A DNA stretch of 63,987 nt, the filler included, from Basidiobolus ranarum (Eukaryota): assembly GCA_040143965.1 (NCBI GenBank). It is 3 parts of 3 records of this genome, joined end to end, with 100 filler letters (N's around TTAATTAATTAA, not from the genome) between each part and the next. Parts side by side here need not be neighbours in the genome. Positions count along the whole stretch, not along the records: positions 1 to 21,614 come from JASJQH010000200.1; 2 more parts are not named here. One strand, given 5' to 3'. Positions 1 to 63,987 of the stretch are shown piece after piece. The first letter of the stretch is position 1, and every line of letters starts with the position of its first letter. Under the pieces are notes generated by a model, which saw nothing but the letters and a program-made list of their open reading frames with translations, ran no database searches and had not been told where the DNA came from. The position numbers and the translations under genes are program-made.

Positions 1-508
1 CAGGCTTACCAAGGTTAGCTTGGTCGGTTTCCTTCATCTTGGTCAAGATCATACTGGAGATTTCTTCAGGAGTGAAGGTCTTCTCTTCACCCTTGACTTG
101 AACTTGGATAACTGGCTTACCATCTTTGTCGATAACGTTGAAGGGGAAGTGCTTGAGATCACTTTGAACATCCTTGTCGTTGAAACGACGACCGATAAGA
201 CGCTTAGCATCGAAGATAGTGTTGGTAGGGTTAGCGGGGGCTTGGTTCTTGGCAGAGTCACCGATCAAACGTTCTTCATCAGTGAAAGCGACATAGGATG
301 GGGTAATACGGTGACCTTGGTCGTTGGCGATAATTTCAACACGACCATTCTTACGAACGGCAACACAGGAGTAAGTAGTTCCCAAATCGATACCGATTAC
401 TGAGCCCAAGTTTTGCTGAGCCTCATCCTCAGCAGCGAATGCCACATTAGAGGCAAGGAAGATAGTAAGAAATAGGGTGAATAACCCAAGAATAGAACGC
501 TTAATCAT
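1..508 (-). CDS. KAR2: ER Hsp70 chaperone BiP, 5' part (runs off window start)
   Basis: Minus strand from ATG 508 reads [49 protein letters not shown]...[21 protein letters not shown]...[17 protein letters not shown]: signal peptide plus Hsp70 signature IDLGTTYS. Confidence 0.95.
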
Positions 509-1345
509 TGTTCTTTTGAACGATTTGCACTTCAAGGCAAGAATCCTAAGAGACTAGAAGGGAAATAGAAAAAGGAACAAGTGTTGTTGTAACTGAAGCT
601 CGGCAATTACCATTTTAAATAAGTAACCTGACGGGACAGCAGGGTCCAAATATTGAGAATTTCTATGACGCACCGGGTGTTGTCACGTTCTGATTGGATA
701 CATGGCTCGAAATTATTAAGAAATAATATCTCACCACCGAGCAATATTGATCTGTGTCACTTGCTAGAATTTTCAAGAAAGGAAAGTTAAAAGTAACGAA
801 TGGAAAGATGAAACGATCCATCGCATCACTCATGGCTAATTAATGACAAGTGGTGATCCACTCAACTCTTCAGATGCGTAGACTGTGATAATTGGACTAA
901 CTATAAGATTTCTCTAAACACACATTCTGATTGTCGAAATTCAGCCAATCAAACAAAAACCACAACAAAGAAATCCATGTGACGCAGTAGTTGTCAGAAA
1001 TGGTGAATATTGGGTTTTGTGGAGAGTATGGATAAATGCCTTCAATAACTACTATTGCTAAGTATTTTGGGTGGATCGGCTTTCATGCAATAGTAGTTTG
1101 TTCACGTGCTTATTCTTTTAATATACATAGTGTTTAGTTTAATCAACATTTAGTTGCTATGTTCATTTAACTGCTTATTTGGCTGAATGCACCAACGCAA
1201 TCAATGAACAAAAGAAAACAAATTACCAATCAAATGAATTTTTGAGGTTACGACGTTGTAAGAAATTATTGAAGTTAGCTCTTCTAAGCCATTAAGCATT
1301 ATCTTCTCATACCTCTGATAGTTTTCCCAATCTTGACCTTGAGAA

Positions 1346-4300
1346 ATGGTCGCTGCAGAACCTTGCTATACCGTTATTTGTACAGATGATACAACTGATC
1401 AGTTGTCCATTCAAGAATTCAAAAGTGCTTTTGAAAAAGGCTCAGATGAAGTAAAAATTGAGACGATGAGAAAGTTACTCATTACTATGTTGAATGGGGA
1501 CCCTTGTAGCCAAATCCTCATGCATGTAATCCGTTTCGTCATGCCCTCAAAGAACAAAGCTCTTAAAAAGCTTTTGCATTTCTATTGGGAAATCTGCCCC
1601 AAAACAAACCCCGACGGAAAACTTAAGCAAGAGATGCTTCTTGTTTGGTAATTTATCATCTGTCTCAATTTAAGAATATAGAATGCGTTAATAACTCATT
1701 GCTTTGCAGTAATGCTCTCAGAAGCGATCTTCAACATCCTAATGAATATATTCGAGGTGCCACATTGAGAATTGTTTCTAAATTACGCGAGCCTGAACTT
1801 CTGGAGCCACTTTTGCCATGCTGTAGAAGCTGTTTGGTATATACATATTAATACTACAAGAATTGACACAAGTTAGAGTATTCATCTCCGATTTTATCAA
1901 ATAGGAACATCGTCACTCGTATGTTAGAAAGAATGCTGTATTCGCCATATACAGTATTTACAAATACTGCGACTATTTGATTCCTGATGCTCCTGAGCTT
2001 ATTCAAACTTTCCTTATTGCGGTATATATTTCTATATGCTTTGTAATGATAAGCATTCGCTGAGTCGACTCAATTTTTAGGAAGCTGATATGACATGCAA
2101 ACGTAATGCATTTGTTATGTTATGTAATACGCAACAAGCTAGAGCGGTTGATTATTTGAAGCAGGTTTACAATCAAATTCAAAGTTTTGATGAGCCACTA
2201 CAGCTAGCTATTATCGAACTAATCCGTAAAGACTGCCGTAATAATACTGCTGAAAAGGTATCTAATTGTGTTTTACAATTTAATACTTCTTGGTGTACTA
2301 AGATTATCTCTTTGAAATACAAAGGCCCGATACATTAAATGCATCTTTGAGTTGCTCAATGCTTCTTCCCATACTGTCAAATATGAAGCTGCAACCACTC
2401 TTATGGCTCTTACCCATAACCCTGTCGCGGTGAAAGGTACGGATTAGTATTTTCTTGAAATATTAACACAATAGTAATTCAAGTTCTGTTTAGCTGTTGC
2501 TTCTTGCTACATCGAGCTTATCGCCAAGGAGGCCGATAATAATATTAAATTAATTGTGTTGGATCGTTTAGACGATTTACGTAAAAAACATGACCGTATG
2601 CTGGATGACTTGGTCATGGATATTTTGAGAGTGCTCACCAGGTATATTGTTTTCTTTACACAAAACACCATATACTCGATATTGATCAATTTAATCCAGC
2701 CCAGACATAGATGTTCGTCGTAAAGCATTAGGGATTGCTCTTGAGATGGTATCTGCTCGTAATGTTGTCGAAGTTGTTTCTTTCCTTAAGAAAGAGCTTC
2801 TTAAGACTCAAGATCAGGACTATGAAAAGGTAGAAATCAATCTACTTTTCCTGTAACGTTTGTTAGTGGAGTACTTACTTTTGTTTGATGGACCTGTAGA
2901 ATACCGAGTATCGTCAGCTTATGATCCAAGCTATCCATACCTGTGCCATTCGCTTCTCGGAAGTTGCCTCTGATGTTGTTCACGTTTTGATGGAATTCTT
3001 ATATGATGCTAACAACAGTGCTGCTGTTGATGTTTTGGCATTCGTACGGTATGCTATCCAGCCCAAGTGATTACCCAGAAACGATATTAATTATTTCATA
3101 CATAGTGAGGTTATTGAGAAGATTCCCTCTTTGAGAACCAGTATTACTGGAAAGTTGCTAGAAATTTTCCTTGATATGAAATCTAGCAAAGCTATCAGAG
3201 GAGCCTTATGGATTATCGGAGAGTATTCCGAGGATGCAGTTGGTACGTCAGCTTATTTATTTTTTATTGGAAAATCTGTTCTAATGGCTGGTTTAGGCGT
3301 TCAGGAGGCTTGGAAACAAATCAGAGAGGGTTTAGGTGAGCTACCTATTTTGGCATCAGAACAGGTAAAGAGTATTCCTAAGGTGTGTTTATTTTTGGCT
3401 TCATTTCTCACAAAAGTTTACAGAGTATGCTCGAACAAGCTCAAAGAGAAGAGGACTCCTCAGAGTCGGCACATGATACCAAACAGCCTGCTGTCAGCTC
3501 CTCTCGCCGAGTTTTGGCCGATGGAACATATGCTTCTGAAAGCGCGTTGACCTCAGATTCCAAAACTTCTTCCAAGATTGAGGCCATCAAATCAGCTGAT
3601 AAGCCACCTCTCAGAGGTAAATCCAAGTATATACTTAATGCCGCTTGAACACTATATAACTCTTTTAAATTTGAAACATAGCTCAAATTTTGGGAGGTGA
3701 CTTTTTCTTGGGCGCAGTGCTATCTTCCACATTGACCAAACTTGTTTATAAATACTTTGATCTGTGCGATGATGAAAGAAAGAAAAACACTCTTCGTGCC
3801 GAGGTACTATCAATATGCTCTAACTTCTTTGTACAGCGGTTAACATTTGAATCTAGGCAATGCTTATCATGACGGGCATTATTCGAGTTGGTCAATCCCA
3901 ATTCCCTCCTGCCCCTATTGATGAAGACTCTTATGATCGTATTATGTCATGCATCAAGTCACTTGCGGGATTACCCGCCGATAATGTCATGAAGAACATC
4001 TTTACCGTCGACTGTAAAGCTGCCTTTACCAACATGGTAGAAGTTCAAGAGGTAAACATACGAATATCAAATGCAAAACAAGTGGATACTATAGTCTAAA
4101 CTTATCGATTTGTAGCAAAAGAATGCTGCTAAGAACTCAGAAAATAAGAAGACCACCAAGGTACAAGTTGATGATGCTATTACCTTCCGTCAATTCTCCA
4201 AGAAGAATGCTGCTGATGATGGCGACGAGGTTTGTATTCCTTATTGCTGCATAGCTTATCCATCACCTATTTAATCGACTCTTTCAGTTTGAACTTGATT

Positions 4301-5575
4301 TGACACGTGCCACTGGAGAAGGATATGGACGTGATGATCTTATGTCACAGCTCAATCGTGTCGTCCAGTTAACTGGTAAATGCCTGAATCATCTTCTAGT
4401 ATATATTTGAATGTGTTGTTAAAGTAATTATCTAGGTTTCTCGGATCCTGTTTATGCGGAAGCTTATGTAACGGTTAATCAATACGATGTTTTACTCGGT
4501 AAAAATCTACAAGCACCACCAAATACTTGTATGGAAAATATACTTAAACTCTTTGTATAGACGTATTGGTTATCAACCAAACTAGTGAAACCCTTCAAAA
4601 CTTAACTGTTGAGTTCTCTACTCTTGGTGATTTGAGACTAGTAGAGAAGCCTGGCCAATATACCGTTGGCCCTCACAGTTTCCATAGCATCAAGGCCAAC
4701 ATTAAGGTGAGGAGTGATTTCGCATATCTCTCTCTTTGTGCCTGTGACTTATTTGACGTTAATTATTTCAGGTTTCTTCTACTGAAACTGGTGTCATCTT
4801 TGGTAATATCATCTATGATGGACCTGGGGCTTCTGGAAGCCATTGTATCATTCTCAATGACATTCGCATTGATATCATGGATTATATTAACCCTGCTACT
4901 TGTACCGAAACTCAGGTATTTTTCATTCATTCTTCTGGAATATTTCGGGAATATACTGACGTTAGAGTCTTTAGTTCCGTAACATGTGGACCGAGTTCGA
5001 ATGGGAAAACAAGGTCAATCTTAGTACCACTGCTGGGTATGTTATTTTAATGCACCAATGTCACCATTTGATCATTTGCTTACCAACAAGATATAGTGAT
5101 TTGAAGGCCTTCCTCGACCATATTCTCAAGTCTACCAACATGGCATGTCTTACACCGGATAGTGTTCTTTCAGGCGAATGCGGCTTCTTGTCTGCCAATT
5201 TATATGCCAAGAGCATTTTTGGTAAACTCAACATATTGTGTGCTCTAAATGTGTACGAAAGCTTACTCATTTTTTGAACAAATTAGGTGAGGACGCTATT
5301 GCCAACTTAAGTATAGAACAACACAAGGAAGGACAAATCACTGGACATATCCGTATCCGTAGTAAAACTCAAGGGATTGCTTTAAGTCTTGGTACATATG
5401 CTTGATATTTCTGACAGTATATTAATTGATCTTTACTAACTCGAGAAATATTTGACGGTCTTTCCTTTACAGGGGATAAAATCGCTATGAGTAAGTAACA
5501 ACTTCCGATCAGAGTATTTAGTTTCAAGCAATCTTATTCTGACCATTTTCTCTCGAATCAGCTCAAAAAGCTTGA
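1346..5575 (+). CDS. SEC26: Coatomer subunit beta (beta-COP), about 23 exons
   Basis: Exons joined by ~22 short GT-AG introns give [81 protein letters not shown]; last exons 5473-5490 and 5562-5575 end GDKIAMTQKA*. Confidence 0.96.
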
Positions 5576-6089
5576 AGTCATGAGATGCTTGCTTTATACA
5601 GATTCGATATACTATTCTCTTCCAAAGCTATCATTTTACAATCACTCTTATGGACCCCTCTTTTCTATGTTCTGTCACTGAAAACTTAATAAAAACATTT
5701 ATGACGTGCTTGGTAACCAACGTACTATTCAGCAAAGCGGGGTCAAGGTACACTTGGTGAATGTACCTAAAGAGCTGGCAAGTTTGAATCAATGAACTCA
5801 AATTGGCACTACATAATCACTAGACCACACCCAAGTTACACATATAAGGCCCAAAACTTTAAAGACTCTTGATTGACGTAGAGGTTTCGTAATTTCCATT
5901 TATGAATAAAATAACCCAATTTCAAAGAGTCGACACCATATATGATGAGATTGCAATGATCCTATGATCAGTCAAAATCAACGTCATAAAATTGAAAACC
6001 AAATGAACTTTCTCCACTCAATTTCCCGTTAACGATTTTTTCGAAACCACTCGTTCTTTCAACGACCATATTGAAAGAACTTTACTACC

Positions 6090-8950
6090 ATGTCACGTCA
6101 TAGAAATGTTCGCAACCTAGATATTCATGGTGATTTTTTTATCAAGTTTTCTTAGGAAGTATTAGAACTAAAAGGAACTGATTTTACTTTCGAATTTAGC
6201 TGTTCTTGATGAAGACGATTATGATTCTTATGAAGAGTATGAAGAATATGGGAACGAAGAAGACGAGCAAGGTACACCATGGAACCTCCCATGATTTATC
6301 TCTTTGAATCCGTCACTTCGAAGTTATTAACCAAGTATGGTTTACTTTTTACTTTGTATGACTTTAGAGGAACTTGATAAAGCTGTTGATCGCGTAAGAG
6401 AGATCTTGGGTGATGATAGTATACCTAGAAAAGATATTGAAGAATCCTTGTGGCATTATTATCTTGATGTTGATAAAACGGTGACTTGGTTTTTAGGTAA
6501 TAAGGAGATATGGAACTGGTTTAATAAGTTCTTTAAGAATCATTGTCTCACTAATTTTTAAAGATTCTGCAGAGAAAGAGAAGAAGAAGCAACAGGAAGC
6601 AAAGGAGAAGGCTATAGGTTCTTTTTTCTTACTGTGTATATAACTTTCGAGGCAACATAATGTATTAATTCATGTTCATTCGATAATATAGCCCAAAAAG
6701 CTAAGCTCCAAGAACAAGAATCTAAGAAAATTAATAAATCAAAAGAGATCGAGGAGATTGTGGAAGTTGAGGAGGATGTTAACGAGCATCTTAGGTTTGA
6801 TCTGGATGCTTTAAACTTCAAAGGAAACGTACCAGATGCTCCTGTCCCTACAGTCAGATATAAAGTAAAGTCGGAAGGTGAAACTAAGGCTCCAGTTAAA
6901 CCTGTAAAACTGGCTAGCCGTATTAATGTCGAAGAAGAATTCCGGAAGCGCGAGGCTGACAAGGTCGGCCTCAATTTGGTGGTCATTGGTAGACTATTCT
7001 CTAATTTGAATTATACTTGATAGAAACTAACATGAAATTAATAGGACATGTTGATGCTGGTAAGAGTACTCTCATGGGACATCTTTTGTATTTACTTGGT
7101 GAAGTAAACGACCGTACTATGAAAAAATATCCTTTTTCATTCCATTTATGCGCGTGAATTTATTATCGGGATCTTTTCATCTTTAACTCTTTCTAACGTT
7201 TGAGAGAGAGTCACAAAAAATTGGTAAATCCTCGTTTGCATATGCATGGGTTCTGGACGCTACAGATGAAGAGCGTAGCAGGTAATATCAGATACACTAG
7301 CTTTGACTGGTCTGAGAGCTCATTTATTGACGAATTTTGTTTAAAGAGGTGTTACTATGGATGTGGCCATTACGAAATTCGAAAGTCCCAATCGTAAATT
7401 CACTTTGTTGGATGCCCCTGGACATCGTGATTTCGTACCCAACATGATCTCCGGTGCCGCTCAAGTAAGTATTGAAGACAAGTCCTCTTATGACTCTTCT
7501 CTAAATTGTAACTGACTTTGCTAGGCTGATGTTGCTATCCTCGTTGTCGATGCTTCGACCGGAGAATTTGAGTCAGGTTTCATTGCTGACGGACAAACTA
7601 AAGAGCACGCCTTACTGGTTCGCAGTTTAGGTGTTCAACAGTTAGTCATAGCTGTGAACAAGCTTGATAATGTAAATCTTCATCTAATACTGAAGGAATT
7701 TCTGTACTGGTTATTAATTCCTCTTTGACACAAGGTCTATTGGTCCCAAGCAAGATTTGAGGAAATCAAAGAGCAACTAGTAGTGTTTTTAACACAGGCT
7801 GGATTCCGTAAACAAAATATCTCTTTCATCCCTGTGAGCGGACTCACTGGAGAAAACATGATCAAGCTTTCGGAAGATAATCATGAATTACGTTCATGGT
7901 ATTCGGGACCTACTCTTTTGGAGAAGATTGGTATGTCAATTTTACAGTACGTTATCTAAAATGGCTCTAATCATTTTCTGTAAAGATTCCTTTGAACCAC
8001 CTGCTCGTCCTCTTGATAAACCATTCCGACTTCCTGTCTCCGATTTCTTTAAGGGCGGGGTTGGTAGTACAAGTGGTGTTACGGTTAGTGGACGTATCGA
8101 AGGGGGAACCATCCAAATTGGTGAACAGGTTGGAATTGCTCCCATTGGGGAGTATGCAATTGTCAAAGGTAAGGCGAGAGTGCAATTAATAATCCCATCT
8201 GTTCTCTCACTAATAACATTGAATTCTCGAAGCTATTGAAAGCAATGAAGAAAGTGTTAAATGGGCAGCTGCTGGTGATACCGTCATGATTACACTAACG
8301 AATATTGACTTATTACAACTGAGGTATTGATATGTCAAAGGATTACTATGGAAACTTTCTACATGTATTGATATCGGTTTGCTATCAGTATAGGGTCTGT
8401 CCTCTGTAGTCCAACAAGCATGATCCCTGTTGCCTCAACATTCAAAGCACAAATCGTAGTATTCGACATTGCTGTTCCTATCACTATCGGATATCCAGTA
8501 CGTTCAATAATGTTCATATTGATTTAATAATTTTATGGAGCTAACATGCTATTGTTCAGGTTATTCTTCATCACCAAAGTTTAAATGAGCCAGCTGTAAT
8601 TACCAATTTAATTGAATTACTCGACAAAAGCACAGGAGAGATAGCCAAGAAGAAACCCAGGTACATTGGAAATACCAATTCAGTCGTATCCCTTAGCATC
8701 TCAATCTAACTAAATATCCCGCTTTAGATGCTTGACTAAATCTACCACAGCCACAGTCGAAATCAAAACACAGCGTCCATTATGTCTGGAGACTTATAAA
8801 GAGTTCAAAGATCTAGGCCGTGTCATGCTTAGAAAGGGGGGTGATACTATCGCAGCCGGAATTATCGTTGAGGTAAGAAGTACTCTTACGCTTCGATCTT
8901 AGCCAAGACTAACATTTGATTTGTAGATTTATCCGGAGGACCAATCGTAA
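6090..8950 (+). CDS. HBS1: HBS1 ribosome-rescue GTPase (eEF1A/eRF3-like), multi-exon
   Basis: N-terminus [12 protein letters not shown]1 N-domain ([20 protein letters not shown]), G1 [32 protein letters not shown]-terminal [18 protein letters not shown]; stop TAA 8948-8950. Confidence 0.93.
7127..7197 (+). other. U12-type (minor spliceosome) AT-AC intron in HBS1
   Basis: 5' end ATATCCTTTT, branch-like TCTTTAAC at 7180-7187, 3' end ...TTCTAAC; removal restores [22 protein letters not shown] in frame. Confidence 0.9.
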
Positions 8951-9576
8951 AAGTAATAGATAGAAATCAATCAATCAAAGAAAGTGGTTTCTTTGCAAAT
9001 ATACAATCACCTGTAAATGTACCTGTCCCGTTAATAAACATGTGATACCTTTGACCAAATTACTTTGAAGCCATCACCTCATTATTACAATATATTAGAT
9101 ACATATCAACGCTAACATGAATCTTTCGATCAAGTGGATGTGAGTACACTTCGGTACACTTCAAATAAGGTTGATTCAAGGTTGATTCGGAACTCCTTCA
9201 TTTAGCATGTTGTCTGAAATTGACGTGATCCAATCTATCCGGATATCCCTATTCTACACATCTATTCTACACATATTTCTTAATTTATGTAAATCACTGC
9301 TAACGAGGTGCATGCAGGAATTTCAAAGTCGAATAAGGTTTGCAGGAATAAAGACAGATCTACACACTAGGGGTAAGCACTAGGAGTAAACGGGATGATC
9401 ATGCAGCTGCTCTCGGGACATTCCTTGAATATTACTGAGAAGGATCTATTACATGAAAGGGAAATCCCATAGAATTCCTATCGAACTATGCATATGCTGG
9501 CCAGATGCACATAAAAGCAACTTCCCCGTCGATGCTGCCGATGGAGTCAAGTGAAGATGGAGAATTAACCACATTC

Positions 9577-9620
9577 GTAGCTACCATATCAGTCTTTAGT
9601 AGCTACCATATCAGTCTTTA
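9577..9620. repeat. Perfect 22-bp tandem duplication
   Basis: GTAGCTACCATATCAGTCTTTA x2. Confidence 0.95.
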
Positions 9621-10320
9621 GGGTTACCTTAGAACTACCTAACTTCGAAGTGTTCATGCTTGAGTGATGAATTTAGACTGCATGAACAGTAAATCCACTT
9701 GATCATGTGCTCATGTGTTGTAACACTGTTGATGGGATCCAAAGTGGCTTAGGCTCCTATTCAAACTTAAGATTTCCAATAGTTTCGATGAATGTTAGAA
9801 AGACCAGTCACAATTGCGTTTCGGTATGTAACCACACAAGGTATTAAAATATGGGAAATTCTCAAACGAGGTCAGAAGAATGCATCCAACCGATTCATCT
9901 ATTCTTTTTTGACAGAAGTTACAGGCAAATGTTCCCAATGCTCACAGTGCTTGTGATGCATGTCATTGGGAGTATAGTAAAAAGAACTGCAGTAAATACA
10001 AGAATTAAAAACGTGTATGATTCGGATAGTGTGATTCGGATAGTTCAGAATCATTTGTTGAATGAGTGAAGGGACAGTGGATTTGTATTAAGGATTCATT
10101 ACAAATTGGACGTTGTTTGTTACAAACACTATATAAATTCGTTCCTTATCCGGCACAAAGAGTTTACTTCATTATCTCTCAATTTCATTTCTTTACCCAA
10201 CTTGGCTGTAACATGTATTGTTGGTTATTTGATTTATAGTCTTTTTTCTAATAAAACCTACTCAACCTTCTTATTTACTTGAAACGCTACCCTTCTTGTT
10301 CTTCCCAGTAGACTATCAAA

Positions 10321-13300
10321 ATGACTCAAGAAACTATCTCCTTAAATGTACACGGTATGACTTGCCAATCCTGTGTTAAAGCGATCAACACAGCCTTGGA
10401 GCCGTTGGGGGGTGTTGTTCAGGTGAAAGTAAGTCTTGAGAATAACACAGTAGAAATAGGGTTTGAACCTCAACTCATCGAAGTCAAAGTGCTCGTAGAA
10501 GCAATAGAAAACTGTGGTTTTCTCGTCTCTCTCCCCTCACAACTCTCCTTAATAAGTAAAAGCACCACCATCGAGCTAGATATCAAAGGAATGACCTGTC
10601 AGTCTTGCGTTAAAGCTATCGAAAGTGTACTTTTACCAAATCCTGGAGTCATAGATCTCAGGGTCAGTCTTGAACAGAACAACGCTACTGTCACGTTCGA
10701 AGAAGATGTCATCGCCTTAAAAGAAATAGTGAGCACCATCGAAGACTGTGGGTTTGAAGTTAAATCTCCTTTAGAATTGGTAGGACCCACTCCTATGGAA
10801 ACATGTGTAATCCCTGTTGAAGGAATGACTTGTCAATCTTGTGTTCGTGCTATTGAGCAGGCATTAAAGCCACTCGATGGTGTCGATTCAGTGAGCGTTG
10901 ATCTTGACGCCAAGCAAGCCACCGTAGTATACGATCAAGCAGTCATCAATAAGCAATTCATTATTGGCACTATTGAGGATTGCGGATTTGAAGTCCCCAC
11001 CGGACCGATCAAAAAAGTCAAGGACAGTCAGATAGATCGTGCTATGGCACTATTGGAAGAGTTCCCTTCAATCGCCTATGACAAGAATATCGACCCAGCC
11101 GACATGATTCCATTGATAAGCATTAGATCCCATCAATTCGATCAAGAATCAGTTGTTGCTGGATCCGTGTCTGTTCATGGAATGTCTTGTGCTTCATGCG
11201 TCGCTAATATCGAACGAACATCAATGGGCCACCATGGAATCGTATCAATTACCGTGTCTCTGCTTTCCGAGCGAGCTGATGTACAGTATGACTCTAACGT
11301 CATTAGCCTCGACGAGATCGCAAATATCATTTCCGCCATAGGGTTTGAAGCCGCTCCAATTGAAATGAATCGTCAAGGAGATGTAACGCTGAAGATCTTT
11401 GGTATGACCTGTGCTTCATGTGTGAATAGCATTGAAAAGGAGATCAGCAAAATGCCAGGAGTTTCCAGTATTTCCGTCAATCTTGCGCTTGAAAGCGCGC
11501 ATATTTTGTTTGATTCGGAGATCACTGGAATTAGAAATATTGTGAATAGAATCCATGAGATAGGCTTCGATGCGTTACTTTCGGATTTCAATTCCAATGC
11601 ACAATTAGAATCCTTAGAGAAAACCAGGGAAATTCAAGAATGGAAGCGAGCTTTTTACCGCGCCCTGTTCTTTACATTACCGGTACTGGCCATTCACAAA
11701 TTCTTCCCCTACTTTTCCTGGGGTCGTTCATTCATCCATTACAATCTGCTGCCTGGGTTACCTTTGGGAGATCTTATCCAAATGATACTCACTATCCCAG
11801 TTCAATTCGGGGTTGGGAACCGATTTTATATCTCAGCGTATAAGGCGATTGCTCATGGTAACCCCACCATGGATGTTTTGGTGATACTTGGTACTAGCTC
11901 TGCCTTCTTCTTCTCCTTGCTCTCTCTCATCATCTCCATTCTACATCCAAAACACCCTCAACCCTCGACATTCTTCGAAGCATCAGCTATGCTCATAACA
12001 TTTGTCACTTTGGGCAGATATTTGGAAAACAAAGCGAAGAGCAAAACCTCCACCGCACTCTCGAAGCTTATTTCGTTAACCCCTTCGACTGCTGTATTAT
12101 TGGAGCATGATGATGATGGCCATGTTATCCAGGAAAAGAAAATCTCCACTGATCTTGTCCAAAAAGGGGATATCTTAAAGATTTTCCCTGGTGAAAAGGT
12201 TCCAGCCGATGGTACAGTAAAAAGTGGCTCTAGTTCAGTAGATGAGTCTATGGTAACTGGCGAACCAATACCCATTTCAAAAAAGCCTGGTGATAGTGTC
12301 ATCGGAGGTACTGTTAACGGAATGGGTTCATTTACGATGGAGGCAACACGAGTCGGAAGTGAGACTGCTCTTTCTCAGATCGTCAAGCTAGTGGAAGAAG
12401 CTCAAACGAAAAAGGCACCAATCCAAGCGATGGCCGACACGATAGCTGGCTACTTTGTCCCAACTGTTATTGCCCTCGGACTTGGAACGTTCTTCGTTTG
12501 GTTGACCATTTGTTATACAACTGAACACCTTCCTCAGATGTTCTACGAAGATAGTAGTTTCGTCTTTGTGTGTCTGAAATTGTGCATCTCCGTCATCGTA
12601 GTTGCTTGTCCATGTGCACTAGGATTGAGTGTACCAACGGCAGTGATGGTTGGTACTGGGGTTGGTGCCCAACACGGGATTCTTATCAAAGGAGGAGAGC
12701 CCCTGGAAACCGCTCATAAGATAACCAAGTTGGTATTTGACAAGACTGGGACATTAACAATGGGAAAACTTGGAGTTACTCATTTCGAAATCTCCCCTTT
12801 CGCCGCCCATCTTTCCTCTGATAAGTTTTGGAGGTTAATCACAGCGGTGGAAAGTAATAGTGAACACCCATTGGGTCGTGCAATTGTCCTTTATACGGAA
12901 CAACAGATGAATCTTGATCTATCTGATATTGATATCGCTGATTTTGAAGCGGCCCCTGGATTGGGTGTTGTCTGTCGAGCTACAATAGCAGAATCTACCA
13001 CCGAAGTGGTCATTGGAAATGAGAAATTGTTATTACAGAAACAATGCGATATTCCTGGAGACCTTTCGGAGGTCATCAAATCCCATAGACGCAAAGGCAA
13101 CGTTGTTATCTTGATCTCTTTGGACTCTAACTTCGCAGGATTCATATGTCTCTCGGATGTGATAAGGCCTGAAGCAAGGCGTGCTATCAAAGCTTTAGAT
13201 AAGATGGGAATCAGTTGTGCAATGGTTACCGGTGATCAAGAACTGACTGCACAAGCCATAGCTGCTGAATGTGGTATTACTGAAATTCACGCTGGTGTTT

Positions 13301-13890
13301 CTCCCTTAGGCAAAACTCATATCATCCAATCCATGCAATCTGAAGGTGAGGTTGTAGCCATGGTTGGTGACGGTATTAATGATTCACCCGCTCTGGCTGC
13401 CTCTGACGTTGGTATTGCCGTATGTTCAGGAACCGATATCGCTATGGAAGCTGCGAGTATTGTTCTTATGAGAGCAGATCTATGCGATGTTGTAGCAGCA
13501 ATTGACCTTTCTAGAGTAATATTTCAACGGATTCGAATGAATTTTATATGGGCGTCTGCGTATAATTTAGTAGCGATTCCAATTGCCATGGGATTCTTTC
13601 TACCTTGGGGAGTTATGATGCATCCTATGATTGCAGGTGCCGCCATGGCATTTTCCAGTGTTAGTGTCGTATGCTCTAGTCTCTTACTTAAATTTTACAA
13701 AAAACCCAACTGTGAAGGAGAAAATATCGGTCCGAATATGGAGATGGAGATGCAAACTACTTCACTTCATGATAACGAAATACTATTTGAATCGGAAAAT
13801 CTTATGGGTAATATTCGAGGTAACTTGGCACCTGGCTTCTCCCAAACTTATATGAAACTTTCCGACACTGAATCCGAGATAATATTGTAG
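10321..13890 (+). CDS. CCC2: P1B-1 copper-transporting ATPase (Ccc2/ATP7 type), intronless
   Basis: Five GMx CxxC metal-binding domains, TGE, CPCALGL, DKTGT, SEHPL, GDGIND, YN and MAFSS Cu(I) transmembrane motifs. Confidence 0.96.
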
Positions 13891-14329
13891 AGAATATACA
13901 AAGACATAGGTCAAGTTAAATAATTCTATTTGTTTGGTTACTATAGACAAGGAATTTATTGCTCTGTTGATTTTCAATTCCTCACATCTACCAGATTGTG
14001 GCTTCTTTTGTAATGGAATGGGAGAGGAGAGAAGAGAAGAGAAAAGGAATTATATTGAAGAAATTGAGAACATTCAAGTTATTAGTTGTACACTTAATTT
14101 CTCATTGGAATTACATAATAAAATTTTGTGGACCTTTTTTAAAACCCCAATGAAGATGTATAACAAATATGCAACTCTGCAAAGCTCTGTTCAACACTCT
14201 TAATTCTACACCTTTAATCTCTCAAAAGTTTAATAAATAAGCGTAAGGCTGGGGGATTATGAATATTATGTATGTGGAAGAGAAACTAAAGAATAAATAC
14301 AAACAAGAAAGAAAGGCGCAAGAAAATCG

Positions 14330-17300
14330 TCAATGGCTTACTTGACTCTCTACGGTTAAGCCTAGTAACTCGTTCATGATGGAGTGTTGAAGAGATTTCT
14401 TGAGAGAATGATCAAGGTATTGGTCGAGTATCCGGGAGAAGTTGTCTCTACTCGAGCTGGCAAATACTTTCACGATTTCAAATAACATGGCTATGATCGG
14501 TTTCATCATTTCCTGATTGATGGCTTCGGGGTTAGAGAAGGTGATCAATGCTCTAATAAGAGAGCTGAGCAAGCCCGGAGATTCACCCAATCTCTTCTGA
14601 AACTCTCTACTTTGTACGACGATGAGCTCATAAATTAACAGACACCAATACTCATACTTTGCCAATTTACTCTCCTCTGTCAAGTAACTCACTACACTCT
14701 TGGTAGTGACGAATTCCTGGAATCTTGCGGCAATCAGGGAGACCTGAGATTCCAAGAATTGTTCCCGATTGTTGAAATGCACAGCTATCTTGGCGAGGAT
14801 CTCCAGCGCCATGTCCTCGTAGAGCTCCGTATCCGAATTTAAAAAGTCCATTAACCCTTCGATGATGGCAAGAGCGATCTGTTGATCATGAAAAGTAACC
14901 ATATTCCCGATATTCCCCAAGATGCACAGGAAATTCTTCCGCAGCTCCAAGATTCTGTCCGAGCCATCCTTGAACCTTCCTCTGAATATCTGCGCCGTGA
15001 TCTCCAACAAGTAACTATCGCGAGCCAGGAACGGCTGGTTGGTACCCACAAATGAATAGTGTTTCAACAACATAGAGCTGACAACCGACTGTTCATTGGT
15101 TAAATTCTTCTCTCGTCCCTTTAACGAGCACATATCTACGCGAGATGATTCAAATAAAGAAGAATATGTGGTTGAGTGATCATTTTCTTCTGCTTTAAGA
15201 TCGTCAAACTCCAGCGAATCTTCAATCAGACTTAGGATTGCTTCACAAAGCTCCGGTGATTGTTCCAGCGAAAAGTTGAAATGTTTCTCCAACGACAGCA
15301 TTGACAATATATTTAAGGCGTTCGTGGTCTCCATAGGTAAGCCTGATTTGATCGACATAGTTAAAGCATGAATGTCGATGACACCTAGAATATGTAAATA
15401 TGATCAGCAACGGTCAAATGAGAGGGTCACATGAGCACCCAACACTAAATAAATAACAAACCTAGCTCCCCTGCTTTGGGCCAAATTTTGTTAGGGATTG
15501 GGGATTCGACTTGCTCCAAATCATATCCACCATATGTATTTACAAATCTAGTATATGGATGATAAGAATTCTTGACCTTTTGTTTGTCTCGAGACCCGGT
15601 TATAGAGACTGCTGTTCTTAGTTTCGTAGATGCTAAAGGTGGGGTTGCTTTGGGTTGGCCTGGACTAGACGACCGAACAGATCCAAAGACGTTAGCGCTA
15701 CGTGACGGGGACCCTTGATTACTCTACAATGGAACAAAGTCAGCCCCGTTCATATTCTCTTTGACATAGTGAATGGTACATACCTGAACGCTCGGTGATC
15801 TCGGGATTAATGGCTTATTGTATGGTGAATGTCCTACGAAAAGAAACATACAGGTTTAAAATGGGAGAGTGAGGGGATTGTGTAATTGTAGCCGGAACAA
15901 ACCTCTAGAAAACATCTCTGGCTGTGGAGAATTGCTTAATCTTTTGATTCCACTGATTTTGTTATCGGTAGGCCGGAAGGATTCCACCGATGAATTTGAA
16001 TGATTCTCCTGACCAAGATGTTGTTCAAACGGTAATAATAAAGTGTGGTAGCATGATTTTAATGACCAAGGTGCTTTCAAAGCTGGGTCATTAAAGCCCA
16101 ATCGTTCGGCAATCTGTACCCAGTAGCCCATCTTATCCACCTAAAACATGTCGAGAATATGAATGGCTTTTCAAGTTAAATCATTAAGTAGAGTTGTAAT
16201 TACTTGTTCTACTCCTCCAAGCTTGGTGACAGTTGAGTACAATGTCCAAAGATTGACCACTTGATTACCCAACATCGGTGGTTTAGTGATCGGGGTATTT
16301 CTTTGTTTCATAAAGTCGGTTAAACTACGCAAGAATTGCTGTGGATTAAGATTGATTTTCGTATCAGCTCTGGTGGAGTTGTTAGGGAGTGGATTTTTGG
16401 GGGCTTCGTCAATTCGAGGATATCCATCGGATTGATTTATTGGCTCATTAAATGATGCGGAAGTGACAGTAGGTTGATTAAACGATACTCTATTGGTAAT
16501 GGTTGGATTGTTAAAATTATGGGCTTGTAGATTGGTTAATGTGTTGGATGTTTCATTGGTATACAGATGTTGATGTTGGTTGGTTTCTTCGTTTTGTGTT
16601 GGATTGGCAGTAGACTGAGGATACTGTTGCGATGAGTTCGAAGAGACGTAGGAAAGTGAATTAGTATTGGATTGCACTTGTGGTTGAAACCCTGGTGGTG
16701 CATATTGGTGGCTAGGTAGTTGGCTTTGTTGCGGTGACATCGAATACACCTGATCTTCATTGCTCATTGCTCGATGCGGTTGTTGTTGTTGCTGCTGCTG
16801 TTGTGGTGGTATCTGGGCTCTTTGGATCGATTGTGTGGACGAAAGAGTTGGCACTTGACCAATGTTGTTGGATGACATCTGGCTACTACCTAGGCTGGAG
16901 GATAATCCCGATGTGAACTGCGAGGTGGATGACACAACAGGGTAGTTCATACCATGCTGCGATATGGAGCTTTTTCTAGGCGGTATCAAGGACGGCTTCT
17001 CATTTGAATATGGAAATGAATAATACGGTTGGTTGGAGGAAGAAGAACTCAAGCCATTTTGATTGAGGTCGTGATTGTGATTGTTGTGATCATTACTCTC
17101 AGTCTCCTTAGACAATATATTACGACTATTGTCAGATGCTTTTTCTCCAAATGAACTGTGAGGTTCCAGATACTCTTGTTGCACTTGGGGTATACCATTG
17201 TAAGACAATCTCTGTTGGTTCGTATTTTGAGTTTCGTAAGCCATGGAGGAAGCCTCATAGTTGGAACTGACAAAGGACGCATTAGACTCTTCATTATGTC

Positions 17301-17709
17301 GGGTTTCATTCGTGTTGGAGTATTGATTTCTTGTTTCCAGTATAGGCAACGACTGGTTATGGTTGAAGGTGGGATAATTTTGATTATAAACCTGAGTTGG
17401 ATAATTGTTTCTTTGTTCCAAAGTATTTGGATAACTGTTTTCCTCTCCATAGTTTGATGGAGCTTGGTTATTCAAAGAAGAATAGTCCTGGTATATATTA
17501 CCATTATCACACTGCTGTTGTGAAGGTAAATTCACTGGATCTAAGTTTCCCATTCCAGGCAAGTAATTACTTGGAAAGGAAGGGTTAAGTGCGTTTTCTT
17601 GACCCCCTGAGGAGCCATCTAAATTATATGGATATATTACACGATTCTGAGCTGATGGTTTTGGATGCAGCTGTCGTTGCTGAAAACCGTTATGGAAGTT
17701 TGAGTCCAT
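14330..17709 (-). CDS. ARID-domain SWI/SNF subunit (SWI1/ARID1-like), about 5 exons
   Basis: Q/N/S-rich N-terminus with poly-Q, ARID core FLRSLTDFMKQRNTPITKPPMLGNQVVNLWTLYSTVTKLGG...WVQIAERLGF...LKSCYHTLLLPFE, then SIKSGLPMETTNALNIL helical BAF250_C-like region; probable ATG 17709. Confidence 0.82.
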
Positions 17710-19054
17710 TCGCAAAAAAAAGTACAAAAATAGAAAGTGGTAGCGAATAAACGTATGTAAAAGCTAAACCAACAGAAAACTTGGGTTGTTCGAATAACTT
17801 TACTAAAGAAAAGGTTTACTTAACTTCCTAGCTCACAAAGTAGAGTCAATTACTGAAGTTGTGTTACAAAGAAGGCTAAGGTTTACAAGAAATTTTTATC
17901 TATTCCAAAGAATTTCACCATTTTGCGCATGATATGAATTTTATGGTGGAATGGAAAATGATTATTATTAAACAAACATATAAACAAGTACTAATCATAA
18001 TTGACTAACAAAGATTCAAACCCAGCAACGCTTAGACTAAAAACACAATCATGAAGAGTAAAACAATGTATAATGAAAAGTAAACAAAAGCAAGGCTCTT
18101 GGCGCACTCTGGTCATAGCTTGGTTTGTTTACTTTATCAAGAAGAGACTCATAATGGCTTCTAGGGTAGTGTCAAAAAAGAAGGGTAGCGTTAAGATGAC
18201 TACTGGATTACTAGCTCTGACGGTATAGATCAGGTGATGTGTTCCAAGAGGATTACGGAGAGATGATTGGGTTTATACCTTACCAAATACCGCTCATCTG
18301 GTATGAATTGATCGAACACGAAAGGTTCTGCACTTACCATATTAAGACCGATCGAGATGGTTCTATTTTACTTCCGAATAATCCGAACCCTAAGTAAATA
18401 ACCCTAATCCTAACGCTCGAGAACGCTAGCGTATTCATTCATAAGCTGCTGTCATGGAGTAGACACAACTGGGGGAGTATCCGGAGAGATCGTTCAGAGT
18501 ATTGGCATTGTAAGCCTGATCGAGAACCAGAGAAGATAAGATCCACGAGAATTCTAGGAAATACCGAACAAAAGAACTTAGGAGAGTAATAAACAATACT
18601 AATCCAGATGGACCTAAAGGTCGAGGTCCTGATTCCATTAAAAAAAACTGATTAGAATGGAAATTCCCTTTATCGAAGTGACATCTAAAGCTATCCTCCT
18701 TTCAGACGCATGTTTGGATTCAACTCCTCGTGCCTGTATTATTGTTATTGCATACATGGAACGCCCAGTGTATTGCGACAAGTGTCAGTTGGATTTGGAT
18801 GGCCTTTGGATGCCTCATCGAATGGATGCGCATTGATAGCAAATACTGTGATTTTCTAGATAAAAAATCTCGACTAGATTCCCTAGAAGTTGGGAATTAG
18901 ATTGAATCTAAAACGATCTATTATACATATTAGGTATGCGCAATCAAATTACTTGAGTTTCCAGGTTTTGGTGAATATATTTAAAGGGAGTGGAGAGCTC
19001 ATTTTCCGATCACAGTTGCTTTTGCTTCTTCATCACTTTTTTAAATCATCTAAA

Positions 19055-20578
19055 ATGACCTCCCGTCTTGCTTGGATTTCCAACCTCAGTATCGATGTTC
19101 AGCCTTCTTCCAAGAGAAGAACCGCCGTCATCTGTACCATCGGTCCCAAGACCAACAGTGTCGAAAAGATGAACCAACTTCGTGCTGCTGGTATGAACAT
19201 TGTTCGTATGAACTTCTCCCATGGTTCTTATGAATACCACGGTTCCGTCATTGCCAATGCCCGTGAAAGTCAAAAGACCTTCATGCCTGAATCCCCAGTT
19301 GCTATCGCTCTCGATACCAAGGGTCCTGAGATCCGTACTGGTCTCATGGCTAACGATGTTGAGGTCCCTATCCTTGCTGGTCACGAGATGCTCTTCACCA
19401 CTGATGACAAATACGCCGAGTTGTGCGATGGTGAAAGAATGTATGTTGACTACAAGAACCTCCCCAAGGTTATTGAAGCTGGCAAGATCATCTATGTTGA
19501 TGATGGTATTCTCTCCTTCGAAGTTATCGAAGTTCTCGGAGCTGATGTCAAGGTCCGTGCCTTGAACAACGGTAAGCTTTGCTCCAAGAAGGGAGTCAAT
19601 CTTCCTAAGACCGATGTCGATCTCCCCGCCCTTTCCGAGAAGGACAAGGCTGATCTTCGTTTCGGTGTTGAACAAGGTGTTGATATGATCTTTGCTTCTT
19701 TCATCCGTTCCGCTCAAGATGTCCGTGACATCAGAGCTGTTCTCGGAGAGAAGGGTAAGCACATCAAGATCATTGTCAAGATCGAGAACTACCAAGGTGT
19801 CTACAACTTCCCTGAAATCTTGAAGGAGACTGATGGTGTTATGGTTGCCCGTGGTGATTTGGGTATTGAAATTCCTTGCGAACGTGTCTTCATCGCTCAA
19901 AAGGCTATCATCTCCCAATGCAACCAAGCTGGTAAGCCCGTTATCTGCGCTACCCAAATGCTCGAATCTATGACCTACAACCCCAGACCTACTCGTGCTG
20001 AAGTCAGTGATGTTGCTAACGCTGTTCTTGATGGTGCTGATTGCGTCATGTTGTCTGGTGAAACTGCCAAGGGTAACTATCCTGTTGAGGCTGTTACCAC
20101 CATGGCTGAAGCTTGCCAACTCGCTGAGTCTGTCATCTGCTACCCTCAACTCTTCAACGAGCTTCGTGGTCTTACCCAAAGACCTACTGATACCACCGAG
20201 ACCGTTGCCTCCTCTGCTGTTAACGCTGCTTTGGAAGCCGGAGCTGGTGCCATTGTTGTCTTGACCCAATCCGGTAACAGTGCTCGTCTTGTTTCCAAGT
20301 ACCGCCCTAGCTGCCCTATCATCACCGTTACTCGTAACGGTAGCGTTGCTCGTCAAGCTCATCTCCACTCTGGATGTTATCCTTTCCTTTACCAACAACC
20401 CGCTGTTGAAGGTTCTGACCCCAAGGAATGGCAAGAGGATGTTGATGCTCGTATCGAGTTCGCCATTGAACAAGGTGTCAAGAATAACTTGGTCCAAAGA
20501 GGACAACCTATCGTTGTTGTCCAAGGTTACAAGGAAGGTCTTGGTCACACCAACAACATGCGTGTTGTCATTGCTTAA
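19055..20578 (+). CDS. PYK1: Pyruvate kinase, intronless
   Basis: [55 protein letters not shown]; strong codon bias; true ATG at 19055. Confidence 0.98.
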
Positions 20579-21399
20579 GTTGGTTTTAATTTAACTTAGA
20601 TTGCCTTAACACCAATTGTATATCTTATTTTAATAAATATCATAGAACATAACAAACTTGTAATTAATAATGTAAGGAATATTTCCCGAGCAACAGAGAT
20701 GGTATCCAGTGATGGTATCCTTGTGGCTATGAGTATCGGATTCAGCATCTGATTCTGCACACGTGCCACACCACAGGCTTATTTCAGCAGGAAAAAAAGG
20801 AGGAAAAGGAAAAGAAATTATTAGAATTAGTTGTACAAGGATAATCAATCAGATTGAAATTGAGCCCTTTAATCCTCTCTTGTCGCCCTCGTATCCCTAC
20901 CAGTTAATCAGAATTTCGATTCGGTAAAGCATGGCATTAACTTTAATCTGATGCTGGCTGATGTTGATGGATGCTAGAGAGCTATGATGTAAACTGTATG
21001 GGCTACGTATGTTAATGAGTGTATACCATTGGATCGGTATCCTGACTGTCTTAGCCATTGTGAATTATGTCGTGGAAATTCCATGCGAGTAGCGGATTTG
21101 GGGAGAGTGGAGCCAGACTAGATCCAACACAGAACTCGATCCAATTGCAGAATTCAACTAATCGATTAGATTGTTTTGTGATAGGCTTAACCTAAGGATA
21201 TCATGAAGAGCATTCATCGAAATCGACCCTAATTGTTCCAGAACAATTGATATATTGATATTACGAAGTTAAAATTCAATCGATTACCCAATTAGGTTGC
21301 AAGAAAATCCAGTTTTTTGATCTTTCATTCACTATAAAGCTGACTGGATTGATTCCCCTAATCATCACATCTATTTCTTCTTTGTTTACTTGATTTAAT

Positions 21400-21614
21400 A
21401 TGACCTCCCGTCTTGCTTGGATTTCCAACCTCAGTATCGATGTTGAGCCTTCTTCCAAGAGAAGAACCGCCATCATCTGTACCATCGGTCCCAAGACCAA
21501 CAATGTCGAAAAGATGAACCAACTTCGTGCTGCTGGTATGAACATTGTTCGTATGAACTTCTCCCATGGTTCTTATGAATACCACGGTTCCGTCATTGCC
21601 AATGCCCGTGAAAG
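21400..21614 (+). CDS. Second pyruvate kinase copy, truncated by assembly gap
   Basis: 212 of 215 nt identical to 19055-19269; unrelated upstream sequence with TATAAA. Confidence 0.9.
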
Positions 21615-21714
21615 NNNNNNNNNNNNNNNNNNNNNNNNNNNNNNNNNNNNNNNNNNNNTTAATTAATTAANNNNNNNNNNNNNNNNNNNNNNNNNNNNNN
21701 NNNNNNNNNNNNNN
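21615..21714. other. Assembly gap/contig linker
   Basis: N44-TTAATTAATTAA-N44 (stops in all six frames). Confidence 0.97.
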
Positions 21715-22797
21715 AGATATTCCTATTTAGAATATAGGGGCTATAGATATGTTGCTTTCTGTTTCTGATATATGTATCATAACTAAAGTTAACTATGATG
21801 TTGAATAAAGATTAATTATCCAACAGATTGCTGAGAAGCAGCATTTTCCTTCTATGTATGATGTCATAATAGCTGTCAATGTGGAAAAATACAATGCATT
21901 ATATTTGAACAATATGGTAACTTCACTATTGATTGATTCTGAGAGATTTGATTTATACACATAATATATATGAAATACTCAATGGTAATGGTCAAAACTA
22001 TAATGTAAACAGTTTGGATTATATAACACATATACCTGGAAAGATAGTCATTTTTCGTGCAAAAATTATGCTGAGCTCAAGACTGATTCATTAGCAGCAA
22101 CATATATAAATGTATGGAATAACACCAAGTGTAGTGAAATCACCTTCAAAAATCCAAGACTGCTATTTGAGCTCTACTTAGGCTATGTGACAAATATCAA
22201 GTTCATGCATGGGGTGAATGCATGCGAAAAAAGGGAACCAGTTAGAGTGCTAGTGTATATCCTAGACATAGTTTAAAGTACATATATATACAGACAGGTT
22301 ATTATCCTTAGTACAATAGCAACCTCTAAGTAAATACAAAAGCTACTTTGTACATCAATAAATGGGCATTATTCGGTTCAGTCAGAGCTCAGGAAAAGCA
22401 GTCCTATGTTACACTAGTCACATCAGCGTATACTACTGACATGATCTTACTACTGAAATTATCTCACACTACTGACATTATCTTAGCATCGAAACGGGCC
22501 GGTTATCCAAATGAGGTGTCACCTCTCCCTAGTCTATCTAAAACCAATTAAACGGTAGAATTAAAAAAGAGTGGAGAAAGGATCACTTGATTTGTCTATT
22601 TAGACGAAAATCACCATGAGATTAATGAGGTGGAAGAGTAAATTGGCTCTTAATAGTAAGACAATCTTGAATTATCAGTCACATTACTTGAGTGTTGGCA
22701 ATACAATACAAAAAGCTGTATTTGTATAAGGTTACTCACCCCCCTCTTACTCAGCTATAATAACTGTAAACAACCAGAGTTGAAGAGCCTCGGTAAA

Positions 22798-24331
22798 ATG
22801 TATCCACCTAGTGCAGTCAATGCATCTCAGCTATCCATTGAAATGTCGCCTACTCATTTTCAAGACGAAATCGTTCCATGCCCAAGTTCACCAAACTTAG
22901 GATACTTGCCTAATCTAAGTAACACTTCCAAGTTGGTGCATCGTGCAGCCAGCCCCAAGGATTTCGAACACGATTCAGACACCCAAGATGAACTCGATCC
23001 TTTGTTACTAGGTTCCAGACGTATGTCTTTGGACGAGTTAAAACAAGTGAAAAAGAAGCATGGGAAGGACGTATACTCTTTCTATGAAGAACAAAATCAG
23101 ATCATTGACGATTTTTTAACCCCGGTGAACTTTGTTAGTTCTGACCAGGACTCACGTTTACTAAAGGTATCTAACGAAACTTTACCTAATTCGCTTTAAT
23201 TGGTCGGTTTTTAAATAGAACCTTTAGGTGAAAATCGCGGTCTATGGCTCGTTTGGTGCGAATATTGCTTTGTTTGCACTACAACTGTATGCAGCAATCA
23301 GTTCGGGATCGCTATCTTTATTTGCAACTATGGCTGATTCATTCATGGACCTCTTCTCTAGCGCAGTTTTGGTTTTTGCTGCTAGAGCAGCTGCTAAAAG
23401 CAACATGCTCAAATATCCCACCGTATGTGCTATATATCTCCACCCCAGCAAATCCTCCCACCTTTACTGATCTCTTCTTGTAGGGAAAGGCCCGTATGGA
23501 GACGGTTGGAATCATTGTATTCTCAGCGTTAATGGGGACACTTTCACTGGAATTGATTGTAAGTAAATGGGCAGTCTCTTTTCCTGGTTTCGTGACTGAT
23601 GGTTATTTGAATAGATCGAGGGAGTGAAGGCGCTAATCAGTCGCGATCATCGACCTGTATTAGATACTTGGAGTATAGTGTGTGTGTCTGTGGCTATAGG
23701 AACCAAATTCTTGTTGTTCCTCTACTGCAGAGCCCTCAGAGAATTTCCAGCCGCAAAAACGTTCGCACAAGATCATCAGAACGACCTTTTGGTAAATGGA
23801 TTTGGCTTGACAGCTTCTTTGTTGGGTAGTAAAATCTACTGGTGGATTGATCCTGTGGGAGCTTTGATAGTCGCACTGATCATATTAAGATCTTGGACTG
23901 CAACTGCTTACGGTTAGTATCAATTTATTCAGTCTACGTGTATATATGTATTAAACATACACTTTATTAGAAAATATCCAATTAATAGTGGGAAAATCGG
24001 CAGATACCAACTTTCTGAAGAAGGTCACTTATATCGGTAATCTCCTCCAAAGAAATTCATTCTGGAATATTGTTCACTAATTCGTTGGAAATTAGCATTG
24101 ACCCATCATCCCAAAGTTTTACAAGTCGATACTTGCCGTGCCTACCATGCCGGTCATAACATGTTCGTCGAAGTAGACATTGTAATGTCCCCAGAAACGC
24201 CGCTGTTCGAGAGCCATGATATTGGGGAGAGTTTACAGATCAAATTAGAAACCCTGCCAAACGTAGAGCGTGCCTTTGTTCATGTTGATTATGAGACTAG
24301 TCATGCACCAGAACATCAAAAAGCTCAGTAG
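22798..24331 (+). CDS. Cation diffusion facilitator, Mn-CDF (MTP8/9-like) group, about 6 exons
   Basis: SGSLSLFATMADSFMD (DxxxD in TM2), KYPTGKARME, AQDHQND (DxxxD in TM5), WWIDPVGA, HDIGESLQIKLETLPNVERAFVHVDYE. Confidence 0.92.
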
Positions 24332-24657
24332 TTTTCTCTCCAGGTTCAATGGAGAAAAGAGAAGAACCTGGTTCAGATGTACCATATAGGAAGTACGAAA
24401 ATTTATCAATTTCGATGTATTTATTGTGAACATTTGTGATATTATTGGAATAAAAAATTCATTTCTATCAGCCCCCTTCTCCCTCTCTCTTCACTTTGCT
24501 TTGATCAGCTCCAGTAGGTATCTTTTATTTATCATGTGGTGCCGATGTATGAAAGATTTTCTTGAGTGGTCCAATTTAAAGAGCATTGCTGATGATGAGA
24601 AGAAATGACTGTACAAAAAGATAGTAGATTCGAAGCACAACTACTCATATGTTATTA

Positions 24658-25917
24658 TTATAGATACAACGAAGCTTCTTTTCGAAATCCTTCTGAATGA
24701 TTTGTGCTCTTCCTTTCATTCGTAATCTCCGTCTTGTTGACATCTAAACTCTGACTATTGACTGAATATATTTCATATCTACGCTCTTCCATTCCCGCCA
24801 TGGATAAGCTAGTGTCAGAATTCGTAGCTTGGTTTAAATGAACTAGGTAGGGACGCTCTGAAGCTTCATTTTCTTGAGTGTTCCTGTTATCGCTAAGTAG
24901 ACACTTCTTTAAGCACCAAAATAGTATCTGGGGTTTCCATGACGCAATACCAACTTCGTTATAGGGATTTGAAGACAAGGAATGAATGTACCGATCGGTG
25001 ATATCGGCTTGAATCCGCTTCCATGCGTGTATCACTGCTGGATCAAACAAAAGTACGATGGCGTTGAAAGTACCCTGCAGTGAGCCAGCGAAATAAGCCA
25101 AAAAGAACAAAGGGAAGTTAGCCCTTCGATGAATATAAATATCCATTTCCTGAACGATATTGATACCCTGAGTAAATATTGGGATCATTGGGTACAGCAA
25201 AATTCGGCGTACAGCTTTCAAAATGTCTTTATCAATATTGGTTTTGCCTTGCCATTCTGATCCGAGTTCGTGGTTGGTTGTGTGGTGTATGTGGGAGCGA
25301 ATCAGGCGACTCTCTTTGATAAGTTTATATATCACCAAACCGATAGCAATTATGCAGTATAAGACACTTGCAACGATCCATCCTAGGTAGGTCATCCATT
25401 CCCATAGAATAGTCCTCGACGTGTAGCCATTAGTCCACCAACATGTTTTCGATTCTGCGTAAAAGCCGTACTTTCGTTCAAAGAATGGGGTGATGCTTAT
25501 CAATAAGGATAGAAAGAGTGAGGCGCCGTAGTAATATTTCACGTAGCTAGAAGTGTTATTCTTCCCATGAACAAAAACTATCTGCAAATTAAATGCAATC
25601 ATAGTATTCAAAAATAGGTAAAGTAATGTGAACAAGATGAGCAGCCAAACACTCAACATGCACCAGACAGTGTCCTTGTTATTCTGGATGTTTAGAATTT
25701 GAGCGCCGCAATAGCCAACATCTACCAATGCCACCCATTTGTTCAATCTCAATGAAACTCGATCTACCAGATGTCTGTCGTAATACTTGAGCCCCACCAG
25801 CATCAGAAAGGCGAGGGCCGAGAATACAATCGAGATACAGTTTGCAGCTACCGCGGCTGTAAACACAGACCCGTATTGGCTATTGACGTTGGAGAAGACC
25901 GGGGCCGAGGTCAGCAT
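24658..25917 (-). CDS. 7-TM GPCR-like protein (cAMP-receptor-like/Git3-like class), intronless
   Basis: Seven hydrophobic segments, DRVSLRL, TM3 Cys, CWW in ECL2, RRILLYP at TM6, QGTFNAIV in TM7. Confidence 0.75.
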   Translation of the reverse strand: MLTSAPVFSNVNSQYGSVFTAAVAANCISIVFSALAFLMLVGLKYYDRHLVDRVSLRLNKWVALVDVGYCGAQILNIQNNKDTVWCMLSVWLLILFTLLYLFLNTMIAFNLQIVFVHGKNNTSSYVKYYYGASLFLSLLISITPFFERKYGFYAESKTCWWTNGYTSRTILWEWMTYLGWIVASVLYCIIAIGLVIYKLIKESRLIRSHIHHTTNHELGSEWQGKTNIDKDILKAVRRILLYPMIPIFTQGINIVQEMDIYIHRRANFPLFFLAYFAGSLQGTFNAIVLLFDPAVIHAWKRIQADITDRYIHSLSSNPYNEVGIASWKPQILFWCLKKCLLSDNRNTQENEASERPYLVHLNQATNSDTSLSMAGMEERRYEIYSVNSQSLDVNKTEITNERKSTNHSEGFRKEASLYL

Positions 25918-26724
25918 ACTATTTTATCTTATTAAAACCTAGTAAGTGGGATTATTACGTGGTGAAAGAAAGATAATACACAACTATATTAGTCGAGGAA
26001 TTGTACATTTATAACCACGACGATGAAGGAATCTCCAATGTCCTCTTTATTGTTAGAGGAATACTTGCAAGATAGAGTGGAAGATACTTGGTTTTAGGAT
26101 AAAAGAAGAAGAAAGAGGAGGAAAGGGAAGTGAGTAGAAACGATGCGCTCTTAATGTCCTACCAACCAATGAGGAATAAATTGATGATCAAAGGGTCAGG
26201 AAGATACTCGAAACAAGAGCTTAGGTCAATCCAATAGACAAAACCAGAGACTTCTGCTTGAATGCGTTTAGATGTCGGCGGTGATTCATCTATGGGTGGT
26301 TTATATGCTAATCTCCGTAGACTTGTTACATCAGATCAGTCATGGAAATAATCCTTTTGCATTATAAACGACGAGACGGAGATGGAGCTTAGAGACCCGA
26401 TCAACCAGCATTCGTGATTTCACCTTCGCCGAATCAACTGCACTCATGGCCATTTCTCACATGAGGTGTCATACGACGAAACTGATCGATGACGAGCGTG
26501 TTTCCTACGTTCTAACGGTATTCTCCTTTAGCCCTTTGATACCCTTAAACCTGAGTACTTGAACTAGTGGAGACGTTCTAAACCCAACTGCTCAAACTAA
26601 AAGCTAGACTTACCGGAGCAATGGCGTAATAGTTGACAATGCGTCTAGGTCGATTGAATAGCACGGATGATCGCACTTTTCAGGATCATCCGCAAAAAGA
26701 GCCTCTGAATCAATATTTGCTAAT

Positions 26725-26759
26725 GGTGTTCACTTGGGGTGTTCACTTGCGGTGTTCAC
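26725..26759. repeat. 13-bp tandem repeat, about 2.7 copies
   Basis: GGTGTTCACTTGG GGTGTTCACTTGC GGTGTTCAC. Confidence 0.85.
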
Positions 26760-27336
26760 ACACTCCAGCACACTCCAATTCAATCAGAAGAACGTATACC
26801 GTGTCCATGCCTATCATATAAGACCATAAACCCAATAACGGGATGCGGTGAAAGTGACCCTAGGCCTAATATCACTGATTACATAGCACCAAGACATGAA
26901 ATATCACCGAATTGCCTATATAGTATCGAGATACATTATTAATCAACTTCTCCCAATCTGTACGTTATCAATCTCCCTCGATCTATAGAATCTTACCTAC
27001 ATAAGTAGTCACTTGCTAAGAAAATGGACTGTTCTCGAATTTCGGATGGTAATTGGTTAAGCGCTTGAATATCTCCCGCTCTGGGTAATGTCGCTTAATG
27101 ACTCACGAAAACATGCAAAAATTCCTTTTTGTTTCAATATTAGCTATGTATCTTGCTCATTTTTAATCAACTACCCGAATAATGGCTTAAAGACGAAAGA
27201 TCAATAGATGCGATACCGCAGATTTAGTCCAATCACACCTTCTCGGCTGACAAATTCAATTTCTATTTAGCAAATGTGCAAATGAATGAAAACTGTAGCA
27301 AGTTGCTTCTTACGAAGGCTATTCAACTTAAAAACA

Positions 27337-28621
27337 ATGTCCTTAGGTAAACTTTTACGTACCGCCAATTCTTATACTTCTCGTGTCTCGGGTGCTTCAA
27401 AGAGCTTCTTATTCCAAAGAAACTTCTCTTCTTCCATCTTGTTAAATGAACATGCCCGTGTTGTAAGTTAATTTGATTAGCCTTGCTTTAATGTTTATAG
27501 AAAAAGTGTTAACATGATATCAATTAGGCTATCATAGGCTCTGGCCCAGCAGGTCATACTGCTGCTATATATGCTGCAAGAGCTAATGTAGAGCCAGTTA
27601 TGTTTGAGGGCATGATGGCTGGTGGTATGTCTACTTTCTTTTTTGTATTCCCAATACCAAATATTTACGACGTATATATTATAGGGATAGCGCCAGGAGG
27701 TCAATTGACTACCACTACAGAGGTTGAGAATTTCCCTGGTTTTCCAAATGGCATTACTGGACCTGCCATGATGGACCAATTTCGACAACAGTCTGAGCGC
27801 TTCGGTACTAAAATCCATACCGAGACCATATCCCGTGTTGATTTCTCGGCTCATCCATTTAAGATATGGAGAGAAGGTTCAGAAGATGAAGAGCCGGATA
27901 CCGCCGATTCAGTGATTATTGCTACAGGTGCTACTGCTAAACGCATGTTCCTCCCTGGTTCGTACCTTCAAAATAACTCTATACGTACTTCTTTACCTCG
28001 GCGATATTAATCCGTGAACATTTAAACATTTTATTAGGCGAAGATACTTACTGGCAAAATGGAATCTCTGCTTGCGCTGTTTGTGACGGTGCTGTCCCAA
28101 TCTTTCGTAACAAACCTTTAGCTGTTGTAGGTGGTGGTGACTCTGCTGCTGAAGAAGCCACCTTTTTGACAAAATATGCTTCGAAAGTTTACGTATTGGT
28201 TCGTCGTGATAAACTTCGTGCGTCCCCTATCATGGCCGAGCGTCTACTTAAGAATCCAAAGATTGAAGTCCTTTGGAATACAGTTCCCCTAGAAGCCAAA
28301 GGAGATGGAAAGTTACTTAAAAGTCTGACTCTTCAAGATACCAAAACCAAAGAATCTAGAGAGATGGAAGTAAATGGGCTTTTCTATGCTATTGGACATA
28401 CACCAAACACCGAGCCCTTCAAAGGTCAAATTGATTTAGATCAAGATGGATATATCCAGGTTGAATCCGGAAGTACGAAGACTAATATCTCTGGTGTCTT
28501 TGCTGCTGGTGATGTTCAAGATCGCCGCTATAGACAAGCCATTACTGCAGCTGGATCAGGATGCATGGCTGCTTTGGATTCTCTCCACTTTTTGGAAGGT
28601 TTAGAGGCTGAGAAGAACTAG
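27337..28621 (+). CDS. TRR1: Low-molecular-weight thioredoxin reductase with mitochondrial-type presequence, 4 exons
   Basis: [24 protein letters not shown], redox [25 protein letters not shown]; alternative in-frame ATG at 27286. Confidence 0.95.
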
Positions 28622-29216
28622 ATACTATTACATCGCACGCTAGAGGATTATTCTAGCATTAACCCTCATCGCATTGAATTATACTTTCTAGAGTCTTTTT
28701 AAATCACTGATACTCAACTGCATCGCCATATAAAATAAACATCATAGATATACTATGAGTCAGCGCCATGCATCACTGTATATACATATTATAAGATTAC
28801 TGGGTTAATATTTGATCATATATCACGTGATTTGATTAGAGAAAATTTCCACTGTAATTGTATTCTTGCAATGGGCTCTTTCATCATCGAATCAAGGTTG
28901 TGGATTAAAAGCGTCGGAATTTTACTTAGTGAAACGAACCCAAGTAGCTAGAGAAACTTCTAATATAGTGAAGTGAACTAAAGTTATAGCACTACTTGGT
29001 TACATACAAATATACGAATTTCTTTTCTCTAAACGGGGCAAGAATAGGGAAAAAGAAATTTATTATCTATATTAAACTTTTCCTCTAACTCTTTACACTG
29101 GAAATTTTCGTCGTGTAATTCTTACAGTTTATTTTATTTTCATATATCGGGAGTGAATATAATTGAAGTTTTCCTTGGTTGACTTCTTTGATACTTTCAA
29201 AATATTATTGTTTAAT

Positions 29217-31834
29217 ATGGATCCTTATCGTCCACCCGGTTATCGTAAGTTATTTACCACGCGAATTCCTCTTTTTTTCTCTTCTTGAGAACGATCTTGA
29301 GTTTCCCCTTTTTTTCAGGATACTTTTTATTACACCATTACTATATTTCCCACCATTATTGGACGATGAAGATATTAACATACTCAATACATATCCATAG
29401 AAACCTATAGTCCTTATGGTCCACCACCTACATCCACCGTTCCTCCAAACATGTATCACCAAATGCCCCCTGGTATGGCACCCACCGGATATCCACCAAA
29501 TGGTATACCCAATACACTCCCCCCTACTCAACCAATGATGAGACCGATGATCAGGCCTATGGGTTATCCAGGTGTTGGCGCACCTATCGCCCAAGCACCA
29601 CCTATGGGTACCATGGCCACACCTAACAGTGAAAAGCTAACAACACTATTTGTGGGGAAAATTCCACCCGGAGTTCCAGATGACTGGCTGGAAAAGATCC
29701 TTCAGGTAAGATAGATTTTCATAAAGAAAGATTTTTATTGAAAGATAAAACAAACTAGACTTTCAAGAGGGAATCTATATTCTCCTTTATACCGAAGGAG
29801 ATTTCTTTTCGATAAATTCAGTAAAAAAAACTTCTCGTTTCGTCCATTTCAATATGGAAAGTTGCTAAGGAGGTTTCGTTGCAAAGCAAAGGATGGGGGT
29901 GGAAAAGAAGGAGGAAGTGTCCATTGAATAGGTTATTATTCTAATGTGATTATAAGAAGAAAAGAATATATATTCCCTCTTAAGAAACTTTAACAATTTC
30001 CAAGATTATTTCAACTTCACTTTCTATCATTAACCAATTACCAACTTTACTCTACTTAGACCTGTGGTACAGTGGTGAAATGGAACCGAGTTAAAGATCC
30101 TTCAGGAAATCCCAAAGGATTTGGTTTCTGTGAATATGCAGATGCTGAAGGAATATTACGAGCTTTACGTATCCTTGGTGGAGAAGGACAAGATCCAGAA
30201 TCAGTAGTTAATATTCCAAGCATAGCAGAAGGTGGAATCCCCAAGAAATTATTGGTATTGTACTTCAAAGGACATCGAAACTTCTTTCATACCAATGTAA
30301 CTAACCTTCTATGCAAATTATTTCTTAGCTGAGAGCGGATGATAAAACTAGAAAATATTTGGATCAATTCGAAGCATCTCGAACTTCATTAGTACGTGTG
30401 ATGTTATTACTATTACTTGGAACCTTTTAACTTACCCTTGGAATTGTTTGCTTAGGATGACTTGGATGCTGATGTGGAGACTCGTCAGGAAATTCAGAAA
30501 GTCATCCAATCAATGTTGGAAACTCTTTTGGGCTCGGAGGCCATTGCTGAAGAGGGTCAGGACAAGAATGTCTCCAGTCATGACCAGACCACTAAATCGG
30601 TGAATGCAACCAGAGATAGGTCGTATCATCATGATGACCGCAGTCAAAGTCGCGATCAAAGAGCTGATAGAAGAGAGAGAAGCCCAACCTTCTCAGAAGA
30701 AGAGGCGGAGGAGCAAAGACGAGCGGAAAAGCGTCGTCGGGAAATGGAAATGGCATATCGTGAGCGAGAAAAACGCTGGGAAAACCATGAGATGTCTAGA
30801 GCAAAGATGTACGAGCGGAATATGATGAGTGATCGCGAGAGAGAGGAGAGACGTATACGTGAGAGAGATTTCATGGAAAAAAGACTTCGCGAATGGAATG
30901 ACGATGAGGAAGAGGAGTTAGGAGAAGAAGAGTATTATCGAGATAGGTCCAGGTGGTGGAGGTATCGTCAGGCTGAGCGTGAAAGAGAGTTGGAGCAAGA
31001 CGAGCGTGATAGAAAACTGGAGCAAGACGAGATAAAGGCAGCAGAAGCTGCAGCCAAGAAAGCAGAAGAGATTCGTCAGCACGAAGAGCAAAGCAAAATC
31101 TCTAATGGCTCAAACCAACATGGTATGTATCTTGAGAGTGAATGAAATTCGAATGAGGTTTTAATTGTATGCTTTGTTGTAGAAAATATCGACTCATCTG
31201 TAGCACGGGAACATACCAAGCTTAAACTCAACCTTAGCACTAAGAAAACTACCGTTGCACCAGTTGCAAACAACGATGGCAATGTATCTTCGGACGAAGA
31301 CGCCGAAGGAAAGAAACGCAAGCGTATCCTAGTCCCATTAGAATATAGTGACGACGAAGATGCAGAAACAAAAGCGCTCCGTAAAAAGCACAAGATAAAA
31401 GAATTGGTCAAGGAGATTCCTGCGGATAAGGATGGTTTATGGAATTGGAACATGAAATGGGATTATATCACCGACGTAAGTGCTCATTTTCTTTTTCTTT
31501 GGAAAACTTCCATCATTGACGTTAGCGTTTTCAGTCGGTCCTCAAGAGTAAGATTGAGCCTTTCATTGCCAAGAAAATAGTAGAATATCTCGGTGTCGAA
31601 GAGAAAGAATTGGTGGCTTTTGTTACCGAACATGTGCGCAAGCACAATCCACCCCAAGCATTAGTGGATGAACTAACAATGGTATGACCTCTACACTCAT
31701 TATCAATTCTTTTTAATCTACTTACTAAGCAAATTAAACCATAGGCCCTTGATGATGAAGCTCCTGTCTTTGTGATGAAGCTGTGGCGCATGGTAATCTT
31801 TGAGTCAGAAGCTCATGCTCGTAAACTAGCTTGA
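29217..31834 (+). CDS. RBM25: RBM25/Snu71-like splicing factor (Pro-rich, RRM, ER-rich, PWI), 8 exons
   Basis: TLFVGKIPPGV, PKGFGFCEY, long R/E tract, PWI-like IPADKDGLWNW...PFIAKKIVEYLGVEE...FVMKLWRMVIFE; first exon MDPYRPPGY 29217-29244. Confidence 0.88.
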
Positions 31835-32142
31835 TTAGATTTAGACTTTCGTTACGAACTAGCAAATCGCATACTCCCTCCTTTCCTCCCCACTCCTCTC
31901 CTTTTACAATGTGAATTTTTCTCCTTTTTTTGGAAATTGTACCTAAAAATCCTTTTTCTGTCCTACATTTTGATCGGCAAAGCCCAAGTGATCAGGCTTT
32001 AGGGTTGACCAAGTCCCGCTTTACAACAGTACTAGCCAAATGGTTACGGAAAGATCATTAAAGTCTAATTGATGTGATTTTTAATTTATTTTCCTTTCTT
32101 TTCTTACAAATGGAATGGGCAAGCAATGTTAGTGTATGATAT

Positions 32143-33197
32143 CTAAGCAAACACTTGATCTACTGGGTCTTCTTCAAGTTGAGCATCAGACAATTTATTT
32201 TCACGATGTTTCTGTGCGGCAGTACGAGTGGTATATTTCGTGGCCTTTTGACGACGAAGACTGGCACGGACTGCATTAGGTGAAATATATTGGGCATTTT
32301 CGTAGATAGTGGCTCCACCGAAACTACCCTGGAATATACGAATAGGATTGAGAACGAACCGAGGTCCGATCTCAACCAAGCTCATCTCTTTCTTTTGAGT
32401 GCCGTCTACTGAATCTTTCTCTACAATTTGGTAATTACGGAACCAGATACGATTATCTACAACGGAAAAGGAAATGACATGATCAATGAACGGTTTGATC
32501 TTTCTAGCACTCTTAGGCACACCAAACACCTGGGTGAACATCTCTTTTAACAGACCAAGATGGGGCTCACTGTCGAAATTCTTATCGAAGGATAAAACAT
32601 GACGGGATCCCTTTAAGCAGTTACCAGTCATTTTTAGCTCATCCATGGTATGAACTAATCAAAAAAATCAGAGGAAAGAATTTGGTTGGTAAACTTTGAA
32701 TAATTATGCAGAAGATAAGCCTATAGAAAGAAAACCCTACTGTTTTGAACGTGGAATTTGGCACTGGGACCGTTAGGAGTTTTCGAGATCCATAAGTAAA
32801 GATCTTGGTGCTTACGAGACTCGAAATATATACAATTGTTGCAGTTGTTAAGTTCGGCTAATTCGTTCAAGATATAGAGCTTAGACTTAGAGTCGAGCTT
32901 GGCATCTGTTGACAAGCAAGGAGAGTTTAGAAATAGGAAACTAACTTTAATATTCACTTGACTCTAGCTATATAGATAAACTAAGAATCCTTTCGTTCTC
33001 ACTCTTTTCGAAAAATACTAACCTTTCTTTGATTGAGGAAGAAGAGCCTCCAAATCAGTCATTAAATGTCTTTGTCTAAAGGTGATACCACGAGAAGTAA
33101 GCATCATAACTCTTTGTTTGTTTCTGACTATAGGTTTATCTTCGCCAGTACCATTACTGGCATTTCTTTTGGCGGCATTTTTGAAAACTGTGGCCAT
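32143..33197 (-). CDS. BRX1: Brix-domain ribosome biogenesis protein, 3 exons
   Basis: NKQRVMMLTSRGITFRQRHLM, KTPNGPSAKFHVQN, HTMDELKMTGNCLKGSR, LVEIGPRFVLNPIRIFQGSFGG. Confidence 0.96.
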
Positions 33198-34452
33198 GGT
33201 ATTTAGTAGAACAGGAAAGTTAACTTTGCTATGGTAAACGATCAACTCAAAGATCAAGTAAAAAATCCATGTTAATTCAAAGTCAACATTTTTTTTCTTT
33301 TTCGATTAGGATTTTGTTGCCTTCAATAGAAAAAAAATTCGACTGCTTTTCTTGACTATAATTTTGGAATTTGTCGTATTAATCAAAGCGATTATTTAAT
33401 CAACTTTTAGATAGAGATATATTAGTAACCCTAACCCTAGAAATTTATATGAATAACGTTGGTAGGACTCGATTTTCCATTTGAACTAGTTGAAGACTAT
33501 ATTTTGAACCTACCAAAGCACTGGTATTGGTTACTGCATTTCTCTTGTCTTCAATGTTTGTCGAATAATATTTTGGAAAACGACTGTGTCGATGTGTACA
33601 TTTTGCTACTGAAAATCAGTATTGACCTCATATGTCGCCGAGATATTTTGATCTATGTAGTAGTCTGAAGGCTCTATTCGTACTATAAATAGAGACAAGC
33701 TCATTATTACCTTTAGGAAATGACGATAAGTTTGGTTCAACTTTGTGTCGAATGGGTTATAAATACAAACCATGAAAGGATTAACCAATCCAAACGGCAA
33801 TGGCTGCATTTACCTATTTGAGATTTTAAGTAAACTTCCGAACAATTACTCTTAAGATTAATCATTTGAGAACCGACTGATGATTTCCATTAGATTAATC
33901 GATGAATATGGCTCTGCTCAAGACTAATTGAACTCAAATTATTAGCTTATTATATATATATTCGCTATCTGTAAAGTGTCATGAAAACACACTTCAACAC
34001 AGGATTCCCACGTTTGAAAGGTTAGACTTCTCGGTGGTCTTTATTCCCCTTTTGCCGAGATGCGATTAAGAATATGGATGTAAAAACCCAAAAAAAAGCC
34101 TAAATGCAAATGTTGAAGTGAAAGGCAAATCATGTATACAGAACTGTTTAACCGATGGATGCGCTGGCTAGCTACTGGGCGATATGCAAGATTAATATAC
34201 ACTGCTTTGCCAATGGAAATAGGTAGTATGAACAAACCTTTACCATCACAGAGGCTATTATCTAGATTTACCACTCCATTTTGTTTCAATCTAGATTCCA
34301 TTATGTAAAGCTCTAGAATGTATCATTCAAGAAGAACATATTTTTCTTTCCGGAATAACCTAAAATAGCGATAGAACATCACACAGAAATACATATCAAG
34401 TAAAAGCTAAGTAAATAATATTAGTTGTGGAGACTAAGAAGAAGGGTCAAAG

Positions 34453-35019
34453 TCATTGGTAAACTACCGTTGTAGCTGGCATCCACAACGATGAAAACCG
34501 ATTTGCCACGGCTGATAGGATCAACAAGCTAAGAGTTCCAAGAATCACCAAGGCCATAAATACAAGTACTACGGCCATAAGCCTGTAGCTAGATTTGTAT
34601 AGGCCAAGAATACCAACTAAGGCTAGTATCATTCTTAACCCAGCCACACAGAGTGGTAGCCATATACTCTGAGTCATTAGGAATGCGCTTGTTGAAACAG
34701 GCTGCTCTAATAACAGCAAATCACGCACTTTCAGACCAAGAATCACTCCACTTGATACCTGATGATTTAGGGTTATATGAATTAGGGTTAGGTGATTCCA
34801 AGCACAAATAATTTCAAACCATACCAATTGTATTAGTAATACTGTATAACCAACTTTCTTGAATAGTTGGGAATTTTTTTTTATGGGTGCCGTGGCTTCT
34901 GGGTTGTCTGGCGAAATGTAGTACTCTTGAGGGGGTAAACTGGAACCCGAAGGAGCATAGAATTGTTGTTGACTATATCGAGATTGCTCCATACCCACTC
35001 GAGCTGGCAGCGTTGTCAT
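34453..35019 (-). CDS. Hypothetical small multi-pass membrane protein
   Basis: Pro/Tyr-rich N-terminus then three hydrophobic helices; probable in-frame 66-nt GT-AG intron 34759-34824. Confidence 0.6.
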   Translation of the reverse strand: MTTLPARVGMEQSRYSQQQFYAPSGSSLPPQEYYISPDNPEATAPIKKNSQLFKKVGYTVLLIQLVWFEIICAWNHLTLIHITLNHQVSSGVILGLKVRDLLLLEQPVSTSAFLMTQSIWLPLCVAGLRMILALVGILGLYKSSYRLMAVVLVFMALVILGTLSLLILSAVANRFSSLWMPATTVVYQ

Positions 35020-35526
35020 CTTTGGGTAGATTCTACCGAATATCCCTTTGCTATATACTGTGTCCTCTCATAAGGCTGAAGTCAAGTCTTCCAGATTCAG
35101 GATAGGGATTAACTAAGCCTGGTAGAATTGGTGAATATTTTTGGTCTGAATCATTGCGAATTCTATTCGTATATTCTAATACAGTTTCTTTATTGTTGGA
35201 ATACAACATGATTATTTAACGGTATTGAAAGAATATTATATGGCATTTATTGTGTTGATTAGATGTATGCATGCAGTCAAGATAAGCCTAAATTTGTTCA
35301 TATATGCAACTGCAACTGTTCCACGGTGTTGGATTTAGAGCCTATTCATTGGATGATACTTCGGTGGCGACTGAGACAAGGCTGAAAAATATTTCTACAG
35401 AAACCAATGATTGAGTAAAAAAAGTAAGCCTCTTACAGATTGGGAACACCAGACCACTGCTATGGGGTCTGAGTTAATATAAATTCCAAGAAGAATGTCA
35501 CGGTTGCAACATTCCTTTTACTAACC

Positions 35527-36249
35527 ATGTCTCAATACATTTCTTCGTTATCTACCGACTCCGCTTCCGCACTTGGACCTGCTCTTGCTCCACCTGCGTA
35601 TACACCCGAGTGTACAAGACAGGCCAAGTGTGAAGAGTTGTCACCTCCTTCTTATAGTATGATTGATACTCCTGTTATCACCTTCAGCCTTAAACTTTCT
35701 TTTTCTTCATCCACTTTGCGTTCAGTTGACATGCATGATCAATTGGATATTAGATCAGTTGAAAATAATTTGCCTCTTTACATATTGAATAAATGTCACT
35801 TTGATAATATAACTACTAGCTTTGCATTGACCAATTCTTTTACTAACCTTCCAATTATGAAAGCAACGAAAGACATTAGAAATTCTAATGATTTCTCCAT
35901 ACAAAAAGATTCTTCTTCAGATACCACCGTCCTAAGATCAGCATCCATCTTCCGATTCATTTACAAATTCACTTGGAAAAACCACACATTCCGGTGGAGT
36001 CTTGATGGAAAAGATCTCGTTTGTGTTCTCCAATCCGTTGATCCCAAGGGCAGACGTATCTATCGCTCAGTAGGTGGAGTAGAGTTTATCGATAGCAGCA
36101 ACACCAAAGCGCATAGAGAAAAGAACTTTGGAAAGCTTTGGATATTTCAAAGAGAAGTAAGCGACATAATCAAAGATTCTCAATTTGAGGCGGTATTCCT
36201 GATAACATCTGCGCTGGTCATGGAGCAAGCAGGCTTGCTAAAAATATAG
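35527..36249 (+). CDS. Hypothetical protein with two PPxY motifs and a beta-rich C-terminal domain (tubby-C/DUF6593-like)
   Basis: 240-aa intronless ORF; PPAY and PPSY; YKFTWKNHTFRW motif; terminal hydrophobic helix VFLITSALVME. Confidence 0.65.
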   Translation: MSQYISSLSTDSASALGPALAPPAYTPECTRQAKCEELSPPSYSMIDTPVITFSLKLSFSSSTLRSVDMHDQLDIRSVENNLPLYILNKCHFDNITTSFALTNSFTNLPIMKATKDIRNSNDFSIQKDSSSDTTVLRSASIFRFIYKFTWKNHTFRWSLDGKDLVCVLQSVDPKGRRIYRSVGGVEFIDSSNTKAHREKNFGKLWIFQREVSDIIKDSQFEAVFLITSALVMEQAGLLKI

Positions 36250-37338
36250 TAAGTTATACCTATATACTCGTACTTTGGCTAATTTTTACTCAACATTTTC
36301 TTTACTTAACTTAGGCCTAGCTTACTTTGAACATATCTTTCACCCAAAGAACTTAGCCACTAATCTCACCTCGCATTTATAAATTTATGTCATCCTAATT
36401 ATTGTCAGTCAGTAATAAATAAACTCTGATTATATTGATTTTTCTGTCATTAAATTGCATGCAATAGTCTCATTTATTGCTTAAATATTACTCAGCAACA
36501 ACAATCAAATTTAAAGGTAATATGTATGTTGAAGGCTATGCATTTGGTTGCAGTTTGGTTGACATTGCAACAAGAGTCGATAGTGTGGTTGAGTTTATAT
36601 ATATAGTCATGTGATCTGTAAATGAAGTGTATCTCTCTGAAACTGGCAGACTAATTGGGATGCTGCTGGGAATACAGATTCATGAATCTTTGATGGTGAG
36701 AGTTATTTAAGAGAGTATCGGTTTCTAACTAATTTATGTTTCATTTAACCTTAAATTGGGATCTTCAGTTTCTCAAGTTGGTCCCACCATTCATATCAAG
36801 CAGAGTGGTTAGAGTTGTTGTTACTATTCATCTTTCTCAAGGATATGTGTGAAGAATCAACTATTTAAGAGATATATTCCAAACCAATTCAGACGATCTC
36901 GCCTGAAATAGCTACTAAAATCTGTGTACAGGATAGCTAATCAATATCCAAAGCAGTCGAAAGATTCGCTGAGTTCTACAACATTACTTCTAAACAGGTT
37001 TAGCAACCAATGAGGAGATATACCAACAACGTCTTCGTAATGTGACAGTTTAGTAGGCATGATTGTTTGGTTCAACTGACTGTGGTTGTCACTTTAGACA
37101 TTTGCTGAAATTTCTGCTTACCAACTATCCACCAATTATACATTGATAGAGTGATGGGCGTCTTAACCACAGTTTCATATTAACGTAACCCAGAAGCCCT
37201 GGCAAGCAGTACAGAGAAGTATAAACTGAACCGATGTAGTTGTGACTTTCAAAGAAAACAAGTCAATTTTTGCTATAAAATAGACTTGCGCAATATTTCT
37301 CTTAATAAGAATCTACTCCTCAGGTATACACTCTTGCA

Positions 37339-38789
37339 ATGGGCGTATTGACAAAGTTAGTTGGAAGCGTTGTATTGATTGCCGGCCTATTCAGTACAAG
37401 AGAGGTCTATGCTGCTAAAGATATCTCACAATGTTCCCGCCTGACCCCGAGACTTACCTCCCCTACTAGCATTAAAGATCTTCGTGCAGATGATATCAAG
37501 GTTTTCATGGCATTAGGGGACAGTATTACCGCAGGATTCGGAGCTAAAGGCATCCAAAATAACCGACTCATAAGCATCAAATCTTTGTACGAAAATCGTG
37601 GAGTCAGCTACGCCGTTGGAGGGGTATGGATATGTTTGTTTAATGCTAATGGTTCTCTAAGCTAATTCACCTTGATAATATCAGGATCCAGGTGAGACTA
37701 CTATACCAAATCTATTTGGTCATTATAATACTACAGCCAGGGGACCTTCTGTTGGGGATCATTTGGTAGAGCTATGTTACGGTACACTTTTAAACTACAC
37801 TAGACCATAATGATACTTTGAAGAGGAGCTTACACATTTGGCATTTGATTGCAGGTCCACTCTGTCCACCATTCCAATACAGACCCGCCAAAGATAATCT
37901 CAATGCCGCACAATCGGGTGCTTTGTCGACCAATCTTGGTACTGAAATAGATTATCTACTGAGTCGTATCAAAAATTATCCGGGAATTGATATTCAGAAT
38001 GACTGGAAATTACTCACTTTACAATTGGGTAGTAATGATATGTGCCAGGCATGTTTGGATGCTTTTCAATACTCTGGTCCTGACGCTTATGAGAAGAACA
38101 TCCGTAAAGCTATAGATCGCGTTCGCAAAGACATTCCTAAAGTTATCATCAGTCTTGGTAGGCTTGCATACTGAAAAAGTCCCTTCTCCCCGTTTGCTTA
38201 ACCCTCTTGCATCACTCTTAGGTGGTGTCTTTAATGTTAGTCAAACTTGGGCTAAAACTAGGAGCGATCCTTACTGGTAAAATCTCACTGTTATTATGAT
38301 AAACCAATCAATCATTAACCAATCCACTTACAGTCAAAAGATCAAGGGACTACCTCATCTCAACATTGAATGTCCATGTGCATTGCTTGGAGGTAAACTC
38401 GGTGAGGAGTCACGTAAGGACATGGATAATCGTGCCGCTGCCTTTAACGAGAGACTTTATAAGATCTATCAGGATTATAAGAGTCAACAAAGTGACACCT
38501 TCGCCCTGACACTTCATCCACTTGACATAGACCTTGCCAGTCTCCCCATTGACTATTTATCCAACATTGATTGCTTCCACCCAAGGTTCATACAATGATC
38601 TTTTACCTACACAATGTCTATTCAAGCTAACATTTACTTTCTTTTAATAGTCGTAAAGCTCATGCCTATATTGCTAAAGGGTTGTGGAATAATTTCTGGA
38701 TTCCTTTTGAACAACGTCGTAAGACATGGTCCTTTAATCCCGACATGGAGGTCTACTGTCCAAATGAGAGTGATCGAATCAGGCTTTGA
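37339..38789 (+). CDS. Secreted GDSL/SGNH lipase (phospholipase B1-like), 6 exons
   Basis: Signal peptide; ALGDSITAG, NAAQSGA, DWKLLTLQLGSNDMC, DCFHP; stop TGA 38787-38789. Confidence 0.9.
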
Positions 38790-39402
38790 GAAGCGTTAAA
38801 GATTCAGAATTAATATTCTATACTTAATTCATCCACCACTAATATACTAATAAACATTAAGGTGGATTCCTAAGATTTCACAGATTAGTCACATTATACT
38901 ATTCCGTATGTACAATTTCCCACATATAGTAATGATCTGCAATTTGCCAAGTAGCATCATCTAACTTTTGTTATAGATGTTCACTGGCCCAGTCAGAGGA
39001 GATTGGCAATGACAAACACTCTGTTATAGATGTTATGGTTTAACTCAAACTTTCATCTTAATCTTGACTCACCACACCAATGTTAATATTACCAACAAAC
39101 GAATCCTTACACCCATTCTATCAAGAGCATGGTCTATAAAATGTCAGTTTTTGTTATGCTGTACAGTAAGAGTAATAGTAGAGAGATTCTAAGCCACACA
39201 GCCGAATAATCTCACTGACGTATAAAAATATCGCTACCATATGAACTGTAGAAAATCTTGGGCCATTTACAGGTGGTACTTTTATTGTTGAGAGTTGCTT
39301 TACTCAGTTAGGGTGTTAATGATCGAGTACGCGACTAGAGACTCAAAACGGACTCATTCCTGGAGACCTTATTATGTGCACTGAGGGAAGGGAGAAGGAG
39401 AA

Positions 39403-39523
39403 GCGCCACTTAACTGCTACGATGGGGGCAATAAGTACAGCAAGTCCTCGGCTATTGAGCTCTGCAACCATTCAAGCTCATGGATAGCTTCAAAAGCCTT
39501 AGACCGTTTATTATGATGCATCG
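39403..39523 (+). mobile_element. Possible decayed Ty3/gypsy RT-RNaseH linker fragment
   Basis: Frames give APLN / RWGQ*VQQV / LSSATIQAHG*LQKP*TVYYDAS, resembling the APL...W...L.SAP.LAHPD..KPF.V.TDAS consensus. Confidence 0.35.
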
Positions 39524-39932
39524 ATATCTCTTCAGCGGATCAATTATTGTTATATTGAGATATTCGTTACAATAAAGCTGATAATCAATATTAAGTAACT
39601 GATTTACTTTCATAAGAATTTCGATTATTAATGAGTAGAATGATCGAGTGTATTTATGATACCAGAGCTTTACAGGAGTGGCGTTATTGATATTTTCATA
39701 CCAAATTGATTCATTTCTTTGTTACTGAGACAGGTCCCATCAAGTTCTATATTACTAGCTATTCTCAGAATACCTTTCTTTGTTCTCATTTTGATTTGGT
39801 GTATGTTATATATATAATACTGGTACTTCAACAATCATTCTAACACGAACCTGTTATTCATTAAAGGTAGCCTTCAAGACCGAATATTTATATAGCCATC
39901 CCAATAGCACAGAGGATAGTGCTATCCTCACA

Positions 39933-41072
39933 ATGACAAGATATAACAGCTTGGATATAAACAATATACTATGTGACCCAGTGAATCGGGCTTGCATTTC
40001 CTTTCCCTTTGACCGGCAAGAAGACTCGAATCTTTATATCCTTACCCAAGCCGAAGAATATCTTACCGAAATCGAGAGGCAATGGTTCGTAGAAGCTAAA
40101 CTAGAAAAAGAAGAAAACTTAAAAATCATTGACGAATTGTACCGTGAGAAGGAGGAGCAAAATCAAGAAATTTTAAACTTGAAAAAGAAACTGACGGCTG
40201 CTAATCAAGCTACGGAGGATTTAGCTAGGCGAAATTCCTTGATCAAGAAGGAGATGGTTCATCTCTGTGAAAGCTCAGATATCTCCACAAAGTCCCTGAA
40301 TAACTCCAGAAAGTGGAAAAGAAGTATCCAACTAGATGAAGGAGTGAAATCCAAATGTAATACCAGGCAAAAACCAAGTCGGAAAAAAAGAAAATTAGAT
40401 CCTACTTCGACTACGGTGGTGGGTGTTGTAGAAGAGTTTCTCGAAATGTGTACTGGTTTAAGCGAAATTCACAAGAAGAATCCTCCAAACATGGAAATTA
40501 TTGATGCAGCGTCTCTTCCAATCAGAATGCTAAGAAGTTCAAGGAGCATAAATCTGTTGATTGACGTGGAGAAGTCGCCATTAGATGTGATTGTCGGACA
40601 TCTCAAACTCCTCGGTAAACTTGAATCTCGTCAACAGAAGGCAATAGTTGGCATTAACTTTAAGCACTACAAGTTGTATCATGCTTTCCTTTCCTTAGCT
40701 AAAGATAAGTTGAAGCAGGATCCTTCTTGTGGAAAAACCCAAGTAGGCCTCAAAAGATTGCTTTTTCAAACAATTCAAAGCAAGCTGAACTTGGTTAACC
40801 GGTTTAATTTCAATTCCTTCAAACAACAAATCAAACGAGCGGAGCGACTGTTCATTCTGAGCAACTATTTTGGTCGAGGTATCCTTTTGCATTCCCAGTT
40901 TACTGGAAGTAGACTTCTGGGAGGCTTTACTGCTGAAGAGTTTAATGAGTTACGACGACATTTAATCGCCACGGAATTCTTACGAGGGAGCTTTTCAAAG
41001 CAGGATCTCTATCACGATACCGAGCTTGACGCAATACTGTATCCCTTCGATCATTTACATTCCGTAAGTTAG
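39933..41072 (+). CDS. Hypothetical nuclear protein (coiled coil, NLS, helical C-terminal domain), intronless
   Basis: 379-aa ORF; heptad-rich segment ~aa 40-110; RKKRK; basic helical C-terminus. Confidence 0.75.
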   Translation: MTRYNSLDINNILCDPVNRACISFPFDRQEDSNLYILTQAEEYLTEIERQWFVEAKLEKEENLKIIDELYREKEEQNQEILNLKKKLTAANQATEDLARRNSLIKKEMVHLCESSDISTKSLNNSRKWKRSIQLDEGVKSKCNTRQKPSRKKRKLDPTSTTVVGVVEEFLEMCTGLSEIHKKNPPNMEIIDAASLPIRMLRSSRSINLLIDVEKSPLDVIVGHLKLLGKLESRQQKAIVGINFKHYKLYHAFLSLAKDKLKQDPSCGKTQVGLKRLLFQTIQSKLNLVNRFNFNSFKQQIKRAERLFILSNYFGRGILLHSQFTGSRLLGGFTAEEFNELRRHLIATEFLRGSFSKQDLYHDTELDAILYPFDHLHSVS

Positions 41073-41593
41073 GAGCCCTATTAGATGGTTAGGCTTACTG
41101 GTAGCGTAGAATGTTAGCTAAATAGAACAAGTTGACTATAAAGCAGTAACCACAATACTAGTTTAACTGATTCTTACCCTGATTGATTATATATTAGTAT
41201 AGGCATATAGTCATCTTAGACTCTTGGCTAACCTCAAAAAAGTTTATGTTAAACCCATGACGTGATGCTACAAAACACTAATAAACGCACATGGTTAGTT
41301 TATGTTACTATTTTGGCTTGGATCTGCAGCCAAAGTGGAATATGCGTGGTACTTGGAGGTTGTATTATATTCACATTACACCGTACACCACTCACATCAT
41401 TACTAATCATACAAAAATTGAAGTTGATTACAATATAGCTTGATCCTGTTTATTCTCAGGAAAGCGCTGGGTACACAATATAAATATACAACTCTTTTAT
41501 TTGAATCAAGGCATGAATGGATGTAACCATAGATTCAATCTGTAAGGCTCCTCTCGGGTATATATCTAGAGACTGTTACAAGCTTGAAATTCA

Positions 41594-42709
41594 ATGATGA
41601 TCATTAAATCTTTCACTGTGGTAGCTTTGCTTACTGCCTCCATCACCTTTGTGTCCGCCAAATTATCTTTACCTGATGCGACAGGAAAGTTCAAAGTTGG
41701 AACTATCAATATAATGTTAGTTGACCACAAGCGGATTGACCCATATGCCCCAGGTTCGCAAAAGCGTGCCTTAATGATTCAAATTTTCTATCCTGCAAAG
41801 AACACCAACAATTACCCTATTTCACCATATGTACCTGAACTTACTGGCCAATATATGAACAAACTGTTTAGATTACCCAATAGTACATTGCAAGCCCTTC
41901 AAACTCACATTCATCTAGGTGCCCCTATTGCTCAATCTGACTCACCGATTGTTCTATTTTCTCCTGGCTTGGGAACGTCGCGCTATCTACATACATCTCT
42001 ATTGACAGACATCGCAAGTCGTGGCTACCTTGTAGTATCAATTGACCATCCTTATGACGCACATGTTGTAGAGTTCCCCGACGGAAAATTAATCACAGGT
42101 GTTATTGGAAGAGACTGGACTGTTGAACAGATTACCCAAGCGGCAAGCGTTCGCTCTCAAGATGTCAGTTTTGTATTAGACCAACTAAACACCTTTAAAA
42201 TAACCAAGCATATACCAGCTCTACGTAAGAAACTGGATGTTCGTAGGGTTGCTATGTTTGGCCATTCTTTGGGTGGTGCCACTGCAGCCACCGCCATGTT
42301 AAATGATACTCGTATTATAGCAGGTGCCAATCTTGATGGTTCATTCTGGGGCCCGGTGGTAGATAAAGGCTTAGACCGACCATTTCTCATAATGGGCCTT
42401 ACCCAACATAACAGGAGTAATGACGCCAGTTGGGAAAAGTTTTGGCCTAACTTGCGCTCATGGCGACTACAACTCCAACTAGCCAACTCTGGCCATCTTA
42501 CTTACTCAGATATGCCAATTTGGACTGACTTGCTAAATCTTAGAGATTCTGAACAAGAGCCAGCAATCGGAACCATCAATGGACTCAGATCATTGGTTAT
42601 ACAACGCACTTATATCTCTGCTTTTCTGGATCGTATATTTGGTTACTCCAATGATCCTATCCTGCAACGACCAGATAGTAGATTCCCTGAAATTACTTTT
42701 GAAATTTAA
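41594..42709 (+). CDS. Secreted alpha/beta hydrolase, PAF-acetylhydrolase-like, intronless
   Basis: Signal peptide; PIVLFSPGLG, IASRGYLVVSIDHPYD, nucleophile GHSLGG, NLDG, SGHLTYSD. Confidence 0.9.
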   Translation: MMIIKSFTVVALLTASITFVSAKLSLPDATGKFKVGTINIMLVDHKRIDPYAPGSQKRALMIQIFYPAKNTNNYPISPYVPELTGQYMNKLFRLPNSTLQALQTHIHLGAPIAQSDSPIVLFSPGLGTSRYLHTSLLTDIASRGYLVVSIDHPYDAHVVEFPDGKLITGVIGRDWTVEQITQAASVRSQDVSFVLDQLNTFKITKHIPALRKKLDVRRVAMFGHSLGGATAATAMLNDTRIIAGANLDGSFWGPVVDKGLDRPFLIMGLTQHNRSNDASWEKFWPNLRSWRLQLQLANSGHLTYSDMPIWTDLLNLRDSEQEPAIGTINGLRSLVIQRTYISAFLDRIFGYSNDPILQRPDSRFPEITFEI

Positions 42710-43319
42710 CCCAAAATAGAGTTGTATCTTCACTTGCTTCTCACACACTTCTACAAAAAAGAACTATCCGGTGTCTAGTATCGATATGGATGTAGTAATG
42801 AGGATGCTCTCGAAGTTATAGAGAATAAAGGAGGGTTGAGGGGCTGAACAGATAATATGTCTATCATATGAACACTAGGGCGGAGACCTAAAATACTATA
42901 AAGTAAAGTAGATGTCTTAGAAGCAAAGTATTGGATCCAAGTGTTATGCTGATACTAGATCAGGCTTCATGCTTAGCTAAGCCAATCTACATAATACAGG
43001 GGCATTGATGGTTTTCTAGCATGATAGCCAACTAGTGAAAGAAGCAACCTATCCAACAATTTGCTCAACTTAATGACATGGGCTTAGTCATCTTGCATTA
43101 GAAATTAGATTTAGGTGCTAATGACTACTATAAACAAATCTTTTTGCATATAGCTCAGTTAGGGTTAGGGGTTAGGGGGGATGATAAAAACCATAAGGTG
43201 TAATTAGGGGGGGGGGATGAAAAGCACCAGATGGTGTAGACTTTATTTAGCTTAAATACTAATCTAAACAAAGTGACAATCAAGACATCAATCTTTTGAG
43301 ATATTGTGACAATACTGAA

Positions 43320-43419
43320 NNNNNNNNNNNNNNNNNNNNNNNNNNNNNNNNNNNNNNNNNNNNTTAATTAATTAANNNNNNNNNNNNNNNNNNNNNNNNN
43401 NNNNNNNNNNNNNNNNNNN
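43320..43419. other. Assembly gap/contig linker
   Basis: N44-TTAATTAATTAA-N44. Confidence 0.97.
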
Positions 43420-43861
43420 AGTGGACAAAACACGATATGGAAATTGGAAATTGATTTGATGGCAAATTTCAGTTCTATATATAATATGCATGCATCAATT
43501 GGCATGATTTCGATTACTTTGTTTTGATAACTTGGAGCTGGTAAAATTTCACGTGATTTGGGCGTCATGAAGAAGTCAATGAGCGTAGAGTTCCTATCTA
43601 AATCACCCATCTAGTAATAGCATCGAATCGCTGGAATTAATGGTGCTCAAGTACAATACCTAACGAATGAGTGTTCATGTTGCGAACATCCATGACTTGA
43701 GATATTTAGATGTGATGATGAAAACCTCTTGGGACTTGACGTCGAGAGGTAGTCACTATCTGACAGCTCTCACAGACGGTGAGAGTATAAAAGTGACCCA
43801 AGTTGAACACTAACTCCTCGAACAAGCAGACAAAATCAACTCAACGCCTCTCTCCTCACAA

Positions 43862-44561
43862 ATGAAGCAATTTTCCCACATCACTCTTATCTCTATGGCC
43901 CTCTTAGCCCTTAACTTCATGGCCGCGCACGGAGCTCCTACAGGTGGTAATTATCAAACCACCAATACTGACAACAATGCAGCAACCATCTTTTGCTCGA
44001 TCTTTAGGTAACCTATATCACCATATAAATCGGATATTGCACCAACAAGTTTCGCTTGTGCTAATAGCTCTTACTTTTATCAGGCTGAACTGCAACACGG
44101 CCTGTAAGTCACAGAGTGGCACCGGTGCTAACGAGTGTAGCAGTACTGGAACCAACAGTTTCCGTTACAGTTGTGTCTGTAAAAATGGAAATGACGCTAC
44201 ATCACAAGTATCTCGCAACACTCCCACCCGCTCAACCACCAACCCTTCGTACTACAATGTCAACCTAGGACAGAACGGCAACGGGAATGACTATTGCAAC
44301 AAACACAAAGGGGTAAGCGCTCTTCAGATAATGATGTGATCAGTGTGACATGGTATGATGGAAATATTCGAGTTGAGGTTGATGAGTAACGTGATTGTAC
44401 TTTGTCTGTAGCGTTGTCAGGATGTGTGTCGAAATGCCTCTCCAAACAACTGGCGTCAACAACAGGACTGTAAATGGAAGAAGGATAGTGCTGGAGCGAT
44501 AGTTGCATCGGGACTTTGTGCATGTAATCGATGCGATATTGCCTACACCGTGGCTAACTAA
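43862..44561 (+). CDS. Small secreted cysteine-rich protein (174 aa) with two C-CxxxC-C-CxC repeats
   Basis: TATAAAA ~75 nt upstream; exons 43862-44007, 44084-44312, 44412-44561 joined by GT-AG introns; signal peptide MKQFSHITLISMALLALNFMAAHG; 13 Cys; AATAAA right after stop. Confidence 0.85.
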
Positions 44562-45023
44562 ATAAAAAATGGCAGTTATAATAAACATCAAATAGAGTAA
44601 TGTGTAAAACTTCGTTTTCAACACATTACTGATTTGTTATTTTCTTTGTTACTTTCATCCATAAGCCAAACGAAAGGAGTTTCATAAATATTATTTTCTC
44701 AAGTTTGCAAAGATATCTTTATGACTTAGGTAGATTACATTTCATTTGTTGAGACCATCGGAAGGTCTTAAATGGTCTTTATTTGTAACTTCATGTACGG
44801 AAATGTAATCCGAAAATTTCGCCAACCTGGCACATGTGATATTATCTATTGTACGGTAAAGACACGATTCCAAAAGGTGAATTCAATACATAGCTAGGAT
44901 TTAAAGAGTCTTGATTGCAAAGAATTTTCGTTGATTTTGAGAATAGGTGCAAAATTGAATGATAAACAATGCTAGAATACATTCTGCCCAGAGTATGTAT
45001 CTATTGCCCAATGTTTCTCTAAG

Positions 45024-45722
45024 TTAACGACCTGGAAATTCGTTCTTCACTTTCATGGTAAACTCCGTTGTTCCAAGTCCTAAAACAACTCCGATGCCGC
45101 CAGGATGAAATTCTAGGGTGTCATTGAAAGTTACAGTATCATTGTGGAAGCGCCATTGATGCTCTGAAGTACAGTTTAAACAGATGAAAGATAAGGAATA
45201 TCCAATGATATTTCCACTAAAGAGTAAAGATTTTTAATGATGTCATGGAAGAAACATGCAGAGATTTAAACAATACCAGCTTAAACAAGCAAGGTCCGTT
45301 ATTCGACAACCACAGCTCTTGGACCAGTAATCCGCTCCAACCCCCTCTACTCTAAATGCATGAACAAAGAGAAGTTATTTTCAAGACTCTTGTGAGGCCT
45401 CTAAAGATACTTACCCGAAAGGTGGACTATCAGTTGCATAGATCTCTGTTCTAGTATTGTTGAGCAAAACCGCGTGAATCACGTTTTTGGAAACTAGAGC
45501 TTCACAAGCTCGACAATTAAGTGCGCATTGAGGTTTTGTATCGTTTAAAGGTAGCAGGACTGTGGGATTATAATTGGTTGGTCCATAACTGGGACCAAAG
45601 GTAGGGTTTGAATTAGAGACGACAAAACCTTCGTTCCCGATGTAAATTCGGAAACTTCGATGCGAGCGATACGAGGAGTTTGCATGCGTGTTGATACGTC
45701 TAACTCCATTGAAAGGTGTCAT
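45024..45722 (-). CDS. FAM72-like zinc-binding protein (191 aa), 3 exons
   Basis: Exons 45722-45415, 45351-45277, 45216-45024 give CRACEALVS...AVLL...IYATDSPP...SCGCRITDLACLSCGNIIGY...CLNC...HQWRFH...EFPGR*. Confidence 0.8.
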
Positions 45723-48029
45723 TTTGAGGTATACTTACTACAGGTAACTGAGGTTTATTAGAAGGAAAACAAGCAGGAATCAACTTAATCAGAAGAATTT
45801 GTACTATTGGAATCCATTTTAGTGGATCAAAGTTCAAGTCACGGCTACTCATCAACCAGCTAAAGTCAGGTGGACACCAATAAATATTCTAGATGATCCA
45901 TCACTAAATCACTGTCAGCAGTAGCAAGACAGCCATTATTAGCAGTCTCGTTGTTGGAGACCGTGGATTGGGAACTGGTTTATCCGTTGAGCACGGTGAG
46001 GGAGAGCCAAGTAAGCAAATATTAGTTAACAAATGTAACGACCAATCCCCTAAACCTACTAAATTGCTCCTACTCTGATAGTAAGTGTGTCATGGCTTGA
46101 ATTTCATTCTCTCAAATAAGTCAACAACCGTCATAACCATCTCATTCACGCATCCCATTGAAAAGAGCTACCGAAACATGTCAATCTCGACCAATGAACG
46201 ATCACATTTGGAAATGGAGCTCTAGTTCCATGGTCAAAATAACGGCCTGATGATCACTGAGTAATGAGCATTGATGTGAGAGAATCACACGAAAACGCTC
46301 TCCCTCTCAGGGGCATCATTCCCCAGCCCCACCAAACTCATGTGCGCTCTATTTCAATCAGGCTACTATTGGGGCATGGTTGGCTTTCTCCATCGGCAAT
46401 CCCGCAACCTCCACCATCCCCGCAGAGTCTACAAACCGCAAGACAGGAATTTCCCCAACTGCGATGCTCATCAAATCATGCTCAACTTCTTCACAGATTA
46501 GGAATTTCAAATGAAACCCACCCAATAAATGCGACTAAACCAGATATGATGCTACGACTGATTAAAAATTGAAAGAGTCATCAACAATTCTTGGCCAGTA
46601 TGGAGTAGGAACTACTGTGCAGGAATCAATAGAAATATACGAAATAAGGGGAACTTTGCCCGCCTTAAATATAAAACATGTCTTAATCTGAAGCATATTT
46701 GCCGTTACACCAAACTCTAATTCTCCGCCCACACTGGTGCACGATGCAAAGGCTTACTCGTACATTGCGCATACTAACAAGAAGAATCAACTCATCCTCA
46801 CTATGTTGTGTATCTTTGATGAGCTTAATGGCCGACTTTTTCTTGAAATAACACTGATCAATTAGGGTTGGTGATGTTTACAGCTGACGATACCAAGTAA
46901 CCAAAGAAGGCCTATTCTCTATACCAGAGATCTTCCATTCCTCTCTGGCCATCTGAGACTCTTCTCCAGTATCCCCTAATCAGGTGGATACAATCGAATC
47001 TATATCATAAGAAGCGTACCAGTTAAGCCTACCAGTTCAGATATTCCTCGGTATATAATAGTATGGCCAAACTTTCTGGTGTGCATCAGGGGAGTCTTCT
47101 ATCAAAACTCGCTATTTTTAACAATCATCTAATCACTAGTATATGCCAGATCAGGACCGAGTCATCGTTTGTTTCAACCTATTTGTCGACACTGTTACTA
47201 TTTTCGGAGCTTTCTTAATATCATTACTTAATCGGCTGTTTTTAATCAAATACGAGTTTAATTCACCAGCGTAGACCGTCTCCTACTTCAAATCTTCGTA
47301 GTAGTCACCAAGGAACCATTCAATATACTGATTCCATTAGGCCAGGATTACCAGACCTTGGCTCAAAACAATGGATTACTATTGATTGAAACTGATCTGG
47401 CTTGAGAGCGCCGGATAGTAAGCATGTTTCTGAGTTTTGCCCAACATCACATGCACTAGCGGGTTCAAGGAATCAAGCCATATGCTCTCTTCTTGAATTT
47501 AGTACACACACAATCGAAAAGTGAATTCATCTGACGTAACTCTCGATTTTACCTTCACATCCTTGCAATATGTCCAATATCGATACTGGGTACTTTTGAT
47601 TATAAATAGAATATACCAACATTATAACTGTTTCATAAATTTTAGATAATTACATAGCCTTTGCTGAAGTCAGAGAGAATATATGTAAATATACTGGTAA
47701 AATGTATCAGTATGTTCAGGAGATAATAGTAATGTCATATTTACACATATTGACCCATTTACAGATTTCAACTAGTGGATTCTCAGCATCATTAAGCATA
47801 CTCACTTGCCATTTCAAAGTATAGGTAACTGTGATGAAGAGAGTGCTCTTCCTTCAAACTAGTTATCAAACATTATAGATAGATAATTAGCATCTCTATA
47901 AACTTACCCCAATATATGCAAATATTCATGTTACATCCGTAAGGAAACATTCTCTGGTAATAAAGTTTGGCCAACTTTTTATCATAGAAATGCAAAATAG
48001 CGGGTGAATAGTAGGCTAATTTTTGGTCA

Positions 48030-48282
48030 ATAAAATGCCTGAGTGACTACTTACGGTTACATAACTTTTATTAAGTACTTGGTTAACGGGTACTGCATGC
48101 CACAGAAGACCAACTATAGCCGAGATCAGGATATTTGGAACATCTCTATGGCATGTGACTATTCGACATCCAAATTTAGCATGCAAAATCCGGTTGAAGC
48201 GTTTCTGTTTCATAGAATCGACGAAAATACTTTTACAATTGCCATCTTGATAATTCACAATCTAGGTAAGGTTTGAGAGTCT
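48030..48282 (+). mobile_element. Possible decayed Ty1/copia integrase C-terminal fragment
   Basis: Frameshifted pieces KMPE / ITFIKYLVN / RRPTIAEIRIFG / SKF..VEAFL..IDEN...GKV*ES follow the order of the copia integrase-SH3 consensus. Confidence 0.3.
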
Positions 48283-49067
48283 CTATGCTGTTACAACTAG
48301 ATGAAAGTCAAGATAGGTATACTAGTAAATACCAGTAGGTAAGACATCAAGTGTCTCGTAACACTAGGTAAGTATTTTGAGTAAATCAGCGGATTCCCTT
48401 GTGCTAGCTCACCTAGAATATCTATCTCCATCAAATGGTGTAAACTCATCTTACCAAGCCATAGGAGGTATCGAGGTGCTCCAACCCACTAAAATTTTGC
48501 CAAATCTGCCTCATTTTCCATCAAACTTGTGATTAATCCTTACATCTGAATAGACAATGAAGCAAATTTAAAATCCAATACTGAGCTATCATGAGTACCT
48601 TATGGGGAAACTGCGTCCAAGATTGCAATTTCCTTAAATTGTAATACTTAGTCAGCCATTGGTTAGCTCTCCATTAAGATTTCGTAAGTTTAGCATAAAT
48701 ATCTTGAGCACCACATTCGGATGTGTAATTGATGAAATATTACTGAATATGGATAACAGCCCAAAGAGCATCATTGGCTATGGATCAATTTATACAATAA
48801 GATCTGAATCTTTTAAAATATCTTTATGTTTGAGATATATTATGGCAATTGGAACTCCTTGGTTAATCTGGTATCAAAGAGGCAATAAAAGGAGTCGAGG
48901 TTCCTAATATTTATGGTTTACGGCTTGTTCCAAGGTTTCCGCACTGACGTCCAATTCCGAACCTTCTTTAAAATTTTAATTTAACTAGAGGAATAATTAT
49001 CATATTCTCTCTTCAACTTCCCTTTACATATTGGATTCCATTTTACTCCTGAGTCTATCTTGTCGCT

Positions 49068-49894
49068 ATGGCTTTTCGAAACACTCCTATGGACAGGCGT
49101 TATAGTGGTATTTCATATATCTTGACGATTAGTATTTGCAGTTATACTTATACAATGTAGTTGCAACTAGTCCTCCCCCCGTACAGCAGACATCTATCCA
49201 TGACCGCCAGTTGCAGGACTGGTTCAAGGCAGTAGATAGGTAGAGTGAAGGACATAATTTCTCTCTCTTCATTGAATTCATGTTTTTTGTTGTGATAGTG
49301 ACGGCAATGGAAAATTAACCACCGAAGAACTTCAGAACGCCTTACTCAATGGTAATGTTGAGCAATCCTATCTAATATTTTACTGGCACAAGTATTTACC
49401 ATCCTTCTACACAAATAGACAACATGTCTCAGTTCAACCTCGAGACTGTTCGTCTAATGATGAATATGTTCGACCGCGACCAGAGTGGTTACATCGATAT
49501 CTATGAATTTGTTGGTTTGTGGAGATACATTGAAAAGTGGCGTGCTTGCTTTCGAAACTTCGATCGTGATGGGAGTGGTTCAATAGATGCTGGCGAGCTT
49601 AAGCATGCATTACGTACGTTTGGTTATAACATTGGAGATAGGTTGATTCATACAGTGATCCTCAAATATGACAGACATGGTACGAAATTACCATTTTTAT
49701 TTGCCCGTAACCTCATGTGTATTGATAGTTTCATTAATGTAGGCAAAGGTGATATAACATTTGACAGCTTTATTCAAGTATGTGTGACCATCCACTCTTT
49801 AACTAGCTCTTTCCGCAACTTTGATACCGATTCCGATGGTTGGGTCTACATCAATTACGAGCAATTTCTAGAACTAGTAATTAGCAACAAGTAA
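49068..49894 (+). CDS. PEF1: Penta-EF-hand calcium-binding protein (ALG-2/peflin/Pef1 family), 5 exons
   Basis: WFKAVDSDGNGKLTTEELQNALLN, MFDRDQSGYI, FDRDGSGSIDAGEL, FDSFIQVCV, FDTDSDGWVYINYEQFL. Confidence 0.9.
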
Positions 49895-51152
49895 ATGTAT
49901 ACAGTACTCAATTCCACTACTCCCTTCCGAATATTACATACTCTGAGTGGAATCACTTGTAATTTCTTGAACCTATAGAGTTCTCAGTCATTTATTTAAC
50001 ATACCTTTCCTCGGTAAACATTCACTTCTATTACTTGCGTTCAAGAGGCCTTCCAACCAACTCTTTTGATGTGTAAACAGGTCATTAAAAAGCTTCATTT
50101 GGCCATACTTGCAAATAGAATGTATCTCCAATGTATCTGAGCTGCACAACAGCACTTCGCACCAAATAAGGGGTTTTTGAGTCACACGAAATCCCTGTCG
50201 AAGGCCTGGAATTTCGCCGTATGGGAGGTAGCCCTAGTTATGTGAATTTGAAGAATGAGTGATTCAATAGTACTAGGACAAGTTGTATATAAATGGATCG
50301 TGCCGCATTTATAATTGTGTGGTGGTTGACAATGTGTTATATATATGTTAACCATGGCTTGGTGTAATTTCCAACTGAAATATCTATATTTATCTACATT
50401 CAATGACCAGTGAATATTGTACTAAACCTGTCTTCAAAGTGATACAAGGTAATCGATTGAATGAACTAAAAAGATTCAAAGGCCAACTGCAACCTATTCA
50501 AAAGATTCTAGGAAGGTTTTCACAACAATATCCGCAGTAAATTGTCATTCAAGGAACTAGGAAAGCGAACATCTGTTAATGAGAAGGGAACAGCCTGAAA
50601 AGACTGAAGACAAAAACCTGCCTTCTTCCCAGTATGTTGACTTCTAAAAGAAGCGACTGACGTAGTAAGTGCATCAGAATGTTTGATGATCCAAATACAA
50701 TCGTAATTTAGCCTTATCAAGTGGTAACTAGCAGTTGGAGGGAATGCTATATTGATTGGAAAAGCAACCTTCAGAGAATTATTTTCCAACATATACATAG
50801 AAAAGATTAAAATCTCGTCTGATTCTCTTCGCTTGCGCGAATTTTCTTGTGTTGTTATGTGTTAAGAACATCATGGTGTTTAATACCAGTCTGGTTCGTA
50901 GGATAATTATTGTATCAAAATGCACGTGTGCATATAGAAGTATATATATATGATTTATTATTACCAAAAATGAATAAAAAAGAGCAAGCAAAAATATTTC
51001 CAAAGGGTCGTGTCATATGAATGGAACAGGAAAATTGAAACGCATAATATCGTACAGTTCAAAAATGACAACATATGGCCAGCACTGATTAATGATGGAT
51101 GAATTAGAGGTAAACAGGAACAATTGACAGAAGAACGTTGTCAATCTGGTTA

Positions 51153-54100
51153 CTAAGTCTCGGAGTGACCATTAGACCGATATCTCCACTCTTCAAGAAT
51201 ATCCTGATGAGGACGTGTCAGTGACCAACTATCTTCATAACTGAACTTGCGTTTCTGGGGTGTTTTACCAGTAGACAGATCAACCTTAATCTCTTCGTTC
51301 ATCAGGCGATCAACAGTACTCTTAGTGTGAGATAGGTGCTCATCGGCTGAATTGTGGAATGTGCTAACGGTGTCGGTGATCGTCGAATAGCAGCCAATCA
51401 TCTCATTCTTATATCCTGACATACTACTCTCCATCTCAATGTCAAGGGATTTAGAGGAGGTGAGTTTCTGTGCCATGCTGGAGCGAAGGTTTTGTGATGC
51501 TTTGATGTGGCTGTTATAGTGTTTATGAGATAGATCCAGTAGCTCATGATTAGCTGCTTCAACCTTCTTAAGTTTCTGTTCCACAACTTTCTCAGAGTTC
51601 CCTACATGAGCACTCAACTGAGATTGGGTATTATCAGCCAGTGCGGTATTGTTGTTGAAGCTGGCCTCAATCTGCCTTGATCCCATCACGACTTGATCAA
51701 GTATTCGTTGCGTCGACGAGACCAGTCCAGTGATGAACTTCGAGTTCTCTGAAGAAGCCTTAGCGGACGTGGAGTGTATAGGTGATTTGAGGTTTTCAAG
51801 AGATGCAACATTCTTTGTCAATGAAGCCTTTAGTTGGCTAGCAGTGGATTGGAAGTTTTGACGTCTTTTGGAACTATAACCATCAACCAGTCTTGCTACA
51901 TCGGTAAGCAGTTGGGTTTTAGCATTGGTATTTTTCTCTCTTTCAAGTTTGAGGGCGGCAGAGAGTTCTTCGTTTTGCTTACGTAGTTTTTCGATCTCTT
52001 GCTCAGCTTCAGTTTGAACAGTTTGCGCCATTGATGTGATTAGCATACTTTGTTTCGCCATCTGGGATTTGGAATCATTTACCAATTTGTGAAAACTCGT
52101 TTCCATTTTCTCTTGCCAGACTCTAAAACCATTGTGATACTTTAGCAGTTCCTGACGGAACGTTTCGAATAAGCCGCTTCCTACTTGTTGTATTGTAGCA
52201 GTCTCTTTACGAAGTGCTGATGCTATGGCGTCATGAGAGTTAGCAACCTGCTGATAGTGAGCGCTTGCGTCAGTTTCAAATTTTTGAAGCTCACTCTCAA
52301 TTTTCGAGTTTCGCTGTGAGACCTTCAGGCAAATCCCATCAACAAGTGTTTCCTGTTCTACCAAGTCATTGAGCTTCTGTGTAATAAATTCGTGTAGATG
52401 GTTGACACAAGAGTCAACAAAGTCATCCTGAGTGTTCTTGAATTCATCGACCTCAGCTTCAAGATTTTCTGCTTGTGAGGTAAGTGATTGCTGAAATTCT
52501 TTAAATAAACGTCTATTCTCCATCTCAATAGCGCTTTTACGATCAATCTTTGCATGCAAATGCTGTGAGTCTTCAAGACTTCTCTTGAGAGTAGAGACCA
52601 AGCCGTTGGCCAAGGAGTTAAGCATTACTTCAGTTTCAGTATGAGCTTGTGTAAGTATTTTTTGTTCTTCCAGAGTTTGCTTCGTGACCTCAAGATCTTG
52701 AGATGTCTCTTGAAGAGTCTCGGAGGTAGATTCCAACTTCTTTTCCGTGGAGGCGAGACGTTCAGAGGTACTGGTTAAGAGATCCAATTTTTGTTTAAAC
52801 TCGATTGTGACCTGGTTTAGTTGTTCCTGAATGGTTTCCATGCTCTTATTCAGTTGGCTTATAAGATCTTGATTACTTTGATTTTCATCCATAAGGGTCT
52901 GATAGTTTTCGGAAGTTAGGTACACTCCGTTTTTCCCACGAGAAGCCTTTAAAAACATGGTGAGCAATGGTTAAAGAAAGATGCATTATACTTATTTACT
53001 CACCATAAGATCGGATTTAAGCCTTTCGATTTCGTCCACATACTCTTTGATAAGGGCTTTCTTGGTGAGTTTTTGGTTGACCTCAGGCTTATTACGGATA
53101 CTTTTGGCACTACTAGCATAATCAAGGGTGCTTTGAGTTTCCTCAAAATTGATTCTTGCGGGAGAGACAGTGGCAATGATACAGGTTTTTGTTCTGCCAC
53201 CGAGAGAATCTTGAAGCAGACGAGTAAGTTTACTCTCTCTATATGGAATGTGCGGTGATCTCTCTACTAGTGAATTGATCACTCTTCCAAGGGTAAGTAA
53301 ACTTTGATTGATCATGCCAGCTTCTCGGGCTCTCTTATTTTCGGCCCCTGAACGACCAATGTTTTCGGACCCAGCCAAATCGACAAGATTAAGCTTACCG
53401 ACTTTCAGAAGGTCTTCGCCGCTTGGTGTGGATTCTTTGATATGTACAGTGATGGAAAAAACACTATGGGAACGACTAGATTTATCGTTACATTTAGTTG
53501 CCGCCATTTTTCGTCTCAACGAACCTTTTTGAAGTAATTGAATACCATCCATAGCATTATTTACCAGGAACTCCTCCAATCCACGAATAACAACCGAACC
53601 TTTTCTGGCTACATCGAAGATTTGAAGCCTTTTTGAATTGTCATCAGAGGCTAATAAATCCTTTAATTCTTCGTTGTAAAGTTCGATAAACGAAAGACGA
53701 ACAGAATATTCGGCGGTTTCGGATTCTAATCTTTCAAATAATCTGTGAAGAGTTCGAGGAATTATACCAGCATCTCTAGAAAATGAATTGTTCACTTTTT
53801 CCAGGTTTCCTTCCATAGTGTAGGTTTTACCAGTACCAGTTTGACCGTAAGCGAATATTGTACAATTGTATCTAAAATGACTCATTAGATACAGAGATTT
53901 ATGTTTGAAATAAAATGCGACTTTACCCCATTATCACCTAATCAGTGAAGATGAATTCAAACGAAATGAAATGCTATACTTGAGTAAGGATTCAACACAA
54001 AGGTGTACACATAAAATTCAAATGAATACCTCTTCTAAGAAAGACTTGACAACGTTGTTATAAATATGTTCTTGTGTAGCATCAGGGCCAAATACTTTAT

Positions 54101-54454
54101 CAAAAGTATACGTTCTTGCGGTCTTCTCATATGGACCCGCTTTCAACGAAATCTCTGAGCCAATTAAGTTATTACTATGAACCGCAGAAGGAGAATTTTC
54201 GCGTAATTCTCTATCATTACGACCACTGCAAATACCAGGATTTAGTTTGGCTGTGAATAGTGAGAGCAGAAATAGAGCACTTACCGGCATCGAACAACAA
54301 CTTGAATATTACTTTCTTTCTCTACAGCTTGATATTTTGCTTCGTTCATGACTCTACGTCTTTGTACTTCAACAGGCCGACGCCCACTGGAAGGCTCAAC
54401 CAAACGTCGCGTTGAAGTGGATGAAGGCTCACCTGGATGAGATATATGTGACAT
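51153..54454 (-). CDS. bimC: Kinesin-5 (BimC/Eg5) spindle motor, 5 exons
   Basis: [56 protein letters not shown], coiled-coil stalk, BimC box TGKTPQKR. Confidence 0.95.
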
Positions 54455-55117
54455 ATTTTGGATTTTCTGTAAGAGTGGTAACAGAAATCTCTAAGGGGAA
54501 ACCAAGTGTTGAAAAGCAAGACAATAAAGAGATAGTCAACGAAAATAGTTTGGTTGTTACCAAACAAAAACGGAAGGTTTTAACATCAGTCACACTAAAA
54601 TCTTTAACTTTGTTTCTATGTTGAGAATGTCAACAAATCAATGAATGGACGAATCAATATTCGAAATTCAATCTTTTAACCTTACTGATGTTGGTAAACA
54701 AAACAAACCTTCGTTATCCTTACATCCAATCATATCAGAAAATAGTCCGTATATATAGCCAGTGTCATGCATGGTGTATCTATTCAACTAGGTCATATCC
54801 AGAGATTGACTATTATTTTAGACAAATTGCTATCTATAACCAACATCCGCCTAATTTACACTGGAATATCCTAATCCAACTCCAAGTCACTTTAACGAGC
54901 AGGCATGTGACTCCATCAATCTAATACTTTATACGTCATGACTTTAAGGATGTGAGGTATGAGTGACTTCGAGAATTGCCTAATGAGTATGAAGAACAAC
55001 CTATAAATCCATTATTTGGTATTCTATTCTCATATATTTCAAACATCCTTGTCTTCTAAGCTGACTCCTCATACTTTCTTCTATACACTCTTCTCTCTTT
55101 CACTGATAACTCTGAGT

Positions 55118-55584
55118 ATGTCTGATATTAAACAAATGGGTGAAGAGTTTCAGGCTTTGCGTTCCATTCCTAGTCACTTTAGTGGTGCAGGTGAATGGAT
55201 CCCTGAAGTCGACTCCTTTGGCGGTAAAAAACATGAACTACTCAAGGTAAATTATTGTGTAATCAATCCACTTAATCCCACACACTAAAGTAATAATCCT
55301 AGTCTCTACAAGAAACCTTTGGTAAAGCTGGAACACCAGCCACCGAGGTTATTTTAAACTTAGGAAAACCTGACGAATTATCTCCCACACTCAATCTTCA
55401 GGAAGGTATTTCTCCCTTGACCATGCCAGGGCCCGCCCTTTCTGAAAGTACCAAACCCGCCACCTCCAACTCTAGTTATTATCTGATCTATCACTGGAGA
55501 GGTAGACATGATTATGCTTACTTTAAAGTGGATGCCGAAGAAGAAAAGATTATTGAATCTGGTTGGTACAATGCCTTGGAATAG
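55118..55584 (+). CDS. Conserved hypothetical protein (136 aa), 2 exons
   Basis: Exons 55118-55246 and 55303-55584 (GT-AG intron): MSDIKQMGEEFQALRSIPSHFSGAGEWIPEVDSFGGKKHELLK...LGKPDE...YYLIYHWRGRHDYAYFKVD...IIESGWYNALE*. Confidence 0.85.
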
Positions 55585-58572
55585 TGTTTCTTTATCTCGT
55601 CTGAAAAGGCATATATACATATATTTCTGTTAGTTCAATGCTTTTGATTCATTTCGGAGTTTGCCATCGTTCTGAATGAAATAAAAACCTATGATATTCG
55701 CAAACGTATGAGCTCAAGTCAATATGTATTGCTTTAAATTTCAAATATTGAAGTTAAAAAAACCCACTTGCTTTTCTCTGTTACAGTTACGTTCAATTGT
55801 AATATTAAGGTTGTATTGGCCAAGTTCAATTTTTCTCCAAATATCTATTTACTCACACTAACAGAGCCATGAATTTTTAAATTGTTTGCTGAGCTCTTTA
55901 ATCTTACCATTCATGTTCATCTAAGATCTAACTCTTAAACCAAAGAAAGTAGCAAGGTGTCACTCTATTGAATGGTCTTTGCGGCTATATCAGCCCGTTC
56001 TATTCAAATGTATGACAAACCTAGATTATGTCAATATGATAAAGAACCAGGGAGTGAGATCAGAGATGGTTAGGCAAGTCAAGATCTAGCATGAAGCTAC
56101 GGTGTATTTCTGTATTAAGAATGTAAATGTAATTGATGCTTATTAGTTGAGTAATTGAACTCAAAATTAGAGCATAAATATCGGCCTTCATACGAAATTT
56201 TATATAATGAAAAACCAGAGATATCCGAAATATAACTATTTCAACTCTGGGTTTTCCTATATAGAAACTGTTCTAGAGTTGAAGGTTCATTTTTTCAATA
56301 GTAATCTATGTCAAGTATCTGGGTTACCGGTTCTTAGAGTCCGCCATTGGCTTGGCTTAAGGATGTTCCAGAAGCCAGGGAAGCTGCTTTATGAGCTTTC
56401 AGCTTTTTCAAAACATTTGCCCTCTCAACATTTCTATACAATTAAAATACCAATTTGATATGCCATCTGCGCATGAAAGAAATTATATATGAATCAATAA
56501 TTCTATTCTCTTAACATTGACTTTTTTTCTAGCAATTCCCAAGTTGCTCGACTAGCCGAGCGGTAATATAATCATAGAGAAACACTTGAGGAAAGGTTGA
56601 TTTAGTGTCAATATGATGCTATGTCGCTGAATCTTCAATACACTATAGTATCCCCTAATTATCCTTCGGTTGATGTGCATTCGCATTAATAGCTTTGGTC
56701 TCAAGGTCTAAAGGTATTTAGATTCTATATGGTAGTTAATAATACTATCTATGGAATATGGATTGAATGGACCTGTACATGTATTAGGATAAAAAGAATA
56801 AGGCTGTGGCTATGTTGTACCAGTTTGCTGGAAATTTTGATTTCGCCTATACATATTACAACACAGACTTTGTTGTCTAATTACAAGAGTTATGATTGTG
56901 ATTGTATCTACTTTAATGAGCGTGGTACTGAATTGACTGAAGTAAATGATAATGCTGCCATTGTAGAACAGACACTAGATCTATTACTGCGTAGAGATAA
57001 CGCCTGAGACTCAGTGCGGCAGCCCTGTAGTCATCCACTATATATTAAACAAACATCAATTGATTATAGTTAAGAAACATTGATATAAACTAATATCAGT
57101 TACCAATCAATTAATTGGTACCATTGAGAAGGTAAAATTTGGGGTTGGGCGGTGACTGGGTATTGGTAAATCGTTAACATTGGACGTGTGCAAGGATGTG
57201 TTCGGCGGAGGCTCTGATAACTAGTGAAATCCAAACGAATATCCCAGCCATATCAATTACCGAAACGGTTAATTGTCGCTTGTTAAGGGTAAAAACTAAC
57301 CTAAGCATCATGAGGCACAGAAGCCCTGTGACTGAGTCTACGATAGGGTTACAAGGTGGTAAATAAAACTCCAATTACATGAGTTTACACGTACAGAATG
57401 ACTACTAGGTCTAGAATAGCCTTGCAATGGAATTTATGTCAATTGTATACTGGTAGTTTCGTCTCTTCTGGTTTAGTGAATCAGATACTAATAAATTGAA
57501 CTCTAAATAAATTTCTACAGTTTATTGTGCACATTCTTTTGAACAGATACTCGTTGCCCACGACCTACGAGAACCTAAAGTTGTAACTGCATTTTAATCC
57601 AAAGATAAGGATAGGCTGGCTACCTACTTCACACAATGTAAATCATGGCATTCTGGAGCAGCTAGGGTAATTCCCTCAACCAACTGATAGGATGTGGAGA
57701 GCTTTCTTTAATTGGACGTATATTTCATTTAAACTACAAAAAATTAGAAAATGAGTTCAATTGGATAGCCAAGGAATTATCCTAGATAGAACTTGAGATG
57801 ACGTTATATGCAAGGGTTCCTGTGGTGGCATTTATGTTTAGTGTTGTCGCATTTCCACTAGATACATAGACGATGGTTGGAAAACAACTTTCTGTACTTT
57901 GTATAGTATGGAGATACAGTATCTCGACAAGAATATTTCAGTTACCGGTGAGAATGAAGGTTGATACCATAAAAATGAGCTTTGTATCTCTTCTTCCAAG
58001 TACCCTGTAGATGAAGTCGCTCGATACTGAGGTGAAATCTGGAACAATTGGCGACAACCAAATTGTGATCTTGCTGGATGGCGATTTGATCAATTTTGCC
58101 CAGAGAATAGTTCCGGGCCTATGGAAGTATCTATCTCTCGTAATTTCATTTGTGCCTCCAATGAGCGCCTTTAGAGTCTGGAGATAGTAGTTGGTGAAAA
58201 CCCCCACTAGCAGATATGGGATTCTATCTGCATGTCATCCTGTTTTTCTTCCTTCTTTAGATACAAATACTTGCGTCCCAATCTGGCAATATAGTCATCT
58301 GCATGTCAAAATGATACCAAAATCGCATATACCAGGGTGCAATCTATCTATACAATATCCAAAATGATCTAAATAGTGTTAATACTATGAATATTTCCAA
58401 GCCAAACCATTGGATAGACGTGAAGTGTGACTTTTCAATCCTCTCGCAAAGCTTAGAGATGCAAAAGAACACGTCCGCTCACATAGTTTTGCAAACCTAT
58501 ATAACGGAATACATCCAATATCATTTTCCCTGCAACTCTCCATCATTACTCTTCTTCGACTGATATTGATCC

Positions 58573-58866
58573 ATGCGCTCGACTATGTTTGTGTCAATCA
58601 TTTTATCCCTTAGTTTGGTTACTATTGCTGATCCATTTCCTGTTAACGATCATGCAAGCGACATTACCCCAAGAGTGCCTCACCCAGCAGTTGGGACTTT
58701 GGCTTCCTGGAGACAGAAGATGGGAAACGCAGTTGATTACAAACCGGGCGACGAGTATGAAGAGAGTGAGTTTGAAGGATACGCTGACAGTTACGCTTAT
58801 CTTTTACCAGAGGCCCAATATTCGTATGATGCTGATGAAGACGAAGATATTGAGGATGACAGCTGA
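58573..58866 (+). CDS. Small secreted acidic protein (97 aa)
   Basis: TATATAA ~75 nt upstream; signal peptide MRSTMFVSIILSLSLVTIA; D/E/Y-rich C-terminus. Confidence 0.6.
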   Translation: MRSTMFVSIILSLSLVTIADPFPVNDHASDITPRVPHPAVGTLASWRQKMGNAVDYKPGDEYEESEFEGYADSYAYLLPEAQYSYDADEDEDIEDDS

Positions 58867-59736
58867 TTCATGTGGCACCCGGGCTTCATTCGTAGTCAAG
58901 AAAACGGTGGGCGATGACACTTGTACATTATTAGCACCCCCTTTGACCTTAACTGAATTAACCCAGGAATACCAAATATAGAGTACACATCTCTTGCCCT
59001 ACTTGTAGTTATTCCAGAAACATCAGTAATAAAATTTGTATCATTTGAGGATATGGCAGTGCTGCTTGTTGTAAATATGGATTGTCTCTATCCAATCCTA
59101 GTGGTAGTTACTGATTCGGTGGGATTTGGCTTGTATCGGAACATCAGTATCAGATAGTTCGTCCATTACAGCTTGGTAAATACTCGTCACCGAGATGGCA
59201 ATGAATAATTTCTAGGAGCATTTGTACTAGAAGATGATTGGATCATAAAGTGTTGGGATAGTGGCGTACGGTAAGGCCGTCTTGTACATGTAACAAATCC
59301 CCATACTAATCAGCTATCCTTGTGACTGGAGCTCAAAATCAACGGATAACCAGTGATTTACCGGATGAACAGTTGACCGTCGGTGAGTCCAATTTTTGGC
59401 CTCAAGTTACTAATAATCTTACTCACCTTTGAATTTTCAATGACATTAGAAGGAATATCGGGATATCCACGCAGTCTCCCGGTTTTGCACGAAGCCTACT
59501 ATGCTTGAGCATTCAGAAGTTATGATTCACGGATTTCTCTTGAGAACCAATTCTCGTGACTTTTGATTGGCTGCATATCTCTACCGTGGGTCTTGCACAT
59601 CAGCTATTCTTTGGAGTGAGAATGAGAGTAATTTTATTAACATCAAGGCCTTCAAAGTAAGAAAATAGCAACAATGATGGACTGTTGAAGATATCGATTA
59701 AAGTAGGTGATGTATTTGCTTGTCACAGCAGGTCAT

Positions 59737-60066
59737 CTACATCAGGTAATATCCGATGAGGGCAACAGACAAATACCCTACCCTTATGTTGTGTTCACCG
59801 TTGGCTAAAGAAACTTTACCATCTGCACCTGTTGGCTTGGGTCCGAAGACATTGGATGGAGCCTGAGTAGTAGGAGAATTGATTCCTGAGGTCGCCGACC
59901 CCCAAATTGAGTGAATTTTACTTGGCACTTGGCCAAGGTCTGATCCGATTGAAGAGAAAAACGACCCAGAACCACTCGGTTTACAAGTGCTGCTTGGATC
60001 GCTACACTGTTGGAAGCTCAAAGCGAATAGCTGTTGCAAAACGATGACAAATAGTAATAGCTTCAT
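59737..60066 (-). CDS. Small S/T/G/P-rich secreted, probably GPI-anchored protein (109 aa)
   Basis: Signal peptide MKLLLFVIVLQQLFALS, one Cys pair, low-complexity body, small residues ANG then hydrophobic tail VGYLSVALIGYYLM; TATAAAA ~50 nt upstream. Confidence 0.6.
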   Translation of the reverse strand: MKLLLFVIVLQQLFALSFQQCSDPSSTCKPSGSGSFFSSIGSDLGQVPSKIHSIWGSATSGINSPTTQAPSNVFGPKPTGADGKVSLANGEHNIRVGYLSVALIGYYLM

Positions 60067-63000
60067 GGTCCCTGTGATGTTTCTAACTAACATTGTCACA
60101 GGAAGTATTGCCATTTTATAGAGAAAGCAGTCAATAAATCAGTACAAGCAGTCAATCCCAAGTAAATGACACCAATGCTACGTCGATGATTAAGCTGACT
60201 GTATTAAAGCGGCTGGTTAACCATTTACTAGTCTCTATATACACTTGAGACATTGTTTTTCCTGGAGATTAGTGATGTCGAATTCGCTTGCATTAATGTT
60301 GGAAGCTGGACATAATTTGCATCAACAAGGTTTCGTTTATTTGAGCTGGTTCATAAGACATTCGTATAAAATTGTATGTACCCACCTATCTAGCACGAAT
60401 CTGATGGGCCTCATTTGCATGAAGATGTGTCCTACACCAATCACCAAGCACTAAGGGAGTGCCCCTAGATGCTATACCGATATTTAGTAAAATGTGTAAC
60501 TACCGAGAACGTTGTAGAATTTTTCACAAAAGCTACATCATGAGAAACAAAAGTTGATACTGAAGCATCGGGACCAGATGCATTTTGACGAGTAATTTTA
60601 TCAGCTCATACGACATAGTAAACGATGATTAGACTTCAGGAGGATATTCTCAGAGCTATCCGATCCTGTGTGAATAACCGAGGGCAACATGGTCCAGTAA
60701 AAAATCTCCAGAATCCACACCGCATCTTTAAAGCGAAAATTCATCGAATCGTTCTTGAGAACAAGATTCGGATTTCAAATAGAGTTCATCCACATTATTC
60801 ATTTCTATTGTGTGACACGTATTTTGCATCATCGGTCCCTATACGTTCTTATCACTGGGAGAGTTCAGGGTCAGGATACGTATGGAACAAGAAGCCAACA
60901 ATCAAAAACTTTATCCCAGATGAGGTGCAAATATTAGCCAAGTCCCAGTATTAATCTGGTGGGCTCACCTACTCTATGATCAAGCACATGACGAGGACTC
61001 TGGTTAGCCTGTTGAAAACGCCACTACGTCGACCACCACAATTATCATGATACAGATTATGATTTTCATACACTAATCGAATGATTAGCGTTAGAGTTTT
61101 AGTTAAATTTGATGTTCTACACATATATATGCAAGAGAATATGAGTTGTGTGTGCTTGATTAGAATGTAATTAATTCACAAGCCTCCCAAGATATTGAGA
61201 TATCTATTAGAAAATGGCATTAGTTTGAATCTCTTCCTGTCCTCAGTTATTCACATTACCAATGGCAAGTGATAAATTTACAGTTGAAAGATTAATGTCT
61301 CAGTGTCCTAGAACTCTCCAGGCCCTTTATCAGGGCAAAAGAAACATCAACGTGTGGATATGAGCCCTTACAAATACCGATAATCCTGGCTTCATGAATT
61401 TGTGATACAGTTCTTTAAAAGCTGGCCTTAACGAAACAAACAACTAACTGAAGAAGATCTCGCCCAGTCAGCGCTGCAGCATTATCAATTTTTCTACAGC
61501 TTGCAGGGTTTTACCTCCAGTGTCTACATCAGCAGTTAATTGCTCTCATGTGAGTATATATATCTCTTTACTCTGCTAGAGAGAAGTTGTACGCAAAACT
61601 TTAAAACTGCCCTTACTTCAAACAGTTCAATGTATAAAGTTAAAGGTATTGGAAATTCTTAGGTCAGCTCTCCAGGCATTTAAACGATCATCAAATTGGT
61701 CATTAATTGGATATTGATAAGCTGTTCATATGTAGTTTCTTTGCAAAATATAAGGGCGAAATTAGAGCATATATCAACATACCTTGATAACACGTGAAAT
61801 CCATAGAACTTCACACATGGCTAATATTAGTGCTAGATTTTTATCGTAGTGTTGCTAGAGACATCTAAATAGTATATAGCATATAAAATTGGGATCTATC
61901 TTATGTTGTTAGTATTTGAGATTAATTCCAAGTGTTTAGGATAAATAGACGAAATGACATTTGCACTTGATTTACTGAATTGAAAATAAGAACTTATTCA
62001 TATGTTGGAAATGAAAAAAAAACAGGAATGTTGTGTTTCTAGGGTACTAGGGAAGTAGGACGAGTTTGAAAATGTTGCTTTTCTCAACATTTCTGAGATC
62101 TATCCAAAATGAATGTTTTGATTTTGACTTGCGAAATATATTCAGTGAATAAACATTAAATATGTTAAACATGGCATACGAATATTTAGATGCTCAACTC
62201 TAATGTCTGTGGTCACTATGTGTACCTAGAAAGCCATTTTCAAGATATGCACACAAGGTTCAGCAAGATCGTACTGAGTCACCCATATCATCAACCGCTA
62301 CCTCCAAGCTTGACAGTCCTTGTAGTTGTGGCATAATTGTAGTCTTCTGCAAATAGCATTAATCATTTGACCATACTAAAATTCAACTTGATGAGACTAA
62401 GAACTATTCTATAACTTTTTTAGTTGCCCTTCATTTGATTCTACAAGATTTAGAAATCTCCTCCTTCACCTATTCTAGAATTATTTGCCTTGGAGATATT
62501 CAATATGCTTGCTTCTTTTCTAATCAATCATTCATCCAAAGGTTCTAAATTTCTGATGAGCTGCAATATAATGCACATCTTACCACAGAAAAATATCTAT
62601 TGTATATAATCATGCGATAAGAATTTGATGCCACAGTTGGAAAATAAGAGAGCAGGTTACATTTAATATATGGCATGCTTCAACACCCGGTTCTGGTGGT
62701 ATTCCTATCTAATGAGTGGCAATTCTTAATGTTACTTTGCAACTCCAGTCAGAGCGGCAATATACTTATGAACCTCTTCTTAATTGTATTTGAACTAACT
62801 CAATCTTGCTCAATATCGAGATTTTAACGGTTTAAATTGATAGGAGTGAATCAGAAATCTTGAAATGCGTTGAGCAGTAAAAATAACCAATGATTTTTTC
62901 TTCCTCTTGATCAAAAAACTAGGTAGGAAGTGGCATTTGGTTGGCAGACAGATGTATCACCACCAACTAAGCAACCGATACCGGGAAGTTTGATAGGTTC

Positions 63001-63987
63001 CTTCATTAAGTGTAAATAGGAAGGCTACTATATACATAAGAGTGAGGATAAATCTCGTGATTTCTCAATTGAGCTACTGTTCAGTCATATGGTGTAAAAC
63101 CATCAACCAGTTGAAGAACCTGGTGTTTTTTGAATACCGTCATGCCTAGCCCAATTGTGTGCTGGAAATAACTATGGTATACTTTAAAGGATATCAAGGG
63201 AGTTGGTCACTTTTGGCGGACAGCCTTAAACCCTAAAGACGCACCTTGCAATTTGAAATTATCTTAATGACTTGCTGGAATCGATGAATCAGCTACACAT
63301 ATTCTGGCATATAATACGGATAAAAATGTTTACACACAATGAAGCAAAGAGCCAATCAAAAATCTTGGCAAGAACCTTACTTTCGCAGTGTAGTTTCGCG
63401 TGCACAGGAGGGGTTTCCTACCAACTCTTTTGCACAGGTCAATCAAACTTGGTTAGGATTGATATAGAGATTATGTATTAGGTTGATTCAGACGAAGAAC
63501 AATGTTTGGAGAGAAACGATTCAACCATAAGCGGATGTTATTTTGAATGGAAAGAAACCACAAGCATGACACGTACCAACTGACACGTTATCGGCCAGGA
63601 TTACTGAGGGGGTACATGGGGTTCTCATCTGTACAATGGATCAGAGAAAAAAGGGGGGCTAGTTAGGGCTGTGGATTCGACAGTGTTCTGGAATACACGG
63701 AATCCCATCTCCTTGACTCCTTGTATCTCTCCGGAACTAAATATAGCTAATGTAATATAAGTAATCTAGGCACGCCCATTTGATTCGATATATTGAGAGC
63801 TTGCAGGAAGACAAGCCAACAAATCTACACATGCTCAAGTCAGAAATAATCGAACTATTTTTAGAGGGCAGCGTGGATCATGATCAGAGGTAGTTCTAAT
63901 TTCGGAATATTGACTTTAGCGCTGCGCCAGGAATGGCTTCTTTCGAAGAAATAAGCCATATATGTCGCGATCTTTGTTCCTCAATGA

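Follow-up and report, generated by a model that had tools for sequence, protein, structure and literature searches.

A probable AT-AC U12-type intron in the HBS1 gene of Basidiobolus ranarum

Results

A 71-nt AT-AC intron within the G domain

The 71 nt at positions 7127-7197 (+ strand) are very probably a bona fide AT-AC intron of the U12 type, intron 6 of the 15 in the Basidiobolus orthologue of HBS1; the intron lies in phase 2, and its removal is the only one found to give a colinear product. Positions here and below are those of the window, by which we mean the whole stretch of B. ranarum DNA that was analysed (63,987 nt, filler included). Read directly, the region 7100-7210 has the form ...CGTACTATGAAAAA/ATATCCTTTTTC...CATCTTTAACTCTTTCTAAC/GTTTGAGAGAGAG..., where the slashes mark the intron borders. 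The intron opens with the letters ATATCCTTTT and closes with CTAAC, the last base being 7197, so that its terminal dinucleotides are AT (7127-7128) and AC (7196-7197).

U12-type introns carry a donor of the form RTATCCTT(T) and a TCCTTAAC-like branch-point motif that precedes the 3' splice site by roughly 10-15 nt. The 5' splice site of the HBS1 intron, ATATCCTTT (7127-7135, +), agrees with the donor consensus RTATCCTTT at nine of nine positions. The branch-point motif, TCTTTAAC (7180-7187, +), agrees with TCCTTAAC at seven of eight, its single mismatch being a T for C at position 3. The putative branch adenosine is at 7185 or 7186, which places it 11-12 nt from the 3' end of the intron, and the motif itself stops 10 nt short of the final intron base; the terminal AC at 7196-7197 (+) completes the set of signals. 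The preliminary description of this DNA had reported the length of 71 nt, the donor, a branch motif 10 nt from the end and the terminal AC, and all of these agree with the sequence at 7127-7197.

Exon 6 (7045-7126, +) encodes the P-loop region, ends in AA and aligns with residues 294-318 of mammalian HBS1L, while exon 7 (7198-7281, +) opens with G, closes with AG and aligns with HBS1L residues 321-348. Joining 7126 to 7198 rebuilds a split lysine codon, AA/G, in a spliced peptide that includes MKKFERESQ, at a site between the P-loop and switch I of the GTPase; we thus reproduced the excision product proposed earlier, ATG AAA AA/G TTT GAG AGA, with its phase-2 junction. With the 71 nt retained, translation would run into a stop codon after 10 codons (ORF 7005-7157, ending ...YPFSFHLCA), indicating that correct minor splicing would be required to produce a functional Hbs1.

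The interrupted gene encodes HBS1

The coding region extends from 6090 to 8950 (+) and consists of 16 exons and 15 introns, with a spliced coding sequence of 1872 nt that encodes 623 aa plus a stop codon. Fourteen of the 15 introns are GT-AG and intron 6 alone is AT-AC; the other 14 are 54-96 nt long, making a length of 71 nt locally normal. Introns 1 to 5 are all in phase 1 and bound the short exons of an acidic, lysine-rich N-terminal part (6130-7044, +).

Assignment of the gene to fungal HBS1, as originally proposed, is borne out by several lines of evidence. A Pfam search of the product identified an HBS1_N domain (PF08938, 2.4e-14), a GTP_EFTU G domain (PF00009, 4e-53) and the HBS1 D2 and D3 domains (PF03144, 7.2e-08; PF03143, 7e-16; PF22594, 8e-33). 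The best match among solved structures for the peptides of exons 6 and 7 was mammalian HBS1L (1.5e-08 and 4.1e-07, respectively), ranking above its paralogues eRF3, eEF1A and Ski7, and the named database matches were HBS1-like proteins from fungi and animals. A deposited B. ranarum protein is, moreover, 100% identical. Based on orthology, this eEF1A-like translational GTPase would be expected to partner Dom34/Pelota in rescuing ribosomes and in no-go decay.

One junction leaves the conserved peptide without gaps

We enumerated all frame-keeping removals between 7095 and 7261 for nine pairs of terminal dinucleotides, and only removal of 7127-7197 gave a product free of indels. The preliminary description had stated that no GT-AG removal was possible, which is too strong as worded, since some GT-AG removals keep the frame, among them 7154-7206 (53 nt) and 7104-7204; what holds is that none of them avoids indels, as each introduces them into an invariant stretch of the protein. 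In-frame removals with GC-AG and other termini exist as well, and the product of each contains an insertion or a deletion.

Comparison with relatives pointed to the same junction. Residues 212-246 of the AT-AC product align without gaps to 79 of 80 HBS1 relatives from metagenomes (80 of the 455 loci confirmed in an alignment-based scan, chosen for their long uninterrupted matches); a metagenome scan with the B. ranarum protein alone gave 203 pattern matches, none of which was confirmed. The spacing between the DxGKST and AWVxD motifs is 39 in the AT-AC product and in all 124 homologues containing both motifs, out of 129 database homologues examined, the remaining five lacking motifs. None of the 124 showed a spacing anomaly of the kind that would mark an orthologue mis-modelled at the junction. 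The residues FER that directly follow the terminal AC fit the pattern [FY]-E-[RKQ] of the relatives. Because the bases differ both between 7126 and 7197 and between 7127 and 7198, no neighbouring junction would yield the same mRNA.

Deposited Basidiobolus proteins already contain the AT-AC junction

A search with a 65-aa exon peptide matched, at 100% identity, a 623-aa hypothetical protein of B. ranarum (P0001, NCBI), and the 16-exon chain with the AT-AC junction translates exactly into this protein. Given this identity and the lack of an equivalent neighbouring junction, 7126^7198 must already be the junction in the public model for B. ranarum. The orthologue from B. meristosporus CBS 931.73 (P0002; K493DRAFT_285504), 92-93% identical, has the same junction peptide, such that MKKFERESQ occurs in both deposited Basidiobolus proteins. 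These deposited models are predictions, and they already splice the AT-AC junction. The expectation that predictors restricted to GT-AG introns would mis-model the gene is therefore not true of the public models for either Basidiobolus species. Among the 120 short matches listed, no transcript-derived protein fragment spanned the junction at 90% identity or above (the best reached 82%), and none of the 120 had a border at residues 218-232.

The signals are at chance level, and their placement is not

The window contains 10 copies of RTATCCTT where 6.0 would be expected, and 7 of 100 shuffles reach 10. For a composite signal made up of the donor, a branch motif carrying no more than one mismatch, and AC or AG correctly spaced, about 1.0 occurrences are seen per random 64-kb sequence; 129 of 200 Markov shuffles contain at least one, with a maximum of four among the 200. 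The actual window contains five composite donor sites including that of the HBS1 intron, two of them inside a long coding ORF. By itself, then, the combination of motifs is at chance level in 64 kb, and its significance rests on placement.

With regard to placement, the chance of finding the donor 9-mer at one fixed position is approximately 1.5e-5 (arithmetic from window composition). The alignment of the flanking exons to HBS1L residues 294-318 and 321-348 requires exactly two residues between them, and the junction 7126^7198 provides just these two (KK), the first from a complete AAA codon and the second from the split AA/G codon. The donor 9-mer begins at the sole base that restores the conserved peptide.

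The other composites are at 58782 (-; 58628-58782), at 21201 (-; 21003-21201), and at 16423 and 16624 (-; 16368-16624). Those at 16423 and 16624 fall within a long ORF for an ARID protein, and the number of these four other sites is in the chance range. An RRM exon at 30060-30329 includes GTATCCTT, which is read through as coding sequence.

Alternative explanations for the 71-nt insert

The real intron could instead be a U2-type GT-AG intron at 7154-7206, with GTGAAT as the donor, CTAAC (7193-7197) as the branch point and ATATCCTTT as coding sequence. Removal of these 53 nt is in frame and free of stops, its size and loose donor resemble those of other HBS1 introns (54-96 nt; their donors include GTGATT and GTTCTT), and CTAAC is the branch-like motif in HBS1 introns 5, 13 and 15. 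The product, however, would exchange FER for the nine residues YPFSFHLCA, a net gain of six, in a stretch whose spacing is invariant at 39 in 124 of 124 homologues with both motifs and which aligns without gaps in 79 of 80 relatives, and the codons TTT GAG AGA, encoding an FER that fits the [FY]-E-[RKQ] of those relatives, would have to be an intronic coincidence. It would also require use of the second AG, as the first (7203-7204) is out of frame with the GTGAAT donor, and both public Basidiobolus models contain the AT-AC junction rather than 7153^7207. Taken together, these points make a GT-AG intron at this site very unlikely. The AT-AC intron might also be removed by the major, U2-dependent spliceosome, given that rare U2-type AT-AC introns occur in other eukaryotes. 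The U2-like form of such donors is ATAAGT, whereas the donor at 7127 is the extended U12 consensus sequence ATATCCTTT, and a U12-type branch motif 11-12 nt from the 3' end likewise argues against U2-dependent removal, as do the hundreds of minor introns and the minor snRNA genes that have been published for the genus (PMC10639083, PMC11347168). We regard this explanation as highly improbable.

It could also be proposed that the 71 nt are an insertion or an assembly error and that HBS1 is a pseudogene, since they shift the frame and lead to a stop after 10 codons on read-through. All 16 exons are nevertheless intact and together encode a full 623-aa HBS1 with all of its domains, exact splice signals are present at both ends of the insert, and the same spliced peptide is found in an independent B. 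ranarum model and in the orthologue of a second species, leaving us with next to no reason to favour a pseudogene over the AT-AC U12-type intron.

Discussion

A model for splicing of the HBS1 intron

From what is established about U12-dependent splicing, the ATATCCTTT donor would be paired by U11 and the branch motif TCTTTAAC by U12, with the branch adenosine at 7185 or 7186 bulged. Although the third position of the branch motif is T where the consensus has C, a G-U pair with U12 should still be able to form there. The 3' site, AC at 7196-7197, would be picked by its short distance of 11-12 nt from the branch adenosine, and U4atac/U6atac.U5 would then catalyse the joining of 7126 with 7198. 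Cutting of the HBS1 intron by the minor spliceosome, and the encoding of that machinery in the B. ranarum genome, are both likely. That the intron might be rate-limiting for Hbs1 expression, as the preliminary description suggested, is a speculative reading.

Minor introns in Basidiobolus and other fungi

Retention of a minor spliceosome by B. ranarum would agree with what has been published for its congener, B. meristosporus, which is reported to have the highest minor-intron density of any fungus (0.554%, n=249; Larue & Roy 2023, PMC10639083). A separate study reports 237 minor introns in B. meristosporus together with genes for U11, U12 and U6atac (Olthof et al. 2024, PMC11347168), and describes a putative divergent U4atac that was recovered at a lower threshold (PMC11347168). 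Rhizophagus irregularis (Glomeromycota) is reported to have 205 minor introns (PMC10639083), a density similar to that of humans, all four minor snRNAs and many of the specific proteins, whereas no convincing minor introns are reported for Ascomycota and Basidiomycota, and the reconstructed ancestral density for Zoopagomycota is low (PMC10639083). Within the 64-kb window, no Rfam family reached its gathering score, and none of the genes present resembled a minor-spliceosome component. The main texts of the two studies do not mention HBS1 (PMC10639083, PMC11347168), and none of the other papers listed in a literature search dealt, judging by title and abstract opening, with a minor intron in HBS1 or HBS1L.

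The HBS1 intron shares its genus and its intron class with the minor introns of B. meristosporus, and the orthologous model from that species has an identical junction peptide. The consensus features of the B. meristosporus introns follow those of animals and plants. The published catalogues cover this congener, whereas the window matches B. ranarum instead. R. irregularis is likewise a fungus outside the Dikarya with minor introns, although it belongs to a different phylum; its HBS1 protein (P0031), compared at the protein level, is colinear with the AT-AC product in the junction region.

AT-AC U12 introns of animals and plants have in common with the HBS1 intron a /ATATCCTT donor, a TCCTTAAC-like branch motif near the 3' end and a terminal AC. 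They differ from it at position 3 of the branch motif, where the animal and plant consensus has C and the HBS1 intron has T. At 71 nt, the HBS1 intron is also much shorter than typical animal minor introns, a length that instead fits the 54-96 nt range of its own gene. A non-zero phase is a further feature in common with the animal and plant introns, for which a phase bias is reported (PMC10639083).

Age of the intron and its significance for annotation

All 80 metagenome relatives are uninterrupted at the position of the junction, and nine of the 80 have introns elsewhere, one of them in a locus that is closest to a Mortierella protein (71% identity). It is conceivable, but on balance doubtful, that the HBS1 intron was gained in the Basidiobolus lineage, or converted there from U2 to U12 type, as part of a burst, and is not ancient. 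Such an origin would fit the low ancestral density reconstructed for Zoopagomycota when set against the record density of B. meristosporus (PMC10639083), and it would fit the absence of the intron from the 80 metagenome relatives. That absence is weak evidence because the relatives were chosen for long uninterrupted matches. The intron is thus not universal at this position of HBS1, and the metagenome set cannot separate gain from loss. Whether the position is ancestral or gained bears on the origin of the abundance of minor introns in Basidiobolus.

The HBS1 intron is an ordinary representative of an already catalogued type, annotated implicitly and one of roughly 250 expected in the genus. 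It adds nothing on the distribution of the minor spliceosome, since the genus has been published as the fungal one richest in minor introns and the public model already splices the AT-AC junction. Its main value concerns annotation quality: it provides a clean, self-validating AT-AC example in a gene of an essential pathway from a fungus outside the Dikarya, and gene finders applied to Basidiobolus must permit U12-type splice sites.

Other features of the window

Several neighbouring genes were recognized in the window. Positions 1343-5274 (+) contain coatomer beta, with Adaptin_N, Coatamer_beta_C and platform domains distributed across many short exons. An uninterrupted ORF of 1192 aa at 10312-13887 (+) codes for a P-type copper ATPase that contains five heavy-metal-associated stretches; it is intronless, although its neighbours are dense with introns (15 within 2.9 kb in the case of HBS1), and the G+C content at this ORF is slightly higher, at 0.40-0.42 versus 0.37-0.39. 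A strong match to PF10712, annotated as 'NAD-specific glutamate dehydrogenase', lies exactly antisense to the N-terminus of HSP70 (2-400 on the + strand, 2-553 on the - strand). PF10712 is known to originate from translation of HSP70 in antisense, so the match is probably not a gene.

An uninterrupted ORF of 563 aa at 18887-20575 (+) encodes pyruvate kinase, and the opposite strand is open for 514 aa (19049-20590, -). Approximately 0.8 kb downstream, at 21394-21663 (+), there is a second match to the N-terminus of pyruvate kinase, which may represent a tandem paralogue. Positions 51156-54308 (-) encode a kinesin with a kinesin-associated microtubule-binding tail.
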